From Octopus sinensis (taxonomy: Eukaryota), in contig NC_042999.1 of assembly GCF_006345805.1 (NCBI RefSeq), positions 98,022,001 to 98,086,000 of the forward strand: DNA of 64,000 nt. The letters run 5' to 3'. The translations under genes and the position numbers were made by a program. The notes beneath the pieces are model-generated. The model had not been told where the DNA came from. It ran no database searches and worked only from the letters and a program-made list of their open reading frames with translations. Below are positions 1 to 64,000 of this stretch, one piece after another. Each line of letters starts with the position of its first letter. The stretch's first letter is position 1.

Positions 1-390
1 ATCCTCTCTCTTCTTCATAATTTGAGTGGATAGTATACTTTTGGGGTAGTTGTTGCTTAAAAGATCGTTATTGAGTTTGATCATTACTTTGTGGTGTGTA
101 CCACGATCGCTACTTATATTCTTTGCACGATGTTTTAGGCACTGAGCAATCTTTCTCTTTACACTGAATGGATGGTGGGAATTGAAGTTGAGGTATCGTC
201 TAATAAAGGTCGGCTGGCGCTATACGGATGTCCTGAATCCATACTTGGTGCGTGTTTATTGAGGTCACATGATCTAACAGCACTTGGACATCTCCCTGTG
301 GGGCCAGAGTATAAAGGTGTCAACATATCGCAGCTATAGGGTTGGTTTTAGTGGTGTTGATCCTGAAGCCAAATTCCATCGAATGTAAAT
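1..390 (-). pseudogene. Penelope-like element reverse transcriptase fragment (decayed)
   Basis: Manual minus-strand translation gives KPTL*LRYVD-TFILWPH and V*RQPTFIRRYLNFNSHHPFSVKR..LKHRA, the PLE RT YVDD region and C-terminal RT motifs, with stops and frameshifts. Confidence 0.8.
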
Positions 391-569
391 AATGAACAGG
401 GTATTTTTGTGTGTGTGGTATGTATGTATGTATGTATGTATGTATGTATGTATGTATGTATGTATGTATGTATGTGCAGACTTTTTTTTTTTATGCATGT
501 ATTCTTATGCATATAGTTACATATCTAGATATGCTCATATATATTTAAATGATAAACTTCTGGAAAGTT

Positions 570-890
570 TTACAGATTTTTACAGTTCCAGTGATGGATT
601 GAATCTGTAGTCTTCGAATTAGCTTTCTCCTTTCTTGTTTTTGAGAAACCTAATTTCTGTAGATTGGTATTTAGACAGTGTGTTACATATCTCAGAGCCC
701 CAATAATTACAGGTATAAACCTGAACATGTAATTTGGGTAGAGTAACTGCAGATTTCTCAATAGTTCAGCATAGCTGCCCTTTTTTTCATTGATCTTCAG
801 CTTTATGTTAACACCCGCTAGGCAGTTAATTTCTACAACTGTGCGCAGTTTCTCTTCTCAATCCCAAATCATTATATCAGGTCTGTTGTG
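570..890 (-). mobile_element. R4/Dong-like non-LTR retrotransposon 3' fragment (C-terminus of restriction-like endonuclease)
   Basis: ORF 570-761 contains LQLLYPNYMFRFIPVIIGAL, the IIGALG-type motif also seen at 62055-62294. Confidence 0.65.
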
Positions 891-1335
891 CTTACATTTT
901 TATTGATGTATGTATGTATGTATGTATGTATGTATGTATGTATGTATGTATGTATGTATGTATGTATGTTTGTATATGTATGTATGTATGTATGTGCGTA
1001 TGTATGTATGCATGTGCGTATGTATGCAATTTTCTTCGAGTTTTGTTTAAGTTCTTCTTAAGAGGGTCCAAGCTAGATGCTAACAAAGCGACAAGACTTT
1101 TTGAGTGAAGAGAGTTCCTGGTGTTTGTGAATATGTGGTTGAGTTTGTGTATTGGTTGAACTGTCGATGCACTCACCCAAGCGAGTGCATCTATTCCTCT
1201 AATGAATCTCAGATGGAGAATCTTTGGAATGCCTTACAAATCTTCACGGTGTCGCTAATATATTGGATTTGGAGAATCCCAGTCAGTTTCTTTTTCTCTT
1301 TCTTCGGAAAGATTTTGTACGTATATAACCTAATA

Positions 1336-1624
1336 CAGTGCTCCTCAAATTATCTAATTTTTTTCCAGTGAGCCAGAGACCGGTAATATTTCTTAGTAAT
1401 ATTAATTTATACCGGAAGCAATATATATATATAATGAATATAATAAAAGTTGACAATTTTTTAATCTTATATTTTGTAAACAAATACAATATTACATAAG
1501 CACTTTATAAGTATTTTATAAGCATTTAAAATGTTTCTTTCTTTTCTGGAAATTCGCCGCGTACCGGCAGCTGATGGCTCGCGGTCCGACACCGGTCCGC
1601 GGACCACCACTTTGAGTAGCACTA
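1336..1624. mobile_element. hAT/Charlie-like MITE
   Basis: TIRs CAGTGCTCCTCAAA ... TTTGAGTAGCACTA; 8-bp flanks ACCTAATA / GCCTAATG (6/8 match) fit a decayed hAT TSD. Confidence 0.7.
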
Positions 1625-1884
1625 GCCTAATGCACTTATAATGATAGGTACAAATGAAAATTTACAGTCAGGGTAAAAAAAAAACTGTAAGTTCCACATT
1701 AATTCACCATAAAGGTTCTCCTTTTCTTGTACGTTGATATCGTTGGGTATGGATGTATGTATATTATAGCTTTATTTTCATAATTTATATCTCACCAATA
1801 GAGAAACAGCTGGTGCCCAACCCAGTAATAAAGCCTCTTTGTTAGAATTGGGACAAATTTCCCACGAATATATAGCCGTTGAAA

Positions 1885-2098
1885 GGCGGTGAGCTGGCAG
1901 AATCGTTAGCACGCCGGGAAGAATGCTTAGCGGCATTTCGTCCGTCTTTACGTTCTGAGTTCAAATTCCGCTTAGGTCGACTTTGCCTTTCACCCTTTCG
2001 GGGGTTGATAAAATTAGTAGCAGCTGAGCCCTGGGGTCGATGTAATTGACTAGCCTCCTTCCAGAAAGTTTCAGGCCTTGTTCCTATAGAAGAAAGGA
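1885..2098 (+). mobile_element. tRNA-derived SINE (family with GGCGGCGAGCTGGCAGAATCGTTAGC head)
   Basis: A-box-like head and GTTCAAATTCC B box; several homologous copies in the window. Confidence 0.85.
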
Positions 2099-2173
2099 TA
2101 TATATGTACCATACACATTACATACACTATACATACAAACATCTTTCTCTCTATCTATCATCTCTCTCTTCCC

Positions 2174-2230
<57 letters not shown>

Positions 2231-2279
2231 CTATAAGGTGAGCAAAAATGTACGTATGCTTCTATATGTATATATAAAT

Positions 2280-2775
2280 ATAAAAGATGGAACAAAAACG
2301 CAATAGAGGACAATAAAACATCCGGACAGATAGACGATACAAGGGCGGACAGGAAAAACAACAATTAGAGGGACATGAAAAAAAAAAGGACAAAGGCTTT
2401 TACTTTATACATGCCAGCTCAATCTGATTCGTCTTCAGTCGAAAGACACCTGTTGTTATATTCTTGTTGTTTGTACCTGTAATTGTGTACCATCTTCTCC
2501 GTTTTTTTTGTCTTTGTCGTACTCATTCGCTAGCTTCCTTACAAGAAATCTAATGCTTTTAGCTTTGACTTTTTTTGGAGGCAACCAGATCGAACAGCCT
2601 CAAGAGTAACTACCTGAAACTGTAAGGACATCTGGTAACTTGACTGATGAAAGAAGGCCACGAATGACCCGTCCTTTTTTCCCCTGTCCCTCTAATTGTT
2701 GTTTTTCCTGTCTGCCTTTGTATCATCTATCTAAATGTTTATTTGTCCTCTATTGCACTTTTGTTCCGTTTATAT
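2280..2775. mobile_element. Non-autonomous Penelope-like element with ~110-bp inverted ends between (TA)n tracts
   Basis: 2280-2391 is the reverse complement of ~2671-2775; contains an HHR-like motif at 2584-2655; TA microsatellites on both sides. Confidence 0.6.
2584..2655 (+). ncRNA. Non-circularly permuted hammerhead ribozyme-like motif (degenerate, U16.1>C)
   Basis: ACAG(C)C-UCAAG ... GAAA-CUGU ... CUUGA-CUGAUGA: stem III ACAG/CUGU, stem I UCAAG/CUUGA, extra helix ACCAGAU/AUCUGGU; stem II weak. Confidence 0.55.
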
Positions 2776-2778
2776 ATG

Positions 2779-2818
<40 letters not shown>

Positions 2819-3289
2819 ATTTTGTTTCCAGCTGAAATCACATAAATTGCCTTATTATTTGTAGGCTTTACCCATTCTCAAGTCATTTCTGTAATAAACA
2901 GCTCAATGTTACATTTATAGACGAGATGAATTATAGAAATCACTGAATGAATATGTTAACAATACACCATAAATTAGAATATTGCTAACGAAAATTTCTG
3001 GCCTTAGTTTTAGAGTGTAGCTGAATTAGGTTTTCAGGTGTTACGTAAATTCAAAATATTTTAAATATATTTTGATTTGTAATAACAAAATGATAGTAAC
3101 TCTGAATGGATGTTCAAACTGAAGGTTTTCTAAAATCAAAATTTCATTTTCTTTGGGAAGATAATATCACAAAATATGTTAATCTTATTACAATCTTTGG
3201 TGTTTTGTAGTCTTTAACACAAAGACAGGGTGCTCGTGATAAATCAAAATGTATCAACTAGATTATAACTGGGGGATAATAGTTTACTC

Positions 3290-3780
3290 AAAGGAGCTTC
3301 CTCTGCTTTCACCACGGCCTCAAGGTGGTTTCGGAACCTGGTGCATTTGTTCCAGACTGTGTCACTGGGATGATCTTCGAACACCTCCTTGATTTTGGCC
3401 ACTAATTCGGCCTTGGATGTTACAGGCTGTGTGGTTGTTGTTTACCTCAACTGCATCCAACACATAATAAACCATGGGATTAAATCAGGTAAATTAAGAG
3501 GCCAGAAACTGATGTTGACGAAGTTATAGAAATTCTCCTACAACCTCTTCTGATTCTTTCCGGAGATTTGGCAAGGATCCAAATCCTGCTGCCCTACATA
3601 TCGCCTTCAAGCAGCGACTCTTTTTTTGCAGCTGACCATGTCACATCTTACAGCCTTTAATGTGCTCACAGAACATTGAGCAGCAGTCATGAAGTTGGCA
3701 TTTGAAGATCCAGCGCAAATCATGATACAGGTAATTCTTTTTCAATATTCAGCTGGCTTCCAGTCTTCTATGTTAGCTAA
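3290..3780 (-). pseudogene. Tc1/mariner-superfamily (maT-like) transposase fragment
   Basis: Minus-strand FWPLNLPDL-PM..YYVLDAVE resembles the WPPxSPDLNPxD catalytic motif; heavily decayed. Confidence 0.55.
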
Positions 3781-4134
3781 CTTTTTCTCAACTACAACTT
3801 TAATCTTTGTACCCCTACCTCCCCACCACAACACCTTTGACTGTTCACCAATACATCAAACTGTTCCTATAAAAAGGTGACATAAAAATCGTCCAATTTA
3901 ACCATAACACACAGTATTTTTCCAAAACCAAAGATCATTCTCAGATTACTAAAAGAATGTCGATGCTGATTAAACCATTCGTTAAAGTTATTTTTAGTTA
4001 ACCCATATAAAATCTGAAAAGTGAATTTTCAGTTGTAAATACTTTTACATGATAAAATATAAATTAGAGGATATTTTGCAGGCTGTGAGAACTGTGCGAG
4101 GAAGAAGTATTAGAAATAAATGGCTGACATTAGA

Positions 4135-4234
4135 NNNNNNNNNNNNNNNNNNNNNNNNNNNNNNNNNNNNNNNNNNNNNNNNNNNNNNNNNNNNNNNNNN
4201 NNNNNNNNNNNNNNNNNNNNNNNNNNNNNNNNNN
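4135..4234. other. Assembly gap (100 N)
   Basis: Run of N. Confidence 1.
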
Positions 4235-4288
4235 ATACATACATACATATATTATATATACATACATAATATATATACACATACATAC

Positions 4289-4319
<31 letters not shown>

Positions 4320-4402
4320 ATATATATATATATACATACATATATATATATATACATACATATATATATATATTATATATACATACATACATATATATAT
4401 AT

Positions 4403-4433
<31 letters not shown>

Positions 4434-4434
4434 A

Positions 4435-4578
4435 ATTAAAAAATAGGAAAAAATGTATAAGAATTTATCAAGTACTCAGCGTGAAAAACCTCGTAAGGGG
4501 AAAAAATTATAATTTTTATTCCCTTTAAGTTACATTTATTAATTTATATAAACGCACTACTACTTTCGAATGCGCTTA
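4435..4578. repeat. Terminal fragment related to the element end at 53940-54065
   Basis: AAGAATTTATCAAGTACTCAGCGTGAAAAACCTCGTAA resembles the reverse complement of 53987-54024; lies between (TA)n tracts. Confidence 0.5.
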
Positions 4579-4603
4579 ATATAAATATAAATATGTATAT
4601 ATG

Positions 4604-4694
<91 letters not shown>

Positions 4695-4752
4695 CATACA
4701 TATCTGTGAGCGTATATACTTGTGCATATATATGTGTATATATATATATATA

Positions 4753-7672
4753 AGATCCTAGAAGGACTTGTCCCAAACTTTGGTATCGAGAGTTACACAA
4801 ATGCCAGAACTGGGCGTCGCTGCGTGGTGCCAAGGACTCCAAATTTGCCCTCAAGGTGTAGGACAAGATACTCCCGAAGAACCTAAGAGACCGGCATGGG
4901 GAGGATGCAGATGTCTATAAAATGAAACTGGATCTCTTCTTGTCAGGTATCCCAGATGAACCAACTTCACGGCAGGAGGTGCAGATGAGGGCAGCTGCAT
5001 TGAACTCTCTCATGCACCAAATGGCAGTTGCTAAAAAGCATTCGTGAAGTAAAACCATGTTGCAACACCAAATGGCGGTGCCCCAGCATATATCCTTGGC
5101 ACTATGCAGTGGCGCTCAATAGCTTATATGCTTTCCCAATAGCTTATATGCTGCACAGAGGCTATCTTCTTCGAGTAGCTTCGTTGGATCGCCTCAAGTT
5201 CTGTGATTAACTTGACACTGGATGGTGACCATAGCTGAGAGCAACAGTCAAAGTGGCTTCGGACAAGTGTCCTCCAGAGGACCATCATGGTTCCCTGGTC
5301 TCTTGTTCTGAAGGTTCTAAGAATCCATCCGGTCAGCCGCCTACATTTCATTGCCAATTTAGCAACATGCACATGAAAGGTTGCATCATCACTCATGTAA
5401 ATACCCAGGTCTCGCACTGATTGTGCCTCTGGGATTGCAGTCCCTCCAGGTCCAGTGTATTTATTGGGTATTGCATTCAGTTTTGCGTGCTGATAGCATA
5501 GAGCTTGAAACTTTTCAGCATTGAACTGCATGCTATTCTTTTCAGCCCACTTGTATATTTTGTCCAGCTCACATTGCAGGTGCGTGGCTGAGAGCATGTC
5601 TGAGAGGGCCATTATGAACAGTAGTGGTCTCAAAACAGTGCCCTGTGGAACACCGCTCACTATTTGCGTGACTTCTATCCTTCAGAAAGTCATGAAGCCA
5701 CTCTCCCAATTTTCCAACTATGCCAAGATCACGCAGTTTGTGACATAGCATTCCATGATCGACTTTATCAAAGGCCTTTGCAAAGTCGAGATATATCACT
5801 TCCACATTTGAGTGGTTGAGCAGTCGTTTCAGCAGCCAGTCATAGTGTTGTAGGAGCTGAGTTAAGCAGCTTCTTCCTGGTCGGAAACCATGTTGAGTGT
5901 CAGGCAGCAAGTCATTTTCTTCAAGGAAGGTGATTAGTTTCCTTCTGACTATTCGTTCCATGATCTTGCTGATGCGTAAGGTCAGAGAGATAGGTCTGTA
6001 GTTCTTGGCCTCCGCTCTGCTACCTCCTTTATGAATAGGGCATATTTTACCTTCCTTCAAGTTTTCTTGGAAGTTTGCCAGTTGCAAGGAAGCTCTGAAA
6101 GAGGAACTGCAGTGGTCTTGCTAGGACTCTCTTACATACTTTTAGAAGGATTGCTGGGAATCCATCTGGGCCAGTAGCTGAGTTTGTTTTCATTTCATCA
6201 ATAGCCTTTATTACATCGTCTTCTTTTATATTGATGTAATCAATCATTGCTGCCTCCGATTTTATATCTGCAGTAGTAAAGAAGTCAGTTGGATTGCTGA
6301 CTTGAAAATGCCCTAGGGGTGGCGTGAAAATACTATTGAATTGCTCGTTTAGTATTTCACTTACCCTCATTAGATTTCCTGTGAGTGTGCCATCCTTTTC
6401 AAGGAGTGGCCCTATCCTACAGTGCACCGTAGCTGTTTCTTTGGCATACCTGTAGAAAGCTCTGGGGTTAGATGTTATGTTGTCTATAGCCCAGGCTTCT
6501 TTGTCTGCTCTTTCTTTTTCATGGGAGAGTTGCATACATTTTTCAATTTCCAACAGTTTTATTTTCAGGCGGGACTTTTCACTGCTTTCAATTTGTTTGT
6601 TTAGGCGATTTGAAACTTTTGTACGCCGTCTCATTAGAATTTTCCTCTCTCTGGGGATTTTGCTCTTGTGTACAGTGGCCTTTCTCTCTGGGACACATTC
6701 GTAGCATATGGCTTGCATTACAGACATGAATTGTTGAAGTTTCATGTCGATGTCTGGTGAGGATAGACATTCAGGCCAGTTTTGTTTGAGTATCTCTTTC
6801 TCAATTTGTTTCCAGTTTGCCTTATGGAAGTTCAAGCTGGAAAGATTCAGAGAGTTTCTTGTAGACTGCATGTCCATGCTTTCTTTTGGCCCGTACATGG
6901 TCAGCTCTACCATGTTGTGATCCGAGAGTAGTGTCGGTGTCACTTTCACATTATGGATGAGATCCATATTATTTGTGAAGCAGAGATCCAGTATGTTACC
7001 TGCCCTGGTTGGTTGGAGTATTACTTGCTCCATGTACAGAGTGTTGATGAGGTTCAGGAGGGACCTCGCCTTTCCTCGTTCACATCGTGTCATTCCTGGG
7101 AGAGAAAGGCTCTCGGGCCATCTGACATTGGGTAGATTGAAGTCCCCCATAAGAAGTACACTTATGTGTTGTTCTGATGTGACTAGAACTTCTATTTTTA
7201 TAAGGCAGTCTTCAAACTTGCCTACATGGCTTGGGGCATCTGGAGGGCGATATGTAGCACATATAACTACACCAAGTTGCCTTATATGTACAATTAGTGT
7301 GTCACACACCGAATTTGAGTATGACAAATGAACCTGGGGTGTGAGGTCCTCACGGATGTACATAGCAACTCCTCCATGACTCCTTTCTTTTCTGTCGGTC
7401 CGTAGTACAACATACTGTGGTATGTGTATCTCCGCATCTGCTATGTCCGGTTTCAGGTGTGTTTCCGTAAGTGCTATGCATAAGACTTGATTGCATGCAA
7501 CAAAGTCTCTCAAGAACGGGATTTTTGTCCTGTTACTGAGTGTTAGCAGTCCTCTGATGTTCAGTAGGAGCATCGAGGTGAGGTGTATGCTGTTGCTGGC
7601 GGTGTCCACCTTGGGTCTATTTGCTGTGGTGGTCTTGTGTATTGTGTCTGCGAGTTTGAGTTTGATGGAGCC
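4753..7672 (-). mobile_element. CR1/Jockey-group LINE, ORF2 (APE endonuclease + RT), frameshifted and internally deleted
   Basis: ORFs 6047-7774 (LLNIRGL, LTETHL, GGVAMY, YRPP, GDFN, LDL, SDH, GPDG), 5569-6087 (NYRPISL, QHGFRPGRSC, LDFAKAFDKVDH) and 5124-5660 (SGVPQGTVL, VRDLG); YADD segment absent. Confidence 0.92.
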
Positions 7673-8250
7673 AACAGTAAACAACATTAAATACCAAACA
7701 AATGAATTGAATACGCAAACAACGAGAGAAACAAATGGGAAACAGCACGAACAACACAAAGAGTGACTCTTCATCAGTTGTCTGCTGTCTATCTACTCAT
7801 TTCGAGCATTGAACGACAGAATGAGTCTTCGAAGACGGTTCCTCCCATAAGTACCAAAATAAAATTTTAGATTTATGGAGGGTGAAAGTTGGGAACAAAA
7901 ACAGGACAGTGGAGACATACAGGGAAACCAAACGAAAACAATCATAGAGAGCTGTTAGACCAGAACGAGGGTAAAATAGCGAACGTTGGAGAAATATTTT
8001 CTTTGGAAAGAGAAAAGATAGAAGAGAGAGATAGGATACGTCTAGTCCTTAGGACAGTCCTAAAGCAAAAGAAAGGTGATCTCGTGAGGAAAAGAAAGAT
8101 GGACGATGGTCACGTGTGAGCAATGAGAGAAAAAGAGAAAGAGGGGGAGAGAGACAAATAGAAAACGGTGAAGGGGAGACAAAAGGAATTAGAGAAAAGG
8201 ATGGGGGAGAAAGCAGTATAGAGTAGAGTCGCATTAAATGTAGGAATAAA
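7673..8250 (-). mobile_element. Non-autonomous HHR-bearing element, copy A (probable Penelope-like terminal repeat derivative)
   Basis: Clearly homologous along ~570 bp to 54116-54690; non-coding; carries permuted HHR at 7766-7839. Confidence 0.7.
7766..7839 (-). ncRNA. Non-circularly permuted hammerhead ribozyme-like motif, copy A
   Basis: Minus strand ACUCAU-U-CUGUCG..GCUC-GAAA-UGAGU..AGACAA-CUGAUGA-A-GAGU: stem III 6 bp, stem II GCUC/GAGU, stem I 4/6 paired. Confidence 0.6.
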
Positions 8251-8314
8251 TGGTATAGTCATCCATTTTATACAGCTCAACCAATTAGCGGTCTAATGGA
8301 GCTCCAGGAATATA

Positions 8315-8741
8315 AAATTAAGGAGAGAAGCAAATTTCAAAGGTCGGTGTACATATTCATTCAATCCATTTCAAATTATCTAAATTCTCCACAATATACA
8401 ATATACATAGTTATGTACACATATATGAGACATGATAAAAATTTATTAGAATTCACCAGCACATAAATACGGACATTTGGACCTCGCAAGTACATCTATG
8501 TATTTATATGTGTCTATATATTTATAAATTTTTATATGTTTACAAATTTTATGTATTTAAGAATTTTTATATATATTTATAAATCTTCGTATGTATATGT
8601 GTTTGTGAATTCTTATAAATGTGTTATCATGTCTCGTATATGCATCTATTCATATTGTATACTGTGAAGCATTTCGATAATTTGAAATTGATTGAAGGTA
8701 TATGTACACCGACCTTTGAAATTTGCTTCTCTCCTTAATTT
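8315..8741. repeat. Diverged foldback/MITE-like element with ~160-bp inverted arms
   Basis: AAATTAAGGAGAGAAGCAAATTTCAAAGGTCGGTGTACATA at 8315 is the exact reverse complement of the segment ending at 8741; similarity continues inward with mismatches. Confidence 0.7.
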
Positions 8742-8763
8742 CACACACACATGAAGGCCGTTG

Positions 8764-8950
8764 AGGTGACAAGCTGACAGAATCGTTACCATGTAGGACA
8801 AAGTGCTTAGTGGCATATTTCGGTGTTTTACATTCTGAGTTCAAATTCTTCCAAGATCGACTGTACCTATTTTCCTTGCAGGGCCAATAAAATAAGCACC
8901 AATTAAACAATGTGATCGAATCCCCTTCTTGGTGTTGTACTGATATTAGA
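8764..8950 (+). mobile_element. tRNA-derived SINE (diverged)
   Basis: Homologous to 1885-2098. Confidence 0.75.
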
Positions 8951-9099
8951 AAAATTTATTAGTTAGCTTTTTATATTTCTTTTTTATTTTTAAAAATATT
9001 TTTTATTTTGATTTGTTTTTCTTTACTCTAAAGTATTTTTACAAATTACTTTTTCAGTTTTTTCTTTCAGGCTTCTACTTGTTTCAACCACTGATCTAC

Positions 9100-10745
9100 A
9101 GCTATTCTGGTGCAAGCAAAGAATGTACTTAAAAAATCGTTTCTTGCCAATTGACAACTTCACGCGTTGGAGTGCTAACTGCTCGTTTCTCGGGAAATAC
9201 TACCCTGAAGATCATCCAGAACTATGCTCCCACAAATGCTAGTGAAGACGATAAAGTGGAAGAAAGTGCTAGCGCACAAATCTGCTTGCACTGTAGTGAT
9301 GGGAGATTTCAACGAAAAGATCGGAAAAAGACTTCAAGGAGAGAAATATGATGAGAAGTTTGGAAATGAAAGAGAAGAAAGTTTGGTTATATGACAGAGG
9401 CAGAAGTCTTTAGGTTGGAAGCAGCCTATCCAGGAAGTAATCTGGAAGGAGATGGACCTGGATAACCCTAAACAGTACAAAAACGAAATAGACTGCATCT
9501 TGGTCGACAAACAGTGCATACTGCAGGTAAATCGCTAGCTAGGAGCAAAGCTCGTGAAAATCGAAGTCAAAGAGGAAAGGCTCTGCACATCTCAAAGAAT
9601 CAACGCATTAAAGGCCTTCGAAATGATATTGTTTTAGAGGGTGATTAAGAGGCAAGTTTAGTCAACTTGAAGAGCTCGATGAGGACTACTATTCACCGGT
9701 CCAAAAATTTTAGCGCTTCATGTGGAAGGCGAGAACTGCAAGCCAGCAGGAGCCCCACAGGAAAATCTCGAAGGAGACGTGGAAAATGCTAAAGAAGCGG
9801 AAAACTATGAAGAGAAACATGAAAGATCACTTCGAATATTTCGTTCTCGGCAAAGCGATCAAACAACATCTAGAAAATGACTTCGAAAATTATGGAAGGA
9901 AAAAGCTGATGCAGGCTGCAGAGAAAAATATCTCTAAAAAGGTGTAGGAGAGAGCTGGTGTTCTATAGGCCTGAGGTGACAGCACTTAAGAACAAGGATG
10001 AGCTCACGGTGACAGATAAAGGAGAAATGGAAGCGGTATGCAAAACCTTCTACACCAGCCTTTTGAAATCATCGGTGAAGCTCGATCCCCTACCGCCACA
10101 AATTTTGGAAGAAGTGTCACGTATTTTGGTCAGTGAAATTGAAAATGCTCTCAAATTGATAAAAACAGAGAAAGCTCCAGGAAAACATTGCGTAACAACT
10201 GAGATAATAAGGTTGGGATGTGGAAAGCTTTCGAAAATCCACTTTCTATACTTCAATCGCTATCTAAAGGAGAGTAAAATACCCTCGCTGTGAAAAGATC
10301 CGAATACGGTCCTGCTTCATAAGAAGGGGGATAAAAACTATCGTCCCATATGTCTCTTGTTTCACCGCTATAAGCTATTTACAATGATCATAATCAAAAG
10401 ACAATCGAAAACCTTGGTGATCAGCAGCCAGCTTTCTATATGAATATGTAATCCATCGTACTGTAGTACGATGGATTACATATTCACACTAACATAGCTG
10501 ATAGAACGTGCAAATGAGTACAAGCTACTTCTATGCATCATTTTCGTCGACTATGAAAAGGCTATTGATAGGGTCGAGATGAACGAAGAGCTAAAATCTC
10601 TAGAAATGCCACGTGTTGAGATGCAATATATCAAACCACACAAAGATGCGATTCTGAGTGTACAATATGAGTATGAGTTCCATTTGGGAAGGGTGTCAGA
10701 AAAGGAGATACCATCTCTTCACTGTTCTTCACTGCATGTCTTTGC
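9100..10745 (+). mobile_element. RTE-clade LINE remnant (endonuclease + RT)
   Basis: Fragments IIQNYAPT, WTW..KNEIDCIL, KAPGK, KKGDKNYRPICLL, FVDYEKAIDRVE across frameshifts and stops. Confidence 0.8.
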
Positions 10746-11400
10746 AGCCAATGGATTAAGATAGGGTAGTTAACTGCAAAACAAAATTGTCAGAGTAGAG
10801 CTTTCAAACACCTTGTGGAAGCAATTGGCAGGAAAGATAAACCCACAGAGAATTCTGGAAGAATTTCAGCATAATGGATGCTTGATGCTAAGGTAACCGA
10901 TCCATGGAATGAAGTAAAACCCTCAACATAGAATAGTGCTTGCAAAATTTATGGGTAGTTTATATGTGTGAATTTATAAGTTTTCTACAAGAAAACAGAC
11001 TCGTGCACAAAATTCAGGAAGATATTGTGATATTTGCAAATGATGTGGGGTTTAGCGATGTCATAGAAGATGATGTCGTTGAGCTGCTGGTATCCCAGTG
11101 AGAAAGTTTGTCATACAAGGAGATGATGCAAATACAACAGGACCAAGTTGAGTATAGAGTTGAAAATACGGTAACTCCATCAACTTCACATAAATTGACT
11201 GCGAAGAGCATTGCTAAAGGGTTGGCACACATAGAAGAAGGTCTGTAAGTTTTTGCTGGAATAACACTAGTCGTGACCTTCACGTAAAAATTACAAAACG
11301 TGTGTACAATGAATTTAATTCGCACACTAAGCTGTACAAGATATGACGCACTGTAAGCATCAAACAATTTTTAATAGGTTCTTTGCACCTCAAGTAGATG
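10745..11400 (+). pseudogene. Tigger/pogo transposase C-terminal fragment
   Basis: QPMD.., EFWKNFSIMDA, WNEVKPST, GFSDVIEDDVVELL typical of Tigger transposases. Confidence 0.7.
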
Positions 11401-11954
11401 GTGATGATGACGAAGGTGTCTACATATTTTTGTGGTAAGCACGTATATTATTACAATATCACAATTATTATTTATTTCCTAAAGTATTTCTTTTCAAAAT
11501 AATAACTATTATACATAAAAGTGGTCGTATTGCCTGTTGTTGCTTTCCTTTCGAAAATGTCCGTTGTCATTTATATAGCATGAAAATCAATTGGAAAATT
11601 AATTTTGCTTCCCGGGATTTCGTGGCACAGTAAGATTATCAGGAACACATTAATAAGGGAGATTCCGCCCCCCTCCTCCTCCTAGATTTGGGCTAGAAGT
11701 AACGTTTATTCATTTATGGAATAGCTGTCTTACTCAGATGAAATATCTATCAACTTCACCTATTCTTTCTATGATTTATGTGAGATATTGTGAGGAAGGT
11801 ATTGGTAAAGTGCATCTCAACTTGATAGTTTAGGGAACAATATGTTCTACATTTATGTATATTGAATATTTTCTCTGCTTCCTCCTCCCTGTGTTTGTGT
11901 GTCTATGTGTTAGTGTGTTTACGTGTATAGACGCATATAAACTAGCCTTTATAC

Positions 11955-12023
<69 letters not shown>

Positions 12024-12634
12024 GTGTGTATATATGCATATATATATATGTATGTATGTACACACACACATATATCCCCCTCTCCCTCACCGTCTCTCCC
12101 CCTCTTTCTCGTCATATATGTATATAATATATATATATGTTTATATATAATATATATGTTTATATATATATATATATATATATATAATCATATATGGGCC
12201 GCATGATTATGTATCTGGAGAGAGAGAAAGAGAGAGAGAGGGAGAGAGTGGAGTGGAGAAGAGTAAGTGAACGAAGGAGGAGAAAGAATCCTATGTATTA
12301 ACAATTTTACCAAACAAGGAATACAGTATCTGACAGACGACACACTTAGTCATTTTAATCTATTCAATCTTTCGTTGAAGCAACCTGCCGTTATTTATAC
12401 GGATAACGAAGAAATACTTAATTCTTTTAAGACAGAAGCCAATATTCGTCTTTATACGAATATATAATTGTAATGCTCTTATACAGGGATTGAACCACTA
12501 ATCCTGTTTTCATTGGGATGTTTGTGACAATAATCATATATGTAAGTATGTATGTATGCATGCATTTAGGTATGTATGCATACATGTACGTATGCATGTA
12601 TTAATGTATGTACGTATGTACGTATGTATGTATG

Positions 12635-15060
12635 TGTTGTGGGGATAATAGTAATAATGGTAACCCCCTCCTACGTGACGAGTGGTATGTATTAGCCGCT
12701 ATAAATAAAGGGACGTTGGTCAGTATAGAGAGTGTACGTAGTAGACGGTGAAAGTTTGTCGTGGTCTTATTTGTCTTACTAACTATATTGCTATACCAGA
12801 GTGGGCATTATAACAATCCAGCATTAAGGATTACAACAGTGACGACGAGGAATTAACAAACTCATGAGGAATTAACAAACCCACAAAAGTCTTTTTGTGC
12901 GAATTTTACGGAAAAAAAAAATTATGGAAAATTTGTTGACCGGTTTTCTCGAGTTGCAAAAGCAGCAACAACTGCAATTGAAAGAACAACAGCAACAGCT
13001 GCACCTGCAAGAACAACAACAGAAGCAACAACAGCAGCAGCAACAACAACAGTGACAGCTACAACTGCAAAACATCAGCGGAAGCAATTAAAACAATTAT
13101 TATCACAGCAACAAATGCTGCAACTAATGAAGAGTAAGTCGTCAGGAAATAATGACAAAATGTTCTCGCCAGATTATGCTGCGAACTTGATTACAAAGTT
13201 TAAATACAAACCAGACGAAGGGGTTATCTTTGAGGCTTACTATAGAAGATACGAACAAATCTTCAATAAAGAGTGCAAAGATTGGGACTGCGATATGAAA
13301 ATACGTTTAATCTTAAGAAAATTGGCAGTAGGAGAACATGAGCGACACAGCAATTACCTACTCCCGAAAATACCTTTTGACATAAACTTTAAAGATACAA
13401 TAGACATAGAGTAAAATTTTCAGCGAGAAAATCTCGTTATTCAATACACGTTGGAAATGTTTGAACCTAGAAAAGAACAACGAGGTGGACTACATCACAT
13501 ATGCTGGTAGAGTTAACAGGGAATGTGAAAAGTTCAAGCTGGACGAATTAACACCAGATATTTTCAAGTGCCTGATATTTACTCAGGGACTAACTGCAGA
13601 AAATGACGCAGAAGTAAGAACAAGAATTCTCGCTAAGCTGAAACAAGATCAAGCTGTAACTCTACAACAAGTATCAGAAGAGTGTGAAAGAATAATAAAT
13701 TTAAGACACGACACAGAGAAAATTGAACATAAAGATGGCTCCCAAGTGAAACAAGTGCAAAATAGGCAGAATAGAAATCGAGTGTGTACTAAAAAACAGT
13801 ACAAAGAGGACAAAAATCAGGATACAAACCACTGTTTTGCATGTGGAGGTCGACATCTGAGGAAAAATTCCATTTAAGAAAGCAGAATGCTTCCGTTGTA
13901 GAAAAATTGGACGCGTAAAAGCGCACTGTAAAACCAAGATCATAAAACGTTAGAACAAAAGAAAAAGAATAAACAAGATGTCGTCAAAAGAAAATGGTAA
14001 TATAACAGAGGAAATCTGTAAATGTGAAAATTAAAAATAGAAGAGTAAAAATGCAGTTAGACACTGGAAGGGATATTACCATTGTGAATGGTAAGCCGAA
14101 ACTAATTAAATCTACAAAAGTCACAGTAAAACAAACGATTGTACTTTGTCGGTGAATTTATGTGTAATGTAACATTTCGTGACCAAATGAAAGCGACAAA
14201 AATATATGTACTAAAAAATTCAGTTAATCTATTCGGCACAGAGTGGACGGAACTATTCAAATTATGGATTACGCCCATAATGTTTTGAGTGGGAATATAG
14301 TCGATTCAGTCGAACGTTCGAATGAGGTTGAGGGACTGAAACAAAAAATAAAACATTTATTTCCAGATGTTTTCTCAGAGGAACCGGGTTGCTGCACGAA
14401 AACAAAAGCAAAAATTGCTGTAAAATAAAGTGCAACACCTGTATTTAAGCTAAAACGGAATGTATCGTTTGCGGCAAAATTATCCACGGTAAAAAGTGAA
14501 CCTTGGTCAGAAGTAGATATTCTGTGGTCGAGACTACACATTGATTTCGCTGGTTCATACTACTTAATGGTAGTTGATAGGTTCTCTAAATGGCCAGAAA
14601 TCTGTAAGTGTTAAAAAACCAGCCTCCTCAACTGTGACAAATTTTTTACCGGAACTGTTTGCGAGATTTGGCATCCCAGACGTAATAATGTCTGACAATG
14701 GAACGCAATTTGTGTCTTTTGATTTTAAAACGTTCTGTAAAACGTTCGAAGTAGAACATGTACTCTGGAACCATATCATCCCAGATCTAACGGATAAGCA
14801 TAACGCTGTGTCGATACGTTCAAGAGAGCCCTAAGTTGAATAAGGAAGTCACGAATGAGGTAGTTCTACAACAATTCTAAAGAGTATACCGTGTGACACC
14901 AAATCTAAATATACCAGCGGAGCTGATCTTTGTGAGGAAAATAAAATCGGTCTTCGACAAATTATTACCTGGTAAGAAAAGAAAAACTGCAATGGAGAAT
15001 ACAGCAAGATTTTTCAAAATTGGTGAAAAGGTATTTGTGAGGGCATATAAAAACGGAAAA
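12635..15060 (+). mobile_element. Ty3/Gypsy LTR retrotransposon, internally deleted (5' LTR, gag, protease, integrase)
   Basis: LTR TGTTG...CAACA at 12635-12838 followed by PBS-like GTGACGACGAGG; gag with poly-Q and CCHC remnant; QLDTG protease; WSRLHIDFAG and SDNGTQF integrase; RT/RNase H absent. Confidence 0.88.
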
Positions 15061-15163
15061 CAGTGTTTTGCTCAAGAACACAACGCGTCACCCGGTCTAG
15101 GAATCGAAACCACAATCTTATGATCATGAGTCCAGCACACTAACCACTAAGCTACGCGCCTCA
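15060..15163 (-). mobile_element. tRNA-derived SINE head truncating the Gypsy element
   Basis: Reverse complement GGCGCGTAGCTTAGTGG...GTTTCGATTCC (A and B boxes) then TGTGTTCTTGAGCAAAACAC. Confidence 0.8.
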
Positions 15164-15399
15164 ACAAACCTATAGCATGCTTGAATGTGATGCATATAAC
15201 ATAGGTTGCTTAATTATATTTCCCAAGATTATTGCGTAATACAAAATGTAGTAACTGATGAGAAGGTGTGTAGAAAGAAAGGAGTCTAGGGCTGTGCTGA
15301 AAAACTCCTTATCTACAAAGCTGTCTATAAGGAAGCGAAACAGCAGCGCAGAAAACTGTCCCATCTGATATAATCGACCCCATTAAGAGACTGATGACA

Positions 15400-16500
15400 A
15401 CATGATCTTCAGAGCTCTTGGTAAGAACAGAATCAGGCTTTCAACAGAAATATTTCAAGGTGACAGCTTATCTGTAACGCTTCTCGTCCAGTAGTTAACC
15501 TATTGTTAACCTTATTAAAAGAAATGCAGATGCTACATGAGAAGGTCAGCGGAGAGAGATGAATTACTCTTCCCCACATCCTTTTTGTTGACGCCTTTAA
15601 CCTATATACTAGTAATATTCACTGCACCAAGAGGCAGTTTTCACGGGACAGAGAAATAAGTTTCGTCAGGACAAGTGTTCATACATGGTAGTCAAACGAC
15701 TAGTAACATCCACATCAACAGGGATACTGTCAGGGTCTATGCTAAACGGCAGGACGGAAGCAATAAAATCAGTTTAAATGACCTTCGAGTGTTGCATCAT
15801 GTCACATAGAGAACGCCTACTGCACACTGCACAACAAATGAGTACAAAACGTGAGTACTCCTCAGCGAAGATAATAAACAGATTAAACACTTGAGGAGAT
15901 AATTTGAGTGTACAACTGTTCCATATGAACCAAGCGCAGTTGGACTAGGAGGACTCCTTACACCTGTAGCAGCGTCCATGTGATAGGGAATGAGTCTCTC
16001 ATGACCTGGTTAACTCTTACTTTGTGGGAAACTAAATATGCTCAGTTCCGTGTAGGTGCAATAAGTAAAGGTACATATCTTGCAAACTAGGGAATAATAG
16101 CATTGACAGGAATAATAGCTTCTTCTGGACTTGGTATAAATACAACATACTTCACTTTGAAGTCTATGCGTTAGCTATCCAAAACAAGAGACAACTACTA
16201 AATACCTGGTCAACAAGAGAGATGAGGATGCCTCTATGTCTCCACTGTGTGACAGTAACAGTTGATTGTGCTATACCAGTGTGGAAGGTATCACGAAAGC
16301 ATCAGCATCTGTTCAAAATTGTCAGCAAGACACTACCTTTCCTGAGGTTCGAGATTGTCATCTACAATGCTATACGCAAAAAAGAAGTCCAGACAGTCAC
16401 TACAAATGCACACCAGAAGTAGAATGTATCCACTCTTTTACAAATGAAGACTACTAGTGGAATAAGAATATCTTAAATACCTTAGATCCCCGAAAGGGAA
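15400..16500 (+). mobile_element. R4/Dong-like LINE remnant (RT and zinc-knuckle region)
   Basis: IFQGDSLSV and HILFVD (RT motifs); 16150-16480 resembles 19300-19600. Confidence 0.6.
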
Positions 16501-16688
16501 TCTCCATTTAAGGTATCTGGGCGAACACCTGCACACAATCATGTATGCATATGAAATAAACTTACACACGCACACATAAAAGAGTAACGAAGTACACACA
16601 TTACTGGACTAAACTGACAAAGTTCAAATTTATCCATATGCACACACACACATGCACGCGCGCACACACACACACACATGCACGCGCA

Positions 16689-16763
<75 letters not shown>

Positions 16764-16769
16764 CATCAA

Positions 16770-16965
16770 AGCGGCGAGCAGACAGAATTGTTAGCACGCC
16801 GGGAAAATGTTTAGCGGTATTTCGCTAGTTATAATGCGCTGGATTCAAATGACGCCGGGGTCAACTTCGCCTTTCCTCCTTTCGGAATCGATGAAATAAA
16901 CACCAGTTGAGCACTGGGGGCGGTAATAATTGACTTATCTCCTCCCTCGAAATTGCTGGTCTTAT
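16770..16965 (+). mobile_element. tRNA-derived SINE
   Basis: Homologous to 1885-2098. Confidence 0.8.
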
Positions 16966-17796
16966 ACACATACAGACTTCATACATATTGTCATTGACCA
17001 CGTTGCACTTTGTTGGACGAAAATTTTAACACCAAATAACAAATAATACATGTTTAAGTGAAGTTAACAATTTGTATGCACTTTTGAATGGTTGTTAAGC
17101 GTCTTCCACGCTGCAATCGTTACATGCATATATATATATATATATATCTTAAAAAATTATACACACTAGTTGAAATCAGTCATCCAGCAGATGTTAACAT
17201 GGTGTTAAAGATTAGTTAAAAAAAGGAAACATCTATGTCGAACTAAGGAAATCTACAATTACTCAGTACTGTCAATAGTTTTCGATTATCATCAATGATT
17301 AACAGAACACTTGGATATGCGTGACAAACTTTCTCATTACCAATATTCAGTAACTACACGGCTCAATCGAAACATTACAGCCAAAAGCTATTTAAAGCAA
17401 TGTCAAAATGTGTAAATTATTCAATAAGGTTAGCGTTTAATGAGATCCACATATGCAGTGACATCCAAGTCTGCAAGCACGTGTACAAGTACACATTACA
17501 TGTGTGTGAATGTGTGCGTGTGATTGTGTGTGTGTGTGTGTACGTGTATGCGTGTATGTGCATGCATGTATATACGTGTGTGAGTGTGTGCATACATATC
17601 TGCATGCATACGTATGCAGACTCAGCCATCCGTCTATCTATCCGTCCATCCATCCATCCATCAATCCATCCATCTTTTCGTTAACATGACCACCCATTCT
17701 TCCAGTGAGCCAGTTAACCAGTCATACATACATATCAAATTTAGAGCCATTTGATGAATATACATATATATATATATATATGTATACAGTATATAA

Positions 17797-18090
17797 GGTG
17801 GCGAGCTGGTAGAAGCCTTAGCACGCTGGGCGAAATGAATGAATGAATGAATGAATGAATGAATGGACGGATGGATGGATGGATGGATGGACGGACGGAT
17901 AGCTGAGTCTGCATTTTGTCTGCCGCTACGTTCTGAGTTCAAATTCCGCCGAGGTCAACTTTGCCTTTCATCCTTTCGGGGTCGATTAAATAAGTACCAG
18001 TTACGCACTGGGGTCGATATAATCGACTTAATCCGTTTGTCTGTCCTTGTTTGTCCTTTCTGTGTTTAGCCCATTGTGGGTAGTAAAGAA
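17797..18090 (+). mobile_element. tRNA-derived SINE interrupted by (GAAT)n(GGAT)n insertion
   Basis: Head GGTGGCGAGCTGGTAGAA and B box GAGTTCAAATTCC separated by a microsatellite insert. Confidence 0.8.
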
Positions 18091-18092
18091 AT

Positions 18093-18125
<33 letters not shown>

Positions 18126-18289
18126 CACTGTATATAAATGAAGCTAAAGATGAAAAGCGCCTGAAAACAAAACAAAGTTTTACATATTCAAATGATCATT
18201 ATACATAATTTATATGTCCACGTGATATGAAATTTTGGCTTCGGAAATTAGGACAAAATTAGCATAGTTCAATCAGTCATGCACCTTAG

Positions 18290-18512
18290 GACTCACAGAG
18301 CCGGAATTTTACTCGGTTTCTTTGGCGCTTAAGTGAACGAAACCCCGGCCCATCATAGGTTTAACTTCTGGCTACTGTTGGACCTGGCTTATAAATGGCT
18401 GGACTGGAACAACGTGAATTGAAGTGATTTGCTGAAAAACACAACACACTGTCCGGGAATTGAAACTCCGATCATACGATCGTGCGTGTAATACACTAAC
18501 CATTAGGCCATG
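18290..18512 (-). mobile_element. tRNA-derived SINE (family of 58795-59115)
   Basis: Reverse complement TGGCCTAATGGTTAG...GTTTCAATTCC...TTCACGTTGTTCCAGTCCA. Confidence 0.7.
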
Positions 18513-18901
18513 AACCATCAGCGTTTGTATAGTATTTGCAGTCAAACTAAACATAAATTGGTTTTCTGTTTTGGTTGCTTCAGAGTATCTGCGACTTTTT
18601 TGTTTATCAATGTGTATTCCACCAGCAAAATTCTGTTACTATTGTTTTTGTCGCCTCTGAAGACATCAGATGTAGTTTTTATTTTTATGGACCGTTGAGT
18701 ACATGAAATATGAATTTCATGGTCAGAGGAGACAGGAATAGATTATATATATTTATATCTTTATTTAAAAGTACAGGACATGATTAAATTTTCAAGTGAT
18801 TCTAAAATCTGTCTTTCATTTGAACCCTTAACTAAGCGCTATTCACAAAAGAAGATATCTGTTTATCTTTCTGTCTCACTTTCCTTCTCCGTCTCTCTCT
18901 T

Positions 18902-19000
<99 letters not shown>

Positions 19001-19069
19001 ATAATATATGTATTTATACATGCATATATACATAAATACATAGAGTATTATCTCTTTTACTATACGCAC

Positions 19070-19260
19070 AAGCCATGAAATTGTCGGGGAGGGGGCTCGT
19101 GAATTTCATCGACTCCAGTGCTAAACTTTCTTCCTTTTGATCTTGAAAGGAAGAAAGGCAAAATCGACTGCGGTGGTATTAGAGCTCAGACAATTAAGAC
19201 GAGCAAAATGCCACTAAGTATTTTGCCCTACGTGCTAACCATTCTGCCAACTGGTCGCTT
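19070..19260 (-). mobile_element. tRNA-derived SINE (diverged)
   Basis: Reverse-complement similarity to 1885-2098. Confidence 0.7.
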
Positions 19261-19289
19261 TATATACATAGAGTAATAACGTCATGAGA

Positions 19290-19990
19290 GGTTGCATCAC
19301 ATCACACTGCGAAGGCTATTCATCCAAGAACCAGAAATTGCTACAAAATACATAATAAGCAAAAGAGACAGCAAAGTCCTTGGGGCCCTAAGATCCAACT
19401 GACAATGTCGATTATGTCACATCGCAAAAGTGATCAGCTGTTACTAAAAAATGTCATTAAGGTACTACCTCCCACGATGCTTTCGCTAAAACAATATGCA
19501 ATGGATAAGAGATACTGTTCTGGGATAAAAAATAGTGAGCCCTCAGTTATTGAATGCATACATGAACATCAACACAAGAAATATTGGTGGATCAGTCCCA
19601 TCAAAATTTCTATCAAGTGCATACATAATAGGTTAGATACCGTTGTCTGGGACAGACAAGAAAAAGTATGTACCGTCATAGACGTCCCCTGTCCTGCAGA
19701 TGAGACTATCTCTTCGAAAATTAAAGAAAAAGTGGATAAATACTGACAAGCGCTTTGAAACGTCCAGCTTCTATATTAAGGTTATTGATTCACATTTATA
19801 TCAATAATATTAATAATTGTTACACTTTGTTTTGTGAGTAAATGTCTAAGTGGCAATCTGGATAGCTAGGCTTTTCAGAAAAAAGACGGTAACCAGTTAA
19901 CACGCACATTAGAAATACCACATGTAAGCGGAACAGTAAAAGTTCAAAACGTGAGATTATTTTCGTTATCTACGTCCCAGCGATGAAGTT
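19290..19990 (+). mobile_element. R4/Dong-like LINE 3' region (zinc knuckle + restriction-like endonuclease)
   Basis: ORF 19405-19746 HNRLDTVVWDRQEKVCTVIDVPCP...EKVDKY matches the RLE PD..D..K pattern; CRLC upstream. Confidence 0.75.
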
Positions 19991-20254
19991 TTATATCTTT
20001 GTTAGAAACCAGCTCCTTCACAACTGGAAGGCATCAAATAATATAAAAAAACAGAACACACACACACACACACATACACACATGTCTACATGCGCATGTA
20101 TGTATATATACCTAAATAGATGTTCACTCACATGCTTGCTGTGAAAAATGTGTATAAGCATGTAAGGAGACGCCATAAATAACTTTCGTGGTGAGGAGAA
20201 TATAAGGAAACAAAAAAAGGAGGGAGTGAAAACTGAGGGTGAAGAATTTCCAGA

Positions 20255-20297
<43 letters not shown>

Positions 20298-20889
20298 GGA
20301 AGAGAGAGAGGACGAGAGATAGGAAGAGAGAGAAGGAGGGGGAGAAAGAAGTGGAGGAATAGTTAGAAATAGGTTGAAAGTGTGAGAAATGAAAAAAGGA
20401 AAATGACGGAATAAGGTTGGCAGAGAATGATTGTAAAAGTGTACGAGTGGGAGATGGAGAAAGAGAGGAGATTAAAAGAAAGGACTGAGTAAGGGCAGAG
20501 GAGAACATGAAAGAGCGAGAAGGAGAAATAGAGAGATAGAAAGAGGTGAAATTTAACTGGACGATGGGAGTGGAGAGAGAGAGAGAGAGAAGGAGATGAT
20601 GAGGGAGAGAGGATGAGAGAGAGAAGAGAGACAGAGAGAAAGTAAGAGAATAGTGAGAGAAGGTTGAGAGGATGGAGTAGAAGTAAAAGAAACTCATAGA
20701 CACAAGGCATAGACACGAGAAGAGGGAGTATATGTATGTGTGTTGCGTGTTGTTGTATGTTTGTGTGTATGTGTGTGTGTGTGTGTGTGTGTGACAAATG
20801 ACGACAGAAAAGCAGGGGAGGAATAAGGAAAGAAAAAAATAGATAAATACTTAACCTAAGTGGAGTAAGTACACTGTTAGATATTAGCA

Positions 20890-21002
20890 GAGAAAGAAAG
20901 AGAGAGAGAGAGAGAAAAGGAGAGACAGAAAAAAGAGAGAGAGAAAAAAAGAGAGAGAGAGAGAAAAAGAGAGAGAGAGAAAGAGAGAGAGAGAAAAAGA
21001 GA

Positions 21003-21036
<34 letters not shown>

Positions 21037-21130
21037 AAGAAAGAGAGAGAAAGAGAGAGAGAGAAAGAGAGAGAGAAAAAGAGAGAGAGAGAAAGAGAGA
21101 GATAGAGAGAGAGAGAAAAAGAGAGAGAGT
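20890..21130. repeat. (GA)n-rich microsatellite block
   Basis: Direct inspection. Confidence 0.95.
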
Positions 21131-21456
21131 GTGTGTGCATGAGAAAGAGAGGTGGGAGGGAAAATAATAAAAAAATCAGCAAATGGCGATGGAAATGGAG
21201 AGAAGCAAGGATAAGGTGTGGGCAAAGATAGATTAATTAGGATGAAATCTGATTCTAATCTGATACTGTGATCATTGATTGGCAGATCTTCCAACAGAAA
21301 TTGCTACCGTTCATTTCCCATCAGGCATTGCGTCTAATGACCTCAACAGAAATGGAAGGAATAAAGCAAATGGCGCTGTGAAAACGGAAGTCAGCGGTGA
21401 CTGAAAATTTATAGCAACTCCCTCTGTGAAATTCGATATTTGTACAGACAGCCATG

Positions 21457-21525
<69 letters not shown>

Positions 21526-21734
21526 CTAACTTGCATGTGTAGAAAGCGTGCATATATGCACAAACATATAAGCATTGATTTATGTGCATGCTGATAAACT
21601 ATGTTCTTATGCATTTGTGTAACTGTGTGAATGTGTGAATGCGTAAATCTGTTGTGAATGGGTGCACGCATTCGTATAGATGTGCACATATGCCTTCAAA
21701 ACATTAAAAAATTACTGATATGTCGAACCCTATA

Positions 21735-22035
21735 CAGGCACACCTCAAATTACGTCAGTAATAAGACGTTCGACTCAAATCGGATAACGACGTAACACGA
21801 AAAACATTAAAAAATGATTTAACTCTTATCTTTTTTTAATAAACCGTTTGTATATATTTTCACATGTATTTTATTTGATTTCCCACTTTAAGTATTGGCT
21901 TTTAGGTGTTTTCTTTTATGGTTTTAAATATACTCACTGAGACCTAGGTACTGTTGAATAAATCGACTGATATAAAAGAACGGCGTAAAGTCGAACTAGA
22001 CGTAACTCAGTACGACATAAGATGAGGTATGCTTG
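21735..22035. mobile_element. Tigger-like MITE
   Basis: TIRs CAGGCACACCTCA ... TGAGGTATGCTTG flanked by TA on both sides. Confidence 0.8.
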
Positions 22036-22144
22036 TATTTAGCTTATTTTATGTCTTATTTAATTCTTTGAAATCACGTGAGAAGAAATTTCCAAGAAAG
22101 ACTGTTTCATGGTCGAAATTTATATAACAATTATAATAAAGGAT

Positions 22145-22495
22145 CATATCTTTTATCTTCTGTTTAATTCAGTTGTTGCACTGTGGTCATGCTGGGGCAC
22201 AGTCTTGACAGGTTTTAGACGACCGAATCGATCTCAGTACATATACGGTTTTAAGCCTGGAACTTATTCTATCGATAACCGCTAAGTTACAGGAACGTTA
22301 ATAATCCTACACCGGTTGTCAAGTGGTGAAGATAAGAAACAAACACAAGCACAAATACACAGACACATTGATAAACACATACACATGACAGGTTTCTTTC
22401 AGTAGAAGATACTTGCGTAAGTTGTCACGCAGTGGGACTGAACCAGGAATCATGTGGTTGGGAAACAAACTTCTTACCACACAGCCACGCGTGCG
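22145..22495 (-). mobile_element. tRNA-derived SINE (GCGTGGCTGTGTGGTAAG family)
   Basis: Reverse-complement head GCGTGGCTGTGTGGTAAGAAG...GGTTCAGTCCC; homologous to 40125-40501. Confidence 0.8.
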
Positions 22496-22619
22496 CATGT
22501 AACGATGTCTGGTCTATTTATTGAATTACAGAATCCGTGTAAAATATATTGACTCTTAGCTTTCATAGATTAATTAATTAAGCGCTTATTAACATAAATA
22601 TGTTTGACTATAATACTCT

Positions 22620-22762
22620 CTCTCTTTTACTCTTTTACTTGTTTCAGTCATTTGACTGCGGCCATGCTGAAGCACCGCCTTTAGTCGAGCAAATCGACCC
22701 CGGGACTTATTCTTTGTAAGCCCAGTACTTATTCTATCGGTCTCTTTTGCCGAACCGCTAAT
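22620..22762 (-). mobile_element. SINE 3' fragment
   Basis: GTTTCAGTCATTTGACTGCGGCCATGCTG shared with the 40125 and 25825 copies. Confidence 0.75.
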
Positions 22763-23377
22763 AATGGAGAAAAATTAAAATTTATAATCTAGCAAGAGGC
22801 TGTAGTTTACGAACCAGTTCTCTAGTAGAGTCCTCTTTGTTAACTATATATGAACGATATTTTCACATCCGGTGGGCGGCTGAACGACACAATATGATGT
22901 AGTTATCACTTTCTGTTGTAAATGACTATATAAAGCTTTTGCATTCACATATGTATTAATTGGAATGTCCTAACAATAATTCTCGTGTTAAAAGGATTGC
23001 ATGTAATCAAAGCCACAGCTACTGTTGTATCTAGTGAGAAATTGTTTCTTATGGATAGCATTGTATATCACTATAACATACATACTTATATGTATGCATA
23101 TGTGGATTGTGGAATGGATGGATATACGGAGTTGCGAAGCCGTATCTACACATGCGCAGCTCTTTCTGCGCGTATACAACTACATCCTACAGTGTATGTA
23201 TGTATGTATGTATGTATGCATGTATGTATGTATGTATGTATGTATGTATGTATGTATGTATGTATGTTTATGTGTGTATGTATGTATGTATGCATGCATG
23301 CATACATGTATGTATATAGGTACGTAGTACATTATGCATATGTATATCAATTGTGTGTGTATATTAAGCACACACAT

Positions 23378-23441
<64 letters not shown>

Positions 23442-24213
23442 TCCATGTTTCATGCTTAATATCTACACGCTATCGATATCGATAAGTCTGTTACTGACGT
23501 ATTTGTCTTGAGATAATATCTTGCTGTGTTAAAAACAATAAATATCAGAGAGAGACGAAATTCCGTCACAAAGGCGACTAGCCTGAGCAACAGTTGCATT
23601 GTGGTATTTGGTGGCTTTTTCAATGATACCTACTCACAGCTAACCCATGTTCGGTCGAGAATTCGTCCTCTCTGATATGAACTCTCGGAGCAAATAATAC
23701 AGTAACTGGCCTATCGACAAAGTATATATATATATATTAAGCATGACATATAGAAGTCTATTTTGATTAAATACTTAGTTGAATATACCGGATTTTTCAT
23801 CAGCTTGGTGGCTATTCGCATCTTAATACTTCTATACCAGAGACGACAAATTCTCGTACGAGCTAGGATCTGTCTGCGAGTACGCAAAAGGCCCAAAGAG
23901 TACGAAATTTATCTGGTGCTCTCGTTGACCATGCTGAGACGAATCATCGTCTCACATTGATATTCATTTAAAAAATAGAAGTCAAAGAATATCATTGATA
24001 TTTCGAGATTTCATTCCCTATAGCCGTTCCATGTGTGTGTGTACACTTACATACATACATACACACACACACACACATATATACAGATACATATATGTCT
24101 TTGTGTGTGTGTGTGTGTGTGTATGTATTTCTCTGTATATATATATATATATAGGTATGTATACAAATAGATATACATACATGCATATCTATAAATGCAT
24201 ATATCTCTATATG

Positions 24214-24286
<73 letters not shown>

Positions 24287-24691
24287 TTCAGCAATAAAAT
24301 ATAACCATTAGCAGTATTTTTCAAAAACTCGTTTCCAACCGTTGTTTCAATAACTCCTACACATCTTCATAATTATATAATTATTTAACGATGTCCTTGA
24401 AATATCTTTGAAAATACAATTCTCATGTTCTGCATAATCATGTTGTTAAATTATTACGTAATTAGATTGAGACGTAGGAGTTATTGAAACAACTTTAGGA
24501 AATGAATTTTTCAAATATGTTTGTGTGTGTGTTTGTGTGTATGTGTGCATGTGTAAGTGTGTGTGTGTGAGTATGTTGCTGTCAATTTTTCAAAATATAT
24601 TATATACGTATTCGTATACATACATACATACATACATACATACATACATACATACATACATACATACATACATACATACATACATACATAC

Positions 24692-24766
<75 letters not shown>

Positions 24767-24779
24767 TTCAGATGAATAT

Positions 24780-25460
24780 GGTACTTAAGTTTAGGCAAAA
24801 TCGCAGAAAACCTTGGGTTCTCGCTTTGTAATAGGGTGATTGTGCAATTCACTAGAGAATGGAAGGAGTTCACATCACCTTTCCGAGGTCGATCAGGTCC
24901 TCTGACAGAACCCTTTGCTTCGTTAAGTGATGTGTGGAGGATAATCCTCATTGCAAGGCCTCTGACATAGCAAAAAAGTTGATGTCAATCCCTGAACAGC
25001 TGTGAGGTATCTCTACAAACTTGGTTACTATGACAGAGCAGCAAGAAGGAAGCCACTTCCCCAACCTGCCAATATCAAGTGGAGAAAAGGTTGGACCAGT
25101 GAGATGAACGACCAGTGGGTGGTCACTAGCATTTTGGCATTGTGGAACACTATCATATTCTCTGATGAGTCCAGATTTGTTGTATTTTCTGACAGTGGTC
25201 GAGTGTGGGTCTGGAGACTGATGAAGAATTTGACATGAAAAGATTGCTGCCAACAATGAAACAAGGCAGCTATTCTGTAATGGTTTGAGGAGTGTGATGG
25301 AAACATAAACTCAGATAAATATGTGTCCATATTGCAGAAAAGACTCCTTCCAATCTTCTCCAGTGGTGAAATAATTGAAGAAGATACTTTATTTATGGAA
25401 GATAGGGCCCATCGTCACGGGGCTAAAAAGACCCAAGACTGGTTAGAAAAGAATGGATAG
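24780..25460 (+). pseudogene. Tc1-family transposase remnant
   Basis: [35 protein letters not shown] motifs with frameshifts. Confidence 0.85.
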
Positions 25461-25462
25461 GT

Positions 25463-25800
25463 AAAATTTGTCTGCTTCATTGTTTCTAGGGTTGTACGTT
25501 GATACCAATGGTAGTGTTTTGAGATGTGGTGTAGTGTTACGTTTTGTTTCCCTTAGTATTTTAAGGCCTAATTTCTTGGCACGCTTAATTCCATCGTCTA
25601 TAAGTAAGGGTGGATATTGTCCCTCAGTTAGTGTTGTTCTGAAGTCTTGAAGACGGAGTTCTTGAGTATTTCCATCAGACACTATTGTGCAAATCCTTTC
25701 TATCATATTAAAAAGGATATCCCTTTTTGATGTGTTTCGGGTACCATGAGCTAAACAGAAGATATCGTTTCGAGTGCGTTGGCTTATGATAAATGACAGT
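25463..25800 (-). pseudogene. Penelope-like RT C-terminal fragment
   Basis: YHKPTHSKRYLLFSS, ERICTIVSD, QYPPLLID, LPLVSTYNP. Confidence 0.8.
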
Positions 25801-25824
25801 TACGTAACTGACATTCATTATAAG

Positions 25825-26005
25825 CCAGTTTCATTTATTTGACTGCGGCCATGCTGGAGCACCACTTTGAAGGGGTTTGGTAAAACAAATCGACCCCAGG
25901 CCCCTTTTTAAAGCCTGGTACTTATTCTATAGGTTTCTCTGCTAAGTTACGGGGGCGTAAATACACCAACACCGATTGTTAAGCGGTGTTGGGGGACAAA
26001 CACAT
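25825..26005 (-). mobile_element. SINE 3' portion
   Basis: Homologous to 40125-40320. Confidence 0.75.
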
Positions 26006-26070
26006 ATACGAACACACATACATACGCACACACAAAAACACACATATATGTATACACACATACATATATA

Positions 26071-26165
26071 TCTTTCTTTCCTTCTCTGGGCGACTTATTA
26101 ATACTTTGCATGTACCATGTCCACGCGTTGTTGTTTTTCTCTTGCCTTTTTTCTCTGTTTTTTAT

Positions 26166-26166
<1 letters not shown>
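26071..26166 (+). repeat. Truncated 3' tail related to the element at 50261-50460
   Basis: Reverse-complement similarity to 50261-50350 (ACAACAACGCG...CATGG...AGTATT...AAGGAAAGAA); ends in (TA)n. Confidence 0.6.
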
Positions 26167-26225
<59 letters not shown>

Positions 26226-26232
26226 CATATAC

Positions 26233-26302
<70 letters not shown>

Positions 26303-26473
26303 GTATGTATATATAAACATATATTTATCTCTATCTGTCTATTTATCTATCGAGCTAGCCATCATCCATTCATCTATGTATTTATGTGTATATATATGCA
26401 TATATATATATACATACATATACACATACATACTAATATATACATTCATATATATATATATATATATATATAT

Positions 26474-26690
26474 TACGGAGATGTACTCGCATAGCAAGTA
26501 ATTTGATCTGAGATCGTGTGCTGAAACGAAAACAATTGCAGCGTGGAAGGTGTTTATAAGCCATTTAAGAAACACACAAAAGCCGTTCGATTCACTCCAA
26601 CATTTAAGTTTAATTTAAATGTTGGAGTGAATCGAACGGCTTTTGTTTGTTTCTAAATGGCTTATAACACCTTCCACGCTGCAATTGTTT

Positions 26691-26691
<1 letters not shown>
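26474..26691. repeat. Element with near-perfect hairpin (~78-bp arms, 7-nt loop) between (TA)n tracts
   Basis: 26529-26607 is reverse-complementary to 26615-26691. Confidence 0.85.
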
Positions 26692-26787
<96 letters not shown>

Positions 26788-26817
26788 GCGAGAAAGAAGC
26801 AACAAGAATGGATAGGT

Positions 26818-26908
26818 TTTTAGTACAATCGTTTCATACAAGGACAGGCTTTATTAAAAGTTGCAAGAATTGCAGCATATAAACGTGTCCCGTACTCATC
26901 AGCTAAAA
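26818..26908 (-). ncRNA. Type I hammerhead ribozyme with minimal near-palindromic stem III
   Basis: UUUUAG-CUGAUGA-GUACGGGACA...UGUCCUUGUAU-GAAA-CGAUUG-UA-CUAAAA: stem I 6 bp, long stem II, GUA cleavage triplet. Confidence 0.75.
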
Positions 26909-27189
26909 TACATGTGAGTTCTCTAGACATCTTAGTGGTTGAGGCTATACTCATGAAGTAATGTAGATAATTAAGTAACATAAACAGATTTCCAAAGTTC
27001 ATTAAAGTTCTTTAAAGATGATGTACAGTCTTATCACAGAATTTTAAAAAAGAATGACTAATAACATTAACATTAATAGTAATAATTGACTTGAATCTTT
27101 ATTGCTTTTTATATATATATATATATATACATACAAACATATGTATATATAATATATATATATATATATATACATATGTACATATATAA

Positions 27190-27227
<38 letters not shown>

Positions 27228-27549
27228 GCAATTTTATGTATAGTATACAATATGTTACTTTTATGTATAATATTTAATCTAATCTATTTCACATTTACGA
27301 GTACATTATGAAGACTGATTATGTGAAATCGTATGCTGAAATAAATGTCGCTTTATCTAGCGAGAGTACTTTAGCTACTAAGGAATACACGCAGAGCTTT
27401 CATCGGGTATCTTTTTAATAGTCAGCTCGTTAACTAGTTAATCAATTAAATAAGCAATTGATTCATTAATTGTTCGAGCAATCAATCAATCTGTCACGCC
27501 GGTTTCAAAACTCTGTGTTTGGAAACATTGCAACAGATATAGATTAGTG

Positions 27550-28607
27550 AGGGCATGTCATTGACCGGGTACGACGCGGACGACAAGGATAGGTCGCTGA
27601 AAAACCAGTTAATCGATAATTTGATCGAACGATTAATGAAGCAATCAATTAGCTAATTGGTTAATGGTTAACTAGATTAGGAAAAGTAAAGAAAAAAAAA
27701 GGAATAAAATAGAACAATTATGTTTTTTTTATTGGTAAAATCATCCCTACAAAATACAACCACAAATGTAATATATATTGCAAGTACGTTATATTTAACA
27801 TATGCGGGCGTAGTTGTGTTGCAAGAAGTTTGTTTCTCAATCACATGTTTCCGGGTTCAGTCCTATTGTTTGGCGCATTGGGTAAGTGTCTTCTACCCGT
27901 AGCCTTGCGCCTGTACCTCTCACGGTGCAAATCACGTTAGATCTCGTTAAGCACTTGCCTTCTTGTATATCTCTCTTGGGATATTAATGACTTGGAGGGA
28001 CGGCGTATTTCGTTTTGCAACCATAATATACTATAAAATATAGTAAACATTTTTATAAGTCAATACTGTGTGCTACTGTGTTAGCAGTGCTATTACATCA
28101 CTTATTAAGATTATTTCTATAGAAAATCTGTAGAGATAGCCTTAACAAATCCTTTGAGATGGTGCTACATGCATGTGTTTAAGACATAGGACATATTTCA
28201 CTGTTTGACTTCGCAGAGTGGGCAAGTAGAGTAATGAAATACCTCCTCCCCACCCATTTCAGATTAGAGGACAAGAGGTCACGCACAGATGTGAGGATGG
28301 AGCTGATTCTAAGGGGAACCATATGCCATGTCATTCTCCTATATTGTTCATTGCTTCCTTTGGACTACCTTCTGGATTATCTTGGCATTGTCTTCTCTCC
28401 ATAACAATGTTCCTCTTTGGCATCCCTTTCATCTTTCAGGGTATGTCATTGACGGGGCAGCACGCGGATGACAACGATAAGTCGCTGAAAAACCAGTTAA
28501 TCGACAATTTGATCGAACGATTAATGAAGTAGTCAATCAGTTAATTGGTTAATGGTTAATTAGATTATGAAAATTGAAGAAAAAGAGGAATGAAATAGAA
28601 CAGTTAT
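27550..28607 (+). repeat. Two direct copies of a ~170-bp unclassified repeat (27550-27720 and 28438-28607)
   Basis: ATGTCATTGAC...GTCGCTGAAAAACCAGTTAATCGA...GGTTAATGGTTAA present in both. Confidence 0.8.
27803..27910 (+). mobile_element. SINE head fragment
   Basis: Similar to the head of the 22145-22495 family (GGGTTCAGTCC, AAGTGTCTTCTAC). Confidence 0.6.
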
Positions 28608-28609
28608 CC

Positions 28610-30660
28610 AATGAGTCTAGTCCCTGCCTATTTGTCTCTATGTGTCTCATTATTTCTTTTAACTTGAGCCTCGGTTTTGCTGCATCCACCGCCTCTTGAA
28701 TGTTCCATTTTCTGACAGCTCACAGCTTCGATTGGAGTGACCATACAACTTTATCTTCGGAATACCAAAGCATACACAAGGGCTTTGCTTTTCTAGCCTT
28801 GTTCCCTTCCACAATGTACTTTAGGGGAAGGTTAGGCTTTGCTTGGCGACAGTAATGAGCAACATCAGTGAGGTCCGGTTGGATCTGGTGTATTTGATAA
28901 TCTTGTCATTTTCTGGTGCATTTCATAGCCTTGGTTTCAATTATTCCCACTGTGCTAATGATCATATCCTATATAAGCAAGGACTAGCGGAGCTTTGGTG
29001 AATTACAATCTCTGGACTTTATATTTGCCATAGAGGCCACATAAGTTTATTGCTTGCAAGCTGTACTTTGACATTTGATGGCTTAGTTTTCATTTTTTGT
29101 GTCATTAAAAGTTGTTATGTCATCTTCCAAAGTTCTTGACTAATTCTTCTACTACTGTTAGAATGGATTAGTTGGCTACGGTGAACGAGACTTTATCCGC
29201 TACTTTCTCTTTCTGCTGTGAGAGGGTCTGTGACATCTTTGGTTAGACGCTTATTCTAGATGAAGGGACTACATCATCTAATTGCTTCAGTATCCCGTAT
29301 ATCTCGTCTTCCGTTGTGGACGGAACTGTAGTGTTATCTATAAAGGCTTTTAGAGGGGGGTCATCAATACACATTTTTAAGATCTGCCGGACAATGCTTT
29401 CAATATGATTTCCATTGCCAACACACAATGTCGAAGGAATGACACAGCTTTCAGATTGACCCAGTCTGTTATAAAATGGAAAAACACATCGAAAAGCCAT
29501 GAAAATCTCTCTCTATATAAACGGCAGTTTGTCTGTGCGTGTTTCTGTGTGTCTGTTTGCTTGTTCCTCACCCTGACCACGGCTTTCAACCGATTCTGAT
29601 GAAACTTGACACACACATAGCCCAATGTCATAATTCAAAACTAACGCAGCGAAAATTTTGAAAAGTTCCCCCAGTTCTGAAAAAAATCGATAAATTCGAC
29701 ATGGGGTCGAGAATCGGAAACACGAACCACAAACTGTCTAGGGGACGCAACTCCACCTTTTTTAAATCTCAAAAAAAAATTTACCATCATTTTTTTCCAT
29801 TTTTTTGCTATTTTTTGGCTATAACTCTCTAAAAATGCTTTATAGTTATTTCCCTTACAAACCTGAGCAACGCCGGGCGATACTGCTAGTATTATATGAA
29901 AATATGTTGGGTGTTCTTTGGAATGTGATATATCTCAAAAGCCAGCTGAATCATCTTGTGCGGGACTGATCCGTAGGAATTTGCTAGATCGGGCCCTCGA
30001 GGTCCCTCTCTACTTTAGCTCTCTGTATTACTTGCCAAATCACCGAAGTGTGCTCTATACCTTCTTTCTGAAGTGACATATCTAAGTATGTATTAGCTGT
30101 GATGTATTTTATTAGCATTGTTACTATAACAGAGAACATTTTCGGTTCAACATTTACAAGTGATATTGGTCTGAACTGATTGATGTTATACGAATTCTGT
30201 TCTTTGGGAATATATACTTCGTCAGATATCATCCACTGGTTGTTGATCTTCAGGTCCTTCCATGCTGAAGTTTTTGGAATCACAGACGAACATTGGAACA
30301 CTTTTTGATGGAGCTGATAGGGAATTCCATTTGACTCTGGCATTTTAAACTACTTTCTATTTTCCCCCCAGTGTTGCTGGCTTGCTATTGAACATTTCCT
30401 CTGGTATTTCTGGGCACATCAGGACCTTGATCTCAAATGGTGCCTTCCAAAGAGATGCTTGAGATGCTGTTCATGAGTTTTTTCATCTACTGTACCACAG
30501 ATTGGCTGCTCGAATAATTTGTTGGCAAACTGAAAAGTGTCTCTATAGAAGTGATCGTGGCTCTTCTCTTTACTCATCCACCACGCTGATTCTACTTTCC
30601 AGAACTTTTCCAGCCGTTGAATCGCAAAATATAGCCAAATAGTTATTCCTTTAGATACGG
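28610..30660 (-). mobile_element. Hero/NeSL-like (R2-group) non-LTR retrotransposon remnant
   Basis: NGIPY, YIPKE, QFRPISLVNVE, LAN.YGSVPH and PPLKAFIDN (RT core), ETNRQGL; split by a Helitron. Confidence 0.75.
29506..29889 (+). mobile_element. Non-autonomous Helitron
   Basis: A|TC 5' end, subterminal hairpin CCTGAGCAACGCCGGG, CTAG|T 3' end, no TSD; same 3' end as 48581-50240. Confidence 0.85.
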
Positions 30661-30756
30661 TCAAAGTAAAGAATCTTTGATGAGTCCACCAAACCGTGAC
30701 GTCCTGATTGCCCGAAATACATTTAGAATTTAGTTGGTACGCTCACCAATCCGTGA

Positions 30757-31160
30757 CAACTGTATGTAACTGTGAATAGACCTAAGAATAGTAGACAATT
30801 AAAGTTACGAGTTTATAATACAGAAAGTATCCTAAGATATTTTATATAAATGCTGTTCTTAAGATTTTCTTTTTATTAACTAGATGTCTCGAGGATGTAG
30901 AATGATGTTCATTCGCTGCATCCTGCAACACATCTATTTAGAGGATGACTGGGAGATGTTTGTTGTATGATATATGTTGTGAAGATTGCCTGCACCTTAT
31001 TTTAAAATTATGTCAATGTCTATAAGATACCGTAAAACCTCGATATTGCTATAAACTAACATTTCTAATGCATTGCACATAGTTGAATACAGCGTTCTAA
31101 AATGCCGAACTTCCCAAGTACGTTGTTTCAAGCTATCGAACTAGGTAACTTCATATACAT
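30757..31160 (+). repeat. ~400-bp unclassified repeat, inverted copy of 41161-41564
   Basis: Colinear reverse-complement similarity along the whole length. Confidence 0.85.
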
Positions 31161-31759
31161 ATGTATACATATACATACATATATATACATATTATTATAT
31201 ACACACACATATATATACATACATATACACATATATGCATGCATATATATATAAATACATACATATAAATACATACACATATATATATATACATACACAT
31301 ATATACATACACACACACACACATATATATCATGGATTCGGAGGTTTCGGCAGATGATTTGTTTAAATAAGTTTACTCCCTCCATCAAATCGACATTACC
31401 TGTACAGGTGCACCGTGTGCCACACCTCAGATGACGTAATATAGTGACGTACAGCATGTCTTGTACCTTTTTTTTAGATGTAGTAAAAGTACATGTTAGC
31501 ATTATTAAGATATTTCAATCCCGAACAACTTATGATACACTGTAAGCCTCAAGTGGGGCCTACAAAGGATTTCGTTCCATATCCAGGGCGGAACTGCAGT
31601 AGTAGACTGACATCAAAGATCATACCCAGAGAGAGTTTCCGGGTTGTCTCGCACCCCAAAATTAATGGACTAATTCCAGTCACTGATCTTGGTCAGCACC
31701 TTCAGTAAGTTCAAAATAGTTAAGTTACATACATAGTAGAATTATAGAAGCAATAGGAA

Positions 31760-32700
31760 AAGCACTATTACTTTTTATACCTAAGTAGAATATAAAGCCC
31801 AAAAGATTGTCTGTAGACAACCTTGCAATGCGATAAAAATCAGTAAGCACATTTAATCAAATCAATATTACAGATCAAGCATTTAATCAACAACAATCTG
31901 TATTTTCGTGAAATAAAGGATGGCTTGAAACTTTTAAAAATTAAAGCTTTCTGCATAATATCAACTTATACAGTGGAAATGGATCAGATGATGAACTAAT
32001 TGCCGAAAAAAAAAACTGTTTTACAATTCGCTTAAATAATTAAAAATATGCTCCTACTCTTTAAAACAAGTTCCTAATCTTTATTACAAGTATGTAATAA
32101 AGGCGGCAGTGAACGAGTGAAGGGATGAAACTAATCTGTTCTTGAAGAAATTGCTAAAGAGAATTTTTATAGCAAGAACAGAACAACCGGTTAAAGGATT
32201 CAAAAAGTCTGATTATATTACTATTATGTTGTAATGCATCCGGTAGCTGTTTCATGAAGACATTATTGAATAGTAGAGCTCTTAATCCACTTGTAATGAA
32301 AAGATTGAATTTAAATACCCTCCCCAGTTCATTGAAATGCAAATAAAAATATCAATGAATGACTACTGCAATATTTGAAAACTCATTTTACCAAAACTTT
32401 GTTGAAATTTATAAAAAAGAAAATAATTGACTTAAAATTGATAACGTTCCATAATATTCCTTTGTTTTAGAACGCCTTCATGTTAAAGTTCTTTTCTTGT
32501 CACCCAGTGTCATACCATTAGATCAAGGCATAATTAGTAATTTTAAAACTAATTATGTTATGCATTCATACAAAAAATACTGCATGAAATGGCAGAAAAC
32601 CAGCTTACTCTTCCAGAAATGAAATATTCTGTGTAGTGTGAAGATAACTGACACATATTTGGATATACCACATGAAATGTTTTTCGATGTGAATCGTTTT
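31760..32700 (+). pseudogene. pogo/Tigger transposase remnant
   Basis: NKGWLETFK (CENP-B-type HTH) and PLDQGIISNFKTNY (DDE_1). Confidence 0.75.
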
Positions 32701-33000
32701 CGAGTTATGATAATAAATGGTAAAAAAGTAGCTAGGGGTAAATTTATTTTCTATTACTTGTCTAGTTCTTGTATTCATTTGGATTTACCATCCTCCATGT
32801 GATGTTTTTTGCTTCTAAGGATTGCTTCGAAGGATTGTTTCTGTGTCCCTTCTTTAATACGGTGACTTTGAAGTAGTAGGGCTCCTTTTTTATACGGAAT
32901 AAAATTAAGGTATGATAAAACTGATGGTAAGTAACAATTGGGGAAAGTTTCCACAGGTACGCGAAGTACAATTACCTTTACTAAGAGAGGGAGAGAGAGA

Positions 33001-33075
<75 letters not shown>

Positions 33076-33088
33076 CAAGAAGAGAGAG

Positions 33089-36000
33089 TGTTGTAACGTA
33101 ATTTGTTACGTACTATAAATAAGATAACCAGACAACAGTAAAAGCAATGTAATGAACTAACAAATCTCTTTACGAACAAACATTCAATATTTCTTGTGAA
33201 CTAACCAACCGACATCTTCCGTATCCACTGCGAACTAACACGAACTTCACTCGACTCTGAACATTGAACTCACCTGGATCATTACTATTTATACTTTATT
33301 GGACCAGTCTATCTCTCGCAAGGGGGCGTCATAATACTCATCACAACATCTTTCTTTTTGAGATTTCGACTACTGTGAGAAAGTGGAATTGCTTTTATTT
33401 GTTTCTCTTTCCAACACCTCACCCTCATTTTTTCTTTTCAGCTGCTCTACCTTAATTGTTACTCGATTTTAAAGGTAGTATTGTTCGTTGCACACAGCAC
33501 TTTTTCTTTTCGTTGTACTAAGTACTCTTGTTAGCACCTTAGGTTTTTTAGCTTTTGAAAATTTAATATCTTTTTCGTTTAGGTATTACTTCTAGATATT
33601 CAGTTAGTTTTCGTTTTCTGAAGCTAGTTCTACTGGGTTCAATATCTCTCGTTGCTGACACTTCAAATATATCATAGAAGATCTCCATTGGTATAACCTT
33701 TCGTTCTTCTGTATGTTTCATCTTTAACTAGTAAAGGTTTATCTTATATTTCGAACGTTGTCCATTAATTAAATACATCATGTTACCTAATCTTTTGATC
33801 ACATAACCGTCCTCCAAACCTTCTTTACCATTTTTGTAATTTTAAAAATGAACTTTATCTCTTATTTCGAAATATTTTGTAATATTTCTTGTATTTCCTT
33901 CAAATATATTTTTTGTCTTTCTTTTATATGGAGTTTTTTTCCTGGCAATTTATCGAAGGTCGATTTTATTTTATGCGCGAACATTAACTCTGCTGGTGAC
34001 TTCCCTGAATTAGTATTTAGATTTGGCATTATATACTCTCAAAAATTTCGTTAGTGTCACGTCATTATCAAGCTCGTTCTTAGTTTTTTTAGAGCTCTTT
34101 TGAACGTGTTGACAAATCTTTCCACTTGCCCATTTGACCTGGGGGTAAAGATGTGCTTTATGGCATGTATTTTGCAGAAATTTCTTCATTCATATCCTGT
34201 GATTTGTGTTCCGTTATCTGAAACTAACGTGGCAGGAATCGAGTAGGAATTTTATTGTTGTCTTTGCTGTGGATTTATTACATCTGCATACCTCTGGCCA
34301 CTTTGTATAGCTATTCACAACAATTTGATAGTATGCACTGTTCACTAGCCCAGCGTAGTCGATATGAATCCTGGACCATGGGCTCTCATTCTCCTGTCAC
34401 GATTGGTATTTTACTGGTGTTGGTTTGGTTGCCAACGCGCAACCTCTACATGCTTTCACCAATTTCTCGATGTCCCTGTCCATAGTCGGCCAATATACAA
34501 AGCTCCCCATTAAAAAGTTTCATTCTGGACATACCCGGGTACCCACAGTGGAATTGTTGCAATACTTGTTTTTGTAGTGCACTTAGTACTACTACTCTCT
34601 GCACGTACATTAAGACATCGTCGCATGGTGAGAAATTATTTGAACTTGCATTTTTACTATGTCAATTTTTCAATGTTTCTTTCATTCTTGTAATGTAACT
34701 ATCCTCTACAGATTTCATTTTTATATCATGCACTGTCACCGGCACTTCCTGGATTATATTACACACAATACTTCCTAGTTAATTTTCTGACTGTAATGAC
34801 ACTATCACGGGCTCTTCCAGCAGTTCTACACTTTTGGGAGTTAGACTTAATAAGCAGTGTGACTAATTTTCTGCATCTTAAAATTGTAGTTCAGCAATAT
34901 TGTACCCCAGCGTTGCAGACGATTCGCTGTATGTATATACAATCCCTTCTTTGATCCAAAAATCGATAGTAATGGTCGAAGGTTGGTTTGTAACAAAAAA
35001 ACAAAAAACAAAAATAAAACTAAAAAACTTCTATCATGTAGAAATTTGTGAAATTTTTTTACCGCAAAAATAATCGATAGAGCCTCCTTCTCTATATGAC
35101 TATACTTTGTTCCACTGCTATCACTGAAGTATGCACTACTGGCTTCATATTTCCATCTTAATACTTGTGTAGCAAGACTGCTCCTGTTCCATACTCCGAA
35201 GCATCAGACGCTACAACAATGTCCATTCTAGGATCGAAATGCGCTGATGACAAGTCAGAAGTTAGTATTTTCTTTATGTCTTCAAATGCGTTTTGGCACT
35301 TTACTGACCAATTCCATTTTACATCTTTTTTTAGTAACTAGTTTAATGGTGTTCTCAATTTATGTATGTTTGGAATGTACTGTTGCTAGTAATTTACTAG
35401 GGCAAGGAAAGCTTGCAATGCCGGTATATTCGTTGGAGGAGGCATATTCTTGGTTGTATCTGCCGTCAACAGGTCAGGACGTCTTCCAATTTTAGCTATG
35501 ATTTGACCTAAGTATTTGATTTTAGACAAAAATATCCACACTTCTCTTCATTGAGTGTGAAACCATAATCCTCAATGTTTTTAAAGACACACTTCACGTG
35601 TTCCATATGCTCATTCTGCGATTTGCTTTTGGTTAACATGTCATCAAAATAAAGAATAGTAAATTGACAATCGGCCAATATAGCGTCCTTCACATATTGA
35701 AATATTGCAGGTACTATCTTCAGGCCAAAAAGTAGTCTATCGTATTTGCGTAGACCTCTGTGCATGTTGACCGTTTTTAAAATCTATTTTGATCTGTAGT
35801 TATGCGCTCAACAGATCGAGTTTTGAAAATACTTTTTCTCCGTTTAGTTTTGTAAAAATATCTTCTGGTGTCGGTAGTGGATAATGGTTCATTTTTAAAC
35901 AGTCATTTAAACCGGTCGAAAAATCGGTACACAACCTAATTTTTTTCTTTTTTTATACATACAGTCGGAGCTGCCCATTTCGCATAATCTACTTTTTCAA

Positions 36001-37649
36001 TGATTCCGTTTTTTTCCAATTTGTCCAACTCATCGTCCACTTGTTTTATTGCCGCAAAACGTACTTTCCTATTAGGCTTGAACATAGGTGTAACGTTATC
36101 ATCTAATTCAAAATACGCTTCAGTCTTTGTGCACAGACCTAGTTTGTCCGAGAATACTTGCGGAAACATTAAAAAAAATTTTCTCTTTAACTCTTCTGAC
36201 GAATTATTTTTAGAGGGACAACTATTTGTGTTTTTACAATATAAGTTTATGGGGAGGTCCTATAAATCGAATAATTCTAACCAATTGGTACCAAACTGAT
36301 CGGTTGCATTTTTAATGACGAAAACTTTCGCTTTGCATGTTTTCCTTCGAAATATGACGTTAGTCCACATTTCGCCTATGAAATGTAATTTGTCGCCCGT
36401 CACGCTACGAGCAGATTTCTCAACATAGGTTTCCCTATTTTCTTCCATGTGTCCATATTTATTATTGACATATCACTTCCTGTGTCCAATTGAAGATTAA
36501 TATGTATTCCATTTATTTTTACATGTACGAATTTTCTTATTTGGGAGTCCATTTTTGTTTTTGCTGAGCGTATTCTAGGATTTTTAACGTTTGACTTTCG
36601 CAATTTTGTTCTGCAGTGTGAACTCCTGTGACCAATTCTTTTGCAACTGTAACATTTTTGATCTTTATACGGGCAGCCTTTTCTCAAATGTCCCCCATCC
36701 ATAGCATGGATTAGGACGTGGCGCTCTTTTTTTGTTGTACATTTCTGGTCGGCATATCTATATTTTTGAGGAATCCTCTTCTTGAATTTTTCTACATCGT
36801 GTTTCAGGTTTAACATCCTTTGGCATTTTTCTGCCACGGACTTTAAGGTTAGAACTTGGTTCGCTTGTTCCAGTTTAGAAAGAATTTTTGCCGAATTTCT
36901 GTATCTTCGCTTGCTGTAAGGCCTTGTACGAAAATAAGACACTTGAACATCTCAGGTGTAAGTTCTTTAGTTTAAAACTCACATCCTGTTGACTATTCCT
37001 ACGTATGTGATAAAATCATCATCCATTTTCGTTATAGTCCAACATTCCATTCGAGTGTTAAATAGAGAAGTTTTATCACCGAATATGTTAGACAGTAATA
37101 TTATCATTTCTTTAAAACAAATTTGATTAGGTTTTTTGGGGGATACTATGAAATTAAAGTAAAGTTCATGCTCTAACGGAGCTAATTTTCGCAATAACAA
37201 TCTCACTTTTTGTTCTTTCGACCATGATTTGCAGGCGTGCTTAAAAATCTCCTCGTACCTTCTGTAGTACGCTGCAAAAGTTATACCCTCCTCTGGGTTA
37301 TAACTGAATTCATTAATCGAGTTCGAAACATCGTCTGGCGAAATCGAGCTTACCTCATTTTTGGACTACTTTGAATATAGTTCGAATAATTGTTGTTGTA
37401 GGTGTTGCTGTAATAGTTGCTTCTGCAACTCCTGTTGCTGCTCTTGTTGTTACTTTTGTAACTGTACTATGGAAGCTAATAGGTCTTCCATTATTTAACA
37501 AGTTGTATCCCGAACAAAATGTTAAATAACCTACGTGAGCTTCGAAACCCTCGTCGCCAAATGTTGTAACGTAATTTGTTACGTACAATAAATAAGATAA
37601 CCAGACAACAGTTAAAAGAATGCAACATACTGACACATCTCTTTACGAA
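33089..37649 (-). mobile_element. Ty3/Gypsy LTR retrotransposon, near full length, decayed
   Basis: 3' LTR 33089-33348 (TG..CA); partial 5' LTR 37562-37649; PBS TGGCGACGAG at 37550-37559; gag CCHC (CYSCKRIGHRSSHC), LQLDTGS, WAAP, YFDD, RNase H DAS, integrase SDNG. Confidence 0.92.
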
Positions 37650-37650
37650 C

Positions 37651-37765
37651 CTGTTGATGTGAAATGGTACACCTCTTCCCACGTGACAAGTGATCCAACC
37701 ACTATAAATTCAGGCATCAGCCGTTGTAGGAGATCATTAGTAGTAGAGTCTTTTTCTGTTCGTTT
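37651..37765 (+). mobile_element. Partial LTR related to 12635-12838
   Basis: Starts TGTTG; ATGGTAC..CC.CC.ACGTGAC.AGTG...CTATAAAT shared with the first Gypsy LTR. Confidence 0.5.
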
Positions 37766-37779
37766 CATCAATTTTGATC

Positions 37780-38572
37780 CATGTGAGTCACATTGCTATA
37801 TATTTATTGAAGGTCTCTCGTAAGGGTGAACCTACTTGTTGAACATCATTGTTAAATTGTTGGAATGCTGTTCCTGTTTTTTTTGCCCGTGAAATTGTAA
37901 TAGTTTTCTTCCCCATTTATGGGTGAAATAGAGAAAAAGCAAAGGATGGAGTGCGGACCAGTTCCAGCCGGCAGCTATGCTTCAGCCACTGGAAGAAAGT
38001 TGATACCTGGCATGTTATAGGCACGCGAGATTAAAGATGGAGTAGAGGAAGCTGAAGAAATTCAACAGACTCATAGAGAAGAATGGAACAAGTTTGAGGT
38101 AGACACCGCCAGAAAATTTAAGAGCGAGTGTGATGGAGCGCACAGTGGTGTATAGAACGCTGTCCACGACAGAGGGAAAATTAGAAATAGCCGCCGTAGA
38201 GGCTATAGAGGAATGCTTAAAGGAGGTAAAAAACCTCACAACATTTTATACGAGAGGGAGGAAATACGGCACAGTGGAAGTAAGGTTTGCTAGTGAACAA
38301 GAAGCGATAAACCACTCCACTGTGGCGCTAAGGACACGAGAGTGGATACTTCTGCCGACTTACTGTGGCAAACAAGTGGCCAGGGTAAGGATTGACAGAG
38401 TACCCCCGGAGATTGAGGAGGCGTGGCTGGTGGCAGCCACCTTGTATAATATAGAGGAGGACGTGAAGGTGTTGAAAGTGACGAGGACGAAAGAGGTAGA
38501 CTAGTGGGGCTACGGCCTCGAAGTTGCCATCCAAGTTAGTTTACAAGACTTGCACAAGATAGCGAAGGAGGT
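37780..38572 (+). mobile_element. Tx1/L1-like LINE 5' region and ORF1 fragment
   Basis: SYASATG motif and ORF 38130-38504 (VEVRFAS, RVRIDRVPPEI) typical of RRM-like ORF1 of Tx1-type elements. Confidence 0.6.
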
Positions 38573-38879
38573 AATATAAGAGATATATAAAAGAATGGAT
38601 AATTGCAATTATTTGTCCCTCCGAAAAATTTATTGATAATATAAATATTTCAGCTTTAATCAGCTTTAAAAGTTTGTGTATTGGCCATTATACAGGCGGA
38701 AATAGATTTTCGTAGTTTCAACTTTCTTATTCTGTGTTTCAATATGAACATGTAATTTTATCTCATTTCACGGTCTATATATTCTGGGAGACGGTTAGAA
38801 ACATATAAAAGAATTCGATAAAAATCTATTATTTACTATAAAGATTAGTACAGTAACACTTCTATATATTAAAGAGTTT

Positions 38880-39078
38880 ATGGCAAAGAGCTGACAGAAT
38901 CGTTGTTAGCATGCCGGACAAAATTCTCAGTGGCATTTCTTCTGGCTTTACATTCTTAGTTCAAATACTGCCACGGTCGACATTGCTTTTCATCCTTTCG
39001 GAGTCGATAAAATAGGTACCAGCTGGGTACTGGAGTTGTTGTAATCGACTTACTCTTCCCCTGAAATTGCTGGCTTTA
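38880..39078 (+). mobile_element. tRNA-derived SINE
   Basis: Homologous to 1885-2098. Confidence 0.8.
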
Positions 39079-39604
39079 TGAGTCTTGTTCGTACTTTGCT
39101 TTAAGTATATTCTTTGCTTCTATCCCACAAATCTTGCATTACCCCTATTTTGTTCTTTTAGTTTGCAATGCTGCAGCAAAAAAAAGAAAGAAAAATGATG
39201 TTACCTTGTTACACAATGCCTTAAAATATCAAATTTACTCTGGATCCTCTGAAATAAAAAAAAAAATTAAAATTTTGAGAAAAGAGCATGAGTTCACTAT
39301 TCTTAGAAATCTTGGACTATTAGATTCCCACTTATGTATAAATTGTTAGACATTAATAAGTATTCTTAATCACCAAGTATTGAATCAAGTATTCTTAAAG
39401 AAGTAGCAGCAGAAAGTACTGAGGATTCATGTACTTCATCAGTCTCAAATTTATTCAACTATCAACATGTCTCCTTCAAAGGACCTTGACCTATCCCAAG
39501 TAAACACATACATCATGGGAAGTTACTTGGAGGAAAGTAAAAGAAAATAAAGAAAAACACTAAGAGTATTTTACGGCAAATAAAACGAATCAAATAATAA
39601 TGGT

Positions 39605-39805
39605 TTCAAATTTTGGTACAGGATCAGTAGTTTTTGTTAGGAGTAAAAATGATTACATCACACCCCCGCCCCCAGTGTTCGATCCCGAAAGGATGAAAAG
39701 TAAAGTCGACCTCGGCGGAATTTGAACATGGAATGTAAAGATGGACGAAATGCCGCTAAGCAATTTCATCTGATGTCCGAGCGCTTCTATTAGCTCGCTG
39801 CCTTA
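39605..39805 (-). mobile_element. tRNA-derived SINE
   Basis: Reverse-complement homology to 1885-2098. Confidence 0.8.
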
Positions 39806-40124
39806 ATTGAATATGTAATAATTAAATATCTGTTTTGTTGAATGAATAATGATTGAATATGTAAATATCTGTACACTGAATGATACAGTTTAATTAGTGA
39901 ATAATGTCAGTCACTTTAATAGGTAACACTTTTTCTAGTACAGATTTATATTGTTTACAACTGGTATAGTTTGTAGGCAATGAGAAAACATGGACCTTCA
40001 AACTTCTAAAGACAACAGAGAAAACGAAGAGACTTACAGAATCTGCGTCGATAAACAAGTTCAAATCACAGCCCAAAATAATTCTGAATCATTTAAGTCC
40101 TATCATTAATATTCTTTTATTATT

Positions 40125-40501
40125 TTATTTGTTTCAGTCATCTGATTGTGGCCATGCTGGAGCATCGCCTTTTTAGTCGAACAAATCGACCCCAGGACTT
40201 ATTCATTGTAAGCCTACTACTTATTCTATCGTTTTTTTTGCCGAACTGCTAAGTTGCGGGGACGTAAACACACCAACATGGGTTGTCAAGTGATGATGGG
40301 GGGACAAACATACACACACACACACACATATGCATATATATATATACGACGGGCTTCTTTCAGTTTCCGTCTACCAAATCCACTCACAAGGCTTTGGTCA
40401 ACCGAGGCTATATAGTAGAAGACACTTGCCCAAGGTGCCATGCAGTGGGACTGTACCCAGAACAATGTGGTTGATAAGCAAGTTACTTACCACACAGCCA
40501 C
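40125..40501 (-). mobile_element. tRNA-derived SINE, near full length, with internal (TG)n
   Basis: Head GTGGCTGTGTGGTAAG on the minus strand; body shared with 22145-22495. Confidence 0.85.
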
Positions 40502-40619
40502 ATTGTTTTGTATACTAATAGATAAATATGTCTATGGTTATGCCAAATAAATAATTTCAAAGCATCACCATTTCATGAAATGAATCTAATCGCATCCGTG
40601 GCTCTGGTAGGTTTTATGA

Positions 40620-41110
40620 CAAGGCCTACACCCCACTTAATCAGGAACAGCTAGCACTTCAATTGATGGTTCTCACTATTTCAGAAGATCTATCCTGTTG
40701 AAAGCACATCTTTAACGCAGTCGGGTACCGTCCCAACGACAGGCTCTTTCTTCAGGGACAGAATATATAAAAGACCGCAATAATTATTGATGCTCTATAA
40801 AGAGTCATCCGACTCATTTACATAATGTTAAAGACAAATTCAAGTCTCTCGCTCAGTGCTAAGCTTTCTCCTATCTTTTCTTTTTTACTAACAGGGCTGA
40901 TGCCGTCTCAACCTAGATACCTCCGACCCCCTCGACACTCCTCCTCCCGCTATCATTATTGTGTGCAGCTTCCCTCAGTGCCTCACTAATTATATCCTGT
41001 TCTTTCTCCCTAGAATGTCGACCCTCTGGTATTCCCTCCCTTCTTGTACCTTTCCTACAAGCGTTGAGATACAAAGATTCAGCAGAAATTTTTTTTTAAA
41101 ATTAATGGCA
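40620..41110 (+). mobile_element. CR1/Jockey-group LINE 3' remnant
   Basis: FFLPRMSTLWYSLPSCTFP resembles the conserved SFFPR...WNSLP ORF2 terminus. Confidence 0.55.
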
Positions 41111-41160
41111 TTAACCTCATTGATACAAGACGATCTGCAAAAGCCATGAGCAAGTAAAAA

Positions 41161-41564
41161 ATGTATATGAAGTTACCTAGTTCGATATCTTGAAACAACG
41201 TACTTGGGAAGTTCGACATACAACTATTTGCAATGCATTAGAAATGTTAGTTTATAGCATTATCGAAATTTTACGGTATCTTATAGACATTGACATAATT
41301 TCAAAATATGGTGCAGGCTGTAGTTTATGCCAATCTTTACAACATATATTATGCAACAAATATCTCCCCGTCATCCTCTATATATGTATGTGTTGCAGGA
41401 TGTAGCGAATCAATATCATTCTACATCTCTAGACATCTATTTACTAGAAAGAAAATCTTAAGAACAGCATTTATATATATATATCTTAGGATACTTTCTG
41501 TATTATAAACTCATAACTTTAATTTTCTACTATTCTTAGGTCTATTCAAAGTCACATACAGTTG
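41161..41564 (-). repeat. ~400-bp unclassified repeat, inverted copy of 30757-31160
   Basis: Colinear reverse-complement similarity. Confidence 0.85.
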
Positions 41565-41589
41565 ATCGTGGCAAACATAATCCTACTGT

Positions 41590-44500
41590 ATCAAATGACT
41601 AGTCTTGAGAATTTTTAATAGTCAAAACAAATTAGGGGATAATGGGGAACTCTTCATTTTCAAAATAAAGCTTATTGTTTTTATCACTTGAGTCTAAATC
41701 TACTCTTGGGTTTTACAATATTTCCTTTTCTGCAGTTAGTGATAATATCTGTAGTAATACAGTGGACTTCTAAAGATTTGATGATAAGTCTAATGCCACT
41801 TTGTAGTTTTTTTAATGGGTTTGAGGTTATTCAAGAGTATTATAATTAAGCTAACGTTTTGCTTTAGTTTGTCAGAAAGTAATCCCCAAGGAGCCCAAAA
41901 ATTCTGTATGATAATTTACTGCTTTCCTATTATCCCCAGTTGTGATGGTGTCTATGATTTCAACTAGGATGAGAGTCAGAATCGTTATTTAGATGCATAG
42001 CATATTTGTTTTTGGAACAGTCCTGCCATCGTTTAGCAAGTCAGCAGCAAAGCTGATTAGTGTATGAAACAGCATATTCTTGTCATGTTCGTTGAAATAT
42101 CTTCTAAGTGTATTGTACAGATATATTTTCCTTAATCTCAAAGATTATGAAAGGAAGTAGTGCCTATATTATACATCATCGTCATCTAATTTTGAAATAA
42201 CACTGCCAAATGCATCATGTTGCATCTCCTTCAAACTCTGTTTTTTAACATCAAAATCAATAACAATCTCCTCATGAATGTCCTTAATGTTATTAAAACT
42301 AGCGAACATGCAGTTATTTCTAAATTGTAGTTGCGTAGACAGGATGATGAACATTTGCGATTAAAGTGTTGTCGATCTTTCAGTATTAGCGATTGATCAC
42401 TCGGTCTATTTAGGGTAGAGGAAAATAGGAAATTATTCTCCCAATTGGGGCCCCAGTTTGACGTCTACTTCTGATATGCATTGCAGCCATTCCCGTCATA
42501 ATTTTGCAAATTTCTGCTTTTAGCTTCTGATTTGTAAGATTTTGAGTGTGAATCTTCACACATCGTGGCCCATGTTACAGCTCCGGTAATAATTGGAAGT
42601 AAAACTTTAGTTTCTGTAGATGTGTAACATACATTCTAGAGTTCAATTTATTTTTCCCATGTTTCCTCTGTTTCCATGTTCTTCTATTTTCAATTATATA
42701 GATGCCAGAAATTTCAGAGAAAAATACCGTTTTGTAGCTCCAGCAGTTTCAGAAACATACATTGAGGCGAATGTTTCTGTTTTGGGTATTTTGAAATACC
42801 AGTCTAGCATCTTGAAAGTACACTATAAATGTTTAAGCGGTTGTAAATGTTCAAGATGAAAGATGGCTCACAGCATGTTATATAACATGCATTTTACATT
42901 CTAGTAACCCCTTATTGTTTCTGGAGAAATAACTAATCAACCATGTATATACGGCAAAATTTCATCATAAACAAAATAAATTGCGTTTTTGCATTTGCTT
43001 CAGCACATGGTCATATCTTTTATATATGTATTCGGAGATATGTTTACAGAATTTATGGAAGAGTGAATTTAAGTATTAATGCCATAATTGTATTTGTATG
43101 TGAACTACTTGATGTATGGTATATTTCGGTTGTGAGCATAATTACAAGCTTGAAATACTTGGTCATAGTGCCTTTAGTGAGTGTAACCCTCGACACTAGC
43201 CGTTGTGTTATCTCTGAAATCCTTAGTAACCCTTTGGAGTAATTATTATTCTCTACGCAAGTAGTATTGAGATTTGCATGACCATAGAATCCATGAATCT
43301 GACAGTTTTTACAAAGTATTAGTGGATAAGCTCTGCACTGGGTTTGGAAGCTCTACACACATAAAGTAATAAATTATAGTGAAATCAGTACTTGTTTTGA
43401 AATTTAATGGAATAACCCAATGCTTGGACTGTTCCAACAGCAGAAACTTGTAACTATGTCGTCGGATAGTTCAAGTTTGAGTACTCGAGCAATCAAATTA
43501 AGACGACTATTTATTTATTTATTTATTTTGATGACCACGATAAATTGCAAGTAACTGTAATAAAAATATTAAGCTTCTTTATAGGGACACTGTTGCCATT
43601 GCATCGCAGTAACGCTCTTTCATGTTGTTAAATGACCCCTGAAAGGATGATAGCGATATCACCAGACACCCAACCTGTACTTCTTTATTAACAGCAGTTG
43701 CAAAGTGATCGAGAAGTTTTAGCATCTTAATCATGCTTGATGACATCTGGCATAGATTCTTCCTGCACATAGTCGTCCACTATTCACTGTGGAAATAATT
43801 TGTAGCTACAGGTTAGGTTAAATTCGTTTTTTAGTGTAGTTTGCAATATTGTGTTGCAGCGTTCTTTCAGTAAGTGGCAAATAAAGCTGCCGACTTAGTT
43901 TATCATACGGATAAAATAAGTATATCATATATATTAATGTAATATTTATAATATTACATTAATAAATTGTCCATCTATCTGCATTCCTGAAAACCTTTGC
44001 CACCTCGCCCACTGCTGACTAATAATAGTGCCAAAACAGAAGAATCTCTGAGACTGGTCTGTTTTCTGCTCGTTGTGCTCGCTCCATTTCTTCCACTCCT
44101 CATATAATTTTGTATACCTTTGCACAAAAATTATTTCCACTAATAATTCTATGTCGAGTGACCATTATTTCTGAGATAGCTTGCTGACTAAATCTAGCAT
44201 TATTCGTTATTGTTAAATCAGTAATATACAGTTAAGTAAATTATCTTTCATCTCCTTCTAGAGAGTACATATTAGAAGTGCGATGAGAAATTTGCCCATG
44301 CACTCTGTTTTAGCTATTTGCACACTCACCCATTGAAGCAAAGGAAAGGGCGGTGTTGCATGTTCTAATATTGTTTTTAAAACTGGAATAATGAGGATGA
44401 CCTAACTGACTCATAATATGTTTCTGTTATTCCGAGAAAATGTTGCTCTTGCGGAATGTGAACTTTACCTTTATGGCAGCAATTATGAAGTAAAACTTCG

Positions 44501-45235
44501 TCATTAAACTGATATATTACGCTAAATTCACTACGAGAATGCTGCTTAGTATTTTTTCAAAAAATGTTGAATAATTTATGTATTGCCTTATGTCATGTTA
44601 ATGCTTGCCTCATGTCATTATTACCATATCTCCTAATATTTCTATTACCCTTTGTTTCATTTTGTATGTACTCAGTGTCTCTCAATCTTTATTTTCTAGC
44701 AGTTTAATCTTCAAATCTTACTACAGCTCTTTGTATTAAGTAACCTATTCTTATTTCTCTTTGTTCTTCAGTTTCATTTTATAATCAAATAACAGCTCTT
44801 TGTCTTAGATCTTCTCTAATTTGATTTCTTTGATCTTCACTTAATTATCTTCATTATTATTTTACTTTTCTCTTTCACTTTCATTTTGCAGTCCATCTGC
44901 TGCTTTGTATTTTGCTTGTGCTCTAATCTTTCTCACTTCACCAATCTTCTCGCGACTCTCTCTATCTTGCAATATTCTCATCCGAGTTTCTTCATATATT
45001 TTTCGGATTCTCTGAGACGTTGAGCGTCAGGAGCTCGTCTTGTTGCTATTACACCAGCAATCTTATCTGACTTACATTGTGGTGCTTCATATACTCCACT
45101 CTGGATGTACGTCAGCTATTCTCTTTTCTAGGATTGCCGCTTCTAATATTCCTTTTTATTATAATACATGTGATATTATGCCTTTATTTACCCAACGACT
45201 TCCTGTTAATTTTCAGACACATATTTTTAAGTAGA
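41590..45235 (-). mobile_element. Decayed autonomous Helitron (Rep/HUH + start of PIF1-like helicase)
   Basis: Minus-strand fragments in canonical order: CCHKGKVHIP, SMG, VHGQISHR, LSSFQGSFNNMKERYCDAMATV, HGFYGHANLNTTC, EYIYKRYDH, AADLLNDGRT; candidate A|TCTACT 5' end at 45235. Confidence 0.8.
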
Positions 45236-45271
<36 letters not shown>

Positions 45272-45713
45272 TATAGATACCTCTGTGAATGTCCATACAT
45301 ATCTACATGAACATATCCATAGTTAGACACGCACACACACACACACACACACACTTACATACATGCAGGGATAAAAACTTACATTAATATGTGCATGCGT
45401 GCAACACACAAGATCTTAAACTTTTATTTCAAATGTCTGGATAAAACGAAACTGTTATTATAATTATATTTGTGTAGCGAACTAATTCTTTGGATACAAA
45501 AACGAACAGATTTCATTTAATCTTGCTATTATATTACTTATGATTATACAAAGCTGAGAATGACAGAATAACTCAAGATGCAGTGATATCACAAATTTTT
45601 CTACGCATTCCTGCTTTTTCTTCTTCACCCCTGCCTGCATATATCTAGTTCTCACTCTTACTCTTCCAATTATCTACTCTCTCTCTATCGCTCTCGATTT
45701 CCCTCTTCCCCCA

Positions 45714-45744
<31 letters not shown>

Positions 45745-45790
45745 TATTATATAACTTACCACACATATATGTGTGGTAAGTTATATAATA
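45745..45790. repeat. Perfect 46-bp palindrome
   Basis: TATTATATAACTTACCACACATA|TATGTGTGGTAAGTTATATAATA. Confidence 0.95.
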
Positions 45791-46399
45791 CTTATAATTG
45801 AGAGGACCCGATTCAGAAGCAAGCGCTACATGCTATTGTAGAAAAATTATATATTCATGAGGTGTAATTAAATAACAAATTAATTATTCAAGATGGTCAC
45901 TCTGTGAAGTCTTCTGTGAGATGAGAAAGTATGAGAAAATAGACTAGTCTCGTTTCATTCTAAGGAAGAGATATATAGTATAGCGACCATAATACTATGA
46001 ATTACTTGGCTACATTCACCTTCATTCCACTGTGTATGATTGTGTCAATATATGAAGAAGCAAAATGTTCAAAATTGATTTTAAAATATTGATCTATAAA
46101 ATTATGTAAAATTGGATAATAATAATCAGATGAGCATAACATATAGAGTGTGCACTTGAGCTCATAACTGGCGTGCATGTGATGTTAGTGTTCGAGCGAA
46201 TGAAAGTATTTCAGTTCACAACCATGTTAGGATTCATAGAAAGTTGAAGTTGTTAAAGAGTAATATGAAGAGACAGAAGAAAGAAAGGGGAAAATAAAAA
46301 AGAGAAAGAAAAAAGAAAAAGAAGAAAACTAGAAAGTGATGTTTAGAAGAAAATGAGAGAAAAGAAGGAGAGAAGAAGTGGGGTAAAGTTATTCTCGAA

Positions 46400-46900
46400 G
46401 GTAGTTTGCGGGCCGGAGTCCGGACTTTCCAGTGAGTTAGTATGTTCTCGTGAGTATATATTGTAAAGATTTCATTTCTGGAAGTGAGACAGGTATCAAT
46501 TGAGGCGTTTTTATTTCTTAGAATTGTGCCTTCTCCGTTGCATATTCTGCATTTCTTGCCCAATTTATATATGTCTAGTCTTTCGACTATTTTCCATTTC
46601 ATTATATATGTAATCGTTATGTCGTAGTTCTTCTCTTTTTCGAGTGATAGAAAGATAGATAGAAAGATTACAACTGGCTATAAACATTATATTGGAATTA
46701 CCACCACGTCATTCATGATTCAGAGCGTTTAGGTGAACAACTGACAAGATATAGTATACATGATTTAAAGAACATTTATCTCTTTTTATACATGAAGATT
46801 TGGGCCATCAAATTGTTTGGGTTTCTTTTTATATGTTTTTTGTGATTTCATGTTTGGAAATTATTTTAACTGTATTGTACAAGGAAATACCCGTTTAGAA
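46400..46900 (-). pseudogene. Penelope-like GIY-YIG endonuclease C-terminal remnant
   Basis: MKWKIVER..Y..GKKCRICNGE...LTSRNEI resembles the PLE C-terminal W..CxxC..LNxRxE pattern. Confidence 0.6.
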
Positions 46901-47014
46901 TGGCCCAGAGATAGCTTACCTTAATTTTAGCGTTTAAAGTGTAAAGAAGTGAGAATAAAGTAATTTTCTTGTGTCTATATTTAACTCAATGAATGTATCT
47001 ATCAATCAATAAAT

Positions 47015-47065
<51 letters not shown>

Positions 47066-47291
47066 CCTATCTATCTGTCTGTCTGTCTGCCTGTCTGTCT
47101 GTCTATCTGTCTGTCTGTCTGCCTGTCTGTCTGTCTATCTGTTTGTCTGTGTGTCAGTCTGTCTGTCTGCCTGTCCGTCCATCTGTTCGTCTGTCTGTTT
47201 ATATAAACATATAAACATATAACCATACACACACGCACACCCATACACATACATATACATATATGTACATATATATATATGTATATATATG

Positions 47292-47338
<47 letters not shown>

Positions 47339-47518
47339 CATACATACATACATACATACATACATGCATACATACATACATATATATATATATAAGCAAG
47401 AATGCCAGCTGTGCATCGTTAACCACCTAGAAGAGATGTTCTCTTGGGCTTAAAAAATCGCAGTAAAGTCCGTTCGAACGGAACAGCCATATTGAAGTAC
47501 CTACGAACATTACTATAT

Positions 47519-47571
<53 letters not shown>

Positions 47572-48093
47572 GAGAGAGAGAGAGAATAAATACACATACA
47601 TAAACTAGACACTTATAATATTAATTATCTTGGTTACATACTTATTGCGAGTGTACAATATATATATACGATCTGAAGCGATGCAACATTCCCTTTTCTT
47701 CCTGGGAAAACAAAGCATTAGAACGCAGGACCAGGCGCCAATCCTGCTTCTCCTTAGTTCAAAGATTTGAGCAAAGTCGAGTACAACATCAGGACAAGAA
47801 TCATGCAAGCATGAAGATACGCTGACAAAACGCTGCTCCTCCAAATGGAAACCTTACCTGATATTGTGGTCTTGTAGCATGAAGCTAAGCAGGCCTTGCC
47901 GTCCTCTCAAGAAAACACATAGGAAAGGATTCAGAAGTACTCAAACAAAGTGAGTCCTCAACTTGTTCCATTAACCAGAAGATTTGCAAGGCACCAGCAG
48001 GAGTTAAGAGGCATATCCGTGTCCATAGAACATGATTAATGTTTTATTTTACTGAGCCCTCATCTGTCGTGAACGACAAGATAGTCCATCCAT

Positions 48094-48150
<57 letters not shown>

Positions 48151-48157
48151 TATAAAA

Positions 48158-48400
48158 ACCACCAGTGGTGTCCCTCAGGGGACTGTCTTGGGCCCGTTTC
48201 TGTTTACAGTCTATATAAACGACATTTCAAGCGTAATAAAACACAGCAGAATGAAAATATTTGCCGATGACTCCAACCTCCGGAAAATGATCAACGGAAA
48301 AGAACTGTCTGATCTACATGCTGTAAGTCAATGGGCAGATAAAAACAAAATGCAACCGAACGAGGGAAAACTTGAACTGATAAATTTGAGAGTTTATGAA
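48158..48400 (+). pseudogene. CR1-group RT fragment
   Basis: SGVPQGTVLGPFLFTVYINDI...IFADD...WADKNKMQPN. Confidence 0.85.
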
Positions 48401-48580
48401 AATTACTTAACACAGTTTTTGAAGTGTACAGGTGATTAAAAATATTATTTAAAAAAAATGATATGAAATCTATTATGTGGATATTACTAACCGTTTTGGG
48501 GGAGACTTTTTTTCTCGCGTGTGAGCGCTTTCGTTTAACCTTTTCAAACACATGTGCTCTTATATATATATATATATATA

Positions 48581-49125
48581 TCTTATTATAAAAGGCAGAT
48601 TTTATCTGCCTCCCTTTGTAACTTATAGAAATCTACAATATAGGATTTCTTCAATTACAATTTACCTAGCATTTTTAAGAGTAGAATGCATCGGGTCATG
48701 CCAGGTCCAGTTTTTAAAATTTAAACTCCAATTAAGCAAAATTTACAGAAAACTCACATTCTGGTGTGTATGTCAAATGCTTTTCTTAATGTGGTTTACA
48801 CCACACGCACACGCACACACACAGTGTGCAACGAATAAAATGAAAGTAAATAGCGACAGAGTGATTTGAGGAAGACTAAACTGAAAGTATTTAAACCACT
48901 ACTCAAAAAATAAAAAAACACAGCAAACAGAAACAAATAAATACATAACGATTTACTCCTCACACAATTTCTTCAATTAGAGTTTACCTAAGATTTTTCA
49001 AAGTACTCCATTAGGTCATGCCATAATATATTTCTTTCAATTTCACCCCCAATTAAGACAAAATTCGAGAAAACTCAATATTTTAACATTTCACTCCGAA
49101 AGCATTGATGTACATGTGTGCGTGC

Positions 49126-49166
<41 letters not shown>

Positions 49167-50240
49167 ATGGGTTGTGCGACACAGAAAGTGTGGTGTGTAA
49201 GTGAAGTGCTTTTGTTAGTGTGTGTAAAGAGACAGACAGAGTGAAAGACAGAAATAACTGAACTTTTTTTATTCACTTTTTGTAGTGAGTGATTGAGAGA
49301 GAAAAGAGAGAGAGAGGTTATGTATGTATGGCTTCAGTGACACACACACACAAAAACACATACCTACGTACACCTAAAGCACGCACACACACACACACAA
49401 GCGGAGCGCGAACTTCAAAATTTTGGTAGTATTAATTTGCGAGCGTACTTCTAAGCGCGCGTAATTGAAAGTTTTCACTATGATATCATCACGTGCGAAA
49501 AAATTCGAAGGGTTTTGAACAATTGAGATACAAATGTCACACCTGTATTGAAACCATTGCTAAGCTGCCGTAATTGCTTAATTAAGACTTTGTTTAAATT
49601 GAAAGGGGCAAATATGTGACGAGGTTGAAAAAAAATACCCCAGAAAAAAAAATGTACTGCTGGTATTTATATAATTCACTACTATTTTGCTACAATGTCA
49701 TGAAAAAGAAAAAATTTAGGTATGTAAATCGAATTCGCCACCCCCTTTTCCCCGTTCGCGTTTGTGTAAAAAAAATTATTATTTAAGTTTTAAAAATTAT
49801 TTACTTTGTTCAAAAAGTATTAATATTAATTAATTTTCAAGAATTATTTAATTTTATTCTGTAAAATAGTAATTAATTCATTTATCTGTAAATCCGCGAG
49901 GTTGTTACTCAGGCACCTAGAATGGTCACCTTCAACTAACACTATCTCCTCCGAGACCCTGCGGCGCAAGTTGACCAAAATTGAGAGTATGGTAGAAGAA
50001 GGGTTGCTCTTCCTTCCGTAGAACATAAAATTCAAATCGGACCATGTTAACACCAAAAATTATTTACATCAAAAAGATGCTTTTTTCTATGAAAATCCCT
50101 ATTTTTTACGATTTTTTCACTGCTGTGTCGCCACTTTTCGGTGTATTTCGACCAGAAAAATGTTCACAAAATTTTACTTTTCAAAATTACAATTCCAGCG
50201 GGTCGAAACAAACCCGAGCAACGCCGGGCGATACTGCTAG
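48581..50240 (+). mobile_element. Non-autonomous Helitron (1.66 kb) inserted in (TA)n
   Basis: A|TC start, hairpin CCCGAGCAACGCCGGG, CTAG|T end; 3' terminus nearly identical to that of 29506-29889. Confidence 0.85.
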
Positions 50241-50260
50241 TATATATATATATATATATA

Positions 50261-50460
50261 ATCCAAACAAGAAAGCACAAAAAAACACAACAACGCGAGA
50301 ACGTGGAACATATATAGTATTATTGGACGCTCAGGAAAGAAGGAAAGAAGAAGGGTTTAACGTTTCGAGCGGAGCTCTTCGTCGGAAACATAGGGGAAGA
50401 AAAGATCCAGAGAAAGGAAGACAGAGGAAAAAAAAATCGCCAACGGTACACACGAGGTCG
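50261..50460 (-). mobile_element. Penelope-like terminal repeat fragment with minimal HHR
   Basis: HHR at 50355-50389 followed on the minus strand by a pyrimidine-rich tail ending in (TA)n. Confidence 0.6.
50355..50389 (-). ncRNA. Minimal type I hammerhead ribozyme variant (core CCGACGA)
   Basis: GUUU-CCGACGA-A-GAGC-UCC-GCUC-GAAA-CG-UU-AAAC: stem I GUUU/AAAC, stem II GAGC/GCUC, palindromic AACGUU in place of stem III. Confidence 0.7.
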
Positions 50461-51960
50461 TCGGCTCCAGCTCGTATCCGAGCAGTGGGTTTTAATCCAA
50501 TCTCCTCGGCTGATGTTTGTGCCGAAAGTGACTTTGGAGTCCAAGTCGATGGTGAAAGAGTCGTGGGAAGAAATCGCACGGGATGGTCTGTGCAGGGCGA
50601 GGATGTTGAAGACGCTCCTTTCTTCTGCATTTTGCTTCCTAATTCTGTTGCAGATAGCAGTCCTCCAGGCTGTCCCAGCCGTGGCAATCTGTTCCCATGA
50701 GGATAACTCGATTTTAGCTTGAACCAAAGTTCGTCTGAGCTGGTCTTTAAAACGAAATTTCGGACATCCTCTGAGTCTTGTTTCAATTGCAAGTTCTCCG
50801 TAGAGAATGATCCTTGGGAGACGAGAGGGCTCCATATGCTGGATGTAACCTACTAGCGGAGACGATGGCTTCGACACTTGGAAGTAAGGCGCAGCGAAGA
50901 ACCTCGTTGTTGGTAAAGTGATCTTTCCTTTGTGTGTTGAGGATCTGTCGTAGCTTCGATTGCTGGAAAAATTCAAGGCGCTTGAAGTCACGGCTGTACA
51001 ACGTCCAAGTCTCACAAGCGTAGAGATGGTAGGACAATGGCACAGAAGACCATGATCTTTGTCCGGATGGTCAGCGCGTGATTGAAGAATACACATCGGC
51101 TGAGTCTGCCGAAGGCGGAGTGGGCCGCCCCAATCCGGTTCTCCACGTCCTTTTCACACGTGGAGGTCTTCGAAAGGATACTTCCAAGGTACGTGAAGTG
51201 TTCAACTTCTTCTAGAGGTTGGCCGTTGATGCTAATGTTTGTGGGGGGACTGTTCTGGCCTGGTACAGGTTGGGTCAGTGTCTTGATCTTCAATATGTTT
51301 ACCGGCATCCCGAAGCGTTCGTAAACCGCATTGTAAAGATCGGCCGTCCTTTGTAGGCCATCTGCGGTCCGGCTCGGTGTGGTATTGACGTCGGCATACT
51401 GCATATCACAGACTGAAATGGCGGAGGTCCTCGTCTTTGCACGGAGATGTGCGAGATTGAAGAGTCCGCCATCCAAGCGATAGTGCATGTTGATGGAAGA
51501 TGAGTTTAGTGGGATTTCGTTGAACATGGTGGTCATGTACAAAGAGAAACAGTTTGGTGACAGGACGCATCCTTGCTTAAGATCCCAGTGATGGGACGTG
51601 TCTTTGTTGGTCCACGAGTTGCGTTTTGATGGCAAGGCTAAGTCAATGGATGCGTGGTTCAATAGGATTCTTCTCCTTCCAAAACATGGGGTATTTGGAA
51701 CCAGCTTCTCTGATGCTGCCTACTCCGGGAAGCCTAGCCTCGCTCAAGGGTGCCACGTCGATGTTGAAGCAGGCAAGTTCCTTCCAGACGAGGGCTGTAC
51801 GTCGCTCTGGTCGATTTATGTCTTTCTTGTCCTGGAGAGTGCGAATGTTCCAAGTCCCGAATGTGAGAGGTTGTGGAACAGAATCATTGGAACACACAGG
51901 TTCTTCCACCACGAGAAGGGACAATCAGATAAAGTAGATATGTTTCGACCAGTGATTGGT
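50461..51960 (-). mobile_element. RTE/BovB-like LINE with large internal deletion
   Basis: EN start GTWNIRTL..RPERRTAL..LSEARL joined directly to RT end KQGCVLSP, QYADV, FTYLGS, YACETW, RLPRIILYGEL. Confidence 0.9.
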
Positions 51961-52399
51961 CCAGGCCATGTCTAACTTAATTTAATAGCACCACCTGATA
52001 GGATTTACTAAATCCTTTTTAAGTCAAGTTTTGTGGTATCATGGTTCATTCGAGTTGTGAGTTCTTGTTGAGTGAGTTGTATCCAAGTATAGGTGGCTTA
52101 TCTGGTATTCCTGATGAAATTTGTCCAGATTCCGTTTAAAGGAACCCTTCTCTCTTTGATCTGTTACGGTACAATGTTAAGGAGGGCAGGGCCTGTTGAA
52201 GAAAAAAAATGTGTTGCAGTGTATTTATGTGTTGTGATCCACGTATGGCTCGCGGTCCTAGCCTTGGATGAATTTTGAAACTAATGTTGAGGTCGTTTTG
52301 GCAATCCTGGTGGCATATTCTCCACATCGTGCAAATGCTGCACGGCGGCGCAGGAGAGAATAGAATTTCAATGCTTTAAGGCAGTCCCAATGCTTTAAA

Positions 52400-53185
52400 G
52401 TGGTCCCGTTGAGTTTCATGATAAGTTCCTTGAGACATTACTTGAAGAAAATCCTGCATTATCAGTTGAAGAATTAGTAACAAAGCTTGGTTCAAACCAT
52501 ACAACTGTTCACCGTCATCTTCAACAACTCGGAAAGGTTCCTAAACGAGGAAAATGGGTGCCTAATGAATTGTCCGAAAGCAGCCACAAATCCCGAGTTG
52601 GCATCTGCTCTTTTCTCCATTCTCGCGAACACATTTCACCCTTTTAGATAGATTTGTGACTGGTGACGAAAAATGGATCTTCTATCGAAATGTTAAACGT
52701 CGTAAACAGTGGCTTGGTAAAAGGGATAAAGCTCAACCACAACCGAGAAGGGAACTTCGTGGAAAATAGGTTCTTCTCTCTATCTAGTGGGATTGCAAAG
52801 GAGTAATTCACTTTGAATTGTTACCACTTAATGCAACAATCAATGCTCAAGTCTACTGAGCTATTAGAGCGTTTGAACCACGCTTCGAAGAAAAGAAGAC
52901 CCGCTTTAGTGAATCGAAAAGAAGTGATGTTTCATCAGGAATAATGCGCGACCCCAGACTGCAAATATCACATCATAGATGATCGAAGAGCTTGGTTGGT
53001 AAAAATTCCTCATCCACCTTATTCTCCCGACCTTGCTCCTTCAGACTACTATTTTTTTCGTAGGTTACAGAATAATTTGGGGGACATAACTTTCGCAAGC
53101 CAGGAGGAGGTAGAAACTGACATTTCAGAGTTCTTCGCTTTGAAACCAAAAGAGTTTTACATTGATGGGATCAAAAAGCTTGTAA
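52400..53185 (+). pseudogene. mariner (DD34D) transposase remnant
   Basis: WVPNEL, VTGDEKW, NARP, HPPYSPDLAPSDY with stops and frameshifts. Confidence 0.9.
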
Positions 53186-53368
53186 ATATAACATTTGATC
53201 ACTTGTTTTCAAAAATTTGGACAGAACTTATGATATATATATATATATACATATATATATTTTACAAATGAGGGTGAAAAATTTGATATTAATTTAATAA
53301 TAGCATCAATTTAACATCAATATATATATATGTATATATATATGAATATATATATGTATATATATATG

Positions 53369-53400
<32 letters not shown>

Positions 53401-53527
53401 TTGTATAGAGGGCATTATTACACATAAATTCCTCACACTAGGAGGGACAAAGTCATTACTACCAAAATTATACTAATCATACCCAAATGCAGTTTTTCAA
53501 AGCAAGACATTTAAAAAAAATGAATTT

Positions 53528-53585
53528 AGTTCTGTATCACCGTGATTTCACATTCAACTTACGTCTAATGATCATCAGCAGAACT
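53528..53585 (-). ncRNA. Type I hammerhead ribozyme (left arm)
   Basis: Exact reverse complement of 53748-53805. Confidence 0.8.
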
Positions 53586-53747
53586 GATTCTGAACACATC
53601 ATAAATAAACTACCAACCTTACGTAGCGAAGACGAACAGACAACTGCTCACTCCTGCCAAGCACATGGAATGTTTATAAATCATATATCCGGTAAATGGC
53701 GGGCTTTTTACGAAGGTTGGTAGTTTATTTATGATGTGTTCAGAATC

Positions 53748-53805
53748 AGTTCTGCTGATGATCATTAGACGTAAGTTGAATGTGAAATCACGGTGATACA
53801 GAACT
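53748..53805 (+). ncRNA. Type I hammerhead ribozyme (right arm)
   Basis: AGUUCUG-CUGAUGA-U-CAUUAGAC-GUAA-GUUGAAUG-U-GAAA-UCACGGUGA-UA-CAGAACU: 7-bp stem I, GNRA-capped stem II, AUCA/UGAU stem III, AUA triplet (cut after 53798). Confidence 0.8.
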
Positions 53806-54063
53806 AAATTCATTTTTTTAAATGTCTTGCTTTGAAAAACTGCATTTGGGTATGATTAGTATAATTTTGGTAGTAATGACTTTGTCCCTCCTAATGTGAG
53901 GCATTTATGTGTAATAATGCCCTCTATACAATATAGATATAATTAATTTGTTCAAAAGAAAAAAATTATTTTCGAATTCTTTTCTTTTATGAGGTTTTCA
54001 CGCTAGCTACCCGATAATTTCTTGTTAAGATCCCTTATTAAGAGATTATCCTTAATTGTTAAA

Positions 54064-54114
<51 letters not shown>

Positions 54115-54115
54115 G

Positions 54116-54690
54116 CAACAGTAAACAACATGAAATACGGAAACAAATGAGTTCAATATGCAGACAACGAGAGAAACAAAGTAGTATAAAGAAGGACCCT
54201 TCATCAGTTGTCGACCGTCTATCTACTCATTTCGAACACTGAACGACAATATGAGTCCTCGAAAACAGTTACTCCCATAAGTACCAAATTAAAATTTGGG
54301 ATTTATAGAGGGTCAAAGTTGGGAACGAAAACAGGACAGTGGAGACATACAAGGAAACCGAACGAAAACAAACATGGAGGGTCGTTAGATCAGAACGAGG
54401 GTAAGATAGCGAACGCTGGAGAAATATTTTCTTTGACAAGAGAAAAGATAGAAGAGAGAGATAGGATACGTCCAGACCTTAGCACATTCTTGAAAGAAAA
54501 GCAAGATAATCACTTGTGGAAAAGAAAGATGGACGATGGTCACGTTTGAGCAACGAGAGAGAGAAAATGAGAAAGAGGGGGAGAGGGAGACTGATAGAAA
54601 ACGTTGAAGGGGAGAAAAAAGGGAATTAGAGAAAGGATGAGAAAGAAAACGATGGGGAGAAACAGTATAAAGTCGCATCAAAAAGATTAA
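54116..54690 (-). mobile_element. Non-autonomous HHR-bearing element, copy B
   Basis: Homologous to 7673-8250; abuts (TA)n at 54066-54114. Confidence 0.75.
54196..54269 (-). ncRNA. Non-circularly permuted hammerhead ribozyme-like motif, copy B (best preserved)
   Basis: ACUGUUU..ACUCAU-A-UUGUCG-uucagu-GUUC-GAAA-UGAGU-agau-AGACGGU-CGACAA-CUGAUGA-A-GGGU: complete core, perfect 6-bp stems I and III, 4-bp wobble-rich stem II, 7-bp extra helix. Confidence 0.7.
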
Positions 54691-55039
54691 GATAAACTTA
54701 CTTCGAAATGTATGCGCATGTATGCATGTATGTATGTATGTGTGTATGTCTGTATGTATGTATGTATGCATATATATATATATATATATATATTTATGTA
54801 TGTATGCTTGCATGTATGTATGGATGTATGTATATATCTGTGAATATGAGTGAAAGTGTCTCGAGAAAAGAAGGGATAATTACACCTGAGGTCAATCCGA
54901 CTGAGAGACCACATTCAGTGGGTTCTCCATTTCTATAAACGTAAAGCTCGATAAACAAATTAAACTGCTCTTTGGCTTCTGAGACGCCAGAACATTGTTG
55001 GATGGAGCCAGTTCTGGAAGGCCCGAATTCAGACCCGTG

Positions 55040-55350
55040 ACAGTTCACAGGAAATTCACATACTACACTATGGTCATCGCTGCTCTGTCAGAAACATAAC
55101 TGAGGAAATTAAGAAAGTTACAAGGAGAAAACTATTTTCTGGTCAAGGAATGAGGCAACCGATCTAAGTAAAGCTATTGTTGGCCTAGCTTTCGCAAATA
55201 GAGTTTTTGTGTTGATTCCTGTTGTTATATCCGATAGGTGAATGAAGGAAAGAGTAATCCGAAGCGGAAATCAAAACGTAACTGACTTTATTGCCTATGC
55301 TCCTGCGAGGACAAATGAGTAGAATAAATTGAATGAGTTTTATAACTCGT
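55040..55350 (+). pseudogene. RTE-like endonuclease fragment
   Basis: IAALSET, IFWS, ISDR, AYAP, EFY motifs, decayed. Confidence 0.55.
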
Positions 55351-55563
55351 TTTCCCAATTTTCAGCACTTCTAACCTTGTACCAGGGATCCATTAATCAT
55401 CCATACAATATACAAATTCATAAATAAACTAAATTAGTCGACCTAATTTGCGTAACAGTGTAGGCATTGTCAACTTGATTTGTTTAATTAACAGAACGAT
55501 ACATCTATATAGCTTAAGCGGAGATGTATGGTAAACTTACAAGTAGCCTGATAGTGAAAAGTA

Positions 55564-55715
55564 CAGTCGTGGCCAAAAGTTTGGAACATAGGTCTGAAAA
55601 TTAGAATTTTTATAAGATATGCCAAAATATATGTTGTATATATTTGATTCGAATTGTTCTCGGGCATAACAATTTTAATTTTAAAAAAATTGTTCCAAAC
55701 TTTTGGACACTACTG
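55564..55715. mobile_element. Tc1-like MITE
   Basis: TIRs CAGTCGTGGCCAAAAGTTTGGAACA / TGTTCCAAACTTTTGGACACTACTG with TA on both sides. Confidence 0.85.
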
Positions 55716-56664
55716 TAGCGAACATATTGAAACCACAATCTTCCTCTGTAGCCGAGCAAAAGATTCATTCTTAATTCAGAAATCGGTGACTCGTTCTTGT
55801 CCACTGACGGAATAAAAGCCTAAGCTATCGATTTCTAATCATAAGTGAATAAATCTTGAAATTAGTCACATCGATCTTATTTTCCGGTGAGGGAGATGTA
55901 ATTTTACGGTTTAAGGTTTGTATACGGTTTGTTCCTGGCGGGAAATGCAGCATAAAAATGAAAGAGAATCTCTTTTTAGACAAGTTTGATTTTTTTTCTT
56001 TTCCCAGATTAGAGAAATTATACGCTAACCTAACGCGGTGCTGTCCGTCTATTCCTTAATTCGTGTGGCCAGCAATTGAAATATTATGTAAATTAAACAG
56101 AGTAATTTAGTCCTGTCTGAACTAATATTTACAATAAATATCTACATATTACTATTCTTTTCATGGAATAGTAACGGAGAGCCGATCTCTGACGATGTGT
56201 ATTAAAAGTTGAAACTAGTTACATCGATTCCACTTTTTCTAGCCGCAGAAATGAAGAAAGATGTGGTTTAATCAGCATGTCGACTTTTTCACATGCTTAC
56301 TTAAAATATGCGCTCGTAAGTTTACCCTACATTTCTGTGCACACATACACAAATACAAAGACAAGTACGACATACAGCATAGAGGGAGAAAGAAAAGAAG
56401 AGAGAGAAACGTACACACACACACACACACACACTTACGCAAACGGTTGTACCGAAAGACCTCCCTGATCTACATCAAAGGAACTGAAACAAATGTCATC
56501 ATGACGTCATATTCCACTAACATCACTAACAGTCTATATATTATAGCGTAATAGAGTAGGTTACAAGGGAGTGCATGTGTATGTCTATGTACGCTTGTTT
56601 GAGTGAGTGGTGCGTGAATGTTACATGGCTTGTCGGTGGTAGCAGTGTTGATGGTATTCGTAAC

Positions 56665-56708
<44 letters not shown>

Positions 56709-56884
56709 ATTTGTTGTATTGCTTTTATGTGAGTCATCTGTTCTGTGATTAATTGTTGCTTTCATGAACAAAATATGTATTAGCTGGTGGGGGTAGTATA
56801 TCTGATTGATGTTTTTGCTATTATTATTAATTTTGAAAAAAAAAAATTTTTTTCTAATTTTGCTTCGAAAAATACTTTAATTTG

Positions 56885-58790
56885 CAAGATGGCGTCGTCT
56901 TCGCCGAACAGCATGAGCTTCAAGTGGGAGGGAATTTTGAGAGTTAATTTGGATCTGCCATTCAAAACTATTCATTCTCTCTTTTCTTGAGAAGTAATCC
57001 GCCCCTAACTCTGACTATCCAAAGTTCAGTAAGTAGCACTGCCAACTAACATGGCGACAAGCGACAGCAGCAATAGCCACATGTCAAATGGGAACAGCAA
57101 AAGTAACCTAACTATTACCAATACCGCTAGAGCAGCAAATAATCACAAAAGCAATGCTGTTAACTGAAATACTACCACCATCACCACCGCTGTGGATGCC
57201 AAAGGCAGCAGTGAAACAAAATTAACAGCACAAAATGTACCCAGATCGCAGAAATGAATGCAATTTTTGCTAATATAATAAACTCCATAACACAAACTTG
57301 AGCTACAGAACGAAGTAAAGGTCAGTATATGATTTCTCAAAACGGAAGGGTATTACTAGATGCGCCCTTACCATTTCGAATACGGAATTAGGTTTAATGA
57401 GTTGAAGGGTGGAAAACCTTACACTCACACAGATGGAATGGTACCTTCAAACCATGTATTATAGGCAATATGACGGTGGAGGAAAGATTTGCGTCAAAGA
57501 TAAAGGGTAAGAAAGCACGCCGCATTGCCATAAAAAATGAGGAACGTATCCAACTGTATTACGTAGGGGTAAGTCTGCTGAAGGTCAAAAGTCTAGAGAT
57601 GACATAAGAAGTATATACCCGTTGGTTGGTGGTAGTCATTATATCCAGTGACAAGGTCAACGAAATGATTATGGATACGGACAAGGGCACCAGAAGAAAT
57701 GGTCATGGGTAGGGCTAAGTCGCTTGATCCGCTTCTTCCTCCGCCTCCTTCTCTTCTTCTTCCACCACCTCCTCCTCTGCCTCCTTTTCTTCTTCTTCTT
57801 CTTCTTCTTCTTCTTCTTCTTCTTCTTCTTCTTCTTCTTCTCTTCTTCTTCTTTATCTTCTTCCTCCTCCTTCTCTTCATCTTCCGCCTCCTCTTTCCTC
57901 TCACCTCCCTCTCCTCCTCTTCCTCCCTTCATCTTCCGCCTCCTCTTGTTTTTCCCCTCCTTTTCTTCTTCCTCCCTTCTTCTTTCTCTTCTTCATCCAG
58001 CTCTTCTTCTTCCTCCCCCTCTTCTTCATCCAGCTCCTCCTCCTCCTCCTCCTCCACTTCTTCCTCCTCCTCCACTCCTTCCTCCTCCTCCTCCACTTCC
58101 TCCTCCACTTCCTCCTCCACTTCCTCCTCCACTTCCTCCTCCACTTCCTCCTCTACTTCTTCCTCTTTCTCCTCCTCCTCCTCCTCCTCCACTCCCTCCT
58201 CCTCCACTCCCTCCTCCTCCTCCTCCTCCACTTCTCCCTCCTCTTCCACTTCTTCCTCCCTCCTCCTCCTCCACTTCTACCTCCTTCTCCTCATCTTCTA
58301 CCTCCTTCTCCTCCTCTTCGCCCGCCTCCTCATCCTCTTCTTTCTCCTCTTCTTCCGCCTCCACTGCCTCCTCTCCTCCCTCCCTTCTTCCGCCTCTTCC
58401 CCTTCCTCCTCCTCCTCCTCCTCCTCCTCCTCATCATCATCATCATCAATATCATTATTATTATTACTACTATCATAAACCCGGACAAATCGGTTGACTT
58501 GCAGCTTGCAGCTGTAGAGGCAAGTGTATGTCATCGGAGAGGGTCGCTGGACAGACAGATCGGTTAAACGGCTCGGGGTTCGGTTCGGACCTCCAAGTGA
58601 ACGGGGACTGGAATGAAATTACTAGCGGCGTTGCCTTGTTCATCCAGAAAGAAAAAGAGGCAACTATGTCTGTGCCCAGATAGCCAGGAAGGACCAGGAC
58701 TGGAACATCCTCATGTATTCACCTCCCTCTACCACTCGGATAATGCAGTCGGTAGAAGTTCCACTTAGACAATATATAGCGGACTAGTGG
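56885..58790 (+). mobile_element. Highly decayed Tx1/L1-like ORF1 region interrupted by a low-complexity tract
   Basis: VEERFAS and GWLV segments at 57470-57640 parallel VEVRFAS / AWLV of 38130-38504; boundaries uncertain. Confidence 0.4.
57730..58470. repeat. Polypyrimidine low-complexity tract: (CTT)n, (CCT)n, (TCCTCCTCCACT)n, then (CAT)n/(TAT)n
   Basis: Direct inspection. Confidence 0.95.
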
Positions 58791-58794
58791 TATG

Positions 58795-59115
58795 AAGGCG
58801 CGTGGATTAGTGGTTACTGTATTCGGCTCACGATCGTAAGGTAGTGAGTTCGATTCCTGGCAGCGCGTTGCGTCCTGGAGAGTGACACTCTATTTCACTT
58901 CGCTCCAGTCCACTCAGCTGGCAAAAATGAGAGCTGCACCGTTAGTTCAATGGGCCAGCCTTATTACATTCGGTGTGTCATACTGAATCTCCCTGAGAAC
59001 TTCGTCAAGGGTACGCATGTCTGTGGAGTGCTCTGTCACATGCACAGTAATTTCACGAGCAGACTGTTCCGTTGGTCGAATCAACTGGAACACTCGTCGT
59101 AACCGATGGAATTCT
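58795..59115 (+). mobile_element. tRNA-derived SINE
   Basis: GGCGCGTGGATTAGTGG A box, GAGTTCGATTCC B box, then GCTCCAGTCCACTCAGCTG body. Confidence 0.8.
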
Positions 59116-60680
59116 CCAGCCAGGTGTGCAAGAGCGATGAGGTTCTTAGGGAAATTCTAAGCATTGACGAGAGTGGGGCACTAACGGTTCGAAACAAACC
59201 CTACAAGTACGGAACTGTCCCGATGCAGAACTATCCGTGATTCAAGCAGAAAGACAACACTCTGCTGCGTGTACTTGTCTAATATCCGAGCATTGCTGAC
59301 TTGTGACATTATATCGAAGAGATGTTGTCGAGTGACAACGAATATAGTTATGAGACCAGTCCACCGTAAATATCACCTATTTGCCGTCCTATAAGGCTGG
59401 GCAGCAGTGACCCTCAGGTTGGTGGCTATGGTGAAAGAGATTGTGTGGTGGAAAAGGCTGAAAGGATTAAGGGCAGACGCCTTCCTTTTCCGACAAGCTT
59501 TCATTGACATTTAAAGTTCTACTTGTAGAGCAAAATATGTGGGGAGAGAAAGATGCTCTCCTTTAGAAAATTTGTTAAATAGTGAGTGACTATGGCGAAA
59601 AAGATTAGCATGAATGAAATTATCCCAAATATGTGCATGTAGGTTGGATTACAATAGTTAACTGAAGGCAGGGTAGTCCTGAATTGATTTGGTTTCTTGG
59701 TGGTCTCCATTTGGAGACTTCTATGTATCGGAAGGTCTGCATCTTCTGTATAGTAATTTATTTTATTTGTGCCTTAATCAGAAACAATTGTTTTTATTTT
59801 TATGATTGATAATTATCATTATAGCGAAATAGTAGACCTTTCTTTTTCACATATGCAGATATCGCGATTTAAAAGTAACAGCTGTCGTAAACAGACGATC
59901 AGATATTCTGAGAACACCAATTGAGATTAATGAAGATGTACAGCATCACCTAAATCTCAAATACGAAGCTATTAATAGTTAAACCCAAGCCGTTTTTAAA
60001 ATGAGGAAAAAATCTCAAACAAGATAGAACACAAAACAATTATAGAGTGAATATATTCGCAGATGACTAGAAGAATCAAAATGTAAGAATTTAGTATACT
60101 GCAAAACGTATGCAATATATTTGAACCCAACAAAAACCTTATCCACTCAATCATTTCTATTGCGATTTACTTGCAGCCTGCCCATGGGAAAGACTTATCT
60201 GATAACTCTCAATGTTACTTAATATGTGTTTGGGGTCTAACTTCATGAGGTGGAGTGGTTTTGTGGAATCTTCAGTTCATTAGCAAACGGTATAATCTAG
60301 ACTGGTAAATGATATGTTCGAGATATTTGAGTGCTACGTAAGCAGTTTCTCGAAAAGAGCAAGCGTGTTTCTAACAGTACTACATCATGGATGAAATCTA
60401 GCTATGTTGAAGTGGCGACATATTGGAATTTACTTCAAGTGGCATACTTCCAGAATTGTTCTACACAAATAAGCTTTAAAAATGTTTATACATAATAGAT
60501 TAATGTGATCTATGGTACATAAAATAACCTTACTAGTGTACTACTCTCTCTCTCACACACACACGCACTCGCATATACATATATACATATATACATACAC
60601 ACATACATACATACATACATACATACATACATACATACATACATACATACATACATACATACATACATACACACATATAT

Positions 60681-60712
<32 letters not shown>

Positions 60713-61054
60713 CACGTGTACTCGTCTCAACATTCCTTCGGTGATCAGACGAGAACCAGTATTTTCAACGTGATATTATTCATGTATTCCTGTGCGTATG
60801 TGTTTCTATATATATTTACACGCACATACTCACAAACAAGAAGAAAGGTGATTTTTTATTATCTTATTCTATCAGTAAAAAGATAAAGACAGCTCCAGAA
60901 AACAATGTTATTAGGAACAGCTGGGATACTTAGGAGGGTTCTTGGCATCTAAGGTTACTTGTTGTAGCCCGATGTAACGAAATTTTCTTTTCCAACAGTC
61001 TAATCTGTTGAGCGTATATGAAATAATAATAATGATGATGATAACAACAACAAC

Positions 61055-61422
61055 AACAACACTCAGAGAGCGCAAACCTCCGCTAAGACAACACCAATGT
61101 CCTCTCAACGATTAGCTAGAAAGGATTTTTAAAATGAGAATATATGAAATAAACTCGACTGTTCTCACAAACGAGAATACTAAAAATGAACCTGACCGCT
61201 CTTGAGAATTAAGTAAAGAAACCGGAAAAATAATTCAGAATCCTTGTCTGGTATCGGATCGATGCCAAAATATAGGTGGTTCGTGCCAGTCACGAGGCCT
61301 AGCATTCCTGAAATTTTCATCCAGATCCATCCAGCGTTCTTGAGATATTATGTCCACGGACAAACAAACGAACGAACAAACACGACTGAAAACAATACTC
61401 CTGCCTACGTTAAGGCGGAGGT
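61055..61422. mobile_element. Possible Helentron-type non-autonomous element
   Basis: Subterminal ACCTCCGCTAAG at 61076 mirrors terminal TAAGGCGGAGGT, which also forms a hairpin with CTCCTGCCT; asymmetric inverted repeats. Confidence 0.45.
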
Positions 61423-61446
61423 AATAATAATAATAATAATAATAAT

Positions 61447-61540
<94 letters not shown>

Positions 61541-61541
<1 letters not shown>

Positions 61542-62038
61542 TGCCCTGATGCAGTACCAGGCAGTGGCTCTCATGGCTTCTGATCTTAACTGATTAGAAG
61601 TGTTATAATGTACATTGTTTTGTCTTGGTATAAAAGATGGGCTACAGCAAATATTCTGCTCAATACCACAGATTTGCTTGTCAGTTGTTTGACCTTAACC
61701 AGTTGAGTATGTCCCTTAGTGGCTGACGATATGTGCATCTCTGATCACAAGCAGAAGTAGTGGGGGAGCATCATAGCCATGTGTTGAGAGGGATTCTTTG
61801 GGGTTTGAATAATTCACCTCTGGAAGCATGGGTGGTTCTTTCAACATCCTTAAACAACCCTTATTCAGGGACCTTTTGAGCGGGATGGGCTACTCAACCT
61901 GAAGAAAATTCTAACTGGGCCCCACCTGCAAGGTCGGCCTGGTGTACCCTTATCAGACGGGTAGTCGTGATGGGTATATTGGGCTTCGTATATTTTACCC
62001 CAGTGTCACTTTGATGGCATGAACTGCTCTCTCACTCA
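61541..62038. mobile_element. ~500-bp non-coding repeat embedded in (AAT)n; second copy at 63121-63568
   Basis: GTATAAAAGATGGGCTACAGCAAATATTCTG ... CCAGTGTCACTTTGATGG shared by both copies. Confidence 0.75.
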
Positions 62039-62054
62039 ATAATAATAATAATAC

Positions 62055-63000
62055 GTGTCTCTAAAAGAAATGGAGAAACTTTCAAAATACAAAGACCTGG
62101 AAATAGAGGTAACCAGAATGTGGAATCTAAAAACAGAAACAATTCCTATCATAATAGGTGCATTAGGCATGATAAAAAAATATTCAGACAAATACATAAC
62201 AAAAACACCAGGACTTACAAACACATATAACATACAGAAAATTGCACTACTAGGCACTGCACACATCCTACGCAGAACACTTTCCATACAATAACCATCA
62301 GAGCATCACAACAAATCACAGCACATACCCAAGGCACACAGAGCTGCGCTCGGTAGTGAAGTGAAAGCACGCTATAAAAAATATACTACTGAATAATAAT
62401 AATAATGATAATAATCTAGGCAACATCCCAGGAGAACAATGTCTCAGGGAAATCCAAAAGATTGCGATGACAAGTACTGTCCATAGTCTGAGAAAAACCC
62501 CCATCAATTTAAATGTCTGCGTTGTATTACATGAAGGTATTTTGTCACTGTTCTTGCCACTTTCTCTCCCCAAGCTTTCAGTTATACTATAACATCTCTT
62601 ATCCTGTACTTGGCCTAGGGCGCTGAGTGTGTCTCGGCAGGTGATTGCAACAAACATGCAGATTAAAATAACAGTAATAATAATAATTAAGAAAGTGGGG
62701 AAATATCAGGAGCAGATGTGACAAATCTAGAAACTATGGAGAATCAGGTACGTAGAAATGGTACCGAATGTAGTTGGGGCAGTGGGAGCAGTTGGTAAAA
62801 TGCTGGATGCAAGGCTTAAGAAGCTAGGAATCACCATCAGGACTGTTGCAGAAAACAACCTTGTTAGGATCAACAAGGTTTCTGAGATGGCTGTTAGAAT
62901 GTTGAAGGAGAAGGAATTACCCAATGGATTTTGGGCCATTTGATATGACTCGCTCTGTTGGTAAAGTGTCAGTATAGCATCTGCTAGAGCAGAAACAACA
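62055..63000 (+). mobile_element. Three stacked R4/Dong-like 3' ends separated by (AAT)n
   Basis: KYKDLEIEVTRMW..IIIGALG..QKIALLGTAHILR (62055-62294), EIQKIAMTSTVHSLRK (~62415-62500), KLW..VPNVVGAVG (~62690-62870). Confidence 0.8.
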
Positions 63001-63120
63001 ATGAAGAGAAGAAGTAGAAGAAAAAACGAAAAAAAAAAGAAGAAGAAGAAGAAGAAGAAGAAGAAGAAGAAGAAGAACAACAACAACAACAACAACAACA
63101 ACAGTAACAATAATAATCTT

Positions 63121-63568
63121 AGTATAAAAGATGGGCTACAGCAAATATTCTGTTCAATACCACTGATTTGCTTGCTAATTGTTTGATTTTAGCCAGTTGA
63201 GCATGTCTTTTGGTGGCTGGCGATACGTGTATCTCTGATCATGAGCATAAGTAGTGGGGAGCAGCATAACCATGTGCTGAAAGGAAATCTTTGGGGCTTG
63301 AATAATTAGTCTCTGGAAACATGGGTGCTACGTTCAACATCCTTAAACGACCCTTACTGAGGAACCTTTTGAGCGGTATGTGCTACTCCACTTGAAGAAA
63401 ATTCTATCTGGGCCCCACCTGCAAGTTCATGCGATATTTATCTTGATACGAGGTCACCATGTTGCGGACATATGGTTGTGATGCATATGCGTGCTGTACC
63501 CTTATCAGACGGGATTCGTATATTTGTACTCCAGTGTCACTTTGATGGTATGGACTGCTCTCTCACAC
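63121..63568. mobile_element. Second, more diverged copy of the 61541-62038 repeat
   Basis: Colinear similarity; flanked by (AAC/AAT)n and (GAT)n. Confidence 0.75.
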
Positions 63569-63569
63569 A

Positions 63570-63615
<46 letters not shown>

Positions 63616-63637
63616 CGATGATGAGGATGATGATAAT

Positions 63638-64000
63638 TGACTCGCCACAGTGTAGGTTGTGCTCTGAGAAGGGAGAAAGTATAAATCATATTGTTAGTGA
63701 ATGATGTAAGCTCGCACAAGGCGAATACAAGAGGAGACACAACAATGTGGCCAGATATGTCCAGTGGCTGTTGTGCAGTAAAGCAAAACTCGAGAGAGCC
63801 GAACAATAGTATGAACACACGCCAGAGTGAGTAATGGAAAACGAACATTACAAAATACTCTGAGATTTTAACATACAGTGCGACCAAGTTATAGAGGCGA
63901 GGCGGCCAGATACAGTCATTCATCTGTAAAGATGGAAAAGAAGTAAAGATAATAGATGTTACAATACCAGGCGATTCGAGGGTGAAATGTAAGGAAACAG
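63638..64000 (+). mobile_element. R4/Dong-like zinc knuckle + restriction-like endonuclease fragment (runs off window)
   Basis: CRLCSEKGESINHIVSE*, YKRRHNNVA, ARRPD, IIDVTIPGD. Confidence 0.85.

Follow-up and report, generated by a model that had tools for sequence, protein, structure and literature searches.

The window analyzed here is a 64,000-nucleotide stretch of contig NC_042999.1 of Octopus sinensis. Near its left end, a repeat insertion was found between two (TA)n tracts, composed of an inverted piece of the 3' end of the repeat unit, with its tail, and a 5'-truncated copy in the sense orientation (Table 1). The unit measures approximately 760 to 860 bases (approximately 760 in family A, the family of the window motif), and no protein-coding frame was recognized in it. 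Units were also found in head-to-tail tandems with periods of 760 to 861 bases and at most 10 bases of TA inside, including one triple. Partial tandems, an inverted 5' copy, a one-sided tail, a microsatellite target and the lack of a coding frame, the characteristics of a non-autonomous Penelope-like element, were all observed, and a Penelope-like layout matching this insertion is described in the accessible text of Craig et al. 2021 (PMC8557442). A type I hammerhead in each unit, as in retrozymes, was not found. Just 3' of the tail lies a splice-donor-like TAAGT followed by approximately 450 pyrimidine-rich bases (approximately 1035-1045 of locus L008 in element orientation, and also in units of families B, C and D); together these could be a candidate retained Penelope-type intron.

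Elsewhere in the window, an inverted pair of canonical type I hammerhead cores at 53578 (minus strand) and 53755 (plus strand) belongs to a different repeat. Open frames of other retroelements lie at 5127-7792, 25446-25799, 36403-37365 and 50323-51719 on the minus strand and at 12857-13874 on the plus strand; their motifs suggest LINE-like, Penelope-like and LTR-like remnants.

Table 1. Parts of the window copy, its surroundings and related units in the window
Feature	Positions	Strand	Remarks
(TA)n tract, left flank of the insertion	2197..2226	none
Inverted copy of the unit 3' end, Penelope-like inverted arrangement	2228..2385	-	match to the unit in locus L008
Tail of approximately 38 bases on the inverted copy	2228..2266		absent from the sense copy; extent judged by eye
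Family A unit, 5'-truncated sense copy	2394..2775	+
Core-complementary stretch overlapping a GAAA-tetraloop hairpin (2438-2447)	2432..2447	+
Extra strand X1	2524..2540	+	partner 2651-2666
Hairpin H, between X1 and X2	2542..2577	+	11/12 pairs in the window copy
Extra strand X2	2579..2583	+	partner 2611-2615
Stem III extension, 5' strand (extra helix of the earlier note), and side of the kink-turn-like loop	2584..2593	+
Block S: stem III strand, 16.1 (2598), 17 (2599), stem I strand	2594..2604	+	16.1 is C here
Predicted cut	between 2599 and 2600	+
Block G: stem II strand, GAAA, stem III strand	2611..2623	+
3-base bulge and GA of the kink-turn-like loop, then stem III extension, 3' strand	2624..2636	+
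Block C: stem I strand, CUGAUGA (2644-2650), X1-pairing strand	2639..2666	+
(TA)n tract, right flank	2779..2816	none
Family B copy, same four-strand fold, unrelated stems	54190..54330	-
Second family B unit	7672..8212	-	83% identical to the 54-kb unit; core at 7777

A permuted hammerhead core

An earlier note on this DNA had placed five strands of a permuted hammerhead at 2584 to 2655. All five were present at their positions, and their pairing was checked pair by pair: strands 2584-2590 and 2630-2636 formed 7 of 7 pairs, stem III (2594-2597 with 2620-2623) formed 4 of 4, followed by a C2598.A2619 mismatch, and stem I (2600-2604 with 2639-2643) formed 5 of 5. The range given was incomplete, as the motif begins near 2524 and an upstream strand, X, lies outside it. 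The conserved blocks follow the order S (the cut site), G (GAAA) and C (CUGANGA), so that the strands run X, S, G, C. This is the order of type-SGC hammerheads and not that of types I, II or III, which confirms the permuted order as a non-circular one.

The fold was found in three clades, A/D, B/C/E and F, with no BLAST similarity between clades beyond short words. Family A has 123 exact matches to an 18-base 3' pattern, and its top copies are 85 to 89% identical to the window copy; family D, a younger relative approximately 71% identical to A, includes identical copies. The motif at 54.2 kb belongs to family B. As had been claimed, its stems differ from those at the present site yet pair, the two families being without detectable similarity beyond 10-base words, and stems I and III are kept in more than one family with different letters. 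The description of the two motifs as independent instances held for their sequences, which are unrelated, but the shared strand order and unit layout point to common descent of the clades.

The catalytic core was compared across 29 family A rows picked by similarity. C3 to A6, A9, A14 and A15.1 were present in 29 of 29 rows, G12 in 28, U16.1 in 25 and G8 in 24, and N7 took all four bases; family A therefore carries CUGANGA, GAAA and UH with a free N7. The rows of family D and of families B, C and E were picked by patterns that fix several core letters, so their core conservation results partly from selection. Over families A and D, stems I and III were paired around the cut site in 95.9% and 90.4% of cells, respectively. 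Four of the five stem III pairs were double-changed, with covariation within family A as well, and stem I was invariant (0 of 5 pairs double-changed).

The window copy departs from its family at five points: C at 16.1, an A-U rather than a G-C pair at 10.1-11.1, and mismatches in X1, H and X2. The expectation that a consensus would restore GUC at the cut site was borne out, U16.1 being the majority letter both in family A and in sequencing run X15, which carries the family letters at 2534, 2579, 2598, 2612 and 2615, where the window copy deviates. On account of its five departures, the window copy is probably inactive, as previously judged. Its folding energy was no better than that of shuffled sequence (z, -0.68), compared with a z of -2.99 for a young family D copy.

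Probable completion of stem II by an upstream strand

The earlier note had regarded stem II as weak and looked to the consensus for a paired form. Direct pairing of the two stem II strands was not restored: over families A and D, 31.6% and 42.2% of cells were paired with 0 and 1 inserted base, respectively, and the best register, with a 5-base insertion, reached 73.8% with the middle pair mismatched in 32 of 48 rows. A direct stem II in these families was rejected in all three registers. Within the family, however, stem II is not weak, as both of its strands pair with the upstream strand (2524-2583). The partner of X1 is the strand that follows CUGANGA, that of X2 is the strand that precedes GAAA, and hairpin H separates X1 from X2. 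In the window copy, X1 forms 6 of 6 distal and 7 of 8 proximal pairs with its partner, and the first base of X2, the predicted G10.1, is A, compared with G in 25 of the 29 family A rows.

Across 49 distinct rows of families A and D, the five helices were paired in 88.2% of cells, compared with 32 to 50% in slid controls, and 19 of 43 pairs were double-changed, a count that, like all covariation counts here, reflects few between-subfamily events, the copies within a family being related rather than independent samples. The helix formed by X2 and its partner strand (X2/IIb) was paired in 92.5% of cells, with 4 of 5 pairs double-changed, and was the sole helix recovered by RNAalifold unprompted, as is expected for a pseudoknot in a gapped alignment. 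In 26 rows of families B, C and E, where X1, H and X2 are consecutive and gapless, these three helices were paired in 89.7% of cells, with 10 of 18 pairs double-changed. In the MAFFT alignments, the register was wrong for block S (B versus C/E) and for the stem III extension (A versus D), and the affected helices were therefore omitted from the pairing counts.

X2 pairing of at least 5 pairs was found in 10 of 16 copies of family A, 13 of 17 of B, 14 of 18 of D, 28 of 32 of C/E and 13 of 15 of F, compared with 2 to 22% for shuffled upstream sequence. A free search for X1 gave no clear excess over shuffled upstream DNA, since U-rich DNA pairs readily; X1 rests on pairs at fixed positions. Two pairs adjoining A9 are open in family D. 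At loci L401 and L171 (second copy), short deletions remove the cut site or the X2 strand. The border between H and X2 was considered as a splice acceptor in families C and E and rejected, as one subfamily without AG still keeps the pair.

These observations bear on a plain type-SGC ribozyme with a direct stem II, in which X would act as an off-switch that separates the stem II strands until refolding. Such an arrangement has precedent in the published SGC constructs, in which the stem II strands pair directly, with a single inserted base, and no upstream strand is required (accessible text of PMC10085705). A G.U-rich stem II of this kind is likewise available to families B, C and E (80% paired; 13 of 17 and 31 of 32 copies), and the 73.8% reached by A and D with five inserted bases can be counted in its favor. 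However, the mismatched middle pair of that register speaks against it, as does the finding of a direct stem II of at least 4 pairs in only 0 of 16 copies of A, 0 of 18 of D and 2 of 15 of F. Further, X2 pairs right up to GAAA, and the pair at the 10.1-11.1 position is a conserved G-C. We therefore consider the off-switch decidedly unlikely. Block C, which in type-SGC hammerheads is uninterrupted (at most 1-2 bases), is interrupted in A, D and F, the alternative being feasible in B, C and E. By eye, the strands that would form the type-SGC helix joining distal stems I and II are paired elsewhere, in the stem III extension and X1, and have no evident partner for it. No hammerhead in which helices separate A9 from G10.1 was found in the literature searched; known hammerhead alignments have at most 1-2 bases at this point (accessible text of PMC10085705).

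Another stretch upstream of the motif is complementary to the core in family A, with 10 of 11 pairs by eye between 2432-2442 and 2640-2650. The small GAAA-tetraloop hairpin that it overlaps is kept in families A and D approximately 150 bases 5' of the cut, and the stretch as a whole may serve as an off-switch or as a docking loop. A minus-strand CUGAAGA at 2438 was considered as a second ribozyme and rejected, as it did not fit the descriptor and is absent from family D.

The stem III extension and its kink-turn-like loop

The helix that had been described as an extra one is real, but it is not separate: it continues stem III. In a kink-turn, two helices are separated by a 3-base bulge and the tandem G.A and A.G pairs that follow it. 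At the corresponding positions of family A, the G was present in 28 of 29 rows, the A in 27, the opposite A in 29 and the G in 24; in family D, GA was present in 21 of 21 rows, with two variable bulge positions. The loop thus fits the kink-turn consensus, from which a bent geometry is predicted. Only two bases join the end of the stem III extension to stem I, a link made feasible if a sharp bend of the extension brings the ends near. Families B and C have an AGUA/GAA loop at the same position, which we take to resemble a loop E motif.

Detection and genome-wide occurrence

A descriptor with the SGC strand order, at least 5 pairs in stem I, at least 4 in stem III and C permitted at 16.1, with thresholds chosen in knowledge of the site, identified two sites in the window (this one and one at 54207), compared with a total of 1 match in 100 block-wise dinucleotide shuffles. 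When a looser descriptor was applied to an unbiased 600-kb sample, drawn at even spacing from the genome, it gave 4 SGC matches, only one of them convincing, versus 0 to 1 per shuffle in 10 shuffles, and canonical type I hammerheads gave 7 matches versus 0 to 1 in shuffles. Taken alone, the enrichment of the loose descriptor is modest; the strong enrichment comes from whole-genome patterns. In the 2.72-Gb genome, the pattern for the A/D clade had 5,059 matches, compared with 0 for the reversed pattern, that for B/C/E, the clade of the 54.2-kb motif, had 7,852 compared with 7 for its control, and that derived from published octopus Naiad tails (family F) was found at 228 places compared with 0.

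Among 150 of 153 Rfam matches listed at an E value of at most 5, no hammerhead appeared, and the top matches were microsatellite-driven miRNA models. A metagenome scan gave 25 matches, including three weak, identical fits and none that was convincing, and viral contigs gave 0 matches. Contigs of runs guessed to be RNA contained units but provided no ends, strands or joints for family D.

The unremarkable folding energy of the window copy and the modest enrichment of the loose descriptor on unbiased DNA would be expected if the pairings had arisen by chance in an AT-rich repeat and had been amplified by transposition, with no selection on structure. By contrast, the helices and their order are common to three dissimilar clades, double changes occur in stems II, III and H, and the genome-wide counts far exceed their controls. 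Chance pairing is therefore largely refuted, and we regard it as exceedingly improbable.

5' ends of truncated copies

Copies were chosen by patterns 3' of the core, and the start of each copy was mapped. In the A/D sample, 99 copies among the matches listed on one contig, a few of them segmental duplicates (none seen among the post-cut ends), 19 copies start within the 14 bases after the predicted cut, compared with 2 in the 14 bases before it (p = 2e-4) and 4 in the next 14 (p = 3e-3). Nearly all of these post-cut ends belong to family D. Similar counts were obtained for 73 C/E copies among the matches listed (of 4,232), with 14 ends after the cut, 1 before and 6 in the next interval, and for family A at 50 of its 123 places, with 7, 1 and 1, respectively. 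For family F, the pattern leaves 8 post-cut bases visible, and no start was found there in 30 copies. The peak of the ends is at +5 to +7 rather than at 0, and many ends coincide with TA microhomology, which makes a promoter or a joining bias possible. From the position of this pile-up, it is likely that the family self-cleaves.

The same ends were weighed under a real but non-catalytic fold, serving as a handle for reverse transcriptase or a host protein, in which the 5' ends would arise from transcription start, stalling or TA microhomology. The offset of 5 to 7 bases from the predicted cut, the AT-rich linker found there in family D and the lack of a pile-up in family F agree with such a fold, and the hammerhead of Anolis Poseidon is reported to be unneeded for insertion in vitro and to cut only with protein present (accessible text of PMC11167929). 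However, all catalytic letters are kept while N7 varies, and clades whose linkers are unrelated have the step at one and the same structural position, also among ends that lack a TA junction. In addition, the strand order implies that a transcriptase at that point would already have passed the 3' strands of all helices but H. We therefore judge the non-catalytic fold unlikely and prefer cleavage as the source of the ends.

Relation to Naiads and a candidate mobilizing enzyme

In the accessible text of Craig et al. 2021 (PMC8557442), no canonical hammerhead is reported for the Naiad clade, and eight members are flagged with a half core. By eye, the 3' ends of the Naiad_Obim and Naiad_Ovul consensuses available from that work contain stems I and III, X2, H, a weaker X1 and the kink-turn; one of these two octopus consensuses is flagged "HHR_half_core" there. 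Naiad_Esco has stems I and III in SGC order by eye with no clear X2, and no such motif was seen in the available consensuses of Naiad_Omin, Naiad_Adux, Naiad_Mmer and Naiad-1_Skow. In the octopus genome, 17 of 30 Naiad reverse transcriptase (RT) remnants are followed downstream by the family F fold on the same strand, and a more distant remnant at locus L552 is also followed by family F. All 128 Naiad RT matches in the genome are broken, with a longest open frame of 320 residues. A frame with an N-terminal GIY-YIG domain and RT was not found upstream of family A, and family F alone has RT remnants upstream.

Several RT plus GIY-YIG elements in the genome have intact frames of 760 to 880 residues. 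At L095:1474-5174, L098, L096 and L097, an intact two-frame Penelope-like element has overlapping frames of 479 and 781 residues. No CUGANGA was found within 1.5 kb after the 781-residue RT plus GIY-YIG frame in any of 7 elements examined, and this element seems to be a candidate mobilizer that itself apparently lacks a hammerhead. Units lie 0.6 to 2.4 kb past the kind of 3' end that this element has, on the same strand at L099, L100, L110, L146 and L220 and on the opposite strand at L078, L106 and L199. A linkage of units to the element was rejected, since few motif-selected loci have such protein matches, at about the level of random DNA in a rough comparison; shared (TA)n targeting may explain the proximity.

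Comparison with known systems

Type-SGC hammerheads (HRIMA-1 and variants; Eckert et al. 2023, PMC10085705) are described, in the accessible text, only from metatranscriptomes and from the genome of no known organism, and plain type-SGC ribozymes cleave in vitro. The octopus motifs share with them the S, G, C order, stems I and III, all core letters and a short link from stem I to the stem II strand, and the cut site was predicted by analogy. In the published forms, stem II is direct, a helix bridges the ends of stem I and stem II, and the motif starts a few bases before the cut. Here, an upstream strand containing a hairpin appears to divide stem II between two helices, stem III continues beyond a kink-turn-like or AGUA/GAA loop, and the copies are chromosomal and numerous in an animal. 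The motif is thus hammerhead-like and SGC in order but lacks the direct stem II of both. Stem III of family D (at L110) and the stem II strands of family F have the same letters as SGC-3 in the available text of PMC10085705, probably a coincidence of short stems.

Animal non-LTR retrozymes also consist of non-coding tandem units with one hammerhead each and are linked to Penelope elements, but in the accessible texts they are defined and searched by type I hammerheads only (Li et al. 2026, bioRxiv 10.64898/2026.07.22.740005; Cervera and de la Pena 2020, PMC7229834); the units of 760 to 861 bases described here carry a four-strand fold that type I descriptors miss. Circular RNA is reported for retrozymes. 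Naiads have the same (TA)n targets, partial tandems, inverted 5' copy and tail at one end (PMC8557442, accessible text). Unlike them, family A is non-coding; its sequence is not similar to that of family F, the Naiad tail family, and family D has identical copies although the Naiad RTs of the genome are all fragments. In the text available for Anolis Poseidon (Frangieh et al. 2024, PMC11167929), a model exists for internal priming on element RNA and nicking of AT-rich DNA; its hammerhead, located in the pseudo-LTR, is canonical, and the element is autonomous. The accessible literature that was searched contained no account of this wiring or of animal SGC forms.

Discussion

We consider it probable that the window contains a decayed copy of a scrambled hammerhead core within a non-coding Penelope-like unit, that intact copies self-cleave and that their stem II is completed by the upstream strand. 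In the proposed structure, X2 would supply G10.1, and the backbone between A9 and G10.1 would be interrupted by two extra helices (X1/IIa and H), which may stack as a four-way junction. By folding the stem III extension back, the predicted kink-turn would allow the 2-base link to reach stem I.

In the proposed cycle, tandem units would be transcribed and cut once per unit after H17, yielding unit-length RNA. A Penelope-type reverse transcriptase with a GIY-YIG endonuclease, supplied in trans, would nick (TA)n DNA, and the RNA would be copied from an internal TA-rich site approximately 170 bases past the cut; internal priming with insertion into AT-rich DNA has been demonstrated in vitro for the Anolis element (accessible text of PMC11167929). 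On cut RNA, copying would stop near the cut; full units and tandems would come from RNA that is uncut or has been re-ligated. A monomer running from cut to cut would hold all four strands and could re-ligate into a circle. The seamless tandems are compatible with circles and equally with read-through transcripts.

A further proposal is more tentative, and we hold it to be somewhat less probable than its opposite: the four-strand core, with a four-way junction at A9/G10.1 and a pseudoknot closed by the kink-turn, may be the missing ribozyme of Naiads, whose coding-free circles of approximately 0.8 kb may have outlived them and still be copied into the octopus genome by a different Penelope-type enzyme, with in vivo cleavage recorded there as a footprint.

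Of the small ribozymes, the hammerhead has been studied most thoroughly, and three unbroken blocks have been assumed necessary for its core. If the proposed reading is true, this requirement would be relaxed by a natural form with a fourth strand and with helices within the core, which would also explain why standard searches miss these motifs. Non-circular permutations would move from environmental RNA to more than 10,000 places in an animal genome, and the apparent absence of hammerheads from Naiads would have a possible answer. The genome would then also provide direct evidence as to whether Penelope-type ribozymes cut their RNA in transposition.
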